From positions 32,324 to 48,185 of the forward strand of contig JAHCML010000005.1 of the NCBI GenBank assembly GCA_019192455.1: DNA of 15,862 nucleotides. The letters are read 5' to 3'. This DNA is from Alphaproteobacteria bacterium SS10 (GTDB lineage Bacteria > Pseudomonadota > Alphaproteobacteria > TMED2). The notes beneath the pieces are model-generated. The model did no database searches and was not told the DNA's origin. It saw only the letters and a program-made list of their open reading frames with translations. Shown here in pieces: positions 1 to 15,862 of this stretch. Numbering within the stretch: position 1 is the stretch's first letter; the number at the start of each line of letters is the position of its first letter. The position numbers and the translations under genes are program-made.

Positions 1-2
1 TC

Positions 3-587
3 GATGCCGATCATGTTCGATTGATCGCGAGCGAGGGGCCCAGCAATTGGCAACAACCACGCAGCATGCCACTCGCCGATGGTCGAACCTATCTCGACGG
101 CTTCGACAGCGTAATCCCACGTGGCGATATCTCGGTTGCTGGCAGCGTGCAGGGCGACAACATCACCATGGTTGCGGGCACGATTGAGATTGCAGGTGGC
201 GCCATGGGTGACATCGACCTGCAAGCCTCCCAAGGCGAAGTGGCGGCAATGCGCATCGCCGACGGTCTTGGGCTTAACTACGTCACCTATCCCGGTGATC
301 AGGATGTGCCACGCATCATGCGATCCTACGATCTGCCAGCAGAGATGGTCGCAGCACAGAGCATTCCAGACACTGACGTCACAGAGATGGGCCGCTGGCC
401 AATTCAGTCAGCCGAGGTATCGATCAGCATTGGCGGCATCACCGGCGATGAGGTCGTTATGCGCACACCGCGCGATGCCGCATTAGAACCAGCTGAACCT
501 AGTATCCTTGGTCAGGCCATTGCCGCTGTCGCTAATCGCCTGCCTGGATTTGATGGCATACCGGTACGGGCTGTTGGTGGGCCCTAG
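3..587 (+). CDS. Hypothetical beta-solenoid-like repeat protein, 5'-partial. It is a paralogue of the 1851-2819 product.
   Basis: The frame is open back to the window edge, with no stop between position 3 and the TTG at 21. The C-terminal 150 aa align with the C-terminus of the 1851-2819 protein: ITMVAGTIEIAGGAMGDIDLQASQGEVAA against IAITAGEITIGGEAQGQITLSASGGEVAG, and ISIGGITGDEVV against INIGGEVGPDVV. Short G-x-[IV]-x repeats resemble a bactofilin or beta-helix, but no homology search was possible. Confidence 0.5.
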   Translation, partial: DADHVRLIASEGPSNWQQPRSMPLADGRTYLDGFDSVIPRGDISVAGSVQGDNITMVAGTIEIAGGAMGDIDLQASQGEVAAMRIADGLGLNYVTYPGDQDVPRIMRSYDLPAEMVAAQSIPDTDVTEMGRWPIQSAEVSISIGGITGDEVVMRTPRDAALEPAEPSILGQAIAAVANRLPGFDGIPVRAVGGP

Positions 588-631
588 GGGCACGGACTGA
601 TTGACGTAAGTTGAGGTGTGGGGGCAGCTCA

Positions 632-1717
632 ATGGGGGCATTTCAAGGCAAGCAATTCCGAGGTGGCATCCTGCGTCAGCTATCCATGACGCGGGGCATC
701 ATCGGTGTTCTGTCTGCGCCGCTGCCAGTTGCCGCCGCTGGTGCAACCCATGAAACCCCAGCCATCACTGATCCAGATGCTGGCGTCCGCCTGAACAGTG
801 CGTCGCTTGAGCGTTGGCGCGCGAAGAACCGCGATAACTGCCTGATGCCGGGTGAGGCACCAGACAGCAAGACTGAGCAGCTGTTGAACAGGTTCTATGG
901 CTATATCCGTCAGTCAGAGCTCGCGGATCGGCTGTACCAAGATTTGTCTGGTGGTACCGCCACCCTTTGCACCAATGCAGCAACGAAAATCCCGGCATCA
1001 GCGGCCGCCATCTACCTCATTGGTCAGGACGCGGCGATCATCAACGCGAATGGTGCCGGTGGCCGCGTGGTGTTGAGTGGCCTGCATGAGCTTCGCCATG
1101 GGTGGCAGGATCAAAACCGCCTGCTTGACCGGATGTTGGCAGAGACGAAGCAGAACCGGTTTGCGGCCCTCTATATGGTTGAGGCGGATGCCGCTGCCTT
1201 CGCGGTTGCTGGCGCCTACCAGTTAAAGCAGGCCGGTGCGACGGAGGCCTGGGAGGCCGCGCAGAAGAGCCCAACCTATAAGCCGCTGACCGAGGCGTTT
1301 GAGCGTGAGATTGGCACGATCCCCGATGGTGCCAAGCTTTCCGATGGCCAGATCCGGCGCGGCATGCAGGGCGCCTTTCACGCTTGGTTCGACAACTCTG
1401 GTTTGGACAAGGCCTATACCGACCGACACCTAGAGGGTTGGCGTTCGGTCGCTGATAGCGGCATAGGGCGTGCTGTGAACATCCGACAGCTTGCGATGGA
1501 GCTGGGCAAGCTGCCCGGCAGTGGTGGCCGGCCAAGCCCCAGTTACATGGGCATTCAAGAGATCAAGAAGGCCCAGAGCCGGGCACTCGAATTGGTTGAG
1601 CGTCAGCAAACCTCGCCACGCGACAACCCGGTGGGCAATCCTTTACTGACCTCTGATGGCAAACCCGAGGGGCCCAAACGTGTGCCCGTGCCTGGCTCGT
1701 CCAGCGGCGCAATCTAA
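632..1717 (+). CDS. Hypothetical secreted protein with an HExxH zinc-metallopeptidase-like motif.
   Basis: Long ORF with GC-rich codon usage. An ATG at 632 is preceded by GAGGTG at 614-619. There is a hydrophobic N-terminal segment (IIGVLSAPLPVAAAGA). A LHELRHGW (HExxH) motif sits mid-protein, with a downstream Glu-rich region. The start is uncertain: ATG 632 or ATG 686. Confidence 0.55.
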   Translation: MGAFQGKQFRGGILRQLSMTRGIIGVLSAPLPVAAAGATHETPAITDPDAGVRLNSASLERWRAKNRDNCLMPGEAPDSKTEQLLNRFYGYIRQSELADRLYQDLSGGTATLCTNAATKIPASAAAIYLIGQDAAIINANGAGGRVVLSGLHELRHGWQDQNRLLDRMLAETKQNRFAALYMVEADAAAFAVAGAYQLKQAGATEAWEAAQKSPTYKPLTEAFEREIGTIPDGAKLSDGQIRRGMQGAFHAWFDNSGLDKAYTDRHLEGWRSVADSGIGRAVNIRQLAMELGKLPGSGGRPSPSYMGIQEIKKAQSRALELVERQQTSPRDNPVGNPLLTSDGKPEGPKRVPVPGSSSGAI

Positions 1718-1850
1718 CCCCGGCCATTGGTAGTCGGTCATAAGCCCGTACCGGCTTTCAGCAGGCAGGCGTATTTGTAGTGGATACCCAATCGGCATAG
1801 CCGTGCAGGCCCACGGGTTTTAAACCGCCAGACCGGGGATTGGATCAGCC

Positions 1851-2819
1851 ATGAGTGATGAACCAGACCAAGGCCAAAAGCCTAGCAAGACAGGAACCGG
1901 GGTCGCCCTTCCTGCCCTGCTTTTTACCGGTGTTGTTGGCGGTGCGGGCGCGGCTATCGCGATCTTTGGCAGTGGTCCGCAGGCCGAGTTAACCCCAACC
2001 GATATCGCGGCACAGCCGGCGGCGGTCACCATTGTTGAGGGTGACCCCAGCGCGGTCGCAGATGGGGCACTCGTCTATGATTTGGGGGATACGGCATTCA
2101 ATGACTGGCGGGCTGGCGGTACCAACCGCATCGTCTTGCCTGGTTCGGATATCCTGCCAGAGCTTGAGATTGATGCCAGCAAGGTTCAGTCGGGCATTTA
2201 TGAGTTTGAGGGCGATCTGACCATTCGTGGTGATCTCACCATGCCCTATACCGAGTTCCGCGCGAATAGCATTACCGTCACCGGTTCCGTCCGCGCCGAT
2301 CACGTCACGCTGACCGGGATCGAAGGGGAGGGTGAGAATGGCTTCCCGCAGTTTCGGGATGAGCATAGCGAGCACTATTACATCTACCATTGGAACCGTG
2401 AGTTTGAGCGCGGCAATGTGAGTGTGGCCCAGGACGTGATGGGTTACGGCATTGCCATTACTGCCGGTGAGATAACAATTGGTGGCGAGGCCCAGGGCCA
2501 AATCACCCTCTCTGCCTCAGGTGGTGAGGTCGCGGGTGTTTACCTGCATGATGATCACTACGGTGCTTACAAGGATGTAACTGAGGTGCGCGAGGATCAG
2601 ATCCCCGCTGAACATTTCTACTTCGATGAACGTCGGCCGCTTCGAGACACTCGCAGAGTGATTAATATCGGTGGTGAGGTCGGGCCCGATGTGGTGCAGC
2701 AGAGCACTGTGGAATGGACGCGTCAGCGCAATATCGCTGCCGGTATCGAGTTGCCGAATAACCCCTTGCCACCGCATCTTCGCCGCTACGGTGAGCCCGT
2801 CATTACGATGCGACCCTAG
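1851..2819 (+). CDS. Membrane-anchored beta-solenoid-like (bactofilin-like?) repeat protein.
   Basis: 322-aa ORF. The N-terminus has one predicted TM helix (VALPALLFTGVVGGAGAAIAIFG). Repeats include GDLTIRGDLTM, ITVTGSVRADHVTLTG and IAITAGEITIGGEAQGQITLSASGGEVAG. The C-terminal half is paralogous to ORF 3-587. Confidence 0.6.
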   Translation: MSDEPDQGQKPSKTGTGVALPALLFTGVVGGAGAAIAIFGSGPQAELTPTDIAAQPAAVTIVEGDPSAVADGALVYDLGDTAFNDWRAGGTNRIVLPGSDILPELEIDASKVQSGIYEFEGDLTIRGDLTMPYTEFRANSITVTGSVRADHVTLTGIEGEGENGFPQFRDEHSEHYYIYHWNREFERGNVSVAQDVMGYGIAITAGEITIGGEAQGQITLSASGGEVAGVYLHDDHYGAYKDVTEVREDQIPAEHFYFDERRPLRDTRRVINIGGEVGPDVVQQSTVEWTRQRNIAAGIELPNNPLPPHLRRYGEPVITMRP

Positions 2820-2839
2820 GCCGGGCCCAAAACAGATAT

Positions 2840-2871
2840 GGGGCCGCCACCCAATCAAAGGCGACGGCCCC
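2840..2871. terminator. GC-rich hairpin between convergent genes; a possible bidirectional terminator.
   Basis: ggggccg(cc)...(g)cggcccc inverted repeat, about 7-9 bp, between the stops at 2819 (+) and 2891 (-). Confidence 0.4.
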
Positions 2872-2890
2872 ATGCCCGGGGATTTGGCGC

Positions 2891-4042
2891 TTAAGCCTCA
2901 TCCCGCAGCTTGACCAGATCGTTCAGCAGGCCGTCGGTACCGTTGGTTACGGTCAGCCGTTCGACCTTACCGGCAATCGTTTCAAGCGCTTCCAGCTCTT
3001 TCAGCCGCAGCATCACTGGGTTTTCAGCGATGACCTTGGCCGTGTTCAGCAGCGACCGGGTGGCGTTTGTTTCCTCCCGCCGCTTGATCACGCTGGCCTC
3101 GGCCTGTTTCTCGGCTGCGACCACGGTGTTCAGGATGTCCCGCATCTCACCCGGCAGGACGACGTCCTTTAGGGTGATATCCGAGACCTCGACACCGATC
3201 TTGGCGAGATCGGCCCGGATCTTGTCGAGCGCCAGAGCATCGACCGTCGCCTTGTTTTCAAGGATCTGGTCGAGGGTCTTGGCACCCAGCTCTTTCCGAA
3301 ACACGGTTTGTAGCGACCGGTACAGGACGTCTTGGAAGTCCTTAACGTCCGTAACGGCAGCCACCGGGTCCGTGACTTGGTAGGTGGCGGTGACATTGAT
3401 CCGGATGGTCACCCGGTCCTTGGTCAGGAGTTCCTGACCAGTGACGTCGAGTGCCTGCACCCGGCCATCAATGACTTTCACCTCCACCGACCGGCCAGCC
3501 CGCCAGAAGCCGTAGGCCCCAGGCTTGAGCACCCGATCCAGGACACCGTCGACGAACACCAGACCGGTTTCACCATCGGCGATGGTGGCCAGGGTAGCGA
3601 GACCGGTGAGGTTGGTTTTCGTCAGTCGCCGCAGCAGCGGGCCCTTGATCACCATATCCTCCACCGCATCGGTGACGGTTGCCGTCCATGGGCCAGCTTC
3701 GGTCCAGAGGACCAGCCGCTGATCCGGGCCCAGCACTTGGAAGACCCGGCCATCCTGCTCGATGACGGCCACCTCTTGCGGGCCGGTTGTCACCAGCGTC
3801 AGCTGCTCGGCCGCGATATCAGGGAGCCTATCGAACAGGGCGGTCTCGTAGCTGGAGACTAGGACAGCCTCGGTCAGCTCGGCCCATTCCAGATCAAGCC
3901 GATGCCCGCGTGAAGGCAGCCAGTATTCACCTGGCATCAGGATGTCCCTCAGCTGACCCTTGTCGAGCCAGATGGCCCGCTCGGTCTCGTTCACGATCAC
4001 CCGGGTTCTACCGGTGATCCATTCTTTCAGTTTGATCATCAT
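2891..4042 (-). CDS. SPFH (band-7, stomatin/prohibitin-like) domain protein with an N-terminal extension of about 170 aa.
   Basis: The C-terminal 200 aa show the typical SPFH pattern: RVTIRINVTATYQVTDPVAA, FRKELGAKTLDQILENK, IGVEVSDITLKDVVLPGEMRDIL and AEKQAEASVIKRREETNA. ATGATG start at 4042 with an AGGAG Shine-Dalgarno sequence about 9 nt upstream. No TM helix is evident. Confidence 0.85.
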   Translation of the reverse strand: MMIKLKEWITGRTRVIVNETERAIWLDKGQLRDILMPGEYWLPSRGHRLDLEWAELTEAVLVSSYETALFDRLPDIAAEQLTLVTTGPQEVAVIEQDGRVFQVLGPDQRLVLWTEAGPWTATVTDAVEDMVIKGPLLRRLTKTNLTGLATLATIADGETGLVFVDGVLDRVLKPGAYGFWRAGRSVEVKVIDGRVQALDVTGQELLTKDRVTIRINVTATYQVTDPVAAVTDVKDFQDVLYRSLQTVFRKELGAKTLDQILENKATVDALALDKIRADLAKIGVEVSDITLKDVVLPGEMRDILNTVVAAEKQAEASVIKRREETNATRSLLNTAKVIAENPVMLRLKELEALETIAGKVERLTVTNGTDGLLNDLVKLRDEA

Positions 4043-4247
4043 CGTTCTTACTCCTGTTTCATCGCTTCGCGGCTTTGCTAACGCACGGGCGATACTCCTT
4101 TGGTTGTTTATCGAGGGCTGGTTGATGGGCCCGGGCCGCCGCCCTCGAATGAAGACAGCCCGGGTGTTCCGATTACGTGTTCGAACCTTGTGTTCGGAAA
4201 TTCTGGGAGACGCTCAAAGGCGCCCGGATGGCCGGGGGCAACCCCTG

Positions 4248-4300
4248 GTCACGGGTCGATGGGCGCGAGATCCGCGGTCGATGCCCCAGCGCCCGTGACC
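4248..4300. promoter_or_regulatory. Structured inverted repeat in the SPFH upstream region.
   Basis: Perfect 9-bp inverted repeat ggtcacggg (4248-4256) / cccgtgacc (4292-4300) encloses 35 nt that contain a direct 8-mer repeat, ggtcgatg, twice. It lies about 210-250 bp upstream of the SPFH start. Confidence 0.25.
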
Positions 4301-4528
4301 GATCTGCCAGGGCGATGCCTGGTCAATCAGGTGTTGGGGGTTGGGGCACGGAACCGGCGGCTCGGGCCGCAAAGACCGGCAGCTGGGGGAGGGTTGTGTT
4401 GCCCTGCTCGCTAGACCCCGACGCTGTTCACCAATGGTAAATTCCCAAGGGCAATCAACGCCGGCGCGTTGCAGGGCGCGGCAACATCCCGTCCATCCGG
4501 GCTAGTTTTGGAGACCGTCACAGGGTCG

Positions 4529-4600
4529 TGCAAAGCGTGGGAATCGAACCCACAACAATCAGATCCTGAGTCTGATGCTCTACCGTTGAGCTAGCTTGCT
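4529..4600 (-). tRNA. tRNA-like element or tRNA pseudogene: class-I cloverleaf with anticodon CAG and a defective acceptor stem.
   Basis: The minus strand reads AGCAAGC-TA-GCTC-AACGGTA-GAGC-A-TCAGA-CTCAGGA-TCTGA-TTGTT-GTGGG-TTCGATT-CCCAC-GCTTTGC-A (72 nt). D-arm, anticodon arm, 5-nt variable loop and T-arm are canonical. The acceptor pairs only if one A is added to the 5' strand (GCAAGC against GCTTTGC). CAG would decode Leu, but Leu tRNAs are class II with a long variable arm. Confidence 0.45.
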
Positions 4601-4975
4601 GGGACGATTGGATATCGTCGGCAAATCGACCAGACCGATGGCGCATCCAAACATGGGCCGTGGCAGTGCCAAGCCATGTGGGCGAGTAAATTTTGAAACT
4701 CTGACCATGTGTCACCTCCGGGTTATTCCGGTCGAGGGTCGCGGTGGATACGCGAAACACGAATCACTGGCAACAAGAAATTTTCGGGCCCTAGCTGTCT
4801 TGTTCTGGGTGTTGGGTCGGATTTGGCAATAAAACATCACCAGACATCGCATGTTCAGAATGAATATTTCGATCTATAAGTAATCATCGTATCATTCATT
4901 GCGTTTTTTGAATGCGTTGCAAAAAGCTATTGGCGGAAAGTGCCGGTGCTGGCAGCCTAATAGAACAGATCGCCG

Positions 4976-5003
4976 ATGGGCGGCGATCTTTGTTCAACTC
5001 GAA
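4976..5003 (+). terminator. Orphan intrinsic-terminator-like hairpin.
   Basis: agatcgccg-atggg-cggcgatct (9-bp perfect stem, 5-nt loop) followed by tttgtt. There is no upstream plus-strand CDS. Confidence 0.35.
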
Positions 5004-5564
5004 CGCAACCGATTGTTAGAACCACTAGGGAGAGCTCGATGCATAGTTATGTATCCATTCACATGTGCTCCACCGGCTTTGGTTCTGAGCTTGTCTTAAC
5101 CGACCGTCCGAATAAGGGACGCCTCCGTTAACACCCGCTCGGTCCAACCGGAAACGCTTACCAACCTTCCGGGTTTGGACGATTAAACGACGATTGGTTT
5201 GCCCCAGTTACACTTGCTGGGACCCAATTCCGCAAAATTGATCAGGATGTCTGGCTTAGGTCGTATTGCGACCTTGCTTTGCTACCCCTCACGCTACCGG
5301 TGTCTCGATATGCCGGTTACGGGACGCATAACCGCCATCAATCCATCCAATCCCGGCCATGGGTGCGCCGATCTTTAGTGATCTACAGCGCACATGGAAT
5401 GGGCCGAGCGTTTGTTAGAGCACGCGATCCACCACCAATGCGTCTGAGCGTCGGCGGTGATGATCGCCATCCATCAAGGGTATTGATTATTTGAAGAAGG
5501 GAGTACGGCCAGCTACGGACCCCACTAAGCAAAGGCTTAGATACAAGGTTTAGGGGTCGGCCGT

Positions 5565-7520
5565 ATGAAGATGATGGCTGAAGATTTTGATGATGATTTA
5601 GATGACCAGGGCGACCATGACCGTACCGGTCGTATGAGAAGCCGCAGTGAATCCGCGGCCCTCTACGCCAAGACATGGGCGTTCTCTTGGAACTACTGGC
5701 GCCAGCACCCCAAGCTGTTTTGGGGCGTGTTTGCCATGACCTGCCTCATGATTGCGGCGGATGTGGTGTCACCTTGGCTGGCCGGCTCGATCGTTGATGC
5801 GATCGTGGTTGATGCCAGTGCCAGCACTGCCCTCTGGGCGGTGGCCGGTTATGTGGGGATCATGGCGCTTTTCCATGGTTCCAAGCACATCACCGAGCAG
5901 CTTTGGATCCGGCTGGCGCCGATGTGTATGGAGCAAATCGTCAATGATGCGTTCCAACGCGTGCAGCGCTTCTCCTCGGACTGGCATGCGAACAGCTTTG
6001 CCGGTGCCGTGGTCCGCAAGATTACCCGCGGTAAGTGGGGCTTCGACCTTTATGGCGATACCCTGCTTTGGGGAGTGTTTCCCGCTGCGGTGATCTTGAT
6101 CGGCTGTACCCTCGCCCTTGCCATCCAGTGGTGGCAGGTGGGCCTCTTCGTTGGGGTGACCGGGGCGATCTATGTGGTGGTCAGCGTGATGATGGCCGTC
6201 CATTGGATCGGACCGGCAAACCAGCAGCAGGTGGCCCAGGACAGCAAGATCTCGGGCCTGTTGGCTGACGCCCTCGGCTGTAATGCCGTGGTGAAGGCCT
6301 TCGGTTCTGAGGCGCGGGAGGATCGCCGCATCGCTAAGGCGGCGCGCCTCTGGCACTTGCGGGCCCGGCGTAGCTTGGGTCGGGCCGTTGGCTCAGGCGG
6401 GTTCCAGTCCATCATGGTGACCATCATGATGGCGGGCGCGTTGAGCCTGGCAATCTGGCTCTGGCATGTGGGCCAGGCGACCAGCGGCGATATCGTCGTG
6501 ATCATGTCGACCATCCATGTGGTCAACGCCTATCTGCGGTTTGTTGGGCAGCATGCCGAGCATCTGCAGAAGTCGGTGAACGAGATGGAAGATGTGATCC
6601 GCTTCATGGACCAAGAGATCGCGGTCCGTGATGTGCCCGGGGCCCCACCTTTCCAGGCGGCTGTTAATGACAGTCAAGAGGGCGGTGGTGCTAAGGGCGG
6701 TGAGATCCGCTTTGAGGGTGTGACCTTCCGCTATGGCGGGCAGGTGGACCCGCTCTACCGTGATTTCGATCTGGCGATTAAGCCGGGCGAGCGGGTGGGG
6801 CTGGTTGGGCCTTCGGGCTCAGGTAAGTCGACCTTCGTGAAGCTGTTGCAGCGGCTTTACGATTTGAATGATGGGCGGATCGTGATCGACGGTCAGGATA
6901 TCGCACTCGTTCAACAGTCGAGCTTGCGCCGTGCGCTTGCCATGGTCCCGCAGGAGCCGGTGCTGTTCCACCGTTCGCTCGCCGAGAACATCGCCTATGG
7001 ACGGCCAGGTGCCGGCCGGGCGGCGATCGAGGCAGCGGCGCGGGAGGCCCTCGCCCATGACTTCATCATGCGCCTACCCCAGGGTTACGACACCCTGGTC
7101 GGTGAGCGCGGCGTGAAGCTCTCGGGTGGTGAGCGACAACGGGTGGCAATTGCCCGCGCGTTGTTGGCCGATGCACCGGTCCTGATCTTGGATGAGGCCA
7201 CGGCGGCGCTGGACAGCATCGCCGAGGCGGAAATCCAGCGGGCCCTGGGTCGCTTGATGGCCGGTCGGACCACGCTCGTCGTGGCCCACCGTCTGGCAAC
7301 GGTTCAGGGGATGGACCGGATCCTGGTGTTCAACCAGGGCCGGATCGTCGAGGAGGGCAGCCATGCGGCCCTGCTGCAAAGAGAGGGTGGCCACTACCGC
7401 GCCCTGTTTGAGGAGCAGGCCCTGGGCCTAATGGATGGCCTAGACGCCAGCCAGAAGGCAGCCCTACTAGCCGGCCAAGCGCCAGCCATTGAGGCACATC
7501 TAAAAAACGGCGCTGCGTAA
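5565..7520 (+). CDS. ABC transporter, fused permease/ATP-binding protein (type I exporter, MsbA-like).
   Basis: 651 aa. The N-terminal half has multiple hydrophobic TM segments. The nucleotide-binding domain has Walker A GPSGSGKST, ABC signature LSGGERQRVAIARAL, Walker B ILDEAT and H-loop VVAHRL. There is an acidic N-terminal extension (DFDDDLDDQGDHD). Confidence 0.9.
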   Translation: MKMMAEDFDDDLDDQGDHDRTGRMRSRSESAALYAKTWAFSWNYWRQHPKLFWGVFAMTCLMIAADVVSPWLAGSIVDAIVVDASASTALWAVAGYVGIMALFHGSKHITEQLWIRLAPMCMEQIVNDAFQRVQRFSSDWHANSFAGAVVRKITRGKWGFDLYGDTLLWGVFPAAVILIGCTLALAIQWWQVGLFVGVTGAIYVVVSVMMAVHWIGPANQQQVAQDSKISGLLADALGCNAVVKAFGSEAREDRRIAKAARLWHLRARRSLGRAVGSGGFQSIMVTIMMAGALSLAIWLWHVGQATSGDIVVIMSTIHVVNAYLRFVGQHAEHLQKSVNEMEDVIRFMDQEIAVRDVPGAPPFQAAVNDSQEGGGAKGGEIRFEGVTFRYGGQVDPLYRDFDLAIKPGERVGLVGPSGSGKSTFVKLLQRLYDLNDGRIVIDGQDIALVQQSSLRRALAMVPQEPVLFHRSLAENIAYGRPGAGRAAIEAAAREALAHDFIMRLPQGYDTLVGERGVKLSGGERQRVAIARALLADAPVLILDEATAALDSIAEAEIQRALGRLMAGRTTLVVAHRLATVQGMDRILVFNQGRIVEEGSHAALLQREGGHYRALFEEQALGLMDGLDASQKAALLAGQAPAIEAHLKNGAA

Positions 7521-7533
7521 TAGCGGTGTTAGG

Positions 7534-7565
7534 AAGCCCGGGGGTCAATGCTCCCGGGCTTTTCC
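7534..7565 (+). terminator. Rho-independent terminator of the ABC transporter gene.
   Basis: aagcccggg-ggtcaatgct-cccgggctt followed by tttcc, 14 nt after the stop codon. Confidence 0.65.
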
Positions 7566-7602
7566 TGCTTCACATCAGAATAAAGTATACGATAAGTATT
7601 TT

Positions 7603-7693
7603 TGGTGGGTCGCCAAGGAATCGAACCTCTCGCTGTAACCACCCCAAGATTTTACAGCACAGCGTTTACAGCGCCGCATGGGGAAAGCGACCC
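7603..7693 (-). tRNA. tRNA-derived element (91 nt, CCA encoded): Tyr-like anticodon stem-loop, no foldable D-arm, oversized variable hairpin. Probably a pseudo-tRNA or remnant.
   Basis: The minus strand reads GGGTCGC...GCGACCC-A-CCA, a perfect 7-bp acceptor, with T-arm AGAGG-TTCGATT-CCTTG. The internal hairpin CGGCG-CTGTAAA-CGCTG gives anticodon GTA. Only 7 nt separate acceptor and anticodon arm, so there is no D-arm. The motif GCTGTAAA is duplicated and forms a 7-bp variable hairpin. Confidence 0.45.
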
Positions 7694-7843
7694 AAGAGTA
7701 ACTAATTTTGATGTGTGAATTTGGCACGCAGTCTCACCGCAGCGGGATTTTCCCGCTGCGCTAAAAATTAACTGCAATAATAATATATAAGAGCGTGCAT
7801 AGCCCGATAAATGACCGTTTTTTAATCGTAAGTCAAATTTAAA

Positions 7844-7861
7844 TTCGATGTATTTACATCG
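7844..7861 (-). terminator. Putative terminator hairpin of the AT-rich orphan gene.
   Basis: tcgatgt-attt-acatcga (7-bp stem) lies 30 nt downstream of the stop at 7892 on the minus strand and is followed by an A/T-rich tract (auuuaaauuu). Confidence 0.35.
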
Positions 7862-7891
7862 AGCGGCCCTAGCGTCGGTTGGCCAATGGCT

Positions 7892-8708
7892 TTATCGTTG
7901 CCGCATAAGCCAGTTCCTAACTTCCCGCATAGACTCGTTGAACTCGCGAGGGTGCCAAGGAAGCTCTAGAGATTCTTCAATTGGTCGTGCACACTCAAGC
8001 ATTCTGATGCCATCCCATCTTTTGAGCACGTAGATAGCCAGATCCTCGCTGCTCATTTTGCCGATACTACTCTTTAGATGAGAGAGCATTTCGCTCGGCA
8101 TTGATTTGACGATTTTTTTGGCAAATTTGCTTATTTCTTTTTGGGTTTTATTTTCTATATTTTCTATTTCTTGTCTTTTCCATAATGAATTTATGAACAT
8201 ATAGGCTGATATTTTGTTTTTACATTTGTACATGTCCCCTTTTTTATGTACAAAATCATTTATTTTGAATGATTCCATCAATTTTCGATATAAATTATTA
8301 TTGGGTGTAAAGTATTCTATGCTGCTACTCACCCAGCCAAATTGGTAGGAATTTTCCAGTATTATATTAATAGACCTATCAATATCTTGTTCTGATAAAT
8401 TTGGCATTGAAATTATCAGCTCATGTATAAGATCTGATTCAATGATTTGTTCGGATATTCCTTTTTCAAAATCACTTTCTATTATGTTGTATTCTACTAG
8501 AAGGTAATATGCGCGTTCGCCGCTCGACACATATCCCGTTTCAATTTGGTATGCTTTGCGATTGTCGCACCACCATCTTGGAAGGCTGTCGGCTAAGAAA
8601 CCCAGTATTGTGCTTAGGAGTAAGATCTGATCATCAGTTGCTTTCTCTGAAATCATCGACGAATCCTCAATCACGTAGTTGTTCTCAGTGAGGTTTTCGG
8701 TGGCCATT
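7892..8708 (-). CDS. Orphan hypothetical protein encoded in an AT-rich (foreign) islet.
   Basis: About 272-aa ORF at roughly 30% GC, against about 60% in the flanks. The likely start is ATG at 8708 (MATENLTENNYVIEDSS), with GGGAGGGAG about 15 nt upstream. The ORF track's 359-aa version extends the frame into unrelated GC-rich DNA. The protein is I/N/K/E/S-rich with no recognisable motif. Confidence 0.6.
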
Positions 8709-8765
8709 GATCCCGCGCCTATCTCCCTCCCATGAGAGAGAGTACGGTAAAAAGCCGCCATCGAC

Positions 8766-8860
8766 CGACCAATAAATGCAGGTCTATTACGATGGGTCTT
8801 GTCCCTTACGTCGTAAGGAGTTCGCCTGGTATGGGCGCCGGGAGATTGAGGCGCCAATCT
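8766..8860 (+). pseudogene. Duplicated 5' fragment of the DUF393/DCC thiol-disulfide oxidoreductase gene.
   Basis: About 90% nucleotide identity over about 85-95 bp with 9654-9740. It encodes MQVYYDGSCPLRRKEFAWYGRREIEA, against MQVYYDGSCPLCRKEIAWYERRGIEA in the intact gene. The second Cys of CxxC is lost and similarity ends after about 28 codons. Confidence 0.6.
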
Positions 8861-8947
8861 GCCCGGTCCTAATTGTTTTCCCGCTTTCACTGGTTGAGCG
8901 TAAACGCGACGGATACCCGAAACACTATGGTTACAAGGATCAGCGCC

Positions 8948-9574
8948 ATGGCCACCGGATATCCCTTGCAAGATGATGAGCTAACCCAGGCTGACTTCGC
9001 CATCGCCTTGAGTGCGATGCCGACCCATAAGAGCCATTGGAGTGCGACGGATGAACGGCGGGCGCTGTATCTCGATCTGGCTCGAATGTCCGAGGGGCTG
9101 ACCTTCATCGATGAGGCGCGTGGTTTTCGCTTCCCCTGCGTCCGGGCCAGCTTCGGATATCTTGAAGACATCATGGCCGCGATCCCGCAGGCCGCCGTTC
9201 AGGCCGGTGCCATCTCCAATGAGATGGGCATATTTCAGGGTCGTCATGATTCAATCGTCGAAGATCAGAAGGGTGGCTATGCCGCTGGCGCTCAAGCGCC
9301 CTCCATCCGCGCTGCCCTGCTCTATGACGTGAAGAAGGATGAGGTGGTTGGCCTATCCGGTGCCGGTCGGGTTGCGCTGGCGATGCTAGACGCGGAATTC
9401 TCCGGACAGTTCTCCCCGCAGAATTTGCGCGAGCGAGGCCTCGACTATTTCAATAAGCAGTTGGAGGCAGCCGGGTTCGACCCCATGACCATGCCAGCGC
9501 CCAAGGCTGACCGGCAGGGGGCGGCACCCAAGCCAGATGCACCCGACGGCACCGGTCGGCCCATGCGGCCCTAG
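8948..9574 (+). CDS. Hypothetical protein.
   Basis: GC-rich ORF. ATG at 8948 with AAGGAT 8 nt upstream. Alternative starts at 8927 or TTG 8873. No recognisable motif; the C-terminus is Pro/Ala-rich. Confidence 0.5.
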   Translation: MATGYPLQDDELTQADFAIALSAMPTHKSHWSATDERRALYLDLARMSEGLTFIDEARGFRFPCVRASFGYLEDIMAAIPQAAVQAGAISNEMGIFQGRHDSIVEDQKGGYAAGAQAPSIRAALLYDVKKDEVVGLSGAGRVALAMLDAEFSGQFSPQNLRERGLDYFNKQLEAAGFDPMTMPAPKADRQGAAPKPDAPDGTGRPMRP

Positions 9575-9623
9575 GTCAACGCGACCCCCTCGTCTTCGGC
9601 TTATTCGCCCCTATCTTGGTGGC

Positions 9624-9998
9624 ATGAGCAAACCAGCCGACCAACAGCAACAAATGCAGGTCTATTACGACGGGTCTTGCCCCCTATGTCGTAAGGAGAT
9701 CGCCTGGTATGAGCGCCGGGGGATTGAGGCCGCCATGTGTGATGTGAGTGAGGCTGCTAATGTACCCGGCGATCTGACGCCCGAGGCCGCCATGGCGCGG
9801 TTTCATGTGCGCGATACCGATGGTCGGCTGCTCTCCGGCGCTGAGGCGTTTGTCGCCACCTGGCGGGTAACGCCGGGGCTGAAATGGCTGGCCGTCCTGT
9901 GCCGGCCTAGGCCGGTTATCTGGGTACTGGAGCGGCTGTATCGCCTCTTCCTCCATATCCGCCCGCAGATCCAAAAATTTGCACGATCCCTAACCTGA
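9624..9998 (+). CDS. DUF393 / DCC-family thiol-disulfide oxidoreductase (YuxK-like).
   Basis: N-terminal MQVYYDGSCPLCRKEIAWYERRG with a CxxC motif, diagnostic of the family. About 124 aa from ATG 9624, which is the family size. The ORF-track start at 9537 is probably too far upstream. Confidence 0.75.
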   Translation: MSKPADQQQQMQVYYDGSCPLCRKEIAWYERRGIEAAMCDVSEAANVPGDLTPEAAMARFHVRDTDGRLLSGAEAFVATWRVTPGLKWLAVLCRPRPVIWVLERLYRLFLHIRPQIQKFARSLT

Positions 9999-10145
9999 TC
10001 CACCAATCTGTTTCCACCCGGCCCCATGGGCACCGCATTCACAATGCTGCTACAGCGTTGGTTCCCAACGCGAACGCGCTAGCACCCGGTCAGTCTCGGG
10101 ATTAGGGTGGTGGCAATCTGTTCTCGCAAAAATGAAGACACTGCC

Positions 10146-10841
10146 ATGACCATCAAACTCTACGACCTGGCCGGTGAAGATTTGGAGATGCGGTTTAGCC
10201 CTTTTTGTTGGCGGACCAAGCTGGCGCTCGCCCATAAGGGGCTGGCATTCGAGACCATCCCCTGGCGCTTCCATGAAAAGGAGGCGATTGCCGAGAGTGG
10301 CCAGCCCAAGGTTCCGGTGATCGTTGATGGCGATAAGTGGATCCATGATAGCTGGGCCATCGCTGAGTATCTGGATGAGGCGTATCCAGATTGCCCGATG
10401 CTGTTCGCGGGCCCAGAGACGAAGGCCCATATCCGTTTTCTCGATGCCTGGATTGGCAAGGTGCTGTTCCCGGCGATTGCCAAGTCGGTGATGGTGCCGC
10501 TGCAGGATGTGATTGCTGAGGAGAACCGCGCCTATTTCCGGGAAACCCGGGAGAAGGTGTTCGGCATGACCTTGGAGCAGCTAGGTGAATTGGCGCCATC
10601 GGCGGAGGAGTTCTACGCCATGCTCTCACCGCTCCGCTCGGTCCTTGCCAAGCAACCGTTTCTGGCCGGTGATGCGCCAGATTATGGGGACTACCTGCTG
10701 TTCGGCCCGTTCCAATGGGCGCGCTGTTCCTCACCAGATGAGCTGCTGGCCGCCGATGATCCGGTTGCCCAATGGCGTGGTCGTGTTCTGGACCTCTATG
10801 ACGGTTTAGGCCGCAACGCCCCCGCCCGTTGTGCCGCTTGA
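10146..10841 (+). CDS. Glutathione S-transferase family protein.
   Basis: Thioredoxin-like N-terminal domain (TIKLYDLAG..SPFCWRTKLALAHKGLAFE..VPVIVDG) plus a helical C-terminal domain. 231 aa from ATG 10146. Confidence 0.75.
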   Translation: MTIKLYDLAGEDLEMRFSPFCWRTKLALAHKGLAFETIPWRFHEKEAIAESGQPKVPVIVDGDKWIHDSWAIAEYLDEAYPDCPMLFAGPETKAHIRFLDAWIGKVLFPAIAKSVMVPLQDVIAEENRAYFRETREKVFGMTLEQLGELAPSAEEFYAMLSPLRSVLAKQPFLAGDAPDYGDYLLFGPFQWARCSSPDELLAADDPVAQWRGRVLDLYDGLGRNAPARCAA

Positions 10842-10853
10842 TCGGGTTTGGCC

Positions 10854-11981
10854 ATGAGTGACGAAACCAAGGCTGGTTCTGCTAAAGGTGATGTTGCGGC
10901 AATAATCCGCGCGGCGTTCCGCGAGGGTTGGATGGCCCGGCATCAGCTTCGCGAGCCGGATGAGAACGATGTGGAGAATGACTGGATCATCTCTGAGGCG
11001 CGCAAGGCGGGAACCAGTGAATTCAAGGCGGTGACGCCAGAGTTAGTCCGCGACTGCTACCGCGCCCTGCTAAAGCGTGAGCCAGAGAACGATGATGTCG
11101 TTGCGGCCAGGGTTGCGGGGACGTCGAGCGTCTCTGATTTGCTCGAATCCTTCCGTCGATCACCAGAGCTGCTGCACCGGGCCTATATTGAGTATCTGCG
11201 GCGGCACAGCCCAGCGCTCAAGCCAAAGCCCCGGTTCGATCTCGATATAGCGCCGGACCAATTCAACCGATTGTTTGAAAGAGTAGTCACCCAATGGAGT
11301 GACCTTGGTCAGGCCGAGCCCTATTGGTCCGTGCTGACAGATGAGAAGTACAAAAGCGATGCGATTGATGAGGAGGTGCGGCAACGCTTCTACGACACTG
11401 GGAAGGATCTAGAACGGGAATTGAGACAGCTCCACGCCCGCAATGACGTGGCTTTTCAGGGTGGTGTCTGCTTGGAGCTCGGCGCGGGTGTCGGACGGTT
11501 AACCACCACATTGGCAAAGATGTTTGATCGGGTTATTGCGGTCGACATCTCACCGGGGAACCTAGAGATATGCAGAAAACATCTAGAGAAAAATAATATA
11601 GATAATGTCGATTTCAAAATTATATCCAACCCAGAACAGATTGGTGAATTAGAAAATTTTGATTATTTTTATTCGTTAATGGTGCTGCAGCATAATCCGC
11701 CGCCAATTCAAGAGTATATACTGGATATAATATTTAGAAATCTGAATGAAGGTGGGTTTGTTAATTTTCAACTGCCAACCAGTACGCCAGAATACCAGTT
11801 TGATATTGAGGCTTATTTGAGCTCATCACGCCAGGTTATGGATATGCATGATTTACCCATGAGTCGCGTATTCAGGCTTTTCCAGCGTCATGAAATCTTA
11901 CCGATAGATGTGATTATGGATAGCCACACGGGCACGTTTGGATCTCATAGCTTCTTCGGCCAAAAGCGGTCGGGGTCTTGA
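10854..11981 (+). CDS. Class I SAM-dependent methyltransferase with an N-terminal domain of about 200 aa. Compositional mosaic.
   Basis: Motif I LELGAGVGRLT, post-I acidic VIAVDIS, DYFYSLMVLQH and LNEGGFVNFQLP. It starts 13 nt after the GST stop. GC drops from about 60% to about 35% at about 11560 and recovers at about 11920, all within one intact frame. Confidence 0.75.
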   Translation: MSDETKAGSAKGDVAAIIRAAFREGWMARHQLREPDENDVENDWIISEARKAGTSEFKAVTPELVRDCYRALLKREPENDDVVAARVAGTSSVSDLLESFRRSPELLHRAYIEYLRRHSPALKPKPRFDLDIAPDQFNRLFERVVTQWSDLGQAEPYWSVLTDEKYKSDAIDEEVRQRFYDTGKDLERELRQLHARNDVAFQGGVCLELGAGVGRLTTTLAKMFDRVIAVDISPGNLEICRKHLEKNNIDNVDFKIISNPEQIGELENFDYFYSLMVLQHNPPPIQEYILDIIFRNLNEGGFVNFQLPTSTPEYQFDIEAYLSSSRQVMDMHDLPMSRVFRLFQRHEILPIDVIMDSHTGTFGSHSFFGQKRSGS

Positions 11982-11997
11982 GGCGCGGCGTTCGAAT

Positions 11998-12303
11998 ATG
12001 AGCCCTGATGAATTGGCGGCGGGCCGCGTCTACCTTACCGGCCATATCGATGTGCCGGCGGATCGCCTGACAGCGGTTCGCGATGCGCTGGATGAGCACA
12101 TCGCCCTGACCCGGGCAGAGCCGGGCTGTCTGTCATTTGACGTGGTGGAGCAGGATGACCCGCCAGGTCGGTTCTCGGTGGCTGAAGTCTTTGAGAACCA
12201 GCAAGCCTTCGATGCCCATCAGGAACGGACCAAACAGTCAGCTTGGTTCCAGGTAACCGAGCGGATTCCCCGGCATTACACAATCACGACCAAGGCGGAT
12301 TAG
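11998..12303 (+). CDS. Antibiotic-biosynthesis-monooxygenase (ABM/Dabb) domain protein.
   Basis: About 101 aa from ATG 11998. FENQQAFDAHQERTKQSAWFQ is typical of ABM-fold proteins. Confidence 0.6.
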   Translation: MSPDELAAGRVYLTGHIDVPADRLTAVRDALDEHIALTRAEPGCLSFDVVEQDDPPGRFSVAEVFENQQAFDAHQERTKQSAWFQVTERIPRHYTITTKAD

Positions 12304-12914
12304 TCGTCCAGGGCGGCTAGATCGCCATCCCCATACTGTACATAACCGTCAGGACCAGTTGGCCGAAGCTTCTTAGCCTTCCAGCATCGCTTACCATCAT
12401 CCTGGGTCAGTTCAGGATTGGCCGCTTTGAATGCACGTAGGTAGCGTAGGTAGTTGTTGTGCTTGGCGATCGGCTTCTGGTCAGGGGCGGCACGGTTCCG
12501 CGCTTCAATCTCGTACCAGGCTGCAATCGCGTCATTCAGGCTATACCCCGGATGCGCCCTGACCCAGGCCATGAACTCACCCGAGCAGGTAAAGCCTTTG
12601 CCAATCTCCGCCTTGAAGAACCCGCGGACATTCGGGCCAAAGCTAATCTGGTCATCAATGATCTCACCTCCGGTGAGCGCTGCCTTGGACCAATTGATGC
12701 GGTTGGTCTGTTGGGTTGGCTTGGTGGTGGGTCGTTCCTCACTCTGACCATCCAACCGGGCCGCTATCCGATGACGAAGCTCAGCCTTACTGCCAGCCCT
12801 GGATAGCTGGAGGGTTTCGCAGATGGTCTCCAGCATCTCCTTCTCCCAATACCAGCCGAGAAACTGATCGCCGGTCATACCGGGATTGAAGGCCGGGCGG
12901 GTGCCATCGCTCAT
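12300..12914 (-). CDS. SAP-domain-containing hypothetical protein.
   Basis: The N-terminal stretch MLETICETLQLSRAGSKAELRHRIAARLDG matches the SAP motif. ATG at 12914 forms an ATGA overlap with the stop of the upstream hydrolase gene. Confidence 0.65.
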   Translation of the reverse strand: MSDGTRPAFNPGMTGDQFLGWYWEKEMLETICETLQLSRAGSKAELRHRIAARLDGQSEERPTTKPTQQTNRINWSKAALTGGEIIDDQISFGPNVRGFFKAEIGKGFTCSGEFMAWVRAHPGYSLNDAIAAWYEIEARNRAAPDQKPIAKHNNYLRYLRAFKAANPELTQDDGKRCWKAKKLRPTGPDGYVQYGDGDLAALDD

Positions 12915-13768
12915 TGGTACGGGCAACCATCTCTGAGGAAGGCGACCGTTTCATCCCGCACCGGGCGGTGGTCACGGTAGATCCAGCTGAACGCGCTGAT
13001 TAGGTCGATATGGCCTAACCCCTCATAGGTTTTGACCTGATAGCAGACATTGTTTTTAGCCAGGGCAGCGGCCAGGCGTTCATGGTTCTGCGGCCCGACC
13101 AGATCATCCGCCTCACCCCATTGCAGCAGCATGGGCGGGACATCCCGTGTCACCTGCCCCGCCAGGTGGGTGGCGCTAGTGGGAGCGCCAACAAAGACGG
13201 CAACGATATCATCATCACGCGGGGTGAAATCATAGGGACCGGCGAGGCCAATAACCCCGGCCAGTTGTTTGGGTGCCAGATCATGGGCGGCCAGAAATTC
13301 CGGGTTCACGGCCAGGGTGGCGGCGATATGGGCGCCCGCCGAATGCCCCATCAGATAGACATCGCCGCCGCCTAGGGCATCCAGATTATCCATCACCCAG
13401 GCAACGGCCTTGGCGCCATCCTCGGCAAAGGCTGGGAAACGATGGGCCGGTGATTTTCGGTAATCGGGAATAACGGTGATGAAGCCCTTAGCGGCCATCT
13501 CGCTGCCAACAAACCGGTACTCCGCCCGCGCTCCGGTCTGCCAGGACCCGCCATAGAAGAAGATGATCACCGGCAGCTTGCCCGCTGGGTCCCCACTTGG
13601 CCGGTAGATGTCCAGGGCCAGCTTCTCCACGGGGTCGAAGGTCGTGTTGAAGGTCTCCTCAACCTCCGCCAGTCGTGTCGGGATGTTGACGGCTGCAAGG
13701 CCGGCATCTTCACAAGCGGTCATCAGCAAAAGCAGCCCGGCAAGGGCGGAACGGAGAAGCATGGGCAT
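12911..13768 (-). CDS. Alpha/beta-hydrolase (esterase/lipase family) lipoprotein.
   Basis: Signal peptide with a lipobox-like LLMTAC. Oxyanion-hole region IIFFYGGSW, nucleophile elbow GHSAGA, and a downstream Asp and His (GLGHID). Confidence 0.85.
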   Translation of the reverse strand: MPMLLRSALAGLLLLMTACEDAGLAAVNIPTRLAEVEETFNTTFDPVEKLALDIYRPSGDPAGKLPVIIFFYGGSWQTGARAEYRFVGSEMAAKGFITVIPDYRKSPAHRFPAFAEDGAKAVAWVMDNLDALGGGDVYLMGHSAGAHIAATLAVNPEFLAAHDLAPKQLAGVIGLAGPYDFTPRDDDIVAVFVGAPTSATHLAGQVTRDVPPMLLQWGEADDLVGPQNHERLAAALAKNNVCYQVKTYEGLGHIDLISAFSWIYRDHRPVRDETVAFLRDGCPYQ

Positions 13769-13777
13769 AGAACTAGA

Positions 13778-14563
13778 TCATCCACGCTTCCTGATCAGGG
13801 TCTGCTTGGCAATGATGCCCGCCATAACGGCCACCCGCTCGGCATTGTCCTTTGCCTCGCTGTCATCGGCATGGGTAAGCGAGTTCTCAAAGCCTACCCG
13901 GCATTTGCCGCCTGCTTTGATCGCCGCCTCTAGGCAATCGGTCTCGCCCTGCCCGAAGGCACAGACCGCCCAATCGGGCGCATGCCCCAAAGCACGTTGC
14001 CGGTCGAGGAAGGGGGTTAGCATCTCGGGGTTACTCTGCTGCCCTTCCGTGTATCGGCCGAGGACATAGATCAGCTGCAACGCCGGATCGGTCAGCCGCT
14101 CCTTAGGCAGGGTGTTGGCCAGCAGATCGTAATCATCCAGATCATAGAGAATGTGCTGAACCCCGATGCCCCGCTCATGACAGGCAGCATAGAAGCCGGG
14201 GGCTTCATCCGGCTCACGCATCATTTCCCGGATTGAGACGGAGACAAGCTCGGCACCACTCTCAAGTGCTACCGCGCGCTGGGCTGGTGGGTCATAGATA
14301 CCAACCGCTTCGGTCGTAATCTGAACCGTCATGCGCGGCACCTTTTCCGCCAGCAGCTTTAAGATCGCGCTGTACTGTTCGACATCGAGCAGGTGCTTGC
14401 CTTCAGCATCCCGGATATGGAGGTGCAGGCCATCGGCGCCGGCGGCAAAGCAGTTCTTCGCCGCGATAATGATCTCGTCAGTGGTGATGGGCAGGGCCGG
14501 GTGGTCCGCCTTGGTGCGCCGGGCACCGTTGGGGGCCACCATCAGGCTTGGCAGTGGGGTCAT
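13778..14563 (-). CDS. BKACE / DUF849 family beta-keto-acid cleavage enzyme (3-keto-5-aminohexanoate cleavage enzyme-like).
   Basis: N-terminal LMVAPNGARRTKADHPALPITTDEII matches the BKACE signature. TIM-barrel-like length of 261 aa. The ATG at 14563 overlaps the aminotransferase stop (ATGA). Confidence 0.8.
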   Translation of the reverse strand: MTPLPSLMVAPNGARRTKADHPALPITTDEIIIAAKNCFAAGADGLHLHIRDAEGKHLLDVEQYSAILKLLAEKVPRMTVQITTEAVGIYDPPAQRAVALESGAELVSVSIREMMREPDEAPGFYAACHERGIGVQHILYDLDDYDLLANTLPKERLTDPALQLIYVLGRYTEGQQSNPEMLTPFLDRQRALGHAPDWAVCAFGQGETDCLEAAIKAGGKCRVGFENSLTHADDSEAKDNAERVAVMAGIIAKQTLIRKRG

Positions 14564-15862
14564 GGAAGGGATTTATCAATCGCTGTGGCGAGCTTGGTCA
14601 CCAGCTCATCAACATGGTTGTCTTCAAAGATAAAGGGCGGGGCGAGCAGGACGTGGTCGCCATGCTTGCCGTCGATAGTGCCCCCGGCGGGATAGCACAT
14701 AAGGCCACCCTCAAACGCGTTTCGCTTAACCGCCTTATTGATGCCGAGGCTGGGGTCGAAGGCGGCTTTGGTTTCTCGGTCCGCCACCAGTTCCAGACCG
14801 ATAAACATGCCGCGCCCACGGATATCGCCGATATGCGGATGCTGGCCAAAGGCCTGGTCTAGGCCAGCGCGCAGTTTCGCCCCCATTGTGGCCGCCCGCT
14901 TGGTGAGGCCGCCATCAGTTAGCTTGGCCATCACGGCGAGGCCAGCGGCACAGGCGGTGGGGTGACCGATATAGGTATGGCCATGTTGGAACAGGCCGCT
15001 GCCGTCCTCAATCGTGCGGTAAATCTCACCCGTACAAAGTGCGGCGCCAATCGGTTGGTATCCGGCGCCAAGCCCCTTGGCGATGGCGATCATATCCGGG
15101 GCCACGCCATCCTGCTCACAGGCGAACAGGCTGCCGGTTCGGCCCATGCCGCACATCACCTCATCCAGGATCATTAGGATGCCGTGGCGATCACAGATCT
15201 CGCGGATGCGTTTGAAGTAGCCAGGCACGGCTGGCACTGCGCCCAAGGTCGCACCGACCACTGGCTCGGCGATAAAGCCGATGACCGTTTCGGGCCCCAG
15301 CTCTTGCAGCTTGGTCTCCAGCTCATCCGCGACGCGGTGACCATACTCGGCCTCACTCTCCTCTGGCTGCTGGTCGCGATAGGCGTAGCAGGAGGCGATG
15401 TGATGCGCCTCAATCAGCAATGGCTCAAACGGGTCCCTACGCCATTGATTGCCGCCGACAGCCAGCGCGCCAAGCGTATTGCCGTGATAGCTTTGCCGCC
15501 GTGCAATGAAGTGGCGGCGCCCCGGCTCCCCACGTTCCAGATGATATTGCCGGGCAAGCTTCAACGCGGCCTCCATCGCCTCCGACCCGCCAGAGGTGAA
15601 GTAGACCCGCTCAATCCCCGTCGGGGCATGGTCGATCAGTTTATCCGCCAGCTGTTCGGCCGGTTCGCTGGTGAAGTAGCTGGTATGGGCATAGGCAACC
15701 TGCCCGACCTGTGCCTGGATCGCGGCAATCACCTCGGCATCGCTATGGCCAAGGCAGGACACCGCCGCCCCACCGGACCCATCCAGATATTGATTCCCCT
15801 CAGCATCATAGAGATAGACCCCATCGCCGCGCATGGCGGTGGGCAGCTTCGCTTTGGTATGG
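14560..15862 (-). CDS. Class III pyridoxal-phosphate-dependent aminotransferase (omega-amino acid/beta-alanine-pyruvate type). The 5' end lies outside the window.
   Basis: LPTAMRGDGVYLYDAEGNQYLDGSGGAAVSCLGH and ILMILDEVMCGMGRTG, with a Lys in the AIAKGLGAGYQPIGA region. The frame stays open to the window edge (TKAKLPTA upstream of the listed Met). Confidence 0.9.
   Translation of the reverse strand, partial: HTKAKLPTAMRGDGVYLYDAEGNQYLDGSGGAAVSCLGHSDAEVIAAIQAQVGQVAYAHTSYFTSEPAEQLADKLIDHAPTGIERVYFTSGGSEAMEAALKLARQYHLERGEPGRRHFIARRQSYHGNTLGALAVGGNQWRRDPFEPLLIEAHHIASCYAYRDQQPEESEAEYGHRVADELETKLQELGPETVIGFIAEPVVGATLGAVPAVPGYFKRIREICDRHGILMILDEVMCGMGRTGSLFACEQDGVAPDMIAIAKGLGAGYQPIGAALCTGEIYRTIEDGSGLFQHGHTYIGHPTACAAGLAVMAKLTDGGLTKRAATMGAKLRAGLDQAFGQHPHIGDIRGRGMFIGLELVADRETKAAFDPSLGINKAVKRNAFEGGLMCYPAGGTIDGKHGDHVLLAPPFIFEDNHVDELVTKLATAIDKSLP

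Follow-up and report, generated by a model that had tools for sequence, protein, structure and literature searches.

The element at positions 4529 to 4599 of the window (the whole stretch of 15,862 nt analysed here) is most likely a tRNA mimic that is paired with a soluble cage-type slipin and would be bound by it as a ribonucleoprotein (RNP) dealing with RNA damage. We assign a probability of about 0.8 to this reading. Membership in the b7a-tRNA class is well supported by sequence comparison of the element, its partner gene, and related loci. The element is probably not a leucine-decoding tRNA, because its "anticodon" varies freely between relatives. A preliminary description of this DNA had offered three readings: a decaying tRNA pseudogene, a tRNA gene with a homopolymer sequencing error, and a non-canonical tRNA as carried by phages or mobile elements. 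The last comes nearest to the truth, yet it is imprecise, since it is the Band-7/slipin partner which defines the element.

The window contains one tRNA-like gene only. ARAGORN, which the preliminary description had proposed as a check, calls it tRNA-Leu with anticodon cag at 4528-4599 on the minus strand; the strand had been implied but not stated. The Rfam tRNA model RF00005 matches full-length (model positions 1-71) at 4599-4529 on the minus strand with 59.3 bits (gathering score 29, E 7e-11), a score which is evidence of shape, not of function. RF00005 alone reaches its gathering threshold in an Rfam scan of the window. A weak match to Plastid-ycf2 on the plus strand is the antisense of the tRNA-like element and nothing more. 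Both the coordinates and the designation as a class-I tRNA-like element with a CAG anticodon thus proved right.

The element is a class-I cloverleaf of 72 nt, the parts of which were read from the minus-strand sequence. The 5′ acceptor strand GCAAGC (4599-4594) is followed by U8 and A9 (4593-4592), the D arm GCUC-AACGGUA-GAGC (4591-4577), and a single A. The anticodon stem UCAGA/UCUGA (4575-4571 and 4563-4559) encloses the loop CUCAGGA (4570-4564, with CAG at 4568-4566). Then come the variable loop UUGUU (4558-4554), the T arm GUGGG-UUCGAUU-CCCAC (4553-4537), the 3′ acceptor strand GCUUUGC (4536-4530), and the discriminator A73 (4529). CCA is not encoded, because the next bases are CGA. The minimum free energy fold is this cloverleaf (−23.3 kcal/mol), in agreement with the canonical D-arm, anticodon arm, variable loop, and T-arm noticed before. 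Its acceptor stem has 6 bp with a bulged U, and one base is missing from the 5′ acceptor strand in the RF00005 alignment (GCA-AGC vs. 3′ GCUUUGC). When one A is inserted, a perfect 7-bp acceptor stem results (−28.0 kcal/mol); the 1-nt acceptor lesion, with perfect pairing only upon such an insertion, had been correctly described. Correct also was the statement that a variable loop of 5 nt occurs under a leucine anticodon: the long class-II variable arm of canonical bacterial tRNA-Leu is absent.

The element is located in a gap of 1.5 kb without credible open reading frames (4043-5564), which is unusually long. Upstream of the element, and divergent from it, is the gene for an ABC exporter (5565-7520). 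On the other side, a slipin gene (SPFH/Band-7 family; 383 aa, 2891-4042 on the minus strand; Pfam Band_7, 2.7e-33) starts 485 nt downstream of the element and is encoded on the same strand. The window therefore shows the arrangement by which b7a-tRNAs are recognized, a tRNA-like cloverleaf gene adjoining a Band-7/SPFH gene. A protein from a metagenome-assembled genome that is identical to the window slipin is labelled "slipin family protein" by NCBI, and neither the slipin nor its neighbours could be assigned to a specific family with PADLOC, PHROGs, or NCBIfam. A low-GC island is found at a distance of 3 kb from the element.

The slipin has the characteristics of its superfamily, an SPFH domain followed by a long oligomerising helix (Pfam PF01145, Foldseek). 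No transmembrane segment is predicted, the highest Kyte-Doolittle value over 19 residues being 1.13. The AlphaFold (AF2) model (pLDDT 80) comprises two truncated N-terminal beta repeats resembling the start of an SPFH domain, a full SPFH domain, and a C-terminal helix of about 60 residues. A Foldseek comparison with the PDB returned the cages of stomatin, HflK/C, prohibitin, erlin, and flotillin (best E 3e-15), and a PDB profile search matched stomatin with 3.6e-28. The major vault protein (MVP) was matched over the whole length with the highest query coverage (E 5e-10, TMq 0.41-0.43). Such a model would fit an oligomer that is soluble and forms a cage or a vault-like particle.

A scaffold from an ENA metagenome (L041) is syntenic with the window. 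Its slipin is 66% and its ABC transporter 76% identical to those of the window, and the DUF6782 genes are in the same arrangement. The L041 slipin gene is preceded, at 509 nt and on the same strand, by a tRNA with a perfect cloverleaf. The tRNA-like cores are 89% identical, with diverged flanks. The D stem and the anticodon stem are the same in both, and a single compensatory pair distinguishes the T stems (GUAGG/CCUAC in L041 vs. GUGGG/CCCAC in the window). The acceptor stem of L041, GUUUGGA/UCCAAAC, is perfectly paired and wholly unlike that of the window, and the anticodon is ACG vs. CAG, with two of three bases changed. The scaffold has been kept but the anticodon has changed, and the pair of orthologs therefore does not behave like decoding tRNAs. 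The sequence of a relative with 92% identity (L039) ends 42 nt short of the tRNA, so that the site of the acceptor lesion is not covered.

The distribution of such loci was analysed in two ways. For a biased search, 185,579 species genomes were scanned with a pattern describing a class-I body whose loop is CUCAGRA; 30 loci matched, and 7 further matches came from viral contigs. According to tblastn with the window proteins, a slipin is encoded directly downstream and on the same strand in 10 of the 30 (one being a remnant in L026); four more are truncated, and a slipin N-terminus can be seen where their sequence ends. Thirteen of the 30 loci carry a slipin gene; the fourteenth, L026 from Bryobacterales, has an N-terminal remnant only. 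Among the carriers are four species of Bradyrhizobium as well as Planctomycetaceae, Planctomycetales, Gemmataceae, Phycisphaerales, Steroidobacter, Orbus (Orbus sasakiae), and Bdellovibrionales. Mesorhizobium genomes, too, encode a slipin of this subfamily. These 13 genome loci span at least four phyla, and the pairing is thus conserved in distant lineages. Several of the CUCAGRA elements are not called by ARAGORN, their acceptor stems being too degraded. A cyanobacterial ORF downstream of a class-I CAG tRNA (L028), considered as a TROVE/Ro60 candidate, was discarded as it has no Pfam match.

For an unbiased census, at least 592 related metagenome loci were available, of which the 80 best by homology to the slipin alignment were taken; their slipins show 37-63% sequence identity to the window protein. 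Testable loci, having at least 650 nt upstream, numbered 59 among these best 80 of at least 592. In 48 of them, ARAGORN finds one tRNA or two abutting ones on the slipin strand, no more than 800 nt upstream. A family covariance model (R1) was built from 66 upstream elements; it matches at the expected position with 57-75 bits in the remaining 11 and also in one genome locus (L042). With 48 loci by ARAGORN and 11 by the covariance model, the slipin is associated with a tRNA-like element in 59 of 59 testable loci from the best 80 of at least 592. The family model gives 73.5 bits for the window element (E 1e-20), and a second, upstream module is not found in the window by this model at E ≤ 0.1. 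Across the sampled family, the distance between the module and the slipin start has a median of 357 nt and ranges from 150 to 598 nt.

Many loci contain two abutting modules, or two or three tandem modules with differing loops. As a rule, the distal module has a complete acceptor stem and encodes CCA, and its loop is an odd one of 6 nt. The module proximal to the gene begins within the distal CCA or right after it, and its acceptor stem is often 4 bp long (consensus CACUGGA...UCCAAGA). Only the proximal module type is present in the window and in L041.

Selection acts strongly on the fold. Cloverleaf cells pair in 96.7% of cases, vs. 70.1% in column shuffles, and the covariation score is 0.708, vs. 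0.178 in shuffles and 0.08-0.17 in slid-partner controls; double compensatory changes occur in 15 of 20 pairs. The D arm (UAGCUCA...GG.AGAGC) and the T arm (GGUUCRAnnCC) are nearly invariant. Purifying and compensatory selection is strong on the parts that define the L shape, namely the D arm with its GG, the T arm with UUCRA, and the four helices.

These data bear on the interpretation as a decaying tRNA pseudogene or a remnant of an integration site, in which the acceptor lesion would reflect loss of function. The 5′ acceptor strand is indeed one base short and CCA is missing, the non-coding gap of 1.5 kb is unusually long, and the low-GC island may also be counted in favour. A decaying gene would not be expected at the same position beside the same gene in all 59 testable loci (from the best 80 of at least 592), with covarying helices and a core that remains 89% identical to the L041 ortholog despite diverged flanks. 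Near the element, no phage, integrase, or defence-system families were detected with Pfam, PADLOC, PHROGs, and NCBIfam, and the 3′ end of the tRNA is not repeated in the window. We thus consider this first reading of the preliminary description extremely improbable.

The comparison with tRNAs of phages and mobile elements, which had also been proposed, gave generic tRNA similarity only: a BLAST search with the 73-mer against phage and plasmid collections returned matches of 74-83% over the D-to-T core with mixed isotypes, and no close relative. That the element is a non-canonical tRNA-like RNA was correctly foreseen, but its attribution to a phage or mobile element finds no counterpart in phage genes, an integrase, or an att-type repeat. 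An attB/attL integration-site tRNA was rejected, as the 24-mer at the 3′ end matches (with up to 3 mismatches) only the element itself in the window.

The anticodon shows a very different pattern from the scaffold. Among 61 sampled gene-proximal modules, 50 have 7-nt loops, with 21 different triplets, and in 11 the loop has 5, 6, or 8 nt. Leucine, serine, and tyrosine "anticodons" are borne by class-I bodies in the relatives. The commonest triplets among the 50 loops of 7 nt are GAU (10) and CAU (9); they are over-represented, and the triplet may therefore not be entirely free. In pairs with cores at least 90% identical, anticodon sites have accumulated 0.48 differences per site, vs. 0.08 in the rest of the core, so that the anticodon evolves about six times faster; loop positions 32, 33, 37, and 38 have 0.11 differences per site. 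This turnover may reflect relaxed constraint or diversifying selection, both of which it fits alike. In the 61 modules, the discriminator position accepts any base, and 7 modules encode CCA. A steady anticodon, a 7-nt loop, a 7-bp acceptor stem, and a fixed discriminator, as expected for a decoding tRNA, are not what the family displays.

It is therefore quite unlikely that the element is a working non-canonical decoding tRNA, either a class-I tRNA-Leu(CAG) or a mischarging one, which supplements CUG decoding in the manner of stress-array tRNAs. Its tRNA score is high (59.3 bits), and with U33, G37, A73, and an intact D/T tertiary signature, aminoacylation is possible. A73 is the major identity element for E. 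coli LeuRS, for which the long arm is dispensable. Class-I CAG tRNAs also exist inside phage tRNA clusters, and 23 of the 26 tRNAs of an Anabaena array are aminoacylated (PMC8421152). Against these points stand the ACG of the syntenic ortholog L041 and the 21 triplets and 5-, 6-, and 8-nt loops of the family: no other part of the molecule evolves as fast as the anticodon, contrary to what is expected of decoding tRNAs. Identity for any one synthetase is not maintained across the family, because neither the discriminator nor the acceptor sequence is conserved. In the window, moreover, the acceptor stem is bulged, CCA is not encoded, and the linkage is to a Band-7 gene rather than to translation genes. 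What had appeared anomalous, a leucine anticodon on a class-I body, is accounted for by the free drift of the triplet on a class-I scaffold. The CAG "anticodon" and its mismatch with the class-I body are incidental.

The acceptor stem is equally variable. The outer acceptor pairs are not conserved across the family, and the number of ungapped acceptor pairs in the 61 modules is seven of seven in 6, six in 23, five in 15, four in 14, and three in 3. Alignment A6 is enriched for elements callable by ARAGORN, and acceptor pairing is flattered by this. Since relatives vary likewise, the combination of CAG on a class-I body with an imperfect acceptor stem is ordinary for this family, and the one-base irregularity is within the normal range. 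It could still be argued that the lesion by itself is an assembly or sequencing error (AA for AAA) and that the true stem is a perfect 7-bp helix, given that the inserted A adds 4.7 kcal/mol of stability. However, an independent Logan assembly of run SRR14140256, which may share source reads, matches the window without any difference (100% identity) over a stretch of 14,980 nt that includes the acceptor site. Illumina platforms are not prone to errors in short runs of A. As 55 of 61 relatives likewise lack a perfect acceptor stem, we consider the homopolymer error suggested earlier to be very unlikely, and even if it were real, the nature of the element would be unchanged.

Additional RNA features surround the element. 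Directly 3′ of it is a hairpin resembling an anticodon arm, GACC-CUGUGAC-GGUC (4513-4527, minus strand), with a 4-bp stem and a 7-nt loop. Hairpins of this kind, with a loop of the form YU-NNN-[AC][AC], occur within 30 nt past the proximal module in 32 of 62 sampled loci, vs. 0.7 expected from shuffles. In some loci, a GNRA-capped hairpin and a T-arm-like hairpin are present further downstream. The leader between the element and the slipin start codon (4043-4512, minus strand) is 82% identical to that of the closest relative (L039); outside the tRNA-like modules, leaders are conserved only among close relatives. The window leader contains no canonical sigma-70 promoter, and there is no canonical terminator between the element and the slipin gene. 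A terminator-like site is present in 15 of 62 sampled leaders, with about 5 expected from shuffles.

Upstream of the element, a block at 4642-4773 (minus strand) is 77% identical to L041 over 137 nt and is probably a promoter or a 5′ leader. Within it lies a sigma-54-type promoter-like sequence, TGGCACTGCCACGGCC (4656-4671, minus strand), of the form GG-N10-GC, which agrees with the consensus at 8 of 10 positions and precedes the 5′ end of the tRNA-like element by 57 nt. At the aligned position, L041 has a perfect sigma-54 consensus, TGGCACTGCCATTGCC. As a scan finds such sites in a subset of loci, with good ones only in L041, the window (8/10), L021, and a few others, the sigma-54-type site is a lead and was rejected as a trait of the family.

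The leader could also be viewed as the functional unit. The element would then act only in cis, either because cleavage by RNase P or RNase Z sets the 5′ end of the slipin mRNA or because it senses activities that modify or cleave tRNAs. Its orientation is always that of the slipin gene, from which it is separated by a short and limited distance (150-598 nt); a canonical terminator does not intervene in the window, only 15 of the 62 leaders have a terminator-like site, and the conserved hairpin follows directly. The leader sequence past the tRNA-like modules is not conserved, however, and tandem modules with a complete acceptor stem and CCA resemble released RNAs. A cis effect is in any case compatible with a trans-acting RNP and does not exclude it. 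As the sole function of the element, without any role in trans, it seems quite unlikely, and only slightly less probable than a decoding function.

The gene neighbourhood of the relatives was analysed by clustering all ORFs of the sampled loci and running Pfam on cluster representatives. RtcB (PF01139, 2e-129) is encoded in 30 sampled loci overall, including 19 of the 43 that have enough downstream DNA. In most of the latter, its gene immediately follows the slipin gene; in a few, it lies up to 1.8 kb downstream, or upstream. An HNH endonuclease is encoded in 16 sampled loci and the nucleotidyltransferase RlaP (PF10127) in 5, and about 12 loci lie at the 3′ terminus of a tRNA array with 12-22 genes. 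The linkage to RtcB and RNA repair that belongs to the b7a-tRNA module is thus seen in 19 of 43 relatives and not in the window: RtcB, RlaP, and HNH are absent from the window and from positions 15702-37791 of its 37.8-kb Logan contig. The sampled relatives nearest to the window slipin mostly lack RtcB as well. Because RtcB, RlaP, and HNH are absent locally, the RNA-repair link of the window copy comes from its family and not from its local context. The RNA-protein pair has been kept without a linked ligase, which suggests that the pair is the functional core.

For the tRNA mimic and its slipin partner, we envisage the following sequence of events. The RNA would be transcribed with the slipin mRNA, or just ahead of it, and tRNA-processing enzymes would excise the tRNA-like part. 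The released RNA may then be bound by the Band-7 oligomer, giving an RNP analogous to Ro60-Y RNA or to the vault with vault RNA, which would act in response to damage of tRNAs or ribosomes. Such an RNP could serve as a scaffold or cofactor through which enzymes acting on tRNA, for example RtcB, reach their substrates. It could also be a tRNA-shaped decoy for anticodon nucleases. A more specific version of the latter, which we put forward tentatively and with the odds clearly against it, is that b7a-tRNAs are bait: their loops would diversify to mimic host tRNAs that are hit by anticodon nucleases, and the Band-7 cage would sequester the nuclease or sense the cleavage. The idea draws on the rigid scaffold, the near-saturated turnover of the anticodon loop, the tandem modules with differing loops, and the free hairpin resembling an anticodon arm. 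The nucleases envisaged are those of competitors or phages, and sensing of cleavage would trigger repair or a stress response. If this were true, the CAG copy in the window would be a sensor tuned to a loop of the tRNA-Leu(CAG) type.

Annotation pipelines would label the element as tRNA-Leu(CAG) or as a pseudo-tRNA, which is misleading for work on codon usage, the genetic code, or tRNA repertoires. In 185,579 species genomes, 13 of the 30 class-I "tRNA(CAG)" matches are the slipin-paired element.

A canonical tRNA-Leu(CAG) shares with the window element the anticodon CAG, G37, and A73. The window element differs by its 5-nt variable loop, the bulged 6-bp acceptor stem, the missing CCA, and an ortholog with ACG. 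Identity with YrlA or another Y RNA was rejected, since the anticodon stem has a normal 5 bp, the loop has 7 nt, and the window does not contain a TROVE gene. As a system, YrlA with Ro60 (Rsr), encoded in rsr-yrlBA-rtcBA operons, is nevertheless similar in combining a tRNA-mimicking ncRNA with a ring or cage protein and a link to RtcB. YrlA has been proposed to be a cofactor or a decoy for anticodon nucleases (10.1101/312249). In YrlA, a long Ro-binding stem replaces the anticodon arm and the partner is a TROVE protein, whereas the cloverleaf in the window is complete and its partner is an SPFH protein. With the vault, the slipin shares an architecture, as its model aligns full-length with MVP (beta repeats, an SPFH-like shoulder, and a long helix), and a small structured RNA is the partner in both. 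MVP, however, has about 800-900 aa and is eukaryotic, and the best matches of the slipin are the stomatin and HflK cages; the similarity is one of predicted architecture, not a demonstrated homology of function.

Long tRNA arrays in Anabaena are linked to HNH and RtcB genes (PMC8421152). In Anabaena, translational stress or a trcR mutation leads to joint derepression of the slipin gene alr0740, rtcB, and an array of 26 tRNA genes (PMC10272220). About 12 of the sampled slipin loci resemble such arrays (PMC8421152) in that they end an array of 12-22 tRNAs with HNH and RtcB. The array tRNAs are of standard isotype (class II for leucine, serine, and tyrosine) and aminoacylated, while slipin-proximal modules are always class I, and the window does not have a tRNA array. 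A literature search found "tRNA-like" tied to SPFH or slipin in 10.1101/312249, PMC10272220, and PMC8421152, and in no other of the papers searched. The b7a-tRNA/Band-7 pair is a widespread candidate ribonucleoprotein which joins RNA repair by RtcB, stress-induced tRNA arrays, and SPFH cages.

In their abstract, Burroughs and Aravind reportedly list, as potential cofactors with a scaffolding role in RNA-repair systems, SPFH/Band-7 modules that include "a novel tRNA-like molecule". Their study (2016, NAR 44:8525) is summarised in a passage of bioRxiv 10.1101/312249 from the Wolin laboratory, according to which b7a-tRNA is a predicted, strongly tRNA-like ncRNA encoded next to a Band-7/SPFH protein in RtcB-centred systems. 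The same passage calls it functionally parallel to Ro60-YrlA and not validated experimentally. Because linkage to RtcB is described as occurring "in certain bacteria", it may not be obligatory. Measured against this summary, the window agrees in that the cloverleaf adjoins the Band-7 gene, with RtcB following the Band-7 gene in many relatives, and differs in having one module and no RtcB, RlaP, or HNH nearby. The window copy is thus a reduced b7a-tRNA member, with a single module and no linked RtcB, and adds an alphaproteobacterial variant in which the pair has been retained and the ligase is not linked.

In the window, in its syntenic relative L041 and in the Orbus locus L021, the tRNA-like element is preceded at 55-110 nt by a sigma-54-type promoter sequence (TGGCAC-N5-TTGC); the element of the window is a class-I cloverleaf with anticodon CAG (4528-4599, minus strand). 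The window's promoter sequence (4656-4671, minus strand) agrees at 8 of 10 positions, that of L041 (about 2856-2841, ahead of the tRNA) is a perfect match, and the one upstream of the element in Orbus reads TGGCACGCTTTTCGCA. Such sequences are not found family-wide, and no gene for an enhancer-binding protein was seen in the window. Another motif, 150-250 nt ahead of the element, is common to the distant phyla represented by the Bradyrhizobium loci L016, L029, L034 and L036 (CAUGAAAAAAUCACACG) and the Planctomycetaceae locus L018 (CAUGAAGAAAACCACACG). Many loci carry a GUGUUCCGCG-like motif, which takes the form CGUGUUUCGCG at about position 4745 of the window. These motifs may serve either as binding sites for a regulator or as RNA elements.

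Further upstream, ahead of the conserved block, is a terminator-like hairpin of 9 bp with a weak U tail (4967-4989, minus strand). No minus-strand gene precedes it, and terminator-like sites in this region are no more numerous than in shuffled sequences. On the plus strand, positions 4528-4599 gave a sub-threshold match to the Rfam family Plastid-ycf2 5'UTR RNA (36.5 bits versus a gathering score of 65.7), which lies on the strand opposite to the tRNA and was rejected as an antisense-of-tRNA artefact.

Many leaders, the stretches between the slipin start and the tRNA-like module nearest to it, contain an anticodon-arm-like hairpin followed by a GNRA-capped GC hairpin (for example GGCGAAAGCC or GGUCGAAAGACC) and by another that is T-arm-like (GUGGUUCAAAUCCAC). 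This arrangement was noted in the first approximately 120 nt past the proximal module in L012, L033, L035, L041, L076, L080, L096, L103 and L109. The window leader has the anticodon-arm-like hairpin and a CCCG-GAUGGA-CGGG hairpin; it has no T-loop motif. In combination, the three hairpins of the other leaders look like a class-II tRNA of which only the 3' two-thirds are present, with neither the acceptor 5' strand nor the D arm.

The window slipin gene (2891-4042, minus strand) adjoins a long tandem array in which genes for DUF6782, a putative metallopeptidase with at least six copies on the contig, alternate with family-less ORFs of about 320 aa (window 21-2819, continuing on the contig at L001 11224-21042 and L040 1-7255). 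The array is syntenic in L041 and was not found at any slipin locus other than these two. Beside RtcB and the slipin gene, a conserved protein family of about 320 aa without a Pfam match recurs in five loci (L076 3229-4083; L080 2319-3278; L085 4616-5560; L089 3903-4865; L096 2331-2915) and is a candidate for an additional component of the system.

Elsewhere in the window, the GC content falls to 0.39-0.41 (versus about 0.60) at 7500-9000, an island with a 359-aa ORF (7892-8971, minus strand) that matches no family in Pfam, PHROGs or PADLOC. A second dip (0.49-0.50) at 11000-12500 covers the 3' part of a methyltransferase gene.

The viral contigs L003-L006 carry large phage tRNA clusters (about 20 tRNAs, class-II Leu tRNAs included, plus a tmRNA with tag DEKSDFTFEDAMSFVGGEFALAA). 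About 1.8 kb past the cluster stands a further, separate tRNA of class I, whose anticodon is CAG and whose acceptor stem is A/U-rich. Several other class-I CAG tRNAs from the pattern scan, in the genome loci L009, L010, L011, L014, L017, L022 and L038 and the viral contigs L007 and L008, have no slipin linkage and are spread over unrelated phyla and phage contigs. Their body is that of initiator tRNA-fMet (CGCGGGG...GGGCUCAGAACCC...CCCCGCAACCA), with CAU changed to CAG and the anticodon stem closed by three G-C pairs; an initiator that reads CUG starts would merit attention.

Follow-up and report, generated by a model that had tools for sequence, protein, structure and literature searches.

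The locus studied here raises the question of what a tRNA-like element with no recognizable D-arm is doing in a bacterial genome. The element spans positions 7603 to 7693 of a 15,862-nt stretch of DNA from Alphaproteobacteria bacterium SS10 (the whole stretch is here referred to as the window), and it could be a decayed tRNA gene, a scar left by an integrating element or a tRNA of an unusual kind.

A tRNA-like element missed by standard detectors

Read on the minus strand, the element has the sequence GGGUCGCUUUCCCCAUGCGGCGCUGUAAACGCUGUGCUGUAAAAUCUUGGGGUGGUUACAGCGAGAGGUUCGAUUCCUUGGCGACCCACCA, a total of 91 nt with the encoded CCA included, and we number it such that RNA position i corresponds to window coordinate 7694 - i. 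An earlier note on this DNA had described a tRNA-derived element with an encoded CCA and a Tyr-type anticodon loop, and that description held up. The acceptor strands GGGUCGC and GCGACCC pair and are followed by a discriminator A and the CCA, and the T-loop (UUCGAUU) and the hairpin CGGCG-CUGUAAA-CGCUG are both present. The spacer between the 7-bp acceptor and this hairpin had been given as 7 nt and is actually 10 nt. The motif GCUGUAAA occurs twice in the element, at 7665-7672 and 7651-7658, and the second copy can pair with UUACAGC. Folded alone, the element has a mildly unusual folding energy (z = -2.1). Its acceptor presumably resembles that of E. coli tRNA-Lys; a tRNA-Lys-derived chimera was considered and dropped.

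ARAGORN made no call on the window element in its standard, mitochondrial, relaxed, intron or tmRNA mode, an outcome that includes the tmRNA and mitochondrial modes that the earlier note had singled out. No Rfam model called it at gathering score, and RF00005 gave no match even at E <= 10. The best sub-threshold Rfam match was tRNA-Sec (RF01852), at 21.6 bits versus a gathering score of 47; tRNA-Sec was rejected on this score, on an anticodon that is GUA and not UCA, and on an acceptor/T branch of 12 bp and not 13 bp. Neither the ARAGORN tmRNA mode nor the Rfam tmRNA models detected a tmRNA, and a permuted or two-piece tmRNA was dropped, as was an intron-containing tRNA, for which the ARAGORN intron mode made no call. 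The note had set its description against a standard cloverleaf, and no covariance model recovered one.

Homologues of the element

An exact search with the 25-nt 3' end returned a first homologue, 91 nt long and located inside a phage tRNA array. Further scans and blastn brought the total to 44 matches, 37 of them distinct, with scores of 48 to 100 bits. They come from about 40 IMG/VR viral contigs, two metagenome contigs and the cultured Pseudomonas phages Lyrsu01-03, SCYZ1 and Rembedalsseter, and in these cultured phages the element is unannotated. Judging from the origin of these sequences, the family is carried mainly by bacteriophages. A covariance model built from the homologues scored the window element at 88.5 bits (E ~1e-23), which is mid-range for the family. 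The same model gave the canonical tRNAs of the scored loci at most 34.5 bits, with canonical tRNA-Tyr at 28 to 35 bits compared with 48 to 100 bits for the family, and it had no match at E <= 1e-7 in 118 control viral loci totaling 1.1 Mb. The failure of the standard detectors extends to the homologues: ARAGORN made no call on the family elements of the member loci, and RF00005 called none of seven other members, though it called the tRNAs neighboring them.

Blastn with three other subtypes returned nothing from GenBank phages, and blastn of the window element found no match among plasmids. No family member was found in phage tf, which reportedly carries a tRNA-Tyr. Relatives of the L084/L085 phage, identified via the major head protein, are mostly without tRNA arrays.

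Covarying helices and a pseudoknotted core

Alignment of the family resolves the window element into the following parts.

7603-7693, minus strand: putative non-canonical tRNA-Tyr(GUA) gene, entire, by covariance-model match (88.5 bits, E ~1e-23)
7686-7693, minus strand: acceptor stem, 5' strand GGGUCGCU, RNA 1-8, partner RNA 80-87
7684-7685, minus strand: 2-nt connector UU, RNA 9-10, by alignment
7678-7683, minus strand: helix A, 5' strand CCCCAU (the D-position strand), RNA 11-16, partner RNA 47-52 in the variable-arm loop
7660-7676, minus strand: anticodon arm, stem CGGCG/CGCUG and loop CUGUAAA, RNA 18-34, with the anticodon GUA at 7667-7669
7652-7659, minus strand: helix C (variable-arm stem), 5' strand, with the core UGCU at RNA 35-38 (7656-7659), core partner RNA 60-63
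7648-7651, minus strand: linker AAUC, RNA 43-46, from the helix C 5' strand to the helix A 3' strand, by alignment
7642-7647, minus strand: helix A, 3' strand UUGGGG, RNA 47-52, within the variable-arm loop, by covariation
7639-7641, minus strand: UGG, RNA 53-55, immediately 3' of helix A, candidate counterpart of D-loop G18 G19
7631-7638, minus strand: helix C, 3' strand, with the core AGCG at RNA 60-63 (7631-7634), here lengthened to UUACAGCG (RNA 56-63), by covariation
7615-7629, minus strand: T arm, 4-bp stem GAGG/CCUU and loop UUCGAUU, RNA 65-79, by pairing across 37 sequences
7603-7614, minus strand: acceptor stem, 3' strand GGCGACCC, RNA 80-87, with discriminator A88 and CCA (RNA 89-91), by conservation

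Covariation supported five helices: an 8-bp acceptor, a 4-bp T stem, a 5-bp anticodon stem, the 6-bp helix A and the 4-bp helix C. Among 999 cells, 97.5% were paired, compared with 40 to 51% when the partners were slid by 1 to 3 columns; these cell counts overstate the number of independent events, since some member sequences are close relatives. The covariation score was 0.723 versus 0.207 in shuffles, and across the 37 sequences 20 of the 27 pairs showed changes on both sides. For the acceptor, 98.3% of cells were paired and both-side changes occurred in 6 of 8 pairs; for the anticodon stem, the corresponding values were 98.4% and 5 of 5 pairs.

Helix A joins the strand that follows the acceptor to a strand in the variable-arm loop, 30 to 40 nt away and with the anticodon arm between them. 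It is crossed by the variable-arm stem, helix C, and the core is therefore a pseudoknot. Across the 37 sequences, helix A was paired in 99.1% of cells, with both-side changes in 4 of 6 pairs (variants include CCUGUG/CACAGG, CCUGAC/GUCAGG and CCCGCU/GGUGGG) and with its two distal C-G pairs invariant in 37 of 37. The helix C core was paired in 91.9% of cells, with both-side changes in 3 of 4 pairs, and this covariation was not forced by the model, because helix C is absent from covariance model R1. A structure-blind MAFFT alignment of the first seven members gave the same helix picture. From a 16-sequence alignment (A2), fitted to the covariance model as regards the nested helices, RNAalifold returned an 8-bp acceptor, a 4-bp T stem, the anticodon stem and helix A. 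Helices A and C may be alternatives to each other and not coexist in one molecule.

This architecture revises two features that the earlier note had read from the single sequence. The 7-bp acceptor that it described does pair, but across the family the acceptor has 8 bp and the T stem has 4 bp. The eighth acceptor pair (U8-G80 in the window copy) is U-G, U-A or C-G in 36 of 37 sequences. As a 4-bp helix, the T stem shows pairing in 98.0% of cells, with the would-be fifth pair unpaired in 27 of 37. The absence of a D-arm stands insofar as none of the 37 members has a local hairpin between the acceptor and anticodon stems, but the CCCCA(U) that follows the acceptor is paired with (U)UGGGG in the variable-arm loop. 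The family thus departs from the canonical 7-bp acceptor and 5-bp T stem, and it keeps the 5-bp anticodon stem, the 7-nt loop with U33 and a purine at position 37, the T-loop UUCRANY, the discriminator and the CCA end.

In the connector, the T at RNA 9 is invariant in the 7-sequence alignment and its column is all T in the later alignment rows, and RNA 10 is T except in L084 only, where it is C. Most other members have an A-rich linker of 7 to 12 nt between helix C and helix A. Nearly all family members have a GG 3' of helix A, and by analogy the UGG at this place is a candidate equivalent of the D-loop G18 G19 that docks on the T-loop.

All helices are kept in the window copy, with U16 and U47 mismatched in helix A. 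It is the only copy in which helix C reaches 8 bp, its 5' strand being lengthened to UGCUGUAA (RNA 35-42), which includes the second GCUGUAA of the earlier note. That second copy of GCTGTAAA does occur, 14 nt from the first, but it is a window-specific lengthening of the variable-arm stem that is absent from all other members, including the closest relative, L107. A pattern with both CTGTAAA copies and the T-loop found nothing in genome contigs, and by sequence comparison the doubled CTGTAAA motif is private to the window copy. The viral matches to the doubled-CTGTAAA pattern (L086-L089) were unrelated oddities.

Tyrosine identity and phage tRNA arrays

All 37 sequences have the anticodon GUA, U33 and A37; for 30 of them, a constant anticodon loop is in part built in, because they were gathered with search patterns demanding TGTAA or CTGTAAA. 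GUA is also present in all seven members found by queries that did not contain the anticodon. G1-C72 is present in 37 of 37 sequences and A73 in 36 of 37, and most members encode the CCA. A long variable arm with a stem, which is a Tyr identity feature, is provided by helix C, with its loop occupied by helix A.

Most homologues lie in phage tRNA arrays. At the 44 member loci, ARAGORN called 380 tRNAs, only 4 of which were for Tyr, compared with 26 of 640 at the control viral loci. Among arrays of at least 10 tRNAs, an ordinary Tyr was present in 2 of 16 member arrays versus 17 of 28 controls (Fisher p = 0.004). One 12.6-kb contig carries 28 tRNAs for 17 amino acids, with none for Tyr and with the element at the head of the array. 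An ordinary tRNA-Tyr lies near the element in three distinct members (four loci). These sequence data point to the element filling the Tyr slot of phage tRNA sets.

The family might instead be a tRNA-Tyr mimic, charged or not, that serves as a decoy or sponge for tRNA-Tyr-directed nucleases or other tRNA-binding factors and protects the host tRNA-Tyr. Its core is unlike that of any tRNA known to work on bacterial ribosomes, and an ordinary tRNA-Tyr does accompany the element in the few members just mentioned. Furthermore, Septu and retron-Eco7 are documented to attack tRNA-Tyr, and a decoy or supplementary role has been discussed for phage tRNA-Tyr (PMC13096335). However, a decoy needs no G1-C72, A73, CCA, U33, A37, perfect 7-nt anticodon loop or EF-Tu-sized 12-bp acceptor/T branch, all of which are conserved. 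Ordinary tRNA-Tyr is depleted in element-bearing arrays, so replacement fits and supplementation does not. Since the nuclease-cut variable arm is precisely the part that has been rebuilt, evasion also suits the family better than bait. We consider a mimic rather improbable. Of the three readings offered in the earlier note, a D-armless tRNA-like RNA came nearest, in that there is no D hairpin; it missed the 6-bp D-position helix formed via the pseudoknot, and the context indicates a real tRNA-Tyr.

The locus of the window copy

The window copy lies in a variable AT-rich hotspot downstream of an ABC transporter gene in an alphaproteobacterial MAG. Its surroundings include the following.

7530-7567, plus strand: GC-rich hairpin plus T run, following the ABC transporter gene; outside the tRNA, at the left edge of the variable region
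7892-8707, minus strand: AT-rich orphan ORF (271 aa), located upstream of the tRNA gene, with GC down to 0.27-0.31

Relatives have a hairpin at the same place as the one at the left edge. The sole homologue of the 271-aa ORF is a fragment with 93% identity, and neither this ORF nor a neighboring 208-aa ORF belongs to a family in Pfam, PHROGs, PADLOC or NCBIfam. The 271-aa ORF is a neighbor of the tRNA gene in the islet. A 92-nt repeat in the region is a rearrangement scar. Searching genome contigs with the ABC transporter protein gave relatives at 32 to 57% identity, without synteny.

The adjoining AT-rich islet and the repeated GCTGTAAA are what would favor the other two readings of the earlier note, namely, an attachment remnant bordering the islet or a tRNA-Tyr pseudogene that had lost its D-arm and undergone an internal duplication. 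Integrases that target tRNA genes leave scars on the 3' side of the tRNA. Here, the AT-rich DNA is on the 5' side of the element, the element is full length, and its 3' end occurs a single time in the window with up to 3 mismatches allowed. No integrase domain was found in the neighboring ORFs. The duplication is present in no homologue. The architecture itself is common to 37 distinct sequences, with each of its helices showing compensatory changes, and the window copy is intact. With this family at hand, neither a decayed tRNA nor an attachment scar is supported, and we regard both of these readings as extremely improbable.

A different alternative accepts the family and concerns the window copy, which might have been left behind by a phage or mobile element in a recombination hotspot and be neither transcribed nor used. 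In favor of this, the two nearest syntenic relatives (L082 and L083, with ABC transporters 78% identical) lack the element; as a test of the earlier note's description, which had suggested a comparison with syntenic loci, this absence is outweighed by conservation elsewhere. A consensus scan upstream of the window copy found no sigma-70-like promoter, but such a scan is weak evidence in an alphaproteobacterium. Orphan AT-rich DNA adjoins the copy, the region has other rearrangement scars such as the 92-nt repeat, the U-U mismatch lies at the proximal end of helix A, and no other member has an 8-bp helix C. Against this, no helix is broken and the copy scores in the middle of the family's range. 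The closest relative, at positions 1266-1361 of L107, matches window positions 7603-7694 at 83% identity in an unrelated genomic context, with the similarity beginning and ending exactly at the gene borders. What separates the copies in these two genomes is a compensatory change in helix C along with wobble-to-Watson-Crick (G-U to G-C) changes, and this, together with the sharp borders, argues for selection on the RNA in bacterial genomes. It is unlikely, in our judgment, that the window copy is an unused relic.

Comparison with known tRNAs

tRNA-Ser and tRNA-His of the 8/4 type have been described in phages and alpha-proteobacteria (Mukai et al. 2017, Nucleic Acids Res 45:2776, PMC5389517). 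The 8/4 tRNAs on record comprise these two species together with Cys and Sec variants, and the main text of that paper contains neither "Tyr" nor "pseudoknot" (PMC5389517). Like (8/4) tRNAs and allo-tRNAs, the present element has a 12-bp acceptor/T branch split 8/4, a variable arm and a long 6-bp helix at the D position; like them, it occurs in phage tRNA clusters and an alpha-proteobacterium and is missed or mis-scored by standard tools. However, the (8/4) tRNAs have a contiguous long D stem with a tetraloop and form a cloverleaf, whereas here the D-position strands are split by the anticodon arm. A literature search covering few subscription journals found no earlier description of a pseudoknotted tRNA-Tyr.

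With the class II tRNA-Tyr of Stenotrophomonas phage Moby and of viral contig L090, the element shares GUA in a CUGUAAA loop, G1-C72, A73, a variable-arm stem and a canonical T-loop, and some canonical phage tRNA-Tyr genes have the same acceptor, GGGUCGC/GCGACCC. In contrast, the branch of canonical tRNA-Tyr is 7/5, and its D hairpin carries GG in the loop. The resemblance to tRNA-Sec (RF01852) consists of the 8-bp acceptor, the 6-bp D-position helix and the long variable arm, but the element differs in its anticodon (GUA, not UCA), in its acceptor/T branch (12 bp, not 13 bp) and in having no D hairpin. With the D-armless tRNAs of mitochondria, for example metazoan tRNA-Ser(AGY), the element shares the lack of a D hairpin between acceptor stem and anticodon stem. 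Those mitochondrial tRNAs have a short unpaired loop in place of the D arm, have lost the elbow contacts and need adapted factors. Our element, by contrast, has a paired D-position strand, a canonical T-loop and a retained GG, and the mitochondrial modes of ARAGORN are blind to it.

Phage-borne tRNAs can act against host defenses: T5 tRNA-Lys counters PARIS. Septu and retron-Eco7 cut tRNA-Tyr in the variable loop or stem, and T5 tRNA-Tyr resists through a different variable loop (PMC13096335, PMC11555353). Like T5 tRNA-Tyr, the family is a phage-borne tRNA-Tyr altered in the nuclease-cut variable arm. T5 tRNA-Tyr and tRNA-Lys, however, are ordinary cloverleafs with sequence changes, and what may link the family to them is a putative selective pressure and not membership.

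Proposed function

Taken together, the window element is probably an intact, working phage-type tRNA-Tyr(GUA) gene of a non-canonical (8/4) kind, and we infer from the sequence that it is expressed, charged and used in decoding. Its acceptor stem (8 bp) stacks on its T stem (4 bp), so that the branch is split 8/4 and not 7/5; two nucleotides connect the acceptor to helix A, the anticodon arm is normal and helix C is short. In the predicted three-dimensional fold, helix A is probably stacked on the anticodon stem at the D-stem site, and the adjacent UGG is likely to dock on the T-loop in the manner of G18 G19, which would keep the L shape. Processing would trim the transcript to the encoded CCA end, bacterial TyrRS would charge it via G1-C72, A73, G34-U35 and the variable arm, and the charged RNA would decode UAY codons. 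In phages, the element would be the tRNA-Tyr of the phage tRNA set. The window copy, which is single, would have been acquired horizontally with or beside AT-rich orphan DNA.

By analogy with the defense systems described above, a plausible selection for the rebuilt core would be escape from nucleases that cut the tRNA-Tyr variable arm (Septu PtuAB, retron-Eco7), an antidefense benefit for the phage. The broadest account is that a tRNA without a cloverleaf, its D helix formed across a pseudoknot, is the working tRNA-Tyr of many phages and some bacteria and evolved in phages against cutting by Septu PtuAB and retron-Eco7. We offer this account tentatively, as a possibility that we hold to be doubtful in its entirety.

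Implications

To our knowledge, elongator tRNAs outside organelles are taken to share the cloverleaf, and the exceptions that we know of (tRNA-Sec, 8/4 and 9/3 allo-tRNAs and tRNA-Pyl) change stem lengths and not strand order. If our reading is correct, the family would represent a new topology for a decoding tRNA, with a D helix made with the variable-arm loop, that is widespread in phages. It would also provide a natural test of what the ribosome, EF-Tu, RNase P, TyrRS and modification enzymes need from the tRNA core. It would explain the absence of tRNA-Tyr from phage tRNA arrays and from phages Lyrsu01-03, SCYZ1 and Rembedalsseter, and it would mean that standard annotation systematically undercounts tRNA-Tyr in phage genomes. 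The family exposes a blind spot in ARAGORN and in the Rfam tRNA models. It is a concrete candidate in the arms race over defense systems that cleave tRNA-Tyr, and it may offer a new orthogonal scaffold for genetic-code engineering. For the bacterium, the window copy suggests that a chromosome can carry a phage-type tRNA gene at a place that annotation pipelines leave blank.

An element missed by tRNA detectors

Tool calls and sequence inspection gave the following features:

Window 7603-7693, minus strand: the element, sequence GGGUCGCUUUCCCCAUGCGGCGCUGUAAACGCUGUGCUGUAAAAUCUUGGGGUGGUUACAGCGAGAGGUUCGAUUCCUUGGCGACCCACCA
Window 4528-4599, minus strand: tRNA-Leu(CAG), 72 nt, the sole tRNA called in the window by ARAGORN and Rfam

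The earlier note had described the element as D-armless, and in the minus-strand sequence we confirmed the paired acceptor, discriminator A and encoded CCA that it reported, together with the T-loop UUCGAUU, the hairpin CGGCG-CUGUAAA-CGCUG and a second GCUGUAAA copy able to pair with UUACAGC. There is indeed no hairpin at the D-arm position. Where the earlier note put 7 nt between the 7-bp acceptor and the anticodon hairpin, the spacer proved to be 10 nt. ARAGORN made no call on the element in standard, mitochondrial, relaxed, intron or tmRNA modes, and Rfam returned nothing at gathering score, leading us to reject a tmRNA identity. Under permissive settings the top Rfam match was tRNA-Sec, which scored 21.6 bits, short of the threshold of 47, and was rejected. 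In the minimum-energy fold the acceptor has 8 bp, the T stem has 4 bp, and CCCCA/UGGGG pairing within a long arm encloses the GUA hairpin; the folding z-score is only -2.1.

Bacterial tRNA-Leu is normally class II, and the window tRNA-Leu(CAG) has no long variable arm. Just six nucleotides precede its U8, so that the acceptor is either bulged or 6 bp long, and the gene does not encode CCA. Genes for tRNA-Leu of 75 to 78 nt also occur in phage arrays that carry homologues of the element.

Homologues in phages and metagenomes

A search of viral contigs for exact matches to the 25-nt 3' end of the element recovered two contigs, from one sample, carrying a 91-nt element. This element has the same acceptor and T arm as the window copy and a different interior, in which CCUGUG...CACAGG stands in place of CCCCA...UGGGG. 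It has 13 tRNA genes around it, with the spacing normal for tRNAs, and was called by neither ARAGORN nor Rfam. An acceptor-anchored scan of metagenomes yielded L107, a bacterial-looking contig, and L104 (positions 1-4421), a 4.4-kb contig of nearly all tRNA genes on both strands (22 ARAGORN calls, none of them Tyr, plus the odd tRNA-Tyr), as well as ordinary class II tRNA-Tyr genes with an identical acceptor. Pseudomonas phages Lyrsu01-03, SCYZ1 and Rembedalsseter, identified by blastn against GenBank phages, carry copies that are left unannotated; each copy has a different acceptor sequence and lies immediately upstream of the small terminase gene.

A covariance model built from the first seven family sequences scored its sources at 88 to 100 bits and canonical tRNAs in the scored loci, ordinary tRNA-Tyr included, at 34.5 bits or less. 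Two further viral scans, filtered with this model, brought the total to 44 matches (48 to 100 bits), 37 of them distinct, across viral contigs, metagenome contigs and GenBank phages. No match was obtained in 118 control viral loci at E <= 1e-7. We also scored a tRNA-like gene on L086, a 185-kb viral contig (5920-6045, plus strand), which has a normal D arm and acceptor and an insert of ~50 nt with two CTGTAAA motifs; it was rejected as a member.

A predicted pseudoknot core

The best model of the 37 distinct sequences has five helices. Helix A joins the strand 3' of a two-nucleotide connector to a strand within the variable-arm loop, and helix C, the variable-arm stem, begins directly after the anticodon stem and stops directly before the T stem.

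Table. Helices of the family (length; share of cells paired; number of pairs with both sides changed)
Acceptor stem: 8 bp; 98.3%; 6
Helix A: 6 bp; 99.1%; 4
Anticodon stem: 5 bp; 98.4%; 5
Helix C: 4 bp; 91.9%; 3
T stem: 4 bp; 98.0%; 2

Overall, 97.5% of 999 cells were paired, compared with 40 to 51% when partners were slid by 1 to 3 columns; the covariation score, for a set in which several sequences are closely related to one another, was 0.723 versus 0.207 in shuffles. Helices A and C cross, so that the family core, as modeled, is a pseudoknot. Helix C was left out of the covariance model, so the alignment had not been forced to contain it. The first seven members, aligned plainly with MAFFT, showed the same structural picture, and RNAalifold, run on a 16-sequence alignment fitted to the model, predicted four of the helices: the acceptor at 8 bp, the T stem at 4 bp, helix A and the anticodon stem. 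Acceptor pair 8 is U-G, U-A or C-G in 36 of 37 sequences. The 7/5 reading was worse than 8/4, with the candidate fifth T pair unpaired in 27 of 37. A mitochondrial-type D-armless tRNA was rejected because the strand at the D position is paired, in helix A, and the mitochondrial mode of ARAGORN made no call.

Conservation extends to G1-C72 (37/37), A73 (36/37), the canonical T-loop, both distal C-G pairs of helix A, the GG immediately after that helix and the A-rich linker ahead of its 3' strand. The anticodon GUA, U33 and A37 are conserved as well, in a set of which 30 of 37 sequences were gathered by patterns containing the Tyr anticodon loop.

Among described tRNAs, the nearest to this family are the 8/4 tRNA-Ser and tRNA-His found in phages and alpha-proteobacteria, which share the 8/4 branch and habitat with it but, unlike it, have a contiguous D stem-loop; neither "Tyr" nor "pseudoknot" occurs in the main text of that report (PMC5389517). 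The architecture is undescribed in the literature searched, with most subscription journals outside coverage, and we rate the family as a tRNA with a new strand topology.

EF-Tu reads 12 bp of the acceptor/T branch, a length that the 8/4 branch would preserve. Helix A (6 bp), 1 nt and the anticodon stem (5 bp) together are as long as the D-plus-anticodon stack in tRNA-Sec and allo-tRNAs. If helix A stacked on the anticodon stem, its distal end would fall at the normal D-loop start, and the GG after it would then be able to form the G18-psi55 and G19-C56 elbow contacts. Helix C would sit like a class II variable-arm stem, its loop folding back to provide one strand of helix A. The RNA could adopt this stacked fold, which we modeled from established tRNA geometry; helices A and C could also form alternately.

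The window copy and its surroundings

Window 7570-10100; L082 12032-13700; L083 6252-6789: gap between the ABC transporter and GST genes
Window 7735-7760: perfect GC-rich hairpin, GCGCAGCGGG-AAAA-CCCGCUGCG, 45 nt upstream of the tRNA gene
Window 8770-8861 and 9648-9739, plus strand: 92-nt direct repeat, 87% identity
Window 8948-9574: ORF of 208 aa, no family, flanked by both repeat copies
Window 21-1717; L001 1-6153: several tandem DUF6782 paralogues (putative metallopeptidase), upstream; the same series also occurs in L082
Window 11601-12000: second GC dip, to 0.41, at the end of a methyltransferase ORF

The window corresponds to a Logan contig from run SRR14140256, and its ABC transporter matches, at 100% identity, a protein from an NCBI MAG labeled "Alphaproteobacteria bacterium". 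The element lies 83 nt downstream of the ABC transporter gene, beyond a hairpin and then a T run. Upstream, on its own strand, GC drops to 0.27-0.31, and within this stretch is a 271-aa orphan ORF that had no family in four libraries and whose sole homologue is one near-identical fragment. Two syntenic relatives, L082 and L083, share 78% identity with the window in the ABC transporter and keep the upstream gene order. The AT-rich cargo after the transporter differs (DUF4238 and a HigB/HigA toxin-antitoxin pair in L082, other DNA in L083), and the element is absent from both, indicating that the gap is a variable hotspot and that the element is not ancestral there. No integrase lies near the element and the tRNA 3' end occurs just once in the window, so the suggestion of an attachment scar found no support.

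On the tRNA strand, the T run of the 7735-7760 hairpin precedes rather than follows it. Repeat copy 9648-9739 is in the 5' part of a DCC1-like thiol-disulfide oxidoreductase ORF and copy 8770-8861 is a stray fragment; the repeat looks like a rearrangement or insertion scar.

Every helix is kept in the window copy, the one blemish being in helix A, whose proximal end has a U-U mismatch. Helix C is lengthened from 4 to 8 bp by GCUGUAA/UUACAGC pairing, through a repeat found in no other member. These intact helices, the private repeat and the recurrence of the architecture in 37 distinct sequences argue against the tRNA-Tyr pseudogene that the earlier note had considered. The nearest relative, L107, is flanked by unrelated genes, and the similarity (83% identity) begins and ends at the gene ends. 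Among the differences between the two are a single compensatory change in helix C and changes from G-U to G-C, a pattern consistent with selection acting on the RNA in bacterial genomes. Upstream of the window copy we found no promoter-like site, and the locus is absent from close relatives; both count against use of the gene in its present host, but given its preserved helices and the pattern of differences from L107, we consider disuse unlikely.

A probable tyrosine tRNA in phage arrays

Family members sit in tRNA arrays as other tRNA genes do, and what these arrays lack is tRNA-Tyr.

Table. ARAGORN calls at member and control loci (tRNAs; Tyr; arrays of 10+ tRNAs with an ordinary Tyr)
44 member loci: 380; 4; 2/16
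118 control viral loci: 640; 26; 17/28

The depletion was significant by Fisher tests on tRNA counts (p = 0.006) and on arrays (p = 0.004). Other amino acids have 10 to 35 tRNAs each at member loci, except Cys (6). One contig encodes 28 tRNAs for 17 amino acids, none of them Tyr, with the family element heading the array. On another viral contig, L151, a tmRNA gene (4727-5082, minus strand; tag ANYDAIPQAA) adjoins the tRNA array and odd tRNA-Tyr. Two Stenotrophomonas Menderavirus phages (L124, MZ398248.1, 240-323; L123, MN095772.1, 1440-1526) carry the same canonical class II tRNA-Tyr. One record labels it "tRNA-Pseudo-GTA / tRNA-OTHER" and sister records label it tRNA-Tyr; even the ordinary phage genes for tRNA-Tyr are borderline cases for annotation tools.

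Since the arrays are Tyr-poor and TyrRS identity nucleotides are retained, a working tRNA-Tyr is favored and is, judging from sequence, the best reading of the family. tRNA-Tyr is a target of the defense systems Septu PtuAB and retron-Eco7, which cleave it in the variable loop or stem; the tRNA-Tyr of T5 escapes via a different variable loop (PMC13096335, PMC11555353). By analogy, it is plausible that the pseudoknot-locked variable arm is a form that would escape defenses that cut tRNA-Tyr.

Follow-up and report, generated by a model that had tools for sequence, protein, structure and literature searches.

A low-GC islet with a single orphan gene in a variable, possibly defence-type slot between ABC exporter and glutathione S-transferase genes of an uncultured marine alphaproteobacterium

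Results

An islet of foreign DNA with a real, intact gene of no known family interrupts the genome of the metagenome-assembled "Alphaproteobacteria bacterium SS10," an uncultured marine alphaproteobacterium. We put a probability of about one half on the overall reading that this gene, here called the orphan, is the present occupant of a variable slot, possibly of defence type, between an ABC exporter gene and a glutathione S-transferase (GST) gene. The broader statement that the islet is acquired accessory cargo in a hotspot is held with high confidence. The islet spans positions 7694–8765 of the window, that is, of the whole 15,862-nucleotide stretch of DNA that was analysed; the features discussed below are collected in Table 1.

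Table 1. Features of the islet and its surroundings, with positions given in window coordinates
Feature	Position	Strand	Remarks
ABC exporter gene (ABC_membrane + ABC_tran)	5565–7520	+	Pfam; conserved left anchor of the slot
Terminator hairpin of the ABC gene, AAGCCCGGG / CCCGGGCTT plus T run	7534–7563	+	Read from sequence
tRNA-Tyr(GUA)-like element	7603–7693	−	ARAGORN (at relaxed threshold only, as Tyr-GTA); Rfam
Perfect 10-bp hairpin, CGCAGCGGGA / TCCCGCTGCG	7738–7760	none	Inverted repeat in the AT-rich spacer
Weak terminator-like hairpin	7845–7862	−	30 nt past the orphan stop; 7 pairs, 3 of them G-C; tail ATTTAAATTT
Orphan CDS, 271 aa	7892–8707	−	MBV6633173.1, hypothetical protein KI792_09095, Alphaproteobacteria bacterium SS10
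AT-richest core of the islet	8050–8500	none	GC 0.29; codes for about aa 71–215 of the orphan
DCC1-like 5′-end pseudogene fragment (−14 to +86)	8762–8861	+	About 87% identical to 9638–9739; translation MQVYYDGSCPLRRKE
Second strict ORFan, 208 aa	8948–9574	+	MBV6633174.1; GC 0.61 (host-like)
Intact DCC1-like thiol-disulfide oxidoreductase gene	9654–9998	+	Pfam PF04134, 3.1e-20
Glutathione S-transferase (GST) gene	10107–10841	+	Conserved right anchor of the slot

Composition and coding content of the islet

In a sliding GC profile, the islet has a GC content of 0.393, compared with 0.626 for the preceding and 0.590 for the following 1 kb. A preliminary description of this DNA had reported a fall from about 60% to about 30% GC over about 1 kb. 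The abrupt drop is confirmed, but its size was overstated. The deep trough measures about 450 nt (8050–8500, 23–30% GC), and the lowest values (0.23–0.24 in 100-nt windows) lie at 8100–8300.

The sole long open reading frame of the islet lies on the minus strand and is intact, with an ATG at 8707 and a stop codon at 7892–7894. A single gene had indeed been proposed here, at 7892–8708 and with about 272 residues; the single frame stands, with its start at 8707 and a product of 271 aa. Because none of 10,000 shuffles of the same 816 nt reached 271 open codons (0/5000 mononucleotide and 0/5000 first-order Markov shuffles, with maxima of 191 and 231, respectively), we do not regard the orphan as a chance ORF. 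Its codon usage is foreign. The gene has a GC content of 0.375 and a GC3 of 0.40 versus about 0.70 in the neighbouring genes (range 0.62–0.77), and a CAI-like index computed against the other genes of the window is 0.39 for the orphan versus 0.64–0.72. Along the frame, GC content forms a mosaic, with 46% for residues 1–70, 28.5% for residues 71–215, and 51% for residues 216–271.

The expression signals turned out weaker than first described. A Shine-Dalgarno sequence of the gene's own is present, but only as a weak one, GGGAGGGAGA, which ends 15 nt before ATG-1; the internal Met18, an alternative start, is better served by a GAGGA located 7 nt upstream. No sigma-70-like promoter was found upstream of the orphan. 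Similarly, the terminator hairpin that had been assigned to the gene exists, but it is weak and does not exceed what shuffled sequences give. The AT-rich spacer between the tRNA-like element and the orphan contains two hairpins, one of which (7738–7760) lacks a U-tract on both strands.

Beyond the start of the orphan, the islet abuts a duplicated piece of a DCC1-like gene. Such a duplication had been noticed before, and the fragment proved to be 87% identical to the start of the intact gene. The matching stretch is 8770–8861 against 9648–9739 (87%), and the alignment extends to 8762 and 9638. In the fragment, the CxxC motif is broken to CxxR. The fragment lies within a 240-nt divergent region that separates the orphan from the 208-aa gene. 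This latter gene is placed between the two DCC 5′ copies, and the direct repeats bracket the 208-aa gene and not the islet. The only match of the 208-aa ORFan is itself, and it has no Pfam or PADLOC match. The intact DCC1-like gene had no tblastn match in the contigs of related lineages described below (L083, L084, L093, L163, and L164); because it is absent from the slot of these relatives, we consider it part of the variable segment too.

The absence of an integrase from the window, remarked upon earlier, extends further: Pfam searches revealed no integrase, recombinase, or transposase among the ORFs of the window or in a further stretch of the contig (L001). No att-like repeats were found around the islet.

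Properties of the orphan protein and database searches

The orphan protein is soluble and acidic (pI 5.3, GRAVY −0.48, 32 kDa), and its abundant residues are S, E, I, L, K, and N. It has no transmembrane or hydrophobic segment, the maximum Kyte-Doolittle value being 1.17 over 19 residues, and it is predicted to be all-helical. Modelling with AF2 without an alignment gave a pLDDT of 38.6 for the full protein and of 52.6 for the C-terminal half (122 aa), and the resulting all-helical models are unusable. Using the model with a pLDDT of 38.6 as query, Foldseek gave a best E-value of 0.75 against the PDB, which is meaningless.

The initial impression that the protein carries no recognisable family signature withstood searching, as Pfam, PADLOC-DB 2.0, NCBIfam, and PHROGs gave nothing credible at E ≤ 10; for PADLOC-DB 2.0, the number of matching families at this threshold was zero. 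The sole NCBIfam hint, to VapD, was rejected as noise (E 0.032, 14.6 bits versus a cut-off of 100). The DUF4238 model (PF14022) did not match at E ≤ 10, and a direct BLASTP comparison with the DUF4238 protein that occupies the slot in L084 gave an E-value of 1.1. None of the four histidines of the orphan follows an arginine at a spacing of 4–6, meaning that there is no HEPN Rx4-6H motif, and no HEPN or Abi family was matched in Pfam. Reading of the sequence revealed no P-loop or other recognisable catalytic motif, and no co-oriented ORF that could be a toxin–antitoxin partner adjoins the gene. Searches against PDB sequences gave no match, and no relatives were found in IMG/VR, among INPHARED phages, or among PLSDB plasmids.

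A single match, P0001, was obtained both in a word-indexed search of 5.8e9 clustered proteins and in an exhaustive HMMER search of 1.84e9 representatives. The contig that encodes P0001 (L082, 1166 nt, from a different metagenome sample) represents the same locus, with 99.6% DNA identity. The reading frame of the L082 copy is broken: two T runs (at 8149 and 8244) have each lost a single T, one further base is substituted, and all three changes lie in the AT-rich core. These frame breaks may mean that the gene is dispensable or decaying, unless they are assembly errors. Judged by these searches, the orphan is a strict ORFan, and its chemistry is not readable from homology.

The tRNA-Tyr-like element

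A degenerate tRNA had been described beside the islet, with the islet on its 5′ side, and both observations hold for the element at 7603–7693. The element is co-oriented with the orphan and lies about 200 nt downstream of it. It has kept an intact acceptor stem, an intact T arm, and the ACCA end but has no D arm, and the fold has a z-score of −2.2. The Rfam match, to tRNA-Sec, is sub-threshold (21.6 bits, E 0.059). We consider the element to be derived from tRNA-Tyr because a canonical phage tRNA-Tyr, L169, has the same acceptor stem.

The final 25 nt of the element are identical to sequences in two IMG/VR contigs. These contigs are true phages, encoding a major head protein, a scaffold protein, PhoH, and a head-tail adaptor. 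The phage homologue, 91 nt in length, is located inside an array of 13 tRNAs, also lacks the D arm, and is also missed by ARAGORN. The element and its homologue align end to end, and RNAalifold keeps 21 pairs, six of which are kept via changes on both sides, the two sequences available being too few for proof. No DNA similarity to the phage contigs was found outside the tRNA-like element. A search with a covariance model found no copy of the element in L083, L084, L093, L163, or L164, and the window contains no second copy of its 3′ end. Based on these sequence comparisons, the element is assigned to the variable segment and not to a conserved host tRNA locus.

The same slot in related lineages

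Relatives were found by a metagenome scan and a protein search with the ABC exporter, which yielded L083, L084, L163, L164, and L093. The ABC orthologues encoded by these contigs are 78–90% identical to the exporter at the amino acid level. In three related lineages, a low-GC islet starts right after the ABC terminator, and the gene or genes in it are opposite in strand to the ABC gene. Equivalent ABC terminator hairpins are present in L084, L093, and L164.

The lineage of L084, L083, and L163 (ABC about 80% identical; five contigs from several samples) has a gene for a 277-aa DUF4238 protein, with a GC content of 0.30, 50 nt after the ABC stop codon. The L084 protein matches this family in Pfam at 1.3e-20, and a single DUF4238 protein has been shown to protect Escherichia coli from T7 (PMC9122126). 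The DUF4238 gene is followed by GC-normal higA and higB genes and then by GST. No part of the 22 kb of L084 other than the slot has a GC content below 42%. In L093, a GOS contig on which the C terminus of the ABC protein is 90% identical, the islet measures 1.45 kb, has a GC content of 0.28–0.44, and contains a fragmented SIR2-like gene. For the SIR2-like ORF, a match to the PADLOC candidate PDC-S25 was obtained at 2.6e-37, alongside matches to ThsA and SIR2 models. In L164 (ABC 78% identical), the slot holds a 157-aa ORF with multiple predicted transmembrane segments and a GC content of 0.38; this membrane protein has no family match. On the right side, the GST following higBA in L084 and L163 is 62% identical at the amino acid level, the right flank of L093 is different, and the L164 contig ends before this point.

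The slot is thus represented by four alleles, namely the orphan, DUF4238 with higBA, the SIR2-like gene, and the 157-aa membrane protein, with cargo GC contents of 30–38%. The cargoes of the four alleles show no similarity to each other, and no boundary motif common to the alleles was found. None of the four contains a recombinase or integrase gene or att-type repeats, and the other three alleles lack a tRNA or tRNA-like element. Defence or candidate-defence families (DUF4238 and PDC-S25) are present in two of the four alleles, in addition to one higBA pair, a sample that is too small for statistics. The four alleles come from genus-level relatives, which differ in gene content at other places too. 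A scan of GTDB species with the ABC protein revealed no close relative and no synteny, and relatives at the level of Pelagibius (ABC 54% identical) likewise showed no synteny.

The position of the slot is conserved and its content is variable, and the pattern is therefore that of a gene-turnover hotspot. Conservation across the genus in both position and sequence had been named beforehand as evidence against an acquired islet; what was found is a conserved position filled with variable sequence. The earlier proposal of horizontally acquired cargo is supported by the composition, the codon usage, the strict ORFan status of the gene, and its absence from every relative.

Discussion

Defence hotspots bordered by core genes are well documented (PMC10250203), and the slot described here may be read as a small example. 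Anti-phage families account for two of the three other occupants, one of which lies beside higBA, and because of this we tentatively consider the orphan a candidate for a new family of single-gene proteins of the anti-phage or abortive-infection type, a reading to which we give somewhat less than even odds. An anti-phage, abortive-infection, or toxin gene had been suggested from the sequence; the support that emerged is real but indirect, in that the slot elsewhere holds DUF4238 with higBA, or PDC-S25, and PADLOC gave no match for the orphan itself. Recombination within the conserved flanks could have replaced one cargo with another, or the cargo could have entered by illegitimate insertion beside the ABC terminator. 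The duplication of the DCC 5′ end, the phage-type tRNA-like piece, and the second ORFan would then be scars of repeated events. The orphan product would be a soluble, acidic, helical protein of 32 kDa that acts in the cytoplasm.

Other origins and roles need to be weighed against this reading. The islet could be a remnant of phage DNA, made up of a tRNA-array element and a phage ORFan (a moron, an anti-defence gene, or a superinfection-exclusion gene) that has no function in the host now and is decaying. The full-length homologue of the tRNA-like element inside the phage tRNA array, with its identical last 25 nt, the absence of the element from the other alleles, and the frameshifted orphan copy in L082 fit such an origin, as does the orphan's own character, since AT-rich strict ORFans are typical of phage genomes. 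However, the orphan protein has no homologue in phages or viral contigs, the similarity to phage contigs is confined to the tRNA-like element, and the window contains no other phage genes. Moreover, the 3′ ends of tRNA-Tyr are generally conserved (cf. L169), so the match is partly expected, and an intact frame of 271 codons in DNA of 29–50% GC argues for recent or ongoing selection. We regard a phage remnant as unlikely, albeit as the strongest of the competing explanations. Should the phage gene serve in exclusion or defence, this explanation and the defence-type reading would overlap. Only slightly less probable, and also unlikely, is an accessory gene unrelated to defence, such as a solitary toxin or addiction gene, a regulator, or a niche factor, in which case the slot would be a permissive, AT-tolerant site by a terminator. 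The L164 membrane protein and the 208-aa ORFan also lack a defence signature, and insertion beside convergent terminators would be minimally disruptive; against this stand the defence families of two of the three other occupants, one of them with a toxin–antitoxin pair, and the lack of an antitoxin-like ORF adjoining the orphan.

The preliminary description favoured a stranded remnant of an island that had been inserted at a tRNA gene by an integrase that was later lost. A tRNA-derived element does adjoin the islet, the composition is foreign, and a gene fragment is duplicated on the far side. Elements that target tRNA genes sit 3′ of the tRNA, which puts the islet, located 5′ of the tRNA-like element, on the wrong side. 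Nowhere in the window is the tRNA 3′ end repeated in direct orientation, the DCC repeats flank the 208-aa gene instead of the islet, and three other alleles fill the same slot without a tRNA or an integrase. With no integrase, no att repeats, and no intact tRNA, and with a tRNA-like piece that is allele-specific and resembles those of phage arrays, this proposal could not be upheld, and we consider it very improbable. There is likewise neither an integrase nor an array that would point to an integron cassette. A spurious ORF or a chimeric metagenome assembly is less probable still, to the point of being negligible. The data do come from metagenome assemblies, and there are no homologues for a selection test. 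Yet, the ORF is far longer than shuffled sequences allow, and L082 provides an independent assembly of the same stretch that takes in the right junction to the GC-rich host DNA. The sequence is also found in the NCBI MAG on a contig of 238 kb, and the analogous L084 islet occurs on five contigs from different samples. An artefact was rejected on the shuffle test, the L082 junction, and the NCBI MAG copy.

Returning to the reading as a defence-type slot, the closest counterparts include core defence hotspots such as cDHS1–3 of Pseudomonas aeruginosa, for which conserved core genes form the borders (Johnson et al. 2023, PMC10250203). The likeness lies in the conserved flanks (ABC exporter and GST), the differing content, the presence of defence families among the occupants, and the fact that no recombinase of its own is needed. 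Unlike cDHS1–3, which hold multi-system islands, the slot is tiny, with one gene or at most about 2.6 kb of variable DNA. Every occupant is of low GC content and convergent with the ABC gene, and the comparison covers four alleles from uncultured, genus-level relatives. Hotspots of antiviral genes have also been described in P2-like phages and P4-like satellites, including a single-gene DUF4238 system (Rousset et al. 2022, PMC9122126). Shared with these are single-gene, AT-rich, and often family-less cargo that is exchanged at a fixed position, and the DUF4238 allele in L084. In contrast to them, the slot is chromosomal and lies between housekeeping-type genes instead of in a prophage or satellite, and the orphan has no similarity to DUF4238. 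Integrase-mediated, tRNA-associated islands resemble the islet in having DNA of foreign composition beside a tRNA-derived sequence, but differ in the integrase and att repeats that are lacking here, in the 5′ location of the islet relative to the element, and in that the other alleles have no tRNA.

Abortive infection (Abi) proteins of the lactococcal type are encoded by single, family-poor, low-GC genes, are soluble and about 200–350 aa in length, and are horizontally acquired. The orphan is like them in these traits and unlike them in matching no Abi model in Pfam or PADLOC and in belonging to a different host phylum. A defence-type slot with single-gene, AT-rich cargo between core genes is a known arrangement; what is new is this instance of a slot and the singleton protein.

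Should the four alleles be a fair guide to the slot, an uncultured lineage of marine alphaproteobacteria would possess a compact defence hotspot that lacks a recombinase, and the 271-aa orphan and the 157-aa membrane protein of L164 would be candidates for new single-gene anti-phage proteins. In E. coli and Pseudomonas, new systems have come to light time and again through hotspot-guided discovery, and lineages of marine oligotrophs have, to our knowledge, hardly been sampled. The gain is modest, as it concerns one singleton protein and a principle that is already established.

Finally, one may speculate that the orphan and the phage-type tRNA-like RNA downstream of it form a two-part protein–RNA module, although we deem this very improbable. 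Such a module could be a defence or counter-defence device in which the RNA, possibly produced by read-through from the weak terminator of the orphan, serves as a tRNA-like decoy, a sensor, or an antitoxin. tRNA-Tyr is a battleground of retron- and Septu-type defences and phage-encoded tRNAs. Both parts of the putative module are allele-specific, and the helices of the RNA are kept, relative to the phage homologue, through changes on both sides.

A tRNA-Tyr-like RNA shared with marine phages

The low-GC islet locus and the tRNA array of two marine phage contigs (L167 and L168) have in common a tRNA-Tyr(GUA)-like RNA that lacks the D arm (see the table). ARAGORN misses this RNA in both the window and the phage array, the window copy being reported only at a relaxed threshold. 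When the window and phage copies are compared, 6 of the 21 predicted base pairs are preserved by changes on both sides of the pair, and the window copy carries an internal duplication of TTTACAGC (7651/7665). Instead of being a pseudogene, the element could work as a tRNA of non-canonical form.

The sole tRNA called in the window by ARAGORN and Rfam is a tRNA-Leu(CAG), which has discriminator base A73, a length of 72 nt, and a short variable loop, giving it a class-I shape. Bacterial tRNA-Leu usually has a long variable arm. The gene adjoins a lower-GC stretch (4650–5100, GC about 0.45), and a counterpart is absent from L083, L084, and L093, which represent related lineages with other occupants in the variable slot between the ABC exporter and GST genes.

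Features of the window and of related loci
Feature	Location	Strand	Remark
Tandem paralogues	window 21–2819; L084:800–7500		upstream of ABC gene
tRNA-Leu (anticodon CAG)	window 4528–4599	-	ARAGORN and Rfam
tRNA-Tyr(GUA)-like RNA without D arm	window 7603–7693; L167:11628–11718; L168:12730–12820	- (all)	
208-aa gene, strict ORFan	window 8948–9574	+	between two DCC 5' copies
SAM-dependent methyltransferase gene	window 10848–11981	+	
higB, higA, DUF4238 gene	L084:12055–13560	-	co-oriented
157-aa multi-TM protein gene	L164:6284–6757	-	low-GC slot occupant

The two divergent ORFans

In L082, a contig from a second metagenome sample, the 271-aa orphan ORF differs from the window copy only by two single-nucleotide deletions in T-runs (8149 and 8244) and one A>C change (8222). 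All three differences fall in the AT-rich core of the gene, and the L082 frame is shifted; the cause is either genuine decay or faulty assembly of homopolymer runs.

A database search with the product of the neighboring 208-aa ORFan returned the protein itself as the sole match. Both the GC content (0.61) and the codon usage of this gene are host-like. The first 10 nt are identical in the two divergent ORFans (ATGGCCACCG, M-A-T; 8698–8707 and 8948–8957); these copies make up a perfect inverted repeat with a spacing of 240 nt, and the DCC fragment (a duplicated 5' end of a DCC1-like gene) lies between them. This repeat may be due to chance.

Other occupants and possibly acquired segments

In L084, only 68 nt separate higA from the low-GC DUF4238 gene, and higB, higA, and the DUF4238 gene may form a single operon uniting GC-normal and GC-poor genes. 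Searches of Pfam and PADLOC with the multi-TM protein of L164, another related lineage, gave zero matches, so that this protein is a further candidate alongside the orphan; two more low-GC segments lie within upstream genes of this contig (L164:2251–3150).

The second GC dip of the window (0.36–0.44, at 11500–11900) lies over the catalytic domain of the methyltransferase, whose gene as a whole has a GC content of 0.50 and a CAI-like index of 0.53. This gene may be chimeric or acquired in part. Its surviving fragment in L084 (15838–15954) covers N-terminal residues 19–57 only.

In the window and in L084 alike, the region that precedes the ABC gene on its upstream side contains tandem paralogues encoding DUF6782 proteins (putative metallopeptidases) and 188- and 322-aa hypothetical proteins. 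Since L084 has several copies there, with identities of 28–41%, the sequences suggest a gene family that is expanding locally.

Follow-up and report, generated by a model that had tools for sequence, protein, structure and literature searches.

Partial duplication of a DCC gene start most likely reflects ordinary recombination in a highly variable chromosomal region

Introduction

Why does the beginning of a gene for a DCC1-like thiol-disulfide oxidoreductase occur twice, in the same orientation, on the two sides of a hypothetical gene? We studied this question in a window of 15,862 nucleotides, the whole stretch of DNA that was analysed (Alphaproteobacteria bacterium SS10, contig JAHCML010000005.1), which derives from a metagenome-assembled genome (MAG) with locus tags KI792_.... 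Read from the left, the window encodes a DUF6782 protein (611-1717), a 322-aa hypothetical protein (1851-2819), a Band 7 protein (2891-4042, minus strand), an odd tRNA (4528-4599, minus strand), an ABC transporter (5565-7520) and a tRNA-like element (7603-7693, minus strand). These are followed by the open reading frame (ORF) of an AT-rich islet, the upstream copy of the repeat (copy A), the hypothetical gene (hyp) and the intact DCC gene, whose start forms the second copy (copy B). Downstream of DCC lie, in order, GST, methyltransferase, ABM, DUF6434, esterase, BKACE and aminotransferase genes. We argue below that the repeat most probably records ordinary recombination in a highly variable region, and does not represent a mobile element or a new system.

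Results

The repeated segment and its two copies

The intact DCC gene (9624-9998, plus strand) matches PF04134 with 73.5 bits, above the gathering cut-off of 27.8, and carries the CxxC motif as CPLC. NCBI places its start at 9654 (MQVYY), and there is an in-frame upstream ATG at 9624, in a frame that is conserved in relatives. A sequence-only reading of the window had reported that 8754-8850 and 9636-9735 are about 90% identical, and had suggested a pairwise alignment of the two copies. The repeat finder returned an ungapped repeat of 92 nt with 87% identity (8770-8861 and 9648-9739), and a gapped local alignment paired 8762-8857 with 9638-9736. When copy A was compared by BLAST with the rest of the window, the one significant match was copy B (87.8% over 98 nt, E 1.5e-29), a similarity far above chance, and the next-best match had an E value of 0.07. 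The agreement of the three alignments indicates that the coordinates reported earlier were correct to within a few bases, at a slightly lower identity of 87%.

A profile built from copy B and two relatives extended the repeat further, as nhmmer aligned copy A across 8714-8855 (E 1.4e-32). The repeated segment thus also takes in about 18 nt upstream of the gene and an N-terminal leader of 10-15 codons, and the extended pair comprises 8714-8857 (copy A) and 9606-9736 (copy B, plus strand; repeat finder, alignment and nhmmer), about 145 nt. The same scan of the window detected no DCC 5′ copies beyond these two. Both copies read in the DCC frame (MQVYYDGSCPLRRKEFAWYGRREIEAP in copy A and MQVYYDGSCPLCRKEIAWYERRGIEAA in copy B), and the longest perfect run that they have in common is 19 nt. 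The intact DCC gene follows copy A at a distance of 0.9 kb, and a single orphan gene, hyp, separates the two.

Copy A (plus strand), delimited by the repeat finder, alignment, nhmmer and BLAST, is a pseudogenised DCC/DUF393 5′ fragment that comprises the 18 or so upstream nucleotides, an N-terminal leader in an advanced state of decay, and codons 1-27 (numbered from MQVYY). It contains a TAA stop codon at 8773-8775, where copy B and all relatives have CAA, and a frameshift caused by a 1-nt deletion after 8851. As had been read from the sequence, the fragment is truncated and has lost the second cysteine of the CxxC motif: TGT is replaced by CGT at 8809-8811, turning Cys into Arg (CPLR), and the DCC similarity breaks off sharply at about 8857, at codon 27-28. 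The CPLR motif marks copy A as a dead fragment, functionally not a member of the DCC family. A 66-aa ORF (8776-8976) that traverses it matches no family, PF04134 included. For annotation purposes 8714-8857 should be recorded as a pseudogene fragment and not as a gene, though the 66-aa ORF could be called.

The islet and the bracketed gene

Copy A adjoins the AT-rich islet, again in line with the sequence-only reading. The islet extends over about 7550-8700 with a GC content of 0.27-0.45. By the ORF list and composition it encodes one ORF of 271 aa (7892-8707, minus strand, GC 0.38), which is divergent from copy A, starts at 8707, 7 nt away from the fragment's left edge, and has a terminator-like hairpin on its 3′ side (7862-7845). 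Copy A is contained in the 240-nt divergent intergenic region between this ORF and hyp. Homologues of the islet protein were found in the same strain only, and the protein matched no family in Pfam, PHROGs, PADLOC or NCBIfam. The islet itself lies outside the two repeats, and within the window we found no repeats that link its left border to the DCC copies.

Between the repeats lies a segment of about 750 nt (8858-9605, plus strand) that is unlike relatives and the remaining window. The stretches 8858-8947, 9575-9623 and 9974-10146 gave chance-level matches only when compared with relatives and the remaining window. The segment contains hyp (8948-9574, plus strand, 208 aa), which was evaluated by codon usage and homologue searches. 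Its GC content by codon position (0.67/0.48/0.68) is like that of host genes, and it shows a clear frame-specific codon-usage signal; together these indicate that hyp is a real gene. Among 5.8 billion clustered proteins it retrieved only itself, and among 1.8 billion representatives two remote homologues (31-34% identity, E 5e-8 and 3e-7). One of them sits just 3′ of an rRNA operon in a genome of 40% GC with no DCC gene nearby, neither adjoins a DCC gene, and a general linkage between hyp and DCC was not seen among the loci compared. No match to hyp was obtained in Pfam, PHROGs, PADLOC or NCBIfam, and an AlphaFold model from the single sequence was uninformative (pLDDT 35). Judged by these searches, hyp belongs to a very rare family, with the two remote homologues as its other members.

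Relatives and variability of the locus

Our searches found three related contigs only, designated here L002, L003 and L158. In L002 and L003, whose DCC proteins are 92% identical in amino-acid sequence to that of the window, the gene order is BMT5-like, 2OG-Fe(II) oxygenase (2OG), DCC, DUF6782, four genes, GST, ABM, DUF4419, DUF6434, esterase, DehI and BKACE, where the four genes encode a 158-aa hypothetical protein (minus strand), Elm1, and 200-aa and 182-aa hypothetical proteins. The right side of the window is thus syntenic with these contigs, with several insertions and deletions. Nucleotide homology with the window begins about 13-20 nt 5′ of DCC, ends near its stop codon and resumes 9 nt before GST, and the spacing between DCC and GST is 4.4 kb in L002 versus 0.15 kb in the window. 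The adjacency of 2OG and DCC is common to L002, L003 and L158 and is absent in the window. The identity between L158 and L002 fluctuates, from 0 to 12 mismatches per 50 nt. Across these contigs, the DCC locus presents itself as a mosaic, highly variable chromosomal region.

The other scans returned no further representative of the locus. A scan of genome contigs with DCC gave no same-locus relatives; one with a GST alignment gave relatives of at most 57% identity, none with DCC nearby; a scan of metagenome contigs with a DCC alignment likewise gave relatives of at most 57%, none with a second DCC fragment; and exact-protein look-ups of the ABC transporter and GST of the window returned the same contig or nothing. 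A presence/absence variant of the locus was thus not found by these scans. A second DCC copy or fragment nearby was seen in 0 of 86 more distant DCC loci. A possible donor haplotype, either hyp-DCC without copy A or the islet next to an intact DCC gene, was absent from all collections searched.

Allele comparison between the lineages revealed a near-invariant block of 107 nt at the DCC start (9648-9754, plus strand), in which we count positions from CAACAAATG (position 9648 of the window, 1525 of L158). Copy B and the full copy of L158 differ at 0 of 107 positions within the block and at 29 of 233 beyond it (Fisher p 1.2e-5), and copy B and L002 at 2 of 107 and 21 of 219, respectively (p 0.01); L158 and L002 likewise share a near-invariant start followed by a divergent remainder. 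Beyond the block DCC differs between lineages by about 10-12%, mostly at synonymous sites. RNA structure was not supported as the reason for the invariance of the block (z -1.07). The near-identity of the block across lineages makes it the best crossover substrate between diverged genomes, and it is the probable preferred site of homologous crossover. A 7-bp inverted repeat, TTACGAC...GTCGTAA, can be read directly from the sequence inside the block.

L158, a 1.9-kb metagenomic contig from another MAG, offers a possible second occurrence of the arrangement. It opens with a DCC 5′ fragment (nt 1-141), followed by higA and higB, both on the minus strand, then by 2OG and finally by an intact DCC gene; it would be a second genome with a truncated 5′ end, an insert and an intact gene, with another insert and another truncation point. 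The fragment is identical to the contig's own full copy at 131 of 140 positions; at positions 108-120 it encodes EAAN, the allele type of copy B, and the full copy encodes EATN, the L002 type. The contig may be chimeric, as it starts within the fragment and matches the full copy at each of its first 74 nt. Measured from CAACAAATG, truncation occurs after about 88 nt in the window and about 141 nt in L158, which argues against a fixed crossover point. A 12-nt motif, GAGGCCGCCATG, identified by sequence comparison, is present in DCC in two copies (9726-9737 and 9783-9794, plus strand); copy A loses similarity at the first and the L158 fragment at the second. These ends may reflect the use of microhomology, or coincidence. 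Two full DCC paralogues, which the earlier reading had named as the finding that would speak against it, are not present in these relatives: L002 and L003 have one DCC gene each, and L158 has one full copy and one fragment.

Affinities of the two copies

Within the block copy A is equally distant from every intact allele, matching at 79 of 89 positions and differing at 10 of 89. The leader upstream of the block gives another picture, since copy A matches L158 there at 43 of 54 positions (80%) versus 26 of 53 (49%) for copy B. The leader of copy B is also remote from those of the relatives (29/54 with L158, 27/41 with L002). These affinities indicate that copy A is no simple copy of B. In its leader, copy A looks like the 5′ end of a different, long-leader allele of the L158 type, and this match favours separate origins of A and B, possibly from a donor and a recipient haplotype, although the block shows no such preference and the collections searched contained no donor haplotype.

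Origin of the repeat

The repeat had been proposed to mark a rearrangement junction, and the alignments support this, as a truncated and a complete copy stand in direct orientation around unique DNA. Such a layout is the expected product of a single crossover with a molecule that carries part of a gene, and the locus has the features of a recombination scar: part of the target gene directly repeated around an insert, with one copy truncated and the other complete. The account to which we give moderate confidence sees in copy A the 5′ end of a DCC allele that was displaced and stranded when two haplotypes of this variable locus, with different genes upstream of DCC, recombined. The DCC 5′ region, near-invariant between lineages, would have been the homologous anchor for one exchange, and the other join, at 8857/8858, would have been illegitimate. 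The inserted unit would consist of the unique segment (8858-9605) and one copy of the repeat. Two equivalent routes could lead there, either a Campbell-type single crossover of a circularised fragment bearing hyp and the DCC 5′ end, or a linear fragment joined by one-sided homologous recombination and an illegitimate join. Both would yield a truncated DCC 5′ end (A), about 750 nt with hyp, and a complete DCC gene (B). After the event only copy B would have been needed, so that copy A could decay through its stop codon, cysteine loss and frameshift. We infer the mechanism and the order of events from this one product. The newcomer may have been either hyp with the 5′ end of B or the islet with A; composition slightly favours the latter because hyp is host-like and the islet is not, although amelioration arguments are weak.

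Processes of this kind have been described in other bacteria. In E. coli conjugation, most such recombinants had duplications of 109-950 bp of part of lacZ, which arose by a single crossover of circularised molecules missing part of the homologous fragment (PMC3240628). As in Campbell-type insertion-duplication, the shared part of a gene is directly duplicated around the insert, and of the two copies one is truncated and the other complete (PMC3240628); the event studied here differs in being natural and old, with copies 87% identical, and in its short shared segment of about 145 nt. True homology-facilitated illegitimate recombination usually produces deletions, with 3-10 bp of microhomology at the join (PMC3240628), and a circular intermediate or an unusual join would thus be required to generate copy A. 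For T6SS, Rhs and CDI loci, one-sided homologous recombination has been put forward as the source of displaced gene ends (PMC5361080). Homology-facilitated illegitimate recombination, orphan Rhs/CDI 3′ ends and T6SS effector-immunity arrays share with our locus a conserved-gene anchor combined with an illegitimate join, and an old end that is displaced and decays; in the Rhs, CDI and T6SS systems the process recurs at one locus and relics accumulate (PMC5361080). Those systems differ in having a constant 5′ region and displaced 3′ ends with immunity genes, whereas here the 5′ end is displaced, and their toxin-immunity logic is not evident at the locus in the window.

The earlier reading had offered two origins for the repeat. 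Of its suggestion of a duplication, the duplicative insertion of a hyp-bearing segment holds as the best-fitting topology, and a simple segmental or tandem duplication does not, given the leader affinities and the fact that only about 145 nt are repeated. Its other suggestion, in which the islet integrated into the DCC 5′ region and repair followed, was not supported: the islet lies outside the repeats, its left border is unlinked to them and no recombinase is encoded in it.

Could the two copies have arisen within one genome? The starting point may have been an old tandem or segmental duplication, or a pair of paralogues in the order DCC1-hyp-DCC2, after which the upstream copy lost its 3′ two-thirds and decayed neutrally. 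Relative to L002, copies A and B do have two minor derived states in common (ATGAG instead of ATGAC where the leader begins, and an A at the third position of codon 11), and the 7 substitutions and 1 indel found in copy A alone over 84 nt fit neutral decay over roughly the time since the lineages separated. We nevertheless judge such an intragenomic origin unlikely. Neither a second hyp nor a DCC 3′ end was found near copy A, where the repeat amounts to just those 145 nt; the leader of A is of the L158 type, so that the leader of B would need to have been remodelled after the duplication; and none of the 86 other DCC loci has a nearby second copy. A tandem head-to-tail duplication was rejected, as the whole unit is not repeated and the 750 nt between the copies are unique.

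Direct repeats around foreign-looking DNA at the 5′ end of a gene also recall site-specific integration, in which the DCC 5′ block would be an attachment site, copies A and B would be attL and attR, and an element with a replacement 5′ end would have been reduced to a 0.75-kb remnant with hyp. SXT-type elements insert in prfC and restore it. With integrative elements at gene ends (attL/attR of phages and ICEs; SXT in prfC) our locus shares a partial gene-end repeat that brackets foreign DNA and leaves the target intact, and it differs from them in having no integrase, no identical core, an insert of 0.75 kb and variable truncation points. The 107-nt block is conserved between lineages in its nucleotide sequence, which could signal a site-specific process, the succession of fragment, insert and intact gene is seen again in L158, and the 7-bp inverted repeat lies within the block. 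We still consider this origin improbable. No integrase or recombinase is encoded between or beside the repeats, and no recombinase match was obtained for the ORFs 7892-8707 and 8948-9574 in Pfam, PHROGs, PADLOC or NCBIfam. The repeats are just 87% identical with a longest identical run of 19 nt, and the fragments of the window and L158 end at different distances from CAACAAATG. The sequence is absent from phage, plasmid and viral contigs: window 7521-9740 had no match in plasmids and phages, and the DCC 5′ block was not found in viral contigs. A second fragment was likewise lacking at the 86 other DCC loci. We likewise disfavour an integrase-mediated island or prophage, as there is no recombinase gene, no identical att core and no fixed crossover position. 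The tRNA-like element at 7603-7693 was discarded as the att partner of an island, since no repeat connects it with the DCC copies and it was not recognised as a tRNA or tmRNA. An insertion sequence was dismissed as well: no transposase domain or short target-site duplication was detected at the locus, neither 8858-9605 nor the islet is bounded by terminal inverted repeats, and the repeat consists of about 145 nt of gene sequence and not of a 2-14 bp duplication.

A more speculative and quite doubtful variant is that the 107-nt start of this DCC clade is a dedicated recombination site at which recombinase-less cassettes (hyp here, higBA in L158) are repeatedly inserted through a trans-acting factor, with a DCC 5′ fragment displaced on each occasion. 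If true, the DCC start would be an integron-like or att-like hot spot within a coding sequence.

It is very improbable that copy A is a retained functional element, such as a small upstream ORF, or a promoter or leader that serves hyp. Copy A does sit in the 240-nt divergent region where the promoters of hyp and the islet ORF must both lie, and the 66-aa ORF traverses it; against this, it has a stop codon, a frameshift and no second catalytic cysteine, it diverges by 11% in an otherwise invariant block, no promoter-like site was found, and neither the profile scan of the window nor the 86 DCC loci yielded a conserved counterpart.

An assembly artefact, namely a chimeric join of strain variants, is conceivable for a window that derives from a MAG and yet hardly credible, as the NCBI MAG is in agreement with two further assemblies (the Logan assembly of SRR14140256, identical to the window, and a 1166-bp contig from another sample, ENA ERZ23488063, 99.6% identical to window 7814-8980) and copies that are 12% apart are not expected to collapse or be mis-joined. 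The ERZ23488063 contig covers the islet, copy A and the start of hyp, and its match indicates that the junctions between them are real.

Implications of a recombination scar

Read as the stranded end of a displaced DCC allele, copy A places and dates recombination in a hypervariable segment of a poorly sampled alphaproteobacterial lineage, and it suggests that a short, highly conserved gene start can anchor swaps of neighbouring genes between diverged lineages. By itself the scar raises no new question. Two points are of modest interest, the possible second occurrence in L158 and the invariance of the 107-nt start. Should complete genomes bear out the recurrence in L158, the locus would serve as a small-scale natural example in which one-sided recombination accumulates displaced gene ends.

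Excision through the repeat, as had been suggested, was not supported; deletion between the copies is possible and unlikely to be efficient. A run of 19 nt is below the length generally required for efficient RecA-dependent exchange in E. coli, and the arrangement is unchanged in the second sample; on both grounds excision should be rare, and no instance of it was seen. If A and B crossed over 5′ of codon 12, the CxxC motif would be intact again, and a crossover 3′ of that codon would give a dead hybrid.

Conserved start and truncated copies of the DCC gene

The start of the DCC1-like/DUF393 gene (DCC, 9624-9998) is nearly invariant over 107 nt, counted from CAACAAATG (9648-9754 in the window). 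This stretch showed 0-2 differences among three lineages, represented by the window, L158 (a 1.9-kb contig of another metagenome-assembled genome; 1525-1631) and L002 (a related contig; 1239-1345), and over the remainder of the gene the lineages diverge by 10-12%, mostly at synonymous sites. We looked for an RNA fold in the 107-nt start and found none that was significant.

A 12-nt motif, GAGGCCGCCATG, occurs twice within DCC (9726-9737 and 9783-9794). Similarity to DCC is lost at the first motif in copy A, the decayed DCC 5′ fragment of the window (8714-8857), and at the second in the truncated DCC 5′ fragment of L158 (1-141). These end points could reflect microhomology at illegitimate joins, or a coincidence. 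In L158 the fragment is followed by a higBA toxin-antitoxin pair (161-764), a 2OG oxygenase gene and an intact DCC, and the truncated and full copies represent different allele types. As the contig begins within the DCC fragment, this arrangement of fragment, insert and intact gene may be the product of a chimeric assembly.

Copy A is itself flanked by a perfect 10-nt inverted repeat (8698-8707 and 8948-8957), about one of which is expected by chance in the region around it. The repeated sequence, ATGGCCACCG, encodes Met-Ala-Thr and forms the start of both the divergent ORF of the AT-rich islet and the hypothetical gene between copy A and DCC.

Islet ORF and methyltransferase gene

The islet ORF (7892-8707) is fragmented in L006 (221-1085), a contig from a second sample, where it yields a 189-aa call and matches in three frames, even though the two sequences are 99.6% identical at the nucleotide level. 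Indels, probably located in A/T runs, cause the breaks, and they represent either assembly errors or a genuine inactivation of this ORF in the population of the second sample.

Between the GST and ABM genes lies a methyltransferase gene (10848-11981) with a GC content of 0.50, compared with ~0.61 for its neighbours. The corresponding syntenic stretch of L002, and of L003, another related contig, lacks it, so the gene was probably acquired, as a further insertion in the variable region.

tRNA and tRNA-like elements

Between the terminator hairpin of the ABC transporter gene and the AT-rich islet we noted a 91-nt tRNA-like element on the minus strand (7603-7693). Its acceptor stem pairs perfectly over 7 bp (GGGTCGC/GCGACCC), and it has a T-arm (GGTTCGATTCC) and ACCA at its 3′ end. 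Neither ARAGORN at default settings nor Rfam (E ≤ 1) called it, and the sole call, 'tRNA-Ala cgc', came from ARAGORN with the threshold relaxed. The element could represent a degenerate tRNA or what is left of an island target. The 1.5-kb stretch at 4043-5564, devoid of convincing ORFs, holds a lone tRNA of only 72 nt on the minus strand, called as Leu(CAG) (4528-4599; Rfam, 59 bits), which lacks a long variable arm and has an imperfect acceptor stem, unusual for a bacterial tRNA-Leu.

Follow-up and report, generated by a model that had tools for sequence, protein, structure and literature searches.

How does a methyltransferase gene in an alphaproteobacterial genome come to carry, within an intact reading frame, some 360 bp of AT-rich sequence? 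The gene in question (10854-11981, + strand, ATG start, 375 aa) is, according to its translation, a complete class I SAM-dependent methyltransferase gene; it is located in the 15,862-nucleotide stretch of DNA that we analysed as a whole (the window; GC 0.577). Its neighbours on the same strand, separated from it by spacers of 13-16 nt, are a GST gene (10107-10841) and a gene for an ABM monooxygenase (11998-12303), and a further neighbour encodes a DCC1-like protein. The GC content at third codon positions (GC3) of the neighbouring genes is 0.62-0.77, and the part of the methyltransferase gene located 5' of the AT-rich tract (the N part) falls within the same range. An exact match to the protein, recorded as 'MAG: methyltransferase domain-containing protein [Alphaproteobacteria bacterium]' (P0001), is encoded on a 238-kb contig.

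Judged by sequence motifs and by its structural model, the protein is a class I Rossmann-fold SAM-dependent methyltransferase, for which SAM binding and methyl transfer are predicted. Pfam Methyltransf_25 matches aa 207-301 with 51.1 bits (cut-off 27). The glycine-rich motif I (E/DxGxGxG, at the end of beta1) reads ELGAGVGR (aa 208-215), with E208, G210, G212 and G214 invariant among 67 sequences, and D231, the acidic residue ending beta2 (post-I), is near-invariant. The AlphaFold2 model contains a seven-stranded sheet in Rossmann-type order (205-209, 226-231, 252-256, 269-274, 297-308, 348-355, 364-371), and Foldseek gave a probability of 1.00 to many class I methyltransferases, among them UbiG, TehB and NTMT1, all at 12-17% identity. 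The best sequence match in the PDB (E 3.9e-11) covers the core domain only. Searches for a specific functional family in NCBIfam, PHROGs, PDB sequences and Foldseek returned the generic class I methyltransferase fold only; 29 NCBIfam models were matched, and all 25 of those listed score far below their cut-offs. Many sources give the name UbiG to homologs of this protein, an identity that is not supported, as the corresponding model TIGR01983 scored 32.6 bits (cut-off 102.95).

An AT-rich tract within an intact reading frame

Along a sliding profile, GC decreases from 0.55-0.60 to 0.34-0.39 over approximately 11500-11900. An unbiased search of 10101-12900 for the maximum-likelihood low-GC segment returned 11563-11922 (360 nt), with a GC of 0.353 compared to 0.582 outside and a log-likelihood ratio (LLR) of 33.3. 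The support interval (2 lnL) of the 5' end covers 11498-11578, that of the 3' end 11855-11956. The 5' edge of the tract is sharp, whereas its 3' edge is gradual, with a shoulder of GC 0.40-0.47 over 11750-11930. A scan of GC3 only identified aa 241-321 (11574-11816) as the lowest segment (GC3 0.28 versus 0.62, LLR 14.9), compared to a 95th percentile of 7.4 and a maximum of 10.1 for the LLR in 300 shuffles. The gene can be divided into the following parts:

10854-11562, + strand: 5' part of native-like composition (GC 0.57, GC3 0.64; FYMINK and GARP fractions typical of the family), with an N-terminal extension, a helical region, motif I ELGAGVGR and post-I VIAVDISPGNL
11463-11570, + strand: conserved motif I/post-I block adjoining the 5' junction, with invariant or near-invariant residues from G204 to L237
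11563-11922, + strand: AT-rich mosaic patch, in frame (maximum-likelihood segment, GC3 deficit, FYMINK excess), encoding the second half of alphaB, beta3, beta4, the HNPPP loop, alphaD, beta5, and the next loop and helix
11574-11816, + strand: core of the tract, where AT bias at third codon positions is strongest (aa 241-321, LLR above all 300 shuffles)
11680-11705, + strand: GC-rich micro-island within the tract, gtgctgcagcataatccgccgcca, encoding the invariant VLQHNPPP loop after beta4
11923-11981, + strand: 3' tail of native composition, the last 19 codons and the stop codon (30-nt windows of 0.53 and 0.70)

At the micro-island, GC in a 30-nt window reaches 0.43 between windows of 0.23-0.30; this is also the site of the strongest nucleotide conservation in the family (521 of 3477 pairs).

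The GC3 deficit persists when amino acid content is taken into account, i.e. when the expected GC3 is calculated from the encoded residues, with 12 genes of the neighbourhood as the reference for native codon usage. For 11562-11921 the observed GC3 is 0.350 and the expected one 0.672 (z -7.9), and the core (aa 241-321) deviates to a similar degree (z -7.5). The N part is close to expectation (0.637 versus 0.693, z -2.0), as are the last 19 codons (11922-11978; 0.68 versus 0.66, z +0.2). Isoleucine is encoded in the core by ATA five times, by ATT four times and by ATC not at all, compared to 3, 27 and 87 times, respectively, in the native genes, and codons that are rare in the host prevail in the patch (ATA for 5 of 9 Ile, AGA for 2 of 2 Arg, AAA for 3 of 3 Lys). 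The original prediction, which had placed about 35% GC at 11560-11920, in frame within a SAM-dependent methyltransferase gene and with a return to native GC before the stop codon, agrees closely with these results: the tract lies inside the open reading frame with the Methyltransf_25 match, it was reproduced both on total GC and on GC3 across the gene, and the three peptides listed at the time (NVDFKII, DYFYSLMVLQH and LNEGGFVNFQLP) are all located within it and correspond to beta3, beta4 and beta5 of the predicted fold.

The change in composition leaves the protein intact, as had also been anticipated for reading frame and fold. Alignments with 19 and with 66 family members are collinear, with no insertion or deletion at either junction, and all family-invariant residues within the tract are retained (D270, Q279, H280, N281, P283, P284, Q306, Y314, H332, P335, D356). 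The AlphaFold2 model has a mean pLDDT of 88.9 for the whole protein and of 96-98 nearly throughout the tract, with 90 in one block of 10 residues near the 3' shoulder; the secondary structure elements modelled in the tract are beta3 (252-256), beta4 (269-274), alphaD (283-295) and beta5 (297-308).

An abrupt change in composition could also be produced during assembly, if reads from the ortholog of an AT-rich organism had been joined to the contig at shared k-mers, and the source of the sequence is a metagenome-assembled genome (MAG). A contig of the Logan assembly (37.8 kb, run SRR14140256) matches positions 854-14980 of the window with 100% identity (14,127 bp), both junctions included, although this assembly may rest on the same reads as the MAG, as the contig may come from the MAG's own run; a search for a second sample by way of exact ABM and GST proteins returned the same Logan contig only. 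However, two different assemblies agree perfectly over 14 kb, and a chimera would require two position-exact, in-frame joins in a single gene between sequences of 35% and 58% GC. Repeats flanking the patch or at its junctions were not found, nor was a paralogous or silent copy of the patch within the window, and the product of such joins would be a collinear and confidently folded member of the family. The same pattern was moreover observed in an isolate genome and on a 472-kb contig (see below). We thus regard an assembly artefact as very improbable.

Structural constraint, selection and mutation

AT-richness of a gene segment might simply reflect the residues required at this position of the fold. 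For comparison we used a codon-indexed alignment of 80 homologous loci from genomes and 3 from metagenomes. Family-wide, GC at the second codon position is reduced by 0.14 to 0.17 at aa 260-289 (the FDFFYS..LQHN block) and increased by 0.18 at the glycine-rich motif I, which equals roughly 0.05-0.07 of total GC. A corresponding dip at third positions was not found in any 20-codon window across the family, the mean GC3 deviation being approximately zero in each. In the 83 homologs, patch and N part differ in GC3 by -0.003 on average (sd 0.075); the query has the most extreme difference, -0.34 (z -4.5). Since the family dip is confined to second positions and the query is extreme at third positions, structural constraint does not explain the patch. 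AT-richness shared by orthologs, which the original prediction had named as the sign of such a constraint, is absent as a family-wide GC3 pattern among the 83 homologs, but it is present in three of them. Codon-position profiles across homologs can in this way tell an intragenic compositional break from structural constraint, and the GC3 expected from the amino acid sequence under native codon usage provides a second test of the break.

The patch is unusual in its amino acid composition as well. FYMINK residues account for 0.42 of the core (aa 241-321), compared to 0.283 (sd 0.05) in the same columns of the family (z +2.75, the highest of 84 sequences), and GARP residues for 0.148 of the patch, compared to 0.254 (z -2.0); in the N part both fractions are typical of the family. 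This shift at first and second codon positions indicates long-term AT-biased mutation pressure and argues against a recent change in situ. Taken together, codon usage and amino acid bias of the patch point to a long residence in an AT-rich genome. A local cluster of G:C to A:T changes, caused for example by a deaminase, would also be restricted to one stretch and strongly biased towards A and T, as is observed here. The AT skew within the tract is near zero, however (0.10 to -0.05), many codons of the patch (ATA, AGA) require transversions from the native preferred codons, every invariant residue has survived, and the amino acid replacements appear to be filtered by selection. Hypermutation in place is thus extremely improbable as the origin of the tract.

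Recurrence of the pattern was analysed with a change-point scan of all homologs, in which four of the five significant low-GC3 segments are located in the same region (L055, aa 242-314; L085, aa 227-322; L052, aa 235-270; L026, aa 250-299) and a further one, in L068, is just under the threshold. When each locus was scored against the codon usage of its own flanks, L052 dropped out and an AT-rich patch at the same position was found in three homologs:

L055, on a 472-kb contig: z -8.3 for the patch, -2.8 for the N part, -1.5 for the tail
L026, in the genome of the isolate Roseomonas sp. AR75: z -6.7 for the patch, -3.4 for the N part, -3.2 for the tail
L068, in a Burkholderiales MAG: z -5.2 for the patch, -3.2 for the N part, -0.5 for the tail

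We considered an AT-rich cassette common to these homologs and rejected it, as the similarity among their patches does not exceed that among their N parts. The recurrence thus reflects either independent events or a positional effect that is as yet unexplained, and not one circulating cassette.

A positional effect might be brought about by selection at the level of DNA or RNA, i.e. by a position-specific cluster of rare codons that slows translation while the Rossmann domain folds, by a binding region for a nucleoid-associated silencer, or by an RNA element that affects the gene downstream. The low GC3 that three homologs share at this position is consistent with this, and a perfect 14-nt inverted repeat connects 11697-11710 in the patch, at the 3' end of the micro-island, with 12009-12022 in the ABM gene (codons 4-9); such a repeat was seen in only 5 of 1000 shuffles, and the helix is present in both the minimum free energy and the centroid fold. 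However, approximately 79 of the 83 homologs lack the dip, and the amino acid shift in the patch argues against purely synonymous selection, as selection on codons would not drive amino acid composition to the extreme of the family. In addition, counts of internal promoters and terminators in the tract are not above those in shuffled sequences (promoter-like sites 2 versus 1.5), and a length of 120 codons far exceeds that of known rare-codon clusters. Selection of this kind is an improbable explanation of the tract.

Probable replacement of a gene segment

We therefore think it probable that about 360 bp of the resident methyltransferase gene have been replaced by a homologous, AT-rich segment of the same family. 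The recipient would have been a resident gene of native composition, of which 11563-11922 were swapped out, and the incoming segment would derive from another member of the family with a long history in AT-rich surroundings, be it a whole genome of this kind or one of the AT-rich islands with which the family often moves. The exchange may have taken place by a double crossover or as a conversion tract, with ends beside conserved blocks, namely motif I/post-I on the 5' side and MHxLP...D..GS on the 3' side. Such blocks would be among the few places with enough nucleotide identity between diverged alleles and would allow a junction that spares the Rossmann fold. The event would have to be recent enough for the patch to have kept a base composition unlike that of the host. 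In this scenario the patch, and not the flanks, would have been imported. The distribution of nucleotide identity in the family is in agreement with this scenario: runs of at least 14 identical nucleotides shared among diverged members are concentrated at five sites, namely PYWSV, motif I (11466-11510), LQHNPPP (11676-11705), FQxPT (11766-11780) and MHxLP (11841-11855). The support interval of the 5' end starts at motif I/post-I and that of the 3' end right after MHxLP. Tract ends that abut peaks of shared identity would fit an exchange in which short shared stretches and preservation of the fold determined the breakpoints.

Several observations do not fit easily with a replacement. Recombination between alleles of 35% and 58% GC with about 45% protein identity is mechanistically hard, as only short microhomologies are available. 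The 3' boundary is gradual, and a GC-rich micro-island is located in the middle of the patch. Both halves of the gene have largely the same nearest neighbours in the database; the N part is 42-44% and the patch 45-48% identical to an overlapping set of homologs (range across homologs 36-48%), so that the two are equally isolated. A full-length search for a donor found nothing above 44% identity, an exhaustive patch-only HMMER search of 1.84 billion representatives found sequences that are at most 48% identical, and a blastn search of the patch against plasmids and phages returned no match. The identity to homologs is uncorrelated with the GC content of the homologs. For the query, the rank correlation between segments (rho -0.03) is below the family mean of 0.21 (sd 0.17), but a control comparing N1 with N2 is equally low. 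As the family is star-like, with low correlations between segments throughout, this comparison has no power, and no phylogenetic incongruence between the halves is detectable. The proposed replacement by a segment from a low-GC donor hence stands with respect to the in-frame compositional mosaic and its AT-rich codon and amino acid signature, while neither a donor nor incongruence was found.

These results also bear on a different history of the gene, in which the whole chimera was built in another genome and acquired here later, or a gene that was AT-rich on arrival was overwritten at its 5' part and extreme 3' end by a GC-rich allele. The GC3 of the N part is slightly below native values, no relative of the whole gene exceeds 44% identity, and the gene stands alone between unrelated GST and ABM genes. 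The family as a whole is distributed patchily and is often foreign in composition, on plasmids or next to transposases. A search for close relatives of the host by way of the neighbouring GST found nearest sequences that are at most 55% identical and in no case accompanied by the neighbouring genes, so that the nativeness of the methyltransferase gene at this locus cannot be checked by synteny. On the other hand, N part and tail are close to local codon usage, which would require either a source of similar GC content or a long residence, and the latter conflicts with a patch that has not drifted. The present data do not separate this history from replacement of a segment in a resident gene; we nevertheless consider it unlikely.

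A second AT-rich region is located about 3 kb away, and the original prediction had suggested, on the basis of its composition, that both might come from one donor event. This islet (approximately 7700-8700) contains one open reading frame of 271 aa (7892-8707, - strand; GC 0.38, core 0.23-0.31) that has no family match in Pfam, PHROGs or NCBIfam; the only related database entry is the same DNA from another sample (L096; 99.6% identity, 1167 bp). On one side, the islet borders on a degenerate tRNA-like element (7608-7692, - strand), whose score of 21.6 bits is below threshold, and on the other side on a 92-nt direct repeat (8770-8861 and 9648-9739), a duplication of the beginning of the DCC1-like gene. 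We found no sequence common to islet and patch, the islet has scars of its own, three genes of native composition lie between them, and the core of the islet is AT-richer than the patch; the preference for ATA, AGA and AAA that they have in common is generic to AT-rich DNA. These observations count against the suggested link, and a single donor event is conceivable but unsupported by the sequences.

Relation to known mosaic genes and to the methyltransferase family

An AT-rich donor allele is plausible. Of 69 homolog genes, nine are shifted towards AT over their whole length relative to their flanks, for example L041 (gene GC 0.33, flanks 0.50) and L084, which is located beside a transposase; Proteobacteria of high GC content thus harbour AT-rich alleles of the family. 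Among the homolog contexts that we examined, about half belong to polysaccharide loci, marked by GT4 glycosyltransferases, Wzm/Wzt-type ABC transporters, Poly_export and epimerases, whereas the query and L055 are set among unrelated metabolic genes. Low-GC gene clusters for polysaccharides (O-antigen, capsule) carry intragenic mosaics. The family resembles these clusters in its frequent glycan-type contexts and in the AT shift of several homologs relative to their flanks; the query gene differs in its position outside a glycan cluster, next to genes for a GST, an ABM monooxygenase and a DCC1-like protein.

Known in-frame mosaics include penicillin-binding-protein genes of Neisseria and Streptococcus, in which homologous blocks from other species give rise to a functional chimera. 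There the donors are known, with a DNA divergence of 15-25%, as are natural transformation and the selected phenotype. The divergence implied for the methyltransferase gene is far larger, with approximately 45% protein identity to any known relative. A further likeness exists to segmentally variable genes, which include methyltransferases and in which conserved blocks flank a segment that varies from lineage to lineage (Zheng, Roberts & Kasif 2004, PMC387263), just as the exchanged segment is here enclosed by conserved motif blocks; the concept rests on variability, however, and neither demands a compositional break nor points to a foreign source. Transfer within genes is common in prokaryotes, and recombination breakpoints within open reading frames were reported for 19.6% of 1,462 ortholog sets (Chan, Beiko, Darling & Ragan 2009, PMC2817436). 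As in those cases, a segment of an intact reading frame appears to have a separate history while frame and functional residues are kept; the breakpoints were recognized there by phylogenetic incongruence, whereas the evidence presented here is compositional and consists of codon usage and amino acid bias. Gene-fragment transfer is thus well documented, and the tract described here is probably a further example of it. The only unusual feature is that three homologs carry a foreign patch at the same structural segment.

One conceivable reading of this recurrence is that the alphaB-beta5 segment, with its invariant HNPPP loop, is an exchangeable module, and that the family diversifies by repeated swaps with breakpoints at conserved blocks. 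The query, L055, L026 and L068, four unrelated members, would then each carry a foreign version of this segment, and the family may swap this acceptor-side half of the Rossmann domain between lineages. We regard this as a speculative and rather doubtful extension of a single replacement. If it were true, the real frequency of swaps would be higher than observed, as only those from AT-rich donors are visible to a test based on composition.

For the uncultured alphaproteobacterium analysed here, the tract provides a clean case of probable gene-fragment transfer that is reproducible between assemblies. A change in substrate specificity, which the original prediction had raised for mosaic methyltransferases, would be a hypothetical consequence. 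If the recurrence holds with more genomes, the family would show how modules are exchanged in nature inside one enzyme domain, and such swapping, if true, would bear on how methyltransferases diversify in specificity and on the choice of crossover points for chimeric enzymes.

The methyltransferase and an inverted repeat shared with the ABM gene

The class I SAM-dependent methyltransferase gene, which carries the AT-rich in-frame patch, and its surroundings contain the following features:
10854-11030 (+), N-terminal extension of the methyltransferase, aa 1-59, low pLDDT
11697-11710 and 12009-12022, perfect 14-nt inverted repeat

An invariant HNPPP loop lies right after beta4, within aa 279-284 (nt 11688-11705), at the site that the (D/N)PP(Y/F) motif IV occupies in amino-methyltransferases, a hint that members of the family may be N-methyltransferases. 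The N-terminal extension is missing in most family members and holds a degenerate second copy (IIRAAFRE...LREPDENDVE) of the family motif YRxLLGREPExDxV, and an extra copy of this kind is also found in the homologous proteins P0015 and P0028.

The arms of the inverted repeat are formed by GC-rich NPPPIQ codons within the AT-rich patch and by codons 4-9 of the downstream ABM (monooxygenase) gene. A comparable inverted repeat arose in only 5 of 1000 block shuffles, and the corresponding RNA helix is predicted in both the MFE and the centroid folds of 11680-12040 (z -2.1).

The AT-rich islet and its flanks

About 3 kb from the patch lies an AT-rich islet, for which the following features were recorded:
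7608-7692 (-), degenerate tRNA-like element in which the T-arm and the 3' end of the acceptor are intact, with CCA
7892-8707 (-), orphan ORF of 271 aa, within the islet
8770-8861 and 9648-9739, 92-nt direct repeat, 87% identity, spacing 878 nt

No match to the orphan ORF was found in Pfam, PHROG or NCBIfam, and its sole relative among 5.8 billion proteins is encoded by the same DNA, at positions 1-1166 of L096, a locus from ENA assembly ERZ23488063 (99.6% identity to the islet DNA over 1167 bp, with 2 gaps). The second sample therefore holds the same population. The orphan gene is directly adjoined by the tRNA-like element, which reached only 21.6 bits (E 0.074) with the tRNA-Sec model and was not called as a tRNA by ARAGORN; such a remnant is as expected for island integration at a tRNA gene that later decayed. 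The direct repeat represents the duplicated 5' end of a DCC1-like gene (MQVYYDGSCPL...), and its copies enclose an ORF of 208 aa (8948-9574) that matched no family. Lying beside the islet, the repeat resembles a scar left by recombination or insertion.

Elsewhere in the window, a tRNA-Leu(CAG) gene was annotated:
4528-4599 (-), tRNA-Leu(CAG) gene

It is followed by 400 nt of lower-GC (0.44-0.49) intergenic sequence (4700-5100), upstream of an ABC exporter gene (5565-7520).

Same-position patches and apparent mobility in the family

AT-rich patches with foreign codon usage occupy the same gene position in homologs from three unrelated bacteria:
L055, ~3527-3800
L026, ~3527-3750, Roseomonas sp. 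AR75 isolate genome
L068, ~2291-2500

Since L026 is an isolate genome, metagenome assembly does not account for the same-position patch. In 9 of 69 methyltransferase homologs the whole gene is AT-shifted relative to its flanking genes (z below -3):
L041, L084, L068, L043, L020, L044, L080, L079 and L006, ~3001-3950 in most

One of these, L084 (encoding P0015), is adjoined by a DDE transposase. The methyltransferase family appears to undergo frequent horizontal movement.
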